Positions 1 through 23,038 of a DNA stretch of 23,038 bases are shown piece after piece. The notes beneath the pieces are model-generated. The model saw only the letters and a list, made by a program, of their open reading frames with translations, was not told the origin of the DNA and ran no database searches. Position numbers and translations under genes: made by a program. Position 1 is the first letter of the stretch, and each line of letters starts with the position of its first letter. Source of the stretch: Candidatus Omnitrophota bacterium (GTDB lineage: Bacteria > Omnitrophota > Gorgyraeia > JABMRG01 > JAFGKX01); NCBI GenBank assembly GCA_020354945.1, contig CP070655.1, positions 983,524-1,006,561 of the forward strand, given 5' to 3'.

Positions 1-2033
1 TCATACCTACCTTTTTCTGTCAAAATATCACCGAGGGCACTGGCTGAACTCTCTACAGAATCGCTGCCAGGGTATTCTTCAATTACCTTCTTAAATTGGG
101 CAACGGCTCTATCTGAATTTCCCTGTTGATAAAAAATCAAACCCGACCAGTAAATGGCATCATCCACTAAAGCATTTTTTGGAAAATCTTTTATGATTCT
201 GTCAAGGCAGGTTTGGGCCCTTCCGAATTTATTTTTAATGTAGTAATATTGAGCAAACCAAAATACCGCATCCGGCACCAATCTGCTATCCGGATATTTG
301 CTTAAAAGGTTAGAAAATATTTTCAGTGCTTTCTTCTCTTGATTATTTCGATATAAGCTTTGGCCCAGCTCATATGTGGCTATCTGAACTATCTCCTCAT
401 CCTTGCTTTTTAAAATAAGAGATTTATACACATCTGTTGCTTCATCATACCGGCCCAAATTATAAAAGCATACACCTAAATAATATGTGGCCTCATCCCT
501 TAAAGGGCTTTGGTAATAGCTTTCTTTTATCCTGTTAAATTGCTCGCAGGCTAATTTAAAATTGCCTTGATTAAAATAGACCATCCCTAACTCAAACAGA
601 GTCTTATCTATGAGCCTGCTTTCCGGATAATTGAGCATAAGATTTTTAAACGCAATGGTGGCTGCTGCATAACGTTGCGTTTTACTAAAAGTCACGCCTA
701 ATTGATATTGGGCATAATCTGCATAATAGCTATCAGGATATTCCGCTAATACCTTGTCATAATAAGCCTGGGCCTTTTTATATTCAGCATCATCCAGATA
801 TATATCGGCAATGCGGCAGATAGAGCTAACTATAAGGTCTCGGTCAGGAGAGATGTCCCCTGCCTTCTCAAATTCTAAAATTGCCTCCTCTTTTCTATTG
901 AGCCTGAGCATTGCCCAGGCTATATTAAAGTGGGTCTGACCGAGAAACTCACTATTAGGAAATTTATCCAAAAGATTTTGATAAACCGATATGGCCTTTT
1001 CATAATCTGAAACGGCATAATAATTTTCTGCTTTCCAAAAATAGGCATCATCTAACAATTCACTTTTATTGAATTTCTCTATTAACTGGCTTAAGGCTCC
1101 TATTGATTTATGGTGTTGGCCTATCATGTAATAAGACCGCCCCAGGCCAAAATAGGCCGAGTCCGCAGCATTGCCGCTAGATATATCATTGACAAGAGTA
1201 CCGAATGTCTCTATTGCCTTCTGATATTCGGACAATTCAAAATAGGACCAGGCTATATTCAATACTGCATAAGGGGCCCATTCTTTTTCCCCGGTTATTT
1301 TGAGTGCATCCTCATAAGCTTTTATGGCATTTTTATAGTCCTGCAACTGATTTAATATTTCCCCCTTTAAAAATAAGGCATCTTTCGTCCTGTTGCTTAA
1401 GGGATATCTATCAAGGTATTTTTCAATTGTTTTTTCTGCCACATTATATCTCCTGAGGTCAAACAGGCATTCTGCTGTCTTATACAGAGAATCTCCTGCC
1501 ACGTTTGAATCTGGATAATCTTCTGTTATTTTTGTAAATGATTCTAAGGCAGACTCAAATAAATTTTGTTTATAAAAACACCAGCCTTTTGAATAATAAG
1601 CGCTGGCTACATATATTGAATCGGGATATTCCTCTATCAATTTTTGATAAAATTTTAGAGCCTGGGTATAATCTCCGGCCCCATAATTGACCTCACCTGC
1701 CCAATATAACGCCAAATGGTTAAATTCGCCCGGGCTTGGCAAATCCAGGATTGTTTTAAACTCAAACAATGATCTAGTATAATTTTTTTTATGAAAATAA
1801 GATTGACCTAATAATATATGGGTTTCTGCAATATAACGGCCGGAAGGAGTTTTCTCTAAGTAATCTTCGAGCTGGGTTATTGCCACATCGTAAAGTTGAT
1901 CATTAAATGCCTTTTTACCTAAAACAAACTGCCTGGTTTGCTCATCGGCAACTTCAGTTTGTGCATATAAAAATGTGCCGGCAAGGCATAATAATATAGT
2001 AAAAGTTGTAATGAGTGGGGAATTTGATTTCAT
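1..2033 (-). CDS. Large tetratricopeptide-repeat (TPR) protein, BamD/CpoB-like repeats, probable signal peptide; 3'-partial (runs off window)
   Basis: Not in the ORF track because no stop lies inside the window. Manual translation from ATG at 2033: MKSNSPLITTFTILLCLAGTFLYAQTEVADEQTRQFVLGKKAFNDQLYDVAITQLEDYLEKTPSGRYIAETHILLGQSYF...ALYWAGEVNYGAGDYTQALKFYQKLIEEYPDSIYVASAYYSKGWCFY...; recurring helical repeats ending in YP.S. The same frame reads ...DILTEKGRY at positions 29-3. Confidence 0.9.
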   Translation of the reverse strand, partial: MKSNSPLITTFTILLCLAGTFLYAQTEVADEQTRQFVLGKKAFNDQLYDVAITQLEDYLEKTPSGRYIAETHILLGQSYFHKKNYTRSLFEFKTILDLPSPGEFNHLALYWAGEVNYGAGDYTQALKFYQKLIEEYPDSIYVASAYYSKGWCFYKQNLFESALESFTKITEDYPDSNVAGDSLYKTAECLFDLRRYNVAEKTIEKYLDRYPLSNRTKDALFLKGEILNQLQDYKNAIKAYEDALKITGEKEWAPYAVLNIAWSYFELSEYQKAIETFGTLVNDISSGNAADSAYFGLGRSYYMIGQHHKSIGALSQLIEKFNKSELLDDAYFWKAENYYAVSDYEKAISVYQNLLDKFPNSEFLGQTHFNIAWAMLRLNRKEEAILEFEKAGDISPDRDLIVSSICRIADIYLDDAEYKKAQAYYDKVLAEYPDSYYADYAQYQLGVTFSKTQRYAAATIAFKNLMLNYPESRLIDKTLFELGMVYFNQGNFKLACEQFNRIKESYYQSPLRDEATYYLGVCFYNLGRYDEATDVYKSLILKSKDEEIVQIATYELGQSLYRNNQEKKALKIFSNLLSKYPDSRLVPDAVFWFAQYYYIKNKFGRAQTCLDRIIKDFPKNALVDDAIYWSGLIFYQQGNSDRAVAQFKKVIEEYPGSDSVESSASALGDILTEKGRY

Positions 2034-2043
2034 GGCGGCTATA

Positions 2044-2072
2044 AGTATAACATAGAGTATTAACTAATGCAA
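2044..2072 (-). promoter_or_regulatory. Putative sigma70 promoter of the TPR gene (TTGCAT-N17-TATACT, extended -10 TG)
   Basis: Minus strand: -35 TTGCAT (2072-2067), 17-nt spacer, TGt-TATACT (-10 at 2049-2044), ending 10 nt before the ATG. Confidence 0.6.
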
Positions 2073-2077
2073 TTGGA

Positions 2078-2146
2078 AAAAATTGGGACAGGTACAATTT
2101 TTTAACTCACGGCAATACGGAAAAAATTGTGCCTGTTCCAATTTTT
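2078..2146. repeat. REP-like long inverted repeat (GGGACAGGTAC family), probable uvrA terminator
   Basis: 26-nt arms aaaaattgggacaggtacaatttttt (2078-2103) and aaaaaattgtgcctgttccaattttt (2121-2146), 2 mismatches, 17-nt loop. T-tracts follow on both strands. Touches the uvrA stop codon. Confidence 0.8.
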
Positions 2147-4958
2147 AAAGGATTTTTTTTAAATACTGACCGGTGAAGGATTTTTTCTTTTTAGTAACTT
2201 CTTCAGGCGAGCCGCAGGCTACAATCTCGCCGCCGTTATCTCCGCCTTCAGGTCCAAGGTCAATTAGATAATCTGCGCTTTTAAGGACATCCAGGTGATG
2301 CTCGATGACTATCACCGAATTGCCCTGCTCGACAATGGCATTTAGAACTGAAAGAAGTTTGTGGACATCGTCAAAATGTAACCCTGTAGTAGGTTCATCC
2401 AATATATAAAGCGTATTTCCTGTGGCTCTCTTGCCAAGGTAAGCTGAAAGCTTAACCCGCTGGGCTTCGCCGCCTGAAAGGGTAGTGGCGGATTGGCCCA
2501 CTTGTATATATCCTAAGCCGACATCTATTAATGTCTTAAGTTTAGATTTAATTCTGGGTATATTTTTGAATAATTCATAGGCTTCATCAACTGTCATTTC
2601 TAATACATCTGCAATATTTTTACCTTTGAATTTTACTTCAAGGGTCTGCCGGTTAAATCTTTTGCCTTTGCATACCTGGCACATAATATAAACATCCGGC
2701 AAGAAATGCATCTCTATTTTTTTCACTCCGTCACCGTTGCACGCATCGCATCTGCCGCCTTTGACATTAAAGCTGAATCGGCCGGGTTTATAGCCGCGCA
2801 TCCTAGACTCGGAAACCCTGCTAAAGATATCCCTTATGTAACTAAACACCCCGGTATATGTAGCTGGATTGGAACGAGGCGTTCTTCCTATAGGCGATTG
2901 GTCAACTACAATTACTCTATCGATATTTTCAACACCAACTATTCTTTCATGCTTACCAGGAACAAGGGGAGAACGATAAAATTTCCTGGCCAGAGCTCTG
3001 TATAAAACCTCATCAATTAAAGTAGATTTGCCGGAACCTGAAACCCCGCTTATACAAGTTAACACACCCAGTGGAATCTCTACGTCTATATTTTTAAGAT
3101 TATGCTCCCTGGCCCCTTTTATTATAAGCCTTTTTCTATTTTTATGGGGGCGTCTTTCTTCGGGTACCGGAATAGATAATTCGCCATTCATATATTTTGC
3201 AGTTAGAGAACCTTTACATCTAAGCAAATTTTTTAATGACCCGCTATATACAACCTCGCCTCCGTTTTTGCCAGCTCCCGGGCCTAAATCGATAATATAA
3301 TCGGCGTTCCTTATTGTAGATTCGTCATGCTCTACTACCAATACAGTATTTCCCAAATCTCTTAACGCGTATAGGGTATCCAGAAGTTTTGAATTATCCC
3401 TTTGATGTAAACCGATACTTGGCTCATCCAATACATATAAAACGCCGACTAAGCCGGCGCCTATTTGAGTTGCCAATCTAATCCTCTGGGCCTCTCCGCC
3501 GGATAGGGTCTGGCTCATCCTGTCTAAAGTAAGATAATTTAATCCGACATTAATCAAAAAATGCAATCTGTTCTTTAATTCTTTCAAAACTAATCTTGCT
3601 ATCTGGGTCTTTTCTTTACTTAATTTAAGATTTTCAATAAAATTAAGTGTTCCTATTATGCTCAATTTGCACGCATCTGCAATATTCTTTCCGTCTATTT
3701 TTACCGCTAAGGACTCTTGTTTAAGACGGTTGCCTTTACATTGCGGGCAGGGGCGCATTGACATAAAACTATAGATGAAATTTTTTATATACTCGCTCTC
3801 TGTCTGCCTGAATCTGCGTTCAAGATTCGGAATAATGCCTTCGAAATATCTATCGGCATTCTGTTCTTCAGAACCATACAGTACGACCCCTTGAGTCTTT
3901 TTCGGCAATCTATTAAAAGATGTATCTAAATCAAAACCGTAATCATAACTTAAATCCCTCATCATGCGATGATAATACAAAAGTAAAGACTTACCGCCTT
4001 TTCGCCAAGGCTCAATAGCTCCACCTCTTAAAGATTTAGACTTATCCGGTATTATCAAGTCGGGGTCTATTTTCATCTTATGGCCTAAACCACCGCAACC
4101 TGGACACGCCCCATAAGGGGAATTAAATGAAAACATTCTCGGTTCTAAAGAACCGTAACTTATTCCGCATTTGGGGCAGGCGTTTTGGGTGGAGTATAGG
4201 ACTTCGTAGTTCGTAGTTTGTGGTTTGTGGCTCGTAGAAGGTTGTTTGGCAACAATGAGGAGGCCTTCTCCGGCTTTTAAGGCAGTTTCTACTGAATCGG
4301 CAAGGCGCTGTCTTATTTCCTTTTTAAGGATTAATCTATCGACTATTATTTCTATATTGTGTTTGAGCTTCTTATTCAATTTTATTTTTTGGCTAAGGTC
4401 ATATATATTTCTGTCTACCCTGACTCTCACAAACCCATCTCTTTTTGCTTTTTGAAATAATTGAATATACTCGCCTTTTCTACCCCGCACTATAGGAGCA
4501 AGTATCATTATCGGAGTATCAAAAGGCATAGAAAATATGTGCTCAACTATCTCCTGAGGGCTCTGGCTGGATATTTTCCTGCCGCATTTATAGCAATAGG
4601 GCTCGCCTACGCGTGCAAAAAGCAATCTTAAATAATCATAAATTTCTGTAGTAGTTCCGACTGTGGAACGGGGATTTCCTCCTGCAGCGCGCTGTTGTAT
4701 GGATATAGTCGGCGATAATCCTTCTATATAATCAACATCCGGCTTCTGCATCTGCTCCAAGAATTGCCTGGCATAAGCAGAAAGGCTTTCAACAAACTTA
4801 CGTTGCCCATCAGCATATACAGTGTCAAAGGCTAGGGATGATTTACCGGACCCGGAAACACCGGTTATTACTGTCAGCTTATTTCTGGGGATGTTTACGT
4901 TTATTGACTTTAGATTATGCTCCCTAGCCCCTCTTATAGTTATGTGCTCTTTTCCCAT
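2145..4958 (-). CDS. uvrA: Excinuclease ABC subunit A
   Basis: Two Walker A motifs GVSGSGKS, ABC signatures LSGGEAQR, Walker B motifs LDEPS/LDEPT, GAREHNLK motifs and CxxC zinc fingers. Start set at ATG 4958 (MGKEHITIRGAREHNLK); the track's GTG at 4979 lies inside the upstream hairpin repeat. Confidence 0.98.
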   Translation of the reverse strand: MGKEHITIRGAREHNLKSINVNIPRNKLTVITGVSGSGKSSLAFDTVYADGQRKFVESLSAYARQFLEQMQKPDVDYIEGLSPTISIQQRAAGGNPRSTVGTTTEIYDYLRLLFARVGEPYCYKCGRKISSQSPQEIVEHIFSMPFDTPIMILAPIVRGRKGEYIQLFQKAKRDGFVRVRVDRNIYDLSQKIKLNKKLKHNIEIIVDRLILKKEIRQRLADSVETALKAGEGLLIVAKQPSTSHKPQTTNYEVLYSTQNACPKCGISYGSLEPRMFSFNSPYGACPGCGGLGHKMKIDPDLIIPDKSKSLRGGAIEPWRKGGKSLLLYYHRMMRDLSYDYGFDLDTSFNRLPKKTQGVVLYGSEEQNADRYFEGIIPNLERRFRQTESEYIKNFIYSFMSMRPCPQCKGNRLKQESLAVKIDGKNIADACKLSIIGTLNFIENLKLSKEKTQIARLVLKELKNRLHFLINVGLNYLTLDRMSQTLSGGEAQRIRLATQIGAGLVGVLYVLDEPSIGLHQRDNSKLLDTLYALRDLGNTVLVVEHDESTIRNADYIIDLGPGAGKNGGEVVYSGSLKNLLRCKGSLTAKYMNGELSIPVPEERRPHKNRKRLIIKGAREHNLKNIDVEIPLGVLTCISGVSGSGKSTLIDEVLYRALARKFYRSPLVPGKHERIVGVENIDRVIVVDQSPIGRTPRSNPATYTGVFSYIRDIFSRVSESRMRGYKPGRFSFNVKGGRCDACNGDGVKKIEMHFLPDVYIMCQVCKGKRFNRQTLEVKFKGKNIADVLEMTVDEAYELFKNIPRIKSKLKTLIDVGLGYIQVGQSATTLSGGEAQRVKLSAYLGKRATGNTLYILDEPTTGLHFDDVHKLLSVLNAIVEQGNSVIVIEHHLDVLKSADYLIDLGPEGGDNGGEIVACGSPEEVTKKKKSFTGQYLKKIL
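4203..4237. repeat. Five heptamers in frame within uvrA
   Basis: ttcgtag ttcgtag tttgtgg tttgtgg ctcgtag. On the minus strand it encodes (S)TSHKPQTTNYE(V). Same TTCGTAG unit as the argH-argG intergenic array. Confidence 0.75.
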
Positions 4959-4960
4959 AG

Positions 4961-5030
4961 AAAAAACTGGGACAGGCACCTATTTTTCTGCTGTTATTTT
5001 TAAAAAAATAGATGTCTGTCCCTAATTTTT
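4961..5030. repeat. REP-like long inverted repeat (GGGACAGGCAC family), terminator-like, directly upstream of the uvrA ATG
   Basis: Arms gggacaggcacctattttt (4969-4987) and aaaaatagatgtctgtccc (5004-5022), 2 mismatches, flanked by A/T tracts. Clearly related to the element at 2078-2146. Confidence 0.8.
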
Positions 5031-5044
5031 AAAAAGACTTTTAT

Positions 5045-5293
5045 TTATCTCTTCTTCTTCTTCTTCTTTCTTCCGCCGCGGGCCATCTTTGCCATAGATA
5101 CATCGCCCTTTTTATCGACGAAATAGAGATAACCCTTCTTTCTCTTGATGCCGGCTTTTACAACCATCTTTGGCGAACCGCCTTTTTTCTTTCCGCGGGC
5201 CATCTTTGCCATAGAAACGTTGCCTCTTTTATCTACATAATATAGATATCCCTTTTTTCTCTTTATGCAGCATTTTAAAACCTTTGTTGCCAT
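5045..5293 (-). CDS. Small, very basic hypothetical protein (82 aa) with two 39-aa tandem repeats; putative nucleic-acid-binding protein
   Basis: IKRKKGYLY(Y/F)VDK(R/K)G(N/D)VSMAKMARG occurs twice; 31 K/R against 3 D. Strong SD GGGAGGTG (5310-5303) and its own promoter. Differences between repeat copies are largely conservative or synonymous, which supports real coding. Confidence 0.88.
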   Translation of the reverse strand: MATKVLKCCIKRKKGYLYYVDKRGNVSMAKMARGKKKGGSPKMVVKAGIKRKKGYLYFVDKKGDVSMAKMARGGRKKKKKKR

Positions 5294-5332
5294 CTAATTT
5301 TTCACCTCCCTTCTATTTTTAACTTTGCAATT

Positions 5333-5361
5333 ATTTTACTCTATTTTTCCGACGAGTGCAA
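5333..5361 (-). promoter_or_regulatory. Putative sigma70 promoter of the small basic protein gene (TTGCAC-N17-TAAAAT)
   Basis: -35 at 5361-5356, -10 at 5338-5333, exact 17-nt spacer, AT-rich upstream region. Confidence 0.65.
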
Positions 5362-5383
5362 GGAAAATTTTTAAAAAGGAAGT

Positions 5384-5399
5384 TTTTGCATATGCAAAA
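5384..5399. promoter_or_regulatory. Perfect 16-bp palindrome TTTTGCATATGCAAAA, candidate operator
   Basis: Exact dyad between the nadX stop codon and the -35 box of the small-protein promoter. Confidence 0.4.
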
Positions 5400-5401
5400 T
5401 T

Positions 5402-6214
5402 TCATGTACCCATCTTTACGGGACTTAATATTTGTTTTAGGGTGGCTATAGCGGAAAGGACCGCCAGGTAGCTGGTTTTTAGATTATCAGGTGCTGGGAC
5501 ATTTTCTGTTTTAGTAATTAACTTACCAAAATCCCCACAGACCTCAACCTGATGGGAATTTCTTTTATAAGAAGGCGATGTAATTATAGTTACGCGTGTT
5601 TTATTAGCGCCTATACCGGTTAAACTTAAGAGGGCTGATACATTTATATTTTTAGGAAATGCCTTTACTGCCTCGGCGGCTGGGCCATCAAATAATATCT
5701 TCTCGCCCTTTATCTTTTTAAGGTTTATCTTCTTTTTAATTATATAAGGTGCGCCCTCCAGTCCTCTTGGTGGCTTCCTGGTTATAAGCCTTGCGCTCCT
5801 AATCTTAGCCTGACTTGCTGCTTTTATAGCGTCGACACCGCCTATAGCGCCGCTGGGAAGATAGACTTTAATCCCTCTCTTTTGCGCTAATTCAAATAGT
5901 CTTTCATGCCCCAATAATCCACCCACGCTCATTAACATTACATCTTTCTTTGCATTAATTGCATTTTTTAAAATATGGGCGCTTACCTTTGCTGAAGCTG
6001 CCTCTATTGCCAAATTGCTCTTTTTAATTAAATCTAAGAGTTCCAAGCTGGCAGGTTTTGATTTAAGCCTCCTGCGTAATCTTTCTAATTTTTCCTTATC
6101 GATATCGCAAAGTCCTGCAATCCTGGCCCTGTCTTTTAGCTCCTTATCAATAACTTTTGCCAGTTTCGATCCTATAACCCCGCAACCTATTATGCCTATC
6201 TTCAATTTATTCAT
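5402..6214 (-). CDS. nadX: L-aspartate dehydrogenase (NAD biosynthesis)
   Basis: Rossmann motif GIIGCGVIG, EAAS, MSVGGL, PSGAIGGVD, TRKPP, FPKNINV, KTSYLA. Overlaps the nadA stop codon (ATGA). Confidence 0.93.
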   Translation of the reverse strand: MNKLKIGIIGCGVIGSKLAKVIDKELKDRARIAGLCDIDKEKLERLRRRLKSKPASLELLDLIKKSNLAIEAASAKVSAHILKNAINAKKDVMLMSVGGLLGHERLFELAQKRGIKVYLPSGAIGGVDAIKAASQAKIRSARLITRKPPRGLEGAPYIIKKKINLKKIKGEKILFDGPAAEAVKAFPKNINVSALLSLTGIGANKTRVTIITSPSYKRNSHQVEVCGDFGKLITKTENVPAPDNLKTSYLAVLSAIATLKQILSPVKMGT

Positions 6215-7161
6215 TTTTTATCAGCAAATACATTCAGCATCCTGTCAACGGCCCTTTTTGCTCTAATTCTTATCTCCTGTGGAACTTCTATCCTGTATTC
6301 CATAAGCTCTAAAGAATGCGCCAGCCATCCTAAAGTCGTCAACTTCATATTTGCGCACAGTAAGCCTTCCGTAGGCGTATAAAATCTTTTATCAGGATTT
6401 CGGCGCCTTAGTTCGAACAATATGCCATATTCAGTGCCTACTATAAACTCCTTTGCTTTTGATTTTTCGACATATTTTATCATTCCGGCGGTAGAGGCAA
6501 TATAATCTGCTAATGCCAATACAGATGGTTCACATTCCGGGTGGGCTATAAATTCGGCATCAGGATAAAGTCTTTTAGCTGCCCTTATCTGGCCCTCATG
6601 GACTCTTATGTGGGTAGGGCAAAAACCCTCCCAGCAAATTATCTCTTTTTCCGGAATTTGGCTTTGAACATATTTTGCCAGGTTCTGGTCGGGAATAAAT
6701 AATATCTGTTTCTTCTTAATCGAGCGTATCAGTTCAACGGCATTGCTTGAAGTGCAGCATATATCAGACTCAGCCTTTATAGCGGCAGAAGTATTAACAT
6801 AAGCAACCACAACTGCGTCAGGATATTCTTTCTTCTTTTGCCGAAGCATATCTATGGTAATCATATCGACCATAGGGCAGCCGGCTTCTTTTACCGGAAG
6901 TAAAACTATTCTGTTAGGATTTAATATACACGCTGTCTCTGCCATAAAGAGCACACCGCAAAATACTATTACCTCGGCATCCGTATCCCTGGCTGCCCTG
7001 CTTAATGCCAGAGAATCGCCTTTTATATCCGCTATCTCCTGTATTTCGTCCCTCTGGTAGTAATGGGCAAGGATAACAGCATTGCGTTCTTTTTTAAGCT
7101 GTTGTATACGTGCTCTTAATTTATCTTTGTATTCTCTGTCATCTTTTTCTGTGTATATCAT
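6211..7161 (-). CDS. nadA: Quinolinate synthase A
   Basis: LAHYYQ, GDSLAL, FCGVLFMAET, AGCPM, YVNTSA, CTSSNA, GFCPTH, AHPEC, CANMK (Fe-S cysteines present). Confidence 0.97.
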   Translation of the reverse strand: MIYTEKDDREYKDKLRARIQQLKKERNAVILAHYYQRDEIQEIADIKGDSLALSRAARDTDAEVIVFCGVLFMAETACILNPNRIVLLPVKEAGCPMVDMITIDMLRQKKKEYPDAVVVAYVNTSAAIKAESDICCTSSNAVELIRSIKKKQILFIPDQNLAKYVQSQIPEKEIICWEGFCPTHIRVHEGQIRAAKRLYPDAEFIAHPECEPSVLALADYIASTAGMIKYVEKSKAKEFIVGTEYGILFELRRRNPDKRFYTPTEGLLCANMKLTTLGWLAHSLELMEYRIEVPQEIRIRAKRAVDRMLNVFADKK

Positions 7162-7511
7162 TTCTTCACAGATTTATTTTTTTCGTTTACATTTACTATT
7201 TTTTTCCTGAAAATAGCTGCCTCTTTTGAATCCATCAAACCATAGGAGATTATTATAACTTTATCCCCAACCTGGGCATATCGAGCCATAGCTCCGTTCA
7301 TGCATATAATGCCCGAATTTACTTCACCTTCGATAACATATGTTTCGAGGCGAGTTCCATTGTTTAGATTTACTACCTGCGCTCTTTCGCCCGGGAATAT
7401 GTCTGCCTCCTTAAGCAGTGCTGAATCAATAGTTATGCTCCCTTGATAATTTAAATTGGTTTCGGTTATAGTAGCATTGTGAATTTTGGATTTCATTACT
7501 ATGCGTAGCAT
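7158..7511 (-). CDS. panD: Aspartate 1-decarboxylase
   Basis: KSKIH, YQG|SITID autocleavage site, NGTRLETYVI, NGAMAR. Confidence 0.97.
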   Translation of the reverse strand: MLRIVMKSKIHNATITETNLNYQGSITIDSALLKEADIFPGERAQVVNLNNGTRLETYVIEGEVNSGIICMNGAMARYAQVGDKVIIISYGLMDSKEAAIFRKKIVNVNEKNKSVKK

Positions 7512-7520
7512 AATAACCTC

Positions 7521-8366
7521 CTATAACCTTACGATTATATTATCAATCAATCTGGTTTTGCCAAAATATACCGCTAATGCAATTAGAATTTTGCCTTTTA
7601 ATCTTTTTACCGGCTTTAAGCCTTTGGCGTCAACAACAGAAATATAATCTATTTGCGCATGGGGAACAGATTTTATCATTTTTCGCATTGTGTGAATTAT
7701 TCTATTTGTATCTCTTGTTCCGGAATTTATCAATCTTTTTGCTCCTTTCAAAGATTTATATAAATTCGCAGCATTTTTTCTATCCATTTTGTTTAAATAT
7801 GTATTTCGTGAACTCATTGCTAAACCGTCTTTTTCCCTTATTATAGGCAATACCTTCAATTTCACATTCATATTTAAATCTTTGACCATTCTATCTACAA
7901 TTATTGCCTGCTGTGCGTCTTTTCCTCCAAAGTATGCAATATCCGGCTCTATAATATTAAATAATTTAGCAACAACCGATACAACTCCTCTAAAATGGGA
8001 AGGCCTTGAGATGCCGCATAAGACCTTGCTCATCTTTTCTACATTAACATAGGCTTGATATCCATTTGGATACATCGATTTGGCAGATGGCGCAAATACT
8101 ATATTTACACTTTCTTCTTCCGCCAGATGTAAATCTCTACTTAACTCTCTCGGATAGCGTAAATAATCTTCACCGGGGCCGAACTGAGCCGGATTGACAA
8201 AGATACTTATTACAACGACATCGCATTCTTTGACTGCCTTTCTTATAAGTGAAAGGTGCCCTTCATGGAAATATCCCATAGTCGGCACAAGGCCTATTGA
8301 TTTACCAGTCTTTTTTGCCTTTCTTATCTGCTTTTTTACCGAATTTATGCTTTTTATTAACTGCAT
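7521..8366 (-). CDS. panC: Pantoate--beta-alanine ligase
   Basis: VPTMGYFHEGH, SIFVNPAQF, SRPSHFRGV, FGGKDAQQ, GLAMSSRN, RLIDN. Confidence 0.97.
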   Translation of the reverse strand: MQLIKSINSVKKQIRKAKKTGKSIGLVPTMGYFHEGHLSLIRKAVKECDVVVISIFVNPAQFGPGEDYLRYPRELSRDLHLAEEESVNIVFAPSAKSMYPNGYQAYVNVEKMSKVLCGISRPSHFRGVVSVVAKLFNIIEPDIAYFGGKDAQQAIIVDRMVKDLNMNVKLKVLPIIREKDGLAMSSRNTYLNKMDRKNAANLYKSLKGAKRLINSGTRDTNRIIHTMRKMIKSVPHAQIDYISVVDAKGLKPVKRLKGKILIALAVYFGKTRLIDNIIVRL

Positions 8367-8439
8367 CCCGCACCTTTTGTTTATTCATCCCACACTTTTT
8401 TGATACTTATCTCTGTATACTTTAAAGGTGCGAGATGCA
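8362..8439. repeat. CATCCCGCACCTTTT repeat element (tandem unit plus inverted arm), copy 1
   Basis: catcccgcaccttttgtttatt (8364-8385), then catcccacactttttt (8386-8401). The inverted arm aaaggtgcgagatgca (8424-8439) pairs with 8362-8377 with one mismatch. Confidence 0.75.
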
Positions 8440-8841
8440 CTGCAATTCCTTCAACGGCCTCATTACAAATTCTCTCTTATACATCCTGGGATGTGGTATT
8501 TTTAAATCGGGGGAATTAATTTTTTCATCACCATAAAGCAAAATATCCAAATCTATTGTGCGGGGGCCGTTTTTAATAGTTTTAACTCTGCCAAGTTCTT
8601 CTTCTATTCTCTTAAGCTGTTTTAATAATTCATGGGGCAGAAGTTTCGTCTTTATTTCAATCGCGCCATTTAGAAATTTATTCTGCGGCGGACCCCCCTC
8701 AGGCTCTGTCTCTATTAAAGACGAAACTCTGGTTACCTCTATACCTTCTATGCCTCCCAGTCTCTTGATAGCTGTATTTATATTTTTGTTTCTATTGCCA
8801 AGATTAGAACCAATACCAAGGTAAACCTTGCTATTTCTCAT
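8422..8841 (-). CDS. folK: 2-amino-4-hydroxy-6-hydroxymethyldihydropteridine diphosphokinase (HPPK)
   Basis: YLGIGSNLG, ETEPEG, FLNGA, IEEELGR, GPRTIDLDILLY, IPHPRM..REFV..PL. Confidence 0.96.
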   Translation of the reverse strand: MRNSKVYLGIGSNLGNRNKNINTAIKRLGGIEGIEVTRVSSLIETEPEGGPPQNKFLNGAIEIKTKLLPHELLKQLKRIEEELGRVKTIKNGPRTIDLDILLYGDEKINSPDLKIPHPRMYKREFVMRPLKELQCISHL

Positions 8842-10000
8842 GCAGCTTCTTTATCCTGCCGACAGCTTCTTTAAGTCTATCTTCTGAAACAGTGAGGGCC
8901 ATGCGAATGTAACCTTCGCCGTTACGGCCAAAACCTATGCCTGGGGTGGTTACTATATCGCACTTTTCCAATAGCATCTTGGAAAACTCAGTTGATGTAG
9001 AACCAGGTGGTACCGGCATCCAGACATAGAATGTTGCCTTTGGCTTAGGAACTTTCCAGCCCAATGCATTTAGACCATCGGCTAAAACATCTCTTCTCGA
9101 TTTATACATCTGACTAAGACTGTTTATATGGCTTTTATCGGTCTTCATTGCTACTATCCCTGCAAACTGCACTGCCTGAAAAATGCCTGAATCTATATTG
9201 GATTTTACTGCGGCTAAAGCTTTTATAATCTCACTGCTGCCTATTGCAAATCCTATTCTCCACCCGGTCATATTATAGGTTTTGGAAAGGGAATGAAATT
9301 CTACTCCGATTTCTTTTGCGCCATCTATCTGAAGAAAGCTCAAAGGCTTACAGCCGTCAAAATAAATTTCAGAATATGCAGCGTCATGGCATACTATTAT
9401 GTTATTCTCTGTAGCAAAATCTACTACCTTTTTAAAAAATTCCTCGTTGGCAATTGCAGCAGTAGGATTATTGGGATAATTTAAAAATATGAGCTTTGCC
9501 CTTTTTGCTACCTGACAGTCTATTTTATCTAAATCCGGAAAAAATCCATTGCTCTCAAGCATAGGCACAATATGGCAGACCCCGCCTGCAAATATAGTGC
9601 CCGATATATAAGGCGGATAACAAGGGTCAGGTATAATGGCTTCATCCCCTGGATTTATAAAGGCAAGGGGTATATGGGCAATGCCTTCCTTTGATCCTAT
9701 AAGTGGTAATATTTCTGTGTCAGGGTTAAGTTTAACTTGAAACCTTTTCTTGTACCAGCTGGCCATTTCATTGCGTAGCAGTGGCATTCCATAATTTAAT
9801 GCATAACGATGATTAGCCGGGTTTTGAGCCGATTCATATAAACTTTCAATTATATGGATAGGGGTAGGCATATCAGGATCTCCCACACCTAAATCTATTA
9901 TATCCCTGCCGTTGACAATTGCCTCTTTTTTCATTCTGTCAATCTCCGCAAAAAGATAAGGAGGCAAATTCTTTAACCTTTGCGAAATCTCTATTTTCAT
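8831..10000 (-). CDS. dapL: LL-diaminopimelate aminotransferase (class I/II PLP enzyme)
   Basis: LPPYLFAEID, DLGVGDPD, IGSKEGIAH, NYPNNPT, HDAAY, SLSKTYNMTGWRIG. Context dapF-dapA-dapB with no dapD/dapE. ATG 10000 preferred over GTG 10006 (SD GAGGAG at 10011-10006). Confidence 0.85.
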   Translation of the reverse strand: MKIEISQRLKNLPPYLFAEIDRMKKEAIVNGRDIIDLGVGDPDMPTPIHIIESLYESAQNPANHRYALNYGMPLLRNEMASWYKKRFQVKLNPDTEILPLIGSKEGIAHIPLAFINPGDEAIIPDPCYPPYISGTIFAGGVCHIVPMLESNGFFPDLDKIDCQVAKRAKLIFLNYPNNPTAAIANEEFFKKVVDFATENNIIVCHDAAYSEIYFDGCKPLSFLQIDGAKEIGVEFHSLSKTYNMTGWRIGFAIGSSEIIKALAAVKSNIDSGIFQAVQFAGIVAMKTDKSHINSLSQMYKSRRDVLADGLNALGWKVPKPKATFYVWMPVPPGSTSTEFSKMLLEKCDIVTTPGIGFGRNGEGYIRMALTVSEDRLKEAVGRIKKLHEK

Positions 10001-10012
10001 TCTCACTCCTCT

Positions 10013-10109
10013 GTTTTCGAGTTTTTAATTTTCCCTTCGGCGAGGCGTCCCGAGTATGCCGAGGGAGAATTTTGTATTCCTGCCTGCCGGCAGGCAGGCT
10101 GAATTTTTA
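10013..10109. repeat. Composite repeat: degenerate AATTTTN heptamer tract interrupted by two GC-rich palindromes
   Basis: Hairpin ccttcggc(10034-10041)...gccgaggg(10058-10065) and a perfect 20-bp palindrome cctgcctgccggcaggcagg (10079-10098), embedded in agttttt/aattttc/aattttg/tatt|ctg/aattttt units. Confidence 0.7.
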
Positions 10110-10913
10110 TTATATCCCTCCCAGCACATCCTGCATATTATAAAGTTTAGGAGATTTGTCGATAATATATCTACAGGCCCGTAAAGCCCCCATGGCAAAC
10201 GCATCTCTTGAATGGGCCCTATGGGTTATTTCTATCCTCTCATTTTGGCCGGCAAATATGACCGTATGGTCACCTATAATGTCTCCTGCCCTAACAGCAT
10301 GGATTCCAATCTCATCTTTAGGACGCTTCCCGATGCTGCCTTCTCTTCCATAGACTAATCGATATTTTTTGCTTTTGCCTTTTGCCTGTAAGATTTCACC
10401 AACCAAACGTTTAGCAGTGCCGCTGGGCGCGTCTTTCTTTTGGTTATGGTGAGCTTCTATTATTTCAATATCGTAATCTCCGCCTAAATCGCGGGCAACA
10501 CTACCGATTATATTAAAGACCATATTAACACCAATGCTCATGTTGGGAGATAACAATATAGGAATAGAAGACGAAGCTGTTTTTACAATTCTCATTTCTT
10601 CATCAGTTAAACCGGTGGTTCCTATTACAATGGGCTTATGGGCTGCTTTGGCCTGATTTACATTATTTATCGTAGATAACGGGGTAGTAAAATCCACTAT
10701 TACATCGCCTTTTCCTATTATATTCGAGATATCGTCAGTTATAGAAATATCTAATTTGCCAATACCACAGACGCTGCCTGCATCCTTACCTATGTCCGGA
10801 TGGGTCTTTCTTTCAGTAGCTCCGGCAACAGAAAAGTTCTTTAATTCCGAAGCTAAACAAACAAGCCTTTTGCCCATCCTGCCGCAACAACCGGTAATTA
10901 TTAATTTAATCAT
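10110..10913 (-). CDS. dapB: 4-hydroxy-tetrahydrodipicolinate reductase
   Basis: GCCGRMG, VDFTTP, VIGTTG, PNMSIGVN, EAHHNQKKDAPSGTA, RAGDIIGDH. ATG 10913 preferred (SD GAGGTG at 10925-10920). Confidence 0.97.
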   Translation of the reverse strand: MIKLIITGCCGRMGKRLVCLASELKNFSVAGATERKTHPDIGKDAGSVCGIGKLDISITDDISNIIGKGDVIVDFTTPLSTINNVNQAKAAHKPIVIGTTGLTDEEMRIVKTASSSIPILLSPNMSIGVNMVFNIIGSVARDLGGDYDIEIIEAHHNQKKDAPSGTAKRLVGEILQAKGKSKKYRLVYGREGSIGKRPKDEIGIHAVRAGDIIGDHTVIFAGQNERIEITHRAHSRDAFAMGALRACRYIIDKSPKLYNMQDVLGGI

Positions 10914-10933
10914 AGATATCACCTCTGTTTTAA

Positions 10934-10978
10934 TTGTCAGTTATCAGTTGTCAGCAGTCAACAGCCGAAAACTGAAAA
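10934..10978. repeat. Converging heptamer array (TTRTCAG / CTGAAAA family)
   Basis: ttgtcag ttatcag ttgtcag (10934-10954) ... ccgaaaa ctgaaaa (10965-10978), abutting the dapA stop codon at 10979. Confidence 0.75.
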
Positions 10979-11851
10979 CTACTTAATCAGCTTATATTCT
11001 TTCAACACCTTCTTTAATTTCTCAACATTGGCCTCCGACATAGCGCACATTGGAAGCCGCAAAGTAGGTTCAATCATTCTCATAAGCCCCATAGATGTTT
11101 TAACCGGAATCGGATTGGTTTCGATAAACATCGCATTTACCAATGGCATCAATTTATAATAATAATCTCTTGCCTGTTTAAAATCGCCTTTTTTATGCGC
11201 TGTTATCATCTCAGAAACATCCTTTGGCACAATATTAGCTACTACTGAGATAACACCACAGCCGCCGATTGCGAGTAAAGGCAAGGTAAGCGCATCATCG
11301 CCTGAAATCAAGTCAAAATTTTCACCGCATAGTCTTTTAATCTCCGCCATTTGTTTTAGATTTCCGCTTGCCTCTTTTACTCCGACTGCATTTTTCAATT
11401 TTGCTATTCTTGCCATTGTTGCCGGTGTAATATTTATTCCGGTTCGAGAAGCGATATTATATACAACGAGGGGAATACCTACACTATCTAATACCTTAAA
11501 ATGCTGGTATATGCCTTCCTGGGTGGGCTTGTTATAATATGGAGTAATAATCAGGGCGCCGTCAGCTCCTGCTTCTTTAGCGTGTCTGGTAAATTCGAGG
11601 GCTTCTGCGGTATTATTGGAACCGGTGCCAGGAACAACCTTCGTTTTTCCTCTGGCCTCATCTATAACAATATCTATTACCCTTTCATGCTCTTGGAGCG
11701 AAAGCGTTGCAGACTCCCCGGTAGTACCGCATGGTACTAAAACATCGGTTCCATTCTCAATTTGAAATCTTACAAGTTTTCTTAATGCCTCCTCATCTAT
11801 CTTTTCACCCTTAAATGGCGTAACTAAAGCAACCATCGAACCTTTGAACAT
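10979..11851 (-). CDS. dapA: 4-hydroxy-tetrahydrodipicolinate synthase
   Basis: ALVTPF, CGTTGESATL, GTGSNNT, TPYYNKP, YNIASRT, GVKEASG, SGDD, ETNPIPVK. Confidence 0.98.
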   Translation of the reverse strand: MFKGSMVALVTPFKGEKIDEEALRKLVRFQIENGTDVLVPCGTTGESATLSLQEHERVIDIVIDEARGKTKVVPGTGSNNTAEALEFTRHAKEAGADGALIITPYYNKPTQEGIYQHFKVLDSVGIPLVVYNIASRTGINITPATMARIAKLKNAVGVKEASGNLKQMAEIKRLCGENFDLISGDDALTLPLLAIGGCGVISVVANIVPKDVSEMITAHKKGDFKQARDYYYKLMPLVNAMFIETNPIPVKTSMGLMRMIEPTLRLPMCAMSEANVEKLKKVLKEYKLIK

Positions 11852-11862
11852 ATGGCCTCCTT

Positions 11863-12657
11863 TTAATTAAATATCTTCCCTTCAAACACAACCTGCGCTT
11901 CACCTTCTAAAAACACACCTTTAAATTTGTGGTTTTGTTTCCTAAAATATATTTTTAGCAAACCGCCTCTGGTATAAACCTTGATCGGAGATTTTATCGC
12001 TTTTATTATGCTGGATATAATTGCAGAGGCAACCGCGCCTGTGCCACATGCCAGGGTTTCTGTTTCAACCCCTCTTTCATATGTCCTTATATTAAGGGCG
12101 CCTTTGCCTGTTGTACTTATGAAATTGGCATTGGCCCCTTTGGGTTTAAACAGAGGATGATACCTCATCTTTCTGCCAAGATTATAAACATCTACATTTT
12201 TTAAATCATCAACATAATAAACCAGATGTGGCACGCCGGTATTTATATAATGAACTTGATAATTTTTCCCATCAATACCGATATCAAGACCTAACTTAAC
12301 AGATTGAGGTTCTGCCATATTGATTTTGACTTTATCTTTTGTAACTTTTGCGTTAAGGATTCCGGTTTTGGTTTCAATAGACATATTAGCCGGAGCGATC
12401 TTATTTTTATGCGCAAAGACAGCAATGCATCGTAAACCATTTCCGCACATCTCAGGCTCTGAGCCGTCAGGATTAAATATGCGCATTCTGAAATCGCTCT
12501 TTTTTGATTTTTCCAGTAACAGGAGTCCATCTGCGCCTATGCCGAATCTCCTATCGCATAATTTCCTCGCCAACTTCGGCAAACTGACAACTGACTTATC
12601 AATCACCACAAAATCGTTGCCTGTAGCCTGCATTTTGGTAAATCTTAGCTGTTTCAT
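11863..12657 (-). CDS. dapF: Diaminopimelate epimerase
   Basis: FTKMQATGNDF, GIGADG, NPDGSEPEMCGNG, GVPH, ERGVETETLACGTG (both catalytic Cys present). Confidence 0.98.
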   Translation of the reverse strand: MKQLRFTKMQATGNDFVVIDKSVVSLPKLARKLCDRRFGIGADGLLLLEKSKKSDFRMRIFNPDGSEPEMCGNGLRCIAVFAHKNKIAPANMSIETKTGILNAKVTKDKVKINMAEPQSVKLGLDIGIDGKNYQVHYINTGVPHLVYYVDDLKNVDVYNLGRKMRYHPLFKPKGANANFISTTGKGALNIRTYERGVETETLACGTGAVASAIISSIIKAIKSPIKVYTRGGLLKIYFRKQNHKFKGVFLEGEAQVVFEGKIFN

Positions 12658-13955
12658 ATCTTTTTCATGCTGGAGGGTGGCACCTTGGAGGACGTCCCCA
12701 ATATTCGAGGAATGGACTCTCCCCTGATAAGGTCTTGGTAGGTTTCCCTGCGACGGACTATATAATATCTTCCTTTGATTACCATCGCCTCAGCTGCTCT
12801 GGGACGTGCATTATAATTACTGGACATTGAAAAACCATACGCTCCGGTACCCATGATAGCCAAAAGGTCGCCTTCTTCTACCTTTGGCAATCTTCTATTT
12901 TTCGCAAGGTAATCTGCACTTTCGCATATAGGCCCTACCACATCTGTTTTTATAAAAGTCTCAACTTTACCCAAACGCCTCAAGGGGAGTATCTCATGAT
13001 ATGCGTCATATAAAGCAGGCCTTATAAGGTCATTCATGCCTGCATCTACAATGATAAACCTTCTTCTCGGAGTCTTTTTGACATATAATACTCTGGTTAT
13101 AAGCACGCCGCTATTTCCGGAGATAAATCTTCCTGGCTCAAGTATAACCTTAACTTTTAATTTCTTTAATATAGGAAGGATTGCTCTGGCATATTCTTTG
13201 GCTGTCTGTGGACGTTCTTTAGAATAGATAATGCCCATCCCGCCTCCTATATTTATGTAATTTATAGATATGCCTTTATCCCTTAAATTTTTTATAAAGG
13301 GGGCTATTTTACGCAAGGCATTTACAAAAGGGGCCTTATTGGTTATCTGGGAACCGATATGCATATGCAATCCAATAATGTCAAGGTGGGGAAAGGCATT
13401 CCTTTTTGCAAATATTTCCCCGGCTGTACTAAAATCTAAACCAAATTTGCTCTCACTAATTCCTGTGGTTACAAAACGATGGGTCCGGGGCCTAATACCG
13501 GGATTAATGCGTAGTGAAATTTTTGTTCTTCTATTAAGCCTTTTGCAGAGATTTTCAATGATTACCAGCTCTGAAGCCGATTCCACATTAAAAAACAATA
13601 TCCCCTTCTTTATGGCCGTATCTATTTCCATGGCTGTTTTGCCTACACTGGCATAAACTATTTTTTCAGGTTTAGCCCCTATCTTAAGGGCCTTATATAA
13701 CTCTCCCCCGGAAACTATGTCAAGACCGGCCCCTTCTTTTACCAATGCCCGACAGACAGTTAGATTAGAATTAGACTTCATAGAAAAACATATAAGCGGC
13801 TTTACTGGGGCAAACGCCCTTTTTATTTTTCTATAATGATCCAGTAATGTGGCATAGCTATAAAGATAAAAAGGTGTTTCTACCTTGTGAGCAATATCTT
13901 CTATCTTTACTGTTTCGCAGTATAAATTATTATTTTTGTACAGGAATCGGTGCAT
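12654..13955 (-). CDS. lysA: Diaminopimelate decarboxylase
   Basis: PLP lysine in FSMKSN, DIVSGGE, HMHIGSQ, NIGGG, EPGR, GPICESAD, GAYG.SMSSNYN. ATG 13955 (MHRFLY, SD GGAG) preferred over TTG 13967. Confidence 0.97.
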   Translation of the reverse strand: MHRFLYKNNNLYCETVKIEDIAHKVETPFYLYSYATLLDHYRKIKRAFAPVKPLICFSMKSNSNLTVCRALVKEGAGLDIVSGGELYKALKIGAKPEKIVYASVGKTAMEIDTAIKKGILFFNVESASELVIIENLCKRLNRRTKISLRINPGIRPRTHRFVTTGISESKFGLDFSTAGEIFAKRNAFPHLDIIGLHMHIGSQITNKAPFVNALRKIAPFIKNLRDKGISINYINIGGGMGIIYSKERPQTAKEYARAILPILKKLKVKVILEPGRFISGNSGVLITRVLYVKKTPRRRFIIVDAGMNDLIRPALYDAYHEILPLRRLGKVETFIKTDVVGPICESADYLAKNRRLPKVEEGDLLAIMGTGAYGFSMSSNYNARPRAAEAMVIKGRYYIVRRRETYQDLIRGESIPRILGTSSKVPPSSMKKI

Positions 13956-13971
13956 TTCATTCTCCAAAATT

Positions 13972-15354
13972 CTAAGCTCTTAGCTTCTTCTCCCACTTAG
14001 CAATCTGCTGTCTGACCAGTAAAGGATTGGTGCTGCCCATGGATTTTTTCAGCATAACCGACCTTTTGGCATTAAAGACTTTAAATATGTCCTCAGCGAA
14101 AATCTTAGTGAATTTTTTCAGTTCATTTATACTAAGTTCCGACAGTTTTTTCTTTTTATTTTCGGCATAGCTTATTATCCTGCCGACTAAATTGTGGGCT
14201 TGGTGAAACGGTATTCCCTTCCTTACCAGATAATCTGCTATATCCACCGCATAAATAGTATCATCACTCGCCAGTGCCGATTCTATTTTCTCTCTATTTA
14301 CTTTAATTGTCTTGAAGATTCCCGCCAATATTTTAAGGCAATACGAGGTATCTTTAATCGAATTAAACAGAGGTTTTTTATCAAACTGCATATCCCTATT
14401 ATAAGAAATGGGCAAGCCCTTCATCATAACTAACACAGAAATTAAATCTGCATATATCTTCGCCGCTGTAGCCCTTATAAGCTCTAAGCTGTCGGGATTT
14501 TTCTTCTGGGGCATTATACTTGAACCTGTGCAATAATTTTCGGCTATATCTAAAAAACCTAAATCGCTGCATGAATAAAATATTAAATCCTGGCAAATCC
14601 TGGACATATGCATCGCTAAAATACTCAAAGTAGAAAGTATCTCAATAACAAAATCTCTGCTCGCTACTGCGTCTATGCTGTTGGCTGAGACTTTAGAAAA
14701 ACCCAATAATTTAGCTACATATTCCCTATCGATAGCCAATCCTGTACCGGCCATGGCGCAGCTGCCCAAGGGCATCTCATCGACTCTTTCATATGCAGAT
14801 TCCAACCTCTGTTTGTCTCTATCAAGCATATTGACATAAGCCAATATTTGGTGCGACACCAATATAGGAACAGCATGCTGGGTATGAGTATAGCCAGGCA
14901 TAACTACATCTATATACTTTTTTGCAAAACCTGCCAATGCAACTTGCAGTTTAGTTAATAATACGATTATTGATTTAAGATTATCTTTGCAATACATCTT
15001 AAGGTCCAGAACTACCAAATCGTTTCTACTTCTTGCTGTATGCAGATAATCCGCTTGTTTGCCTATTCTCTTAGAAAGGGCAATAAGCACGGCTGTATGC
15101 ACATCTTCCGCATTAGGGTCTATTTTTAATTTTCCCTGCTGGTAATCTTTCAGCATAGCCGATAAGGCCTTTTCAATAGAAGCGGCTTCCTTTTTAGGTA
15201 TAATATTGCATTTAGAAAGCATCTTAACATGGGCTATGCTCCCCTTTATATCATATTCAAGTAAAACTTTATCGCAATCTAAGGAACCGGAAAATTGCCA
15301 GAAGTCAGGATCTATTTCTTCTTTAAATCTTCCGCCCCACATCTTTTTAGCCAT
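13972..15354 (-). CDS. argH: Argininosuccinate lyase
   Basis: MWGGRF, EDVH, LHTARSRND, MPGYTH, TGSSIMPQKKNPD, YNRDMQ. Confidence 0.98.
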   Translation of the reverse strand: MAKKMWGGRFKEEIDPDFWQFSGSLDCDKVLLEYDIKGSIAHVKMLSKCNIIPKKEAASIEKALSAMLKDYQQGKLKIDPNAEDVHTAVLIALSKRIGKQADYLHTARSRNDLVVLDLKMYCKDNLKSIIVLLTKLQVALAGFAKKYIDVVMPGYTHTQHAVPILVSHQILAYVNMLDRDKQRLESAYERVDEMPLGSCAMAGTGLAIDREYVAKLLGFSKVSANSIDAVASRDFVIEILSTLSILAMHMSRICQDLIFYSCSDLGFLDIAENYCTGSSIMPQKKNPDSLELIRATAAKIYADLISVLVMMKGLPISYNRDMQFDKKPLFNSIKDTSYCLKILAGIFKTIKVNREKIESALASDDTIYAVDIADYLVRKGIPFHQAHNLVGRIISYAENKKKKLSELSINELKKFTKIFAEDIFKVFNAKRSVMLKKSMGSTNPLLVRQQIAKWEKKLRA

Positions 15355-15372
15355 CGAAAGACTCCTCGTTTG

Positions 15373-15436
15373 TTCGTAGTTATGAGTTCTGTGTCCGGTG
15401 ACATAAATCTCCGAACTACGAACTCCGAACTCCGAA
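15373..15436. repeat. Converging heptamer array (TTCGKAG / CTMCGAA family)
   Basis: ttcgtag ttatgag ttctgtg tccggtg (15373-15400), 8-nt spacer, ctccgaa ctacgaa ctccgaa ctccgaa (15409-15436), abutting the argG stop codon at 15437. Confidence 0.8.
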
Positions 15437-16606
15437 TTATTTCCTATACGGCATTCCCCATATCTTTATAAATCCTTCTGCCAGCTTTTTGTCAAACTTA
15501 TCTTTTTCGGAATATGTAGCCAGTTCTTCCTTATAAAGTGAATACTCCGAAGTTCTTGCAACAGGAACGCATGAGCCTTTATATAGCTTGAGTTTAACTT
15601 CACCCGTTACATTCTGCTGGGTAGAAAGAATAAAACCATCTAATGCCTTTTTCAAAGGAGAATGCCATAATCCATAGTATATGAGCTCCGAATATTTTCC
15701 CCCGATAATCTTTTTAAAGTGCAGCAGTTCTCTATCGAGCACCAGTGCCTCAAGTTCTTTATGGGCAGTATGTAAAATAAAAGCAGCCGGCGCTTCGTAA
15801 ACCTCTCTCGATTTTATACCAATAAGTCTATTCTCTATCATATCTGACCTTCCGACACCATACGCAGCGCCTATTTTAGTCAGCTTTTTTATAAGGCCGA
15901 TTTCAGAATACTTTTTTTTGTCTAAAGTTGTTGGTTCACCATTTCTAAATCCTACTGTTAGATAAGCAGGTTTTGAAGGCGTTAATTTCGCTGACTTTGT
16001 AATTTTATAAGCATTCTCCGGCGGTTCAAAAGCCGGGTCTTCTAAAACTCCGCATTCAATACTTACTCCCCAAAGATTCTGATCGAGACTGTATGGACTT
16101 TTTTTGGTTGCAGCGACAGGAATCTTATGCATCTTGGCATATCTTACCTGGGCCTCTCTTGATGGGAAATCCCATTCTCTTACCGGCGCGACTACTTTTA
16201 AATCTTTGGCTAATGCCGCTACCGAAACCTCTATCCTTACCTGGTCATTTCCTTTACCGGTGCACCCATGCGCTACGAATTTGGTCTTTTCTTTCTTTGC
16301 CACAGCTACAAGTTTTTCTGCAATCAGAGGCCTTGATAGGGCAGTTGCCAGGAAATATTTATCTTCATATACGGCATTTGCTTTCAGCGCCGGATAAATA
16401 TAGTCTGTTATGAATTCTTTTTTTGCGTCTATTATATAGACACCAGACGCGCCTATTTTTTTGGCCTTTTCTCTGGCTAAAGCTTTATTGCTTACCTGGC
16501 CGATGTCCACCAGGCAGGCAATGACATTAAAGCCCTTCTCCTTCAACCATCTAATGGCTATAGAGGTATCGAGCCCTCCTGAATACGCAAGGATTATTTT
16601 TTTCAT
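15437..16606 (-). CDS. argG: Argininosuccinate synthase
   Basis: LAYSGGLDTS, TALSRP, HGCTGKGNDQVR, YSLDQNLWG, ENRLIGIKSREVYEAP. Confidence 0.98.
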   Translation of the reverse strand: MKKIILAYSGGLDTSIAIRWLKEKGFNVIACLVDIGQVSNKALAREKAKKIGASGVYIIDAKKEFITDYIYPALKANAVYEDKYFLATALSRPLIAEKLVAVAKKEKTKFVAHGCTGKGNDQVRIEVSVAALAKDLKVVAPVREWDFPSREAQVRYAKMHKIPVAATKKSPYSLDQNLWGVSIECGVLEDPAFEPPENAYKITKSAKLTPSKPAYLTVGFRNGEPTTLDKKKYSEIGLIKKLTKIGAAYGVGRSDMIENRLIGIKSREVYEAPAAFILHTAHKELEALVLDRELLHFKKIIGGKYSELIYYGLWHSPLKKALDGFILSTQQNVTGEVKLKLYKGSCVPVARTSEYSLYKEELATYSEKDKFDKKLAEGFIKIWGMPYRK

Positions 16607-16615
16607 AATTCACCT

Positions 16616-17530
16616 TTATTTTAGCAACATTAGTAGCAACGCATTCTGCACATGCATTCTATTTTCAGCCTGGTCAAAAACTATAGAATGAGGGCCGTCT
16701 ATAACTTCGTCGGTTATCTCCTCGCCTCTGTGGGCAGGCAGACAATGCATAATCAAATAATCTGGTTTTGCATCTTCTAAAAGCTTAGGATTAATCTGAA
16801 ATCCTTCAAAATCCTTAAGCCTTTTTTCTTTTTCCGACTCCTTACCCATCGAGGCCCACACGTCAGTATAGATTATATCAGCCCCTTGAATGCATTTTTT
16901 TATATCTTCTTCTATCGCTATAGAAACTCTGTTATTCTCGGCTTCTTTTTTTGCCTCATATAAGATATCTCCGTCAGGCTCATATCCTTTTGGTGTTGAT
17001 ATCGATAGATTAATACCTGACTTTGCGCAGCAGTAAAGCAAAGAATGCAAGACATTATTACCATCACCTATGAAAGCAATCTTTATATTTTTTGACCTTT
17101 TTAATTTTTCCTTTATAGTAAAAATATCTGCCAGTGCCTGGCAGGGATGCAGCAGGTCACTTAAGGCATTTATCACCGGGATAGTGCTATTTCTTACCAA
17201 ATCTATTATATCCTGATGAGAATAAGTTCTGGCAGCTATCCCATCTAAATACCTGGATAAAGTTTTGGCTATATCCTTGGTTGCCTCTCTTGCCCCAAGT
17301 TTTATATCATCAGGCCCGAGATATATACAATAACCGCCGAGCCGATACATCCCAATCTCAAAAGAGACTCTGGTCCTGTTAGAGGGCTTCTGAAATACAA
17401 GGCCAAGTGCTTTTCCTCTCAACTTATCAGAGAATTTCTTCGGGGCCTCTTTTACCTTGGATGCAAGCTTAAATATCTTTTTTATTTCATCTCTCGATAA
17501 ATCCTTTATTGTTATAAAATCTTTTTTCAT
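16616..17530 (-). CDS. argF: Ornithine carbamoyltransferase
   Basis: KPSNRTRVSFE, HPCQ, GDGNNV, YTDVWASMG, HCLP, QAENR. Located within the arg cluster. Confidence 0.96.
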   Translation of the reverse strand: MKKDFITIKDLSRDEIKKIFKLASKVKEAPKKFSDKLRGKALGLVFQKPSNRTRVSFEIGMYRLGGYCIYLGPDDIKLGAREATKDIAKTLSRYLDGIAARTYSHQDIIDLVRNSTIPVINALSDLLHPCQALADIFTIKEKLKRSKNIKIAFIGDGNNVLHSLLYCCAKSGINLSISTPKGYEPDGDILYEAKKEAENNRVSIAIEEDIKKCIQGADIIYTDVWASMGKESEKEKRLKDFEGFQINPKLLEDAKPDYLIMHCLPAHRGEEITDEVIDGPHSIVFDQAENRMHVQNALLLMLLK

Positions 17531-17598
17531 CCCTCACCTTTTATTTATTCACCCCGCACCTTTTACACATTCCTTTTAAATTGCCTAAAGGCGAGGTG
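17528..17598. repeat. CATCCCGCACCTTTT repeat element, copy 2
   Basis: catccctcaccttttatttatt (17528-17549), caccccgcacctttt (17550-17564), and a degenerate inverted arm aaaggcgaggtg (17587-17598). Same layout as 8362-8439. Confidence 0.72.
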
Positions 17599-17599
17599 T

Positions 17600-18781
17600 T
17601 CATTTTTTTCCTATCGCCTTATCTAAAATATTCGCTGCTTTATCAATCTGGGAATTTGTAACTGTAAGGGCAGGCATTATTCTTAAGATACTGCCCTGTG
17701 TGCAATTTATTAACAACCCATTCTCAAAACATTTTTTTACAATAGCATCGCCTTTTTTGGTTAATTCAATGCCAATCATAAGGCCTTTCTGTTTTATGTT
17801 TTTAATAACTGGGTATTTTCCTTTCAATACTTTAAGTCTTTTGTTAAAATATTTAGCCATTCTATTCACATTAGAAATTAAATTTTCCTTTTTTATAGCA
17901 TCAAAAACCCCTAACGCAGCTGCGCAGACTATCGGGTTTCCGCCGAACGTCGATGCGTGCATCCCCGGTTTTAGGAAATCGGCAAATTTATCCCTTACTA
18001 CCATTGCCCCTATCGGAACCCCTCCGCCTAAAGATTTTGCTAATGTCATAACATCGGGAATTATCCCGTAATGCTGATAGCAAAACATCCTTCCGGTTCT
18101 TGCAATTCCGGTCTGCACTTCATCTATTATTAAAAGGATTTTCTTTATATTACAAAGTTTCCTTAATGCCTTTACATATTCCTGGGATGCTATATTTATA
18201 CCTCCTTCGCCTTGAATCAACTCAAGCATTACAGCCACGGTCTTTTTTGAAATAGCCTTTTTAAAAGAATCTATATCATTAAACTGAACATGCTTAAATC
18301 CTGCCGGCAACGGCTCAAATCCCTTCTTTACTTTATCCTGCCCTGTAGCGGCAGCGGTTGCTAAAGTTCTTCCATGGAAAGATTTTTTCATAGTAATAAT
18401 TTCATACCTTTTCCCTTTTCCATAAGCCCTGGCCAACTTTATAGCAGCTTCATTCGCTTCTGCCCCGCTGTTAGCAAAAAATACCTTACCATTAAAAGAC
18501 AACTTAGAGATTCTTTCTGCCAACGCTGCCTGCGGCTGACTGTAATAATTGTTTGAGACATGTAAAATCTTATCGGATTGACTCTTTAATGCCTTGATTA
18601 CCATAGGATGACAATGGCCCAATCCGCTCACAGCCCAGCCAGGGAAAAAATCTAAGTATCTCTTCCCTTCTATATCCCAGATCCAGGAACCTTTCGCCTT
18701 AGTAAAAACTACAGGCGCCCTTGTATATGTATTGAGCACATATTTGTTGTATGTTTCTATTACTTTTCTTGTTTTTTGCAT
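17600..18781 (-). CDS. argD: Acetylornithine aminotransferase (class III)
   Basis: LGHCHP, NSGAEANEAAIK, SFHGRT, ELIQGEGG, DEVQTG, TLAKSLGGG, HASTFGGNP. Confidence 0.95.
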   Translation of the reverse strand: MQKTRKVIETYNKYVLNTYTRAPVVFTKAKGSWIWDIEGKRYLDFFPGWAVSGLGHCHPMVIKALKSQSDKILHVSNNYYSQPQAALAERISKLSFNGKVFFANSGAEANEAAIKLARAYGKGKRYEIITMKKSFHGRTLATAAATGQDKVKKGFEPLPAGFKHVQFNDIDSFKKAISKKTVAVMLELIQGEGGINIASQEYVKALRKLCNIKKILLIIDEVQTGIARTGRMFCYQHYGIIPDVMTLAKSLGGGVPIGAMVVRDKFADFLKPGMHASTFGGNPIVCAAALGVFDAIKKENLISNVNRMAKYFNKRLKVLKGKYPVIKNIKQKGLMIGIELTKKGDAIVKKCFENGLLINCTQGSILRIMPALTVTNSQIDKAANILDKAIGKK

Positions 18782-18786
18782 CTTAA

Positions 18787-18807
18787 CTTAATCCTTACTC
18801 CTTAATC
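18787..18807. repeat. Three heptamers (CTTAMTC) containing the argD RBS
   Basis: cttaatc cttactc cttaatc directly abutting the argB stop codon at 18808. The minus strand reads GATTAAGGAGTAAGGATTAAG. Confidence 0.55.
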
Positions 18808-19662
18808 CTAAAGAATAATCTCCGTGCCGATTCCCTCATCTGTTAAAACTTCAATAAGCAGAGAATGTTTAATCCGTCCGCTTATAATATGGACTTTTCC
18901 AACTCCGCCGAATAAAGCCTTTATGCATGCGCGGGCCTTTGGTATCATTCCGGAACTAATACTGCCTGCCTTTATCATTTCTTCTATTTCTTTTTCCGTA
19001 AGAGTAGGCATTAAACTTTTCTCATTAATATGGTCTCTCATTATACCTTTTACATTTGTTAAAAGAATCAATTTCTCCGCTCTTAATGCAATGGCTATTT
19101 CTGCGCCGGCAAAATCCGCATTTATATTATAAGGTTTATCATCCTGCCCTATTCCGACAGGCGAAATTACAGGTATAATTTCCTTCTTTAGCGAATCTTC
19201 TATCGGTTTGGTGTTTATAGAATCTACGTCTCCGGCAAAATCTCCTTCTAATGAATTTTCTCTTCTTTTTGCCCTTATTACGCCGTGTTCTTTACTTATA
19301 ATAGATACGGCTTCGGTTCCTAATCTAGTTAATTTATCGACTATGTCAGCGTTTATACCGGTTAATGCTTCGCCTACAATGTTTGCGGTTTCTTCATCCG
19401 TAACCCTGAAACCTTCAATAAACTCCGGGGTTTTCCCTTTTTGTTGCATCAATCTGGTTATGATATTGGCTCCCCCATGGATAATAACGACTTTAATCCC
19501 TTGCTGGTGAAGATAGACAATGCCCTCTAATATAGAATTGGATATGTGCTCATCGTCCAAATTGCTGCCGCCATATTTTATAACAAATATTTTGCCTTTA
19601 AATTTTTTAATATAAACCCTGCCTTTTGCAAGTATAGATTTTTTATCAAGTATGATTTCCAT
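18808..19662 (-). CDS. argB: Acetylglutamate kinase
   Basis: VIKYGGS, IIHGG, GFRVTD, IPVISP, YNINAD, LTNVKGI, GMIPK, LTDEGIGT. Confidence 0.94.
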   Translation of the reverse strand: MEIILDKKSILAKGRVYIKKFKGKIFVIKYGGSNLDDEHISNSILEGIVYLHQQGIKVVIIHGGANIITRLMQQKGKTPEFIEGFRVTDEETANIVGEALTGINADIVDKLTRLGTEAVSIISKEHGVIRAKRRENSLEGDFAGDVDSINTKPIEDSLKKEIIPVISPVGIGQDDKPYNINADFAGAEIAIALRAEKLILLTNVKGIMRDHINEKSLMPTLTEKEIEEMIKAGSISSGMIPKARACIKALFGGVGKVHIISGRIKHSLLIEVLTDEGIGTEIIL

Positions 19663-19663
19663 T

Positions 19664-20863
19664 TTAATTATATTCCGCGTTTATCTTCATGTATTTAGGC
19701 GAAAGGTCACATGTATATACTCTATGCGATGCTTTGCCAAGTTTTAAATCGCATTCTATCTCTATATTTTTCCTTTTAAAAATGTTTCCTGAGCCTTTGA
19801 TAGACCTGGCTATGCCGCCCTTTATCATCTTCTTTCCATTAACATATATATCTAATCTGTTTTGTCTTATGTCAACATCCGGAGCTCCGCAGGCCGAGGC
19901 TATTCTGCCAATATTAGAACCTCCTCCGTAAACGGCAGTTTTTACCAGATTAGAATTAGCAATGCCAAAAGCTACTTTTTTTGCCTGCGCAGGTGTCTTT
20001 GCGCCCGTTATTTGTATCTCTATAAATTTAGTGGCGCCCTCGCCATCATTAACAATTAGATTCGCTAATAACAGAGAAACCTGTGTGAGTGTTTCGACAA
20101 ACTTATTATAAATATTTGACTGGGGTTCAATTTTTACTTCAGATGCACCATTTGCAAAACACAGCAGGGTATCATTGGTACTCATATCTCCATCTACGGT
20201 TATACAATTAAACGACGCATCAACAGCTTCTTTACAAGCTTTTTTTAGTGTACTTTTACTTATGTCGGCATCCGTTGTTATAACACAAAGCATTGTAGCC
20301 ATATTCGGAGCTATCATACCTGCACCTTTAGCAACTCCGCCTATTCTCACTTCTTTATCTCCAACCCTAAAAGCCCTTGCGATCTGTTTAGGATAAGTAT
20401 CTGTGGTCATTATTGCCTGCGCCATTTCTTTGGCCCCTCTTATAGAAAGCGCCTTTATTAAGCCTGGCAATGCAGAAATTATCTTTTTTGCATTGAGCCT
20501 TTTTCCTATCGCGCCGGTTGAGCAAATCAAAACTTCCGATTCCTTAACCCCGAGTAATCCGGCTAATCTTCTCGTGATAAGCTTAGAATCCAAAAGCCCT
20601 TTTTTGCCGGTAAGGCAATTGGCGCAACCGGAATTTATTATGACGGCTCTGTGAACAGGTTTGTTTATTATAGAACTGCTTAATAAAACCGGAGCTGCCT
20701 TTATTTTGTTGGAAGTAAAAAATCCTGCACAGATTGCTCTTCTTTTAGAATGCACTAAACCCAGATCTAATTTGCCTTTTTTAAGGCCTGCGGCGATGCC
20801 ACCTGCTATAAATTCTTTTGGTGCAGTTATTCCACCTTTTATTGCATAAAGATTCTTGAGCAT
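19664..20863 (-). CDS. argJ: Glutamate N-acetyltransferase / ornithine acetyltransferase
   Basis: [30 protein letters not shown]|TML autoproteolysis site, [26 protein letters not shown]. Confidence 0.97.
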
Positions 20864-21882
20864 TATAATAGACCTTGTGTTTCTTTAAAACCGCACATTA
20901 TATTCATATTCTGAACAGCCTGGCCGCTGGCGCCTTTTATTAAATTATCGATGCAACCTACTATTACGATTCTACCTTCGGCAATTGTAATACCTATATC
21001 GCAGAAATTGCTATAATATACATCCTTAGTTTGAGGGAATTTTCCTTCATCATAAACTCTTACAAAGGGCGCACTTTTATAAAAATCTTTGTATAATTTT
21101 ATGAGTTCAGAAACAGCCGGGCACTTTTTTATTTTCACATAAGCCGTAGTTAAGATGCCTCTTTTCACAGGAACTAAGTGAGGAACAAAAAGCACTTTTA
21201 TATTTTGCCCCGCAAGTGCGCTTAATTCCTGGTCTATTTCAGGGGCGTGCTGATGAGTGCCTATTTTATATGCCCACATATTCTCCGCTACCTCAGCAAA
21301 GTTAAATGCAAGATTGGCCTTTCTGCCTGCGCCTGTAACTCCTGTTTTGGCGTCAATTATGAGCTCCTTTATATCGCCTGCCTTCTTTGATATTAAAGGC
21401 GCTAAAGAAAGTATAGCTGCAGTCGGGTAACAGCCGGGGTTTGCAATAAGCTTTGCTCCTTTTATCTTATCATTGTAAAGCTCAGGCAAACCATAAACAC
21501 TTGTGGCAAGATATTCTTTACACTTATGGCCCTGCCCATAATATTTTTCATATGCGCTTGTATCTTTTAATCTAAAATCCGCGCTTAAATCTATTACTTT
21601 TATGCCTTTTTCTAAAAAATGCGGGGCAAATTCCATTGATACCCTATGGGGAAGGGCCAAAAATGCTATCCTGCCACCGGTTTTAATCATATCCTGTATC
21701 TTCATCTCATCACAATGCATATCTAATATACCTTTTAATTCAGGAAAGATGTCAGATATTCTCTCTGGCTTTTCTATCTTCGCAGAGATTGCCGATATTT
21801 CCACTTCCGGATGCTTAAGGAGTAGTTTTATCAGCTCAAAACCGGTATAACCTGTTGCTCCGCAAACAATCACCTTTAACAT
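20863..21882 (-). CDS. argC: N-acetyl-gamma-glutamyl-phosphate reductase
   Basis: GATGYTG, ALPH, DLSADFRL, YGLPE, ANPGCYPT, GVTGAG, HQHAPEI, DNLIKGASGQAVQNMN. Confidence 0.98.
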   Translation of the reverse strand: MLKVIVCGATGYTGFELIKLLLKHPEVEISAISAKIEKPERISDIFPELKGILDMHCDEMKIQDMIKTGGRIAFLALPHRVSMEFAPHFLEKGIKVIDLSADFRLKDTSAYEKYYGQGHKCKEYLATSVYGLPELYNDKIKGAKLIANPGCYPTAAILSLAPLISKKAGDIKELIIDAKTGVTGAGRKANLAFNFAEVAENMWAYKIGTHQHAPEIDQELSALAGQNIKVLFVPHLVPVKRGILTTAYVKIKKCPAVSELIKLYKDFYKSAPFVRVYDEGKFPQTKDVYYSNFCDIGITIAEGRIVIVGCIDNLIKGASGQAVQNMNIMCGFKETQGLL

Positions 21883-21932
21883 ACTAAGTCCCTCTCTTTT
21901 ATTACTTTTGCTTATACTATAAACAGAGCCAT

Positions 21933-21961
21933 ATTATAAAATAAAAAACCTACCTTGTCAA
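21933..21961 (-). promoter_or_regulatory. Consensus sigma70 promoter of the arg-lys-pan-nad operon
   Basis: TTGACA (21961-21956), exactly 17 nt, TATAAT (21938-21933), about 50 nt upstream of the argC ATG. Confidence 0.85.
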
Positions 21962-21979
21962 AGTTAAAAACAAGATAGG
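21943..21979 (-). terminator. Intrinsic terminator of rplM-rpsI, overlapping the argC promoter
   Basis: Minus strand CCTATCTTGT-N11-ACAAGGTAGG (10-bp stem, one G-U pair) followed by TTTTTTATTTT. Confidence 0.7.
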
Positions 21980-21983
21980 CGTT

Positions 21984-22056
21984 TTGTCAGTTATCAGTTG
22001 TCAGTTATCTGTTATCAGTTACTGAGAACTGAAAACTAAAAACAGTGAATTGAAAA
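21984..22056. repeat. Converging heptamer array (TTRTCAG / CTGARAA family), 5+5 units
   Basis: ttgtcag ttatcag ttgtcag ttatctg ttatcag | tta | ctgagaa ctgaaaa ctaaaaa cagtgaa ttgaaaa, abutting the rpsI stop codon at 22057. The first 21 nt are identical to 10934-10954. Confidence 0.85.
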
Positions 22057-22539
22057 TTATCTCTTAACCCACTGGAATTTTCTGCGGGCGCCCTCCTGGC
22101 CGTATTTTTTTCTTTCTTTCATTCTCGGATCGCGTGTTAAATACCCGCCTTTTTTCAATCTATCTTTAAATCTCTCATCATAAAGCAAAAGCGCCCGCGC
22201 GATTCCGTGTCTTAACGCACCAGCCTGTCCGTTTACTCCGCTTCCTTTTATATTGGCAACTATATCTATCCTGCCTAGTAAACCGCAGGTTTTAATAGGC
22301 TGTTCTATAACCATCCGTATGGTTTCCCTGGGAAAATAATCCTTAAAATCTCTCTCGTTAACTTTTATGACACCGCTACCGCGAGTGATGGTTACTCTCG
22401 CAGATGCTTCTTTACGCCGGCCTACTGCTTTACATCCTTTTTTTTCTTCTTTCTTAATTTCTTTCTTAACTTCTTTCTTAGCTTCCTTCTTAATTTCTTT
22501 TTTAACTTCTTTCTTAGCTTCCTTTTCCTTTTCAGCCAT
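22057..22539 (-). CDS. rpsI: 30S ribosomal protein S9 with KKE-repeat N-terminal extension
   Basis: GRRKEASARV, GSGVNGQAGALRHGIARAL, LTRDPRMKERKKYG, C-terminal KR. Follows rplM. Confidence 0.97.
   Translation of the reverse strand: MAEKEKEAKKEVKKEIKKEAKKEVKKEIKKEEKKGCKAVGRRKEASARVTITRGSGVIKVNERDFKDYFPRETIRMVIEQPIKTCGLLGRIDIVANIKGSGVNGQAGALRHGIARALLLYDERFKDRLKKGGYLTRDPRMKERKKYGQEGARRKFQWVKR
22438..22524 (-). repeat. Coding tandem repeat (KKE[AVI])n, 12-nt unit within a 36-nt super-unit
   Basis: KEAKKEVKKEIK occurs twice, followed by KEEKK, in the S9 N-terminus. Confidence 0.85.
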
Positions 22540-22559
22540 AACTTACCTCTGATATTATA

Positions 22560-22988
22560 TTATAGTTTTAGTTCTTGTGGGTTCTGCGCAGCATGTGGAT
22601 GGTTTTCTCCGGAATAGACCCTTAACTTCTTTAACATTTTTCTTGCCAAAGGTGTGCCTGGAAGCATCCTTTTGATTGCTAAGCGCAATACCTGCGCGGG
22701 TTTATGCTCCAACACCGTCTCTAATTTTTTAGTCTTTCGACCACCCGGATATCCTGAATATGCCTGATACTCTTTCTGCTTAAGTTTTCTTCCCGTAGTT
22801 CTTATTTTATCTGCATTTATGACAATTACCTCATCTCCGCAATCTATATGAGGCGTATATTCTGCCTTATGCTTACCGCGTAAGACTATGGCAATACGGG
22901 TTGCTAATCTGCCCAAGATTTTATCTTTAGCATCCACTATGTACCATTTTCTCTTTATATCTTTCTCTTTCGCCATGTATGTCTTCAT
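22560..22988 (-). CDS. rplM: 50S ribosomal protein L13
   Basis: WYIVDA...LGRLAT, LRGKHK..YTPHIDCGD.VIVINA, SGYPGG, HPHAAQNP. Confidence 0.98.
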   Translation of the reverse strand: MKTYMAKEKDIKRKWYIVDAKDKILGRLATRIAIVLRGKHKAEYTPHIDCGDEVIVINADKIRTTGRKLKQKEYQAYSGYPGGRKTKKLETVLEHKPAQVLRLAIKRMLPGTPLARKMLKKLRVYSGENHPHAAQNPQELKL

Positions 22989-23021
22989 TTTTAAAGCCTC
23001 TAATTAATAACAAGAGGGCAA

Positions 23022-23030
23022 ATTCTAACA
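23022..23030 (-). promoter_or_regulatory. Putative extended -10 promoter element of rplM (TGtTAGAAT)
   Basis: Minus strand TG-T-TAGAAT, 33 nt upstream of the rplM ATG. The -35 region would lie outside the window. Confidence 0.5.
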
Positions 23031-23038
23031 CAGTGACA

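Follow-up and report, generated by a model that had tools for sequence, protein, structure and literature searches.

The window (the whole stretch of DNA analysed, 23,038 nucleotides long) carries a small minus-strand gene coding for an 82-aa protein, a member of a large, unnamed and highly conserved family whose tiny, basic members are built of tandem repeats, are predicted to be all-beta, and occur in many ultra-small bacteria and archaea. Judging from its sequence, the protein may well be an abundant, non-specific nucleic-acid-binding protein, with DNA as the probable ligand. This reading is drawn from the charge of the protein, the histone-H1-like tails and a ParB fusion found among its relatives, and the spread of the family across two domains of life. 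Literature searches, proteome tables in supplements lying outside them, returned no description of the family.

The small gene and its product

The product contains 24 lysine, seven arginine and three aspartate residues, i.e., 31 Lys and Arg against three Asp and Glu, which gives a computed net charge of +28 and a pI of 10.75. It is built of two repeats of 39 aa each (aa 3–41 and 42–80), identical at 25 of the 39 positions. The duplication is also visible in the DNA as a direct repeat of 97 nt, 80% identical (5076–5172 and 5193–5289, spacing 117), both copies of which open with an identical 23-mer, at 5076 and 5193. The internal duplication and the extreme basicity claimed in the original prediction are thus confirmed, and all the elements it listed, i.e., the repeats, the 23-mer, the charge, the Shine–Dalgarno (SD) sequence, the promoter-like site, and the downstream hairpin, are present. 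The coordinates of the features are given in the table. The C-terminal tail is Lys/Arg-rich also in the relatives of the protein, where its length varies. No signal peptide is seen in the 82-aa translation, so that by sequence the protein is cytoplasmic. The gene is present in a single copy in its own genome, which is 1.138 Mb in size and assembled in one contig.

Lysine is encoded in the small gene by AAG 17 times and by AAA seven times, while the genome and its ribosomal genes favour AAA by about 2:1. In such a Lys-rich gene the preference for AAG may serve the avoidance of slippery poly-A runs.

Table. Location of the small gene, its parts, and the flanking elements in the window
Feature	Position	Strand	Basis and details
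Small-gene CDS (82-aa basic tandem-repeat protein)	5045..5293	(-)	Open frame and translation; stop TAA 5045-5047, ATG 5291-5293
Repeat 1 (aa 3-41)	5171..5287	(-)	Predicted strands aa 3-6, 16-20, 26-30 (AlphaFold); DNA copy 5193-5289
Repeat 2 (aa 42-80)	5054..5170	(-)	Predicted strands aa 42-45, 55-59, 65-69 (AlphaFold); DNA copy 5076-5172
Lys/Arg tail (aa 74-82)	5048..5074	(-)	Translation; pLDDT block means 65 (residues 71-80) and 64 (residues 81-82)
Shine–Dalgarno GGGAGGTG	5303-5310	(-)	9 nt ahead of ATG 5291-5293
Promoter-like site	5333..5361	(-)	Putative, read from the sequence; TTGCAC 5356-5361, 17 nt, TAAAAT 5333-5338
Terminator-like hairpin with U6 tract	4961..5035	(-)	Gap between the small gene and uvrA; inverted repeat I1; core 4969-5022, UUUUUU 4961-4966
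uvrA, downstream neighbour	2145..4958	(-)	Pfam UvrA_inter, UvrA_DNA-bind; start most likely ATG 4956-4958
Aspartate dehydrogenase-like gene, upstream neighbour	5402..6214	(-)	Pfam Asp_DH_C, NAD_binding_3

Conservation and distribution of the family

A search of 5.8 billion proteins gave 1165 candidates, of which 1150 are homologues of the 82-aa protein at E ≤ 0.01, the best 120 being 73–93% identical to it. Few of the homologues bear a descriptive name in their source; they are called "hypothetical", with the one exception of a JGI label, predicted GNAT acetyltransferase. Comparisons of the window gene with its orthologues in 80 related loci, one per locus, showed saturation of the synonymous sites in 71 cases, while non-synonymous differences ranged from 0.03 to 0.20 in the 30 closest comparisons printed; the median dN/dS was 0.14 over the seven comparisons with usable dS. 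The small gene is under purifying selection. A lack of homologues under such selection, named in the original prediction as a ground for abandoning it, is contradicted by the 1150 homologues and by the saturated dS at these low values of dN.

The family profile matches at least 1060 clusters at E ≤ 0.001 and 332 at E ≤ 1e-10 among 1.84 billion representatives (50% identity), and a scan of one genome per species gave at least 570 confirmed loci, the best 80 of which show 54–92% identity over the best segment. The labels of loci among the matches listed comprise Omnitrophota, Woesearchaeota, Nanoarchaeota, Marinimicrobia/Fidelibacterota, Elusimicrobiota, Ignavibacteria, Nitrospirae, Bdellovibrionota, and Myxococcota. 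In the phylum of the window (labelled Omnitrophota), 223 of 401 sampled genomes have a match (217 of 340 when only high-quality genomes are counted), and the distribution there is nearly all-or-none by family, with 60/60, 16/16, and 13/13 genomes in some families against 0/25 and 0/11 in others. A match was also found in 157 of 201 sampled genomes, mostly as one copy per genome, of the DPANN phylum that holds the genome of locus L059 (labelled Woesearchaeota), and in 13 of 101 of the phylum that holds the genome of locus L082 (labelled Myxococcota). The archaeal contigs are genuinely archaeal, since the neighbours of the small gene there are of archaeal type (HerA, NurA, Hef, OapB, OapC). A tree based on 76 columns is poorly resolved: the Fidelibacterota group together as a single clade (100/99), and rows from archaea appear at scattered places among those from bacteria.

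Because bacteria and archaea carry the protein at high identity, its target is more readily pictured as something that both possess, e.g., duplex DNA or generic RNA, than as a partner confined to one domain. In its size, charge and strong conservation the protein resembles small ribosomal proteins, which would suit a basic protein that binds RNA or associates with ribosomes, for example as an RNA chaperone, a hibernation-type factor or an accessory component of the ribosome. A role of this kind is possible, though we regard it as unlikely: identity of 54–92% across bacteria and DPANN archaea is hard to square with domain-specific ribosomes, and the all-or-none presence by family within one phylum (60/60 versus 0/25) also speaks against it.

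The two-repeat unit is the standard form of the family. Single-repeat forms are limited to ten matches of 31–36 aa, which are probably fragments. A phage family was considered and rejected, as only ten loci match in the scan of viral contigs.

Two loci labelled Deltaproteobacteria (L012) and Halanaerobiales (L023) show the gene order of the Omnitrophota type and fall within the Omnitrophota rows of the tree; both are probably mis-binned. In three Woesearchaeota-labelled loci (L058, L007, and L059), the synonymous divergence between the two repeats is only 0.24–0.35, the median for 81 genes being 0.73. This low divergence suggests intragenic conversion in that lineage.

Expression signals

The near-perfect SD sequence described for the small gene, GGGAGGTG, is indeed present at a spacing of 9 nt, and the strong SD and the single-gene layout are conserved in the relatives. 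When a strict pattern is applied, 55 of 80 related loci show an SD-like site ahead of the aligned start, those failing it among the 40 printed rows having variants of the GGGGGTG or GGGGTGA type, and an ATG occupies the aligned start position in 73 of the 80. A correctly placed GGAGGTG is found ahead of only 27 ORFs genome-wide. These include groEL and rpsB, whose SD sequences are no stronger than that of the small gene, a point in favour of the RNA-binding or ribosome-associated role considered above; they include also ordinary genes, e.g., corA, so that the strong SD is only a mild hint of high expression. The codon adaptation index calculated against the ribosomal operon, by which the small gene ranks 895th of 1086, is uninformative here, because the ribosomal reference set is itself unbiased, its genes choosing codons for Lys, Arg, and Gly in the same way as the genome does on average.

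Another of the 27 ORFs preceded by a perfect GGAGGTG codes for a 276-aa HEAT_2/HEAT_PBS protein (locus L113, positions 934312-935139 of the genome, minus strand), a possible lead to a partner of the small protein in view of the archaeal cluster, described below, in which a structurally matching part is joined to HEAT repeats of this kind.

The promoter proposed upstream of the gene, TTGCAC-N17-TAAAAT, is there as written, but its -35 hexamer is weak, agreeing with the consensus at three of six bases, for which reason the consensus promoter scan did not list it and the site counts as promoter-like only. A perfect 16-nt palindrome, TTTTGCATATGCAAAA, at 5384–5399 occupies the space between the -35-like hexamer and the stop codon of the aspartate dehydrogenase-like gene (5402) and may represent an operator or a terminator stub.

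Downstream of the gene, the terminator-like hairpin previously noted proved to be strong: the RNA of 4969–5022 folds with a ΔG of -30.6 kcal/mol (z -5.1), none of 200 shuffled sequences folding as well, and is followed by the U6 tract. A simple terminator scan missed it, presumably because its 12-nt loop exceeds the limit of 3–8 nt. In 47 of 80 related loci the gene is followed by a hairpin of -10 kcal/mol or lower and then by a T-run.

The genes of nucleoid-associated proteins (NAPs) are described in PMC11390915 as being generally single-gene operons. The layout of the small gene, a single-gene unit equipped with an SD, a promoter-like site and a terminator-like hairpin of its own, supports placing its product among NAPs. 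The properties that define the class, i.e., small size, basic character, and a single-gene transcription unit, are found here as 82 aa, a charge of +28, and expression signals of the gene's own.

Gene neighbourhood

The window displays one long run of minus-strand genes comprising rplM, rpsI, argCJBDFGH, lysA, dapF, dapA, dapB, an aminotransferase gene, folK, panC, panD, nadA, the aspartate dehydrogenase gene, the small gene, uvrA, and a gene for a TPR protein. Among the best 80 loci, a homologue of the aspartate dehydrogenase gene lies directly upstream of the small gene in 44, and uvrA is found downstream within three genes in 40 (27 at +1, 12 at +2, and one at +3). All 40 have the Omnitrophota-type order panC, nadA, aspartate dehydrogenase, small gene, uvrA, and in several of them genes for glycosyltransferases, TPR proteins, peptidase M20, DUF2079 or radical SAM proteins stand between the small gene and uvrA. 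The neighbours are unrelated in all of the 23 scanned loci of other phyla except L021 and L022, two near-identical loci of another lineage in which uvrA lies directly upstream of the small gene, and no uvrA is found nearby in the scanned loci labelled Woesearchaeota, Fidelibacterota, Elusimicrobiota, Myxococcota or Bdellovibrionota.

The functional tie to uvrA suggested in the original prediction is not upheld by this Omnitrophota-type gene order with its intervening genes and by the unrelated neighbours in other phyla; the adjacency is best read as inherited gene order and not as functional coupling. A dedicated accessory of nucleotide excision repair working with UvrA would account for the 40 loci with uvrA downstream, 27 of them with the two genes adjacent, and for its upstream position in L021 and L022. 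Nevertheless, such a role is very improbable, given that the 40 loci share the synteny of the whole region, that the aspartate dehydrogenase gene is the tighter neighbour, that unrelated genes have been inserted before uvrA in several loci, that the window has a strong terminator-like hairpin between the two genes, and that the scanned loci of five label groups of other phyla have no uvrA in the vicinity.

The likely ATG of uvrA (4956–4958) lies 3 nt past the U-tract of the hairpin and is not preceded by an SD sequence, while an alternative GTG start given by ORF calling (4979) falls inside the hairpin stem.

In the loci of the Fidelibacterota type, a gene for an Rce1-like membrane protein of about 1130 aa is the conserved downstream gene (10 of the best 80 loci), and in the archaeal loci the neighbours are assorted. 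An aminoacyl-tRNA synthetase gene within two genes of the small gene in four of the 23 other-phylum loci, and rplA in one, would be consistent with an RNA-binding or ribosome-associated protein, against which it counts that the small gene never lies inside a ribosomal operon among the loci examined.

In L007 and L059, both labelled Woesearchaeota, the small gene is located no more than two or three genes from those of the origin-associated OapB and OapC, in L007 also near a gene for a HerA-like ATPase, and it may be close to the replication origin in these archaea. In the single-contig genome of the window (1.138 Mb, completeness 89%) no match to Bac_DnaA (PF00308) was obtained, the control giving matches in 13 of 14 reference genomes, and the cumulative GC skew is noisy with a minimum near 880 kb.

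Sequence families and predicted fold

The description of the protein as uncharacterised is borne out, as it has no match above threshold in Pfam, NCBIfam or the PDB sequences. Its best Pfam match, DUF5050 (PF16472), reaches 14.5 bits against a gathering cut-off of 27, which places the protein outside that family; a six-frame search of the genome with DUF5050 found the small gene alone, at 19.7 bits, also below the cut-off of 27, and among 56 diverse family members ten gave weak matches (best E 0.0041). The NCBIfam search of the protein gave noise only. Ribosomal L24e (NF034186), at 13.2 bits and E 0.064, lies far below its cut-off of 73, and this lack of a ribosomal family match is a further argument against a ribosome-associated protein. 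The Atlas clusters, for which Pfam 38.1 was used in annotation, bear the name "hypothetical protein" throughout and have no common family, and a profile of 26 close members found nothing among PDB sequences at E ≤ 10.

Two well-known DNA-binding families were considered and rejected. HU/IHF (Bac_DNA_binding, PF00216) does not match the 82-aa protein even at E ≤ 10, and the predicted model has no helices; the one PF00216 (HU) match of the genome lies elsewhere (558626-558892). The histone fold (CBFD_NFYB_HMF, PF00808) likewise gives no Pfam match, the model consisting of six strands and no helix.

An AlphaFold model of the protein, predicted with an alignment of 26 close members, has a mean pLDDT of 85.3 and a pTM of 0.66 and comprises six strands, three per repeat, without any helix. 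The homologous first pair of repeats (residues 1–70) of P0123, a larger family member, is predicted with pLDDT block means of 95–98. The proposal that each repeat is a small beta module and that the two pair is therefore borne out at the level of models, in which each repeat has three predicted strands and the two together are predicted with confidence as a single unit. P0123, with its six repeats, was also folded to look for closure of three pairs into a six-bladed ring; the model as a whole has a pTM of 0.33 and only its first pair, which has alignment depth, is confident, so that it speaks neither for nor against closure. P0123 has no relatives of similar length. A three-copy prediction made with alignment A2 and without controls gave no answer (score 0.00, mark 0.42) and is likewise neutral.

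Searches with the predicted fold gave a best E of 0.72 with Foldseek and a best Z of 3.2 with VIA-align against 48,161 chains, none reaching Z ≥ 5, and a structural re-alignment of the Foldseek candidates gave a best Z of 2.9. The weak matches are mostly beta-propellers, led by the YWTD propellers of LDLR (Z 3.2) and LRP4 (Z 2.9). The others are alpha-crystallin sandwiches and ribosomal uL6-like chains (Z 2.4–2.7), the latter being in line with the RNA-binding or ribosome-associated alternative. The likeness suggested earlier to the small beta-sheet proteins of archaeal chromatin finds no support, since no Sul7d- or Cren7-like chain appeared in any fold search and the best score (Z 3.2) belongs to beta-propellers. 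For the five-stranded SH3-like barrel of Sul7d and Cren7 there was no chain in the Foldseek and VIA-align results and no Pfam match, which, being the lack of a weak match, does not exclude the fold.

A profile of the 56 diverse members, run against the PDB, matched chains of the LRP6 YWTD propeller in register with the blades, with a whole-sequence E of 3.4e-5 that is the sum of five weak stretches (best i-E 3.2). The YWTD family itself (LDL-receptor class B, PF00058) has no match in the genome of the window at E ≤ 10. In its sequence motif and in its period of about 40 residues, each repeat recalls a propeller blade. This likeness may be convergent, because the same hairpin motif also matches Cache domains, as in the sCache_2 match on P0123. 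P0123 also carries the precomputed Pfam accession PF27482, which may or may not relate to the two-repeat unit and is mentioned in none of the papers searched.

The unit in larger proteins

The two-repeat unit also occurs as a part of larger proteins. In P0177 it is located C-terminally and joined to ParB_N and HTH_ParB. Members from GC-rich lineages (P0141, P0261, P0262, P0240, and P0152) have long H1-like tails of 50–100 residues rich in Ala, Lys, Pro, and Arg. In P0188 the unit is followed by a transmembrane segment and OmpA, and in P0246 it is combined with DoxX; in these two proteins, as well as in P0122 and P0143, the units lie on the predicted cytoplasmic side of the membrane. In a 78-member cluster of Thermoplasmatota, a structurally matching N-terminal part (TM 0.80) is joined to HEAT_PBS repeats. 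The fusions examined, the ParB fusion included, are singleton clusters, and such singletons could be gene-call or assembly artefacts.

P0122 (886 aa) has eight repeats both by eye and by a stricter regular expression, and P0123 (354 aa) has six by eye and five by the stricter expression. The copies are arranged in pairs with acidic linkers or lie on the cytoplasmic side of a transmembrane protein.

Against the NAP reading it counts that no known DNA-binding fold is matched, that HU is already encoded in the genome, and that the fusions are singletons. The membrane (OmpA-like, DoxX) and HEAT fusions would also fit a protein- or lipid-binding module. The unit might serve generally for docking onto some other polyanion or partner, for example anionic membrane lipids, polyphosphate or a protein with HEAT repeats, in which case the free 82-aa form would be an adaptor and not a chromatin protein. 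The units on the predicted cytoplasmic side of four membrane proteins, the Thermoplasmatota cluster, and the Rce1-like protein encoded downstream in the Fidelibacterota-type loci all agree with this, yet we consider it improbable, because the examined fusions are singletons, DNA is the partner suggested by the H1-like tails and the ParB fusion, and no partner gene is conserved across phyla.

Proposed mode of action

Non-specific binding of nucleic acid is consistent with the way in which charge is distributed in the family. The median net charge is +25 in the 120 closest homologues and +12 in 76 short representatives. The best-conserved positions are the scaffold residues Y18, G24, Y57, D60, and G63, while the basic residues shift their position, as is expected for electrostatic binding that lacks specificity. 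In the proposed mechanism, a rigid two-lobed beta scaffold would display Lys/Arg-rich loops (the I-K-R-K-K segment ahead of the aromatic strand), together with a basic Gly/Lys-rich linker containing an S-P-K motif and the poly-Lys tail. Through the loops, linker and tail, the protein would touch the phosphate backbone of nucleic acid irrespective of sequence. With DNA as the more probable partner, the protein, expressed from a single-gene unit of its own, would be associated with the nucleoid, where it would neutralise charge or compact the DNA.

The 82-aa protein coexists with HU in its own genome. In the DPANN sample, the module and a histone occur together in 124 genomes, the module alone in 33, a histone alone in 34, and neither in 10 (Fisher p 0.84); the presence of the module is thus independent of histones, and the module does not replace a missing chromatin protein. 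No complementary distribution of the two is accordingly seen in the DPANN sample.

The C-terminal beta-pinwheel of GyrA is basic. The family might form an unrecognised class of chromatin proteins shared by bacteria and archaea (small-genome Omnitrophota and DPANN), in which units resembling propeller blades, in place of helices, would compact or wrap DNA on a basic beta surface, possibly as an oligomeric ring like the GyrA pinwheel; we offer this as a speculation with little probability.

Significance and comparison with known systems

The family constitutes a gap in annotation, as it is conserved, widespread, and unnamed, being present in about three quarters of the sampled genomes of the DPANN phylum and in more than half of those of Omnitrophota. 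Were the protein an architectural one that binds nucleic acid, the prokaryotic chromatin proteins would gain a new all-beta scaffold, and the finding would bear on genome packaging in ultra-small cells. Were it a natural two-blade relative of propellers, it would be of interest for the origin of repeat folds from short peptides. It is easily tested, with 82 residues, no cofactor and many natural variants.

In being small, very basic, and encoded in a single-gene unit with strong translation signals, the protein resembles NAPs such as HU/IHF, Sul7d, Cren7, and Hc1, and some members of the family share Lys/Ala/Pro-rich tails with the histone-H1-like Hc1. It has no match to any of these proteins in sequence or fold, and its predicted helix-free structure, all-beta with two three-stranded units, sets it apart from HU and from the histone fold. 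With the blades of YWTD and DUF5050 proteins it shares a repeat of about 39–42 aa in which an aromatic strand is followed by a D-x-x-G turn and a second strand; it differs from the YWTD blades in having only two units of three predicted strands each instead of four, and all the scores remain below the family thresholds. RSL, the Ralstonia solanacearum lectin, is a secreted sugar binder. Like the RSL-type lectins, the 82-aa protein would be a two-sheet monomer derived from a tandem duplication. According to PMC10306066, RSL is a trimeric six-bladed propeller whose monomer consists of two four-stranded sheets, and its pI is near-neutral, whereas the protein described here is cytoplasmic by sequence and carries a charge of +28.
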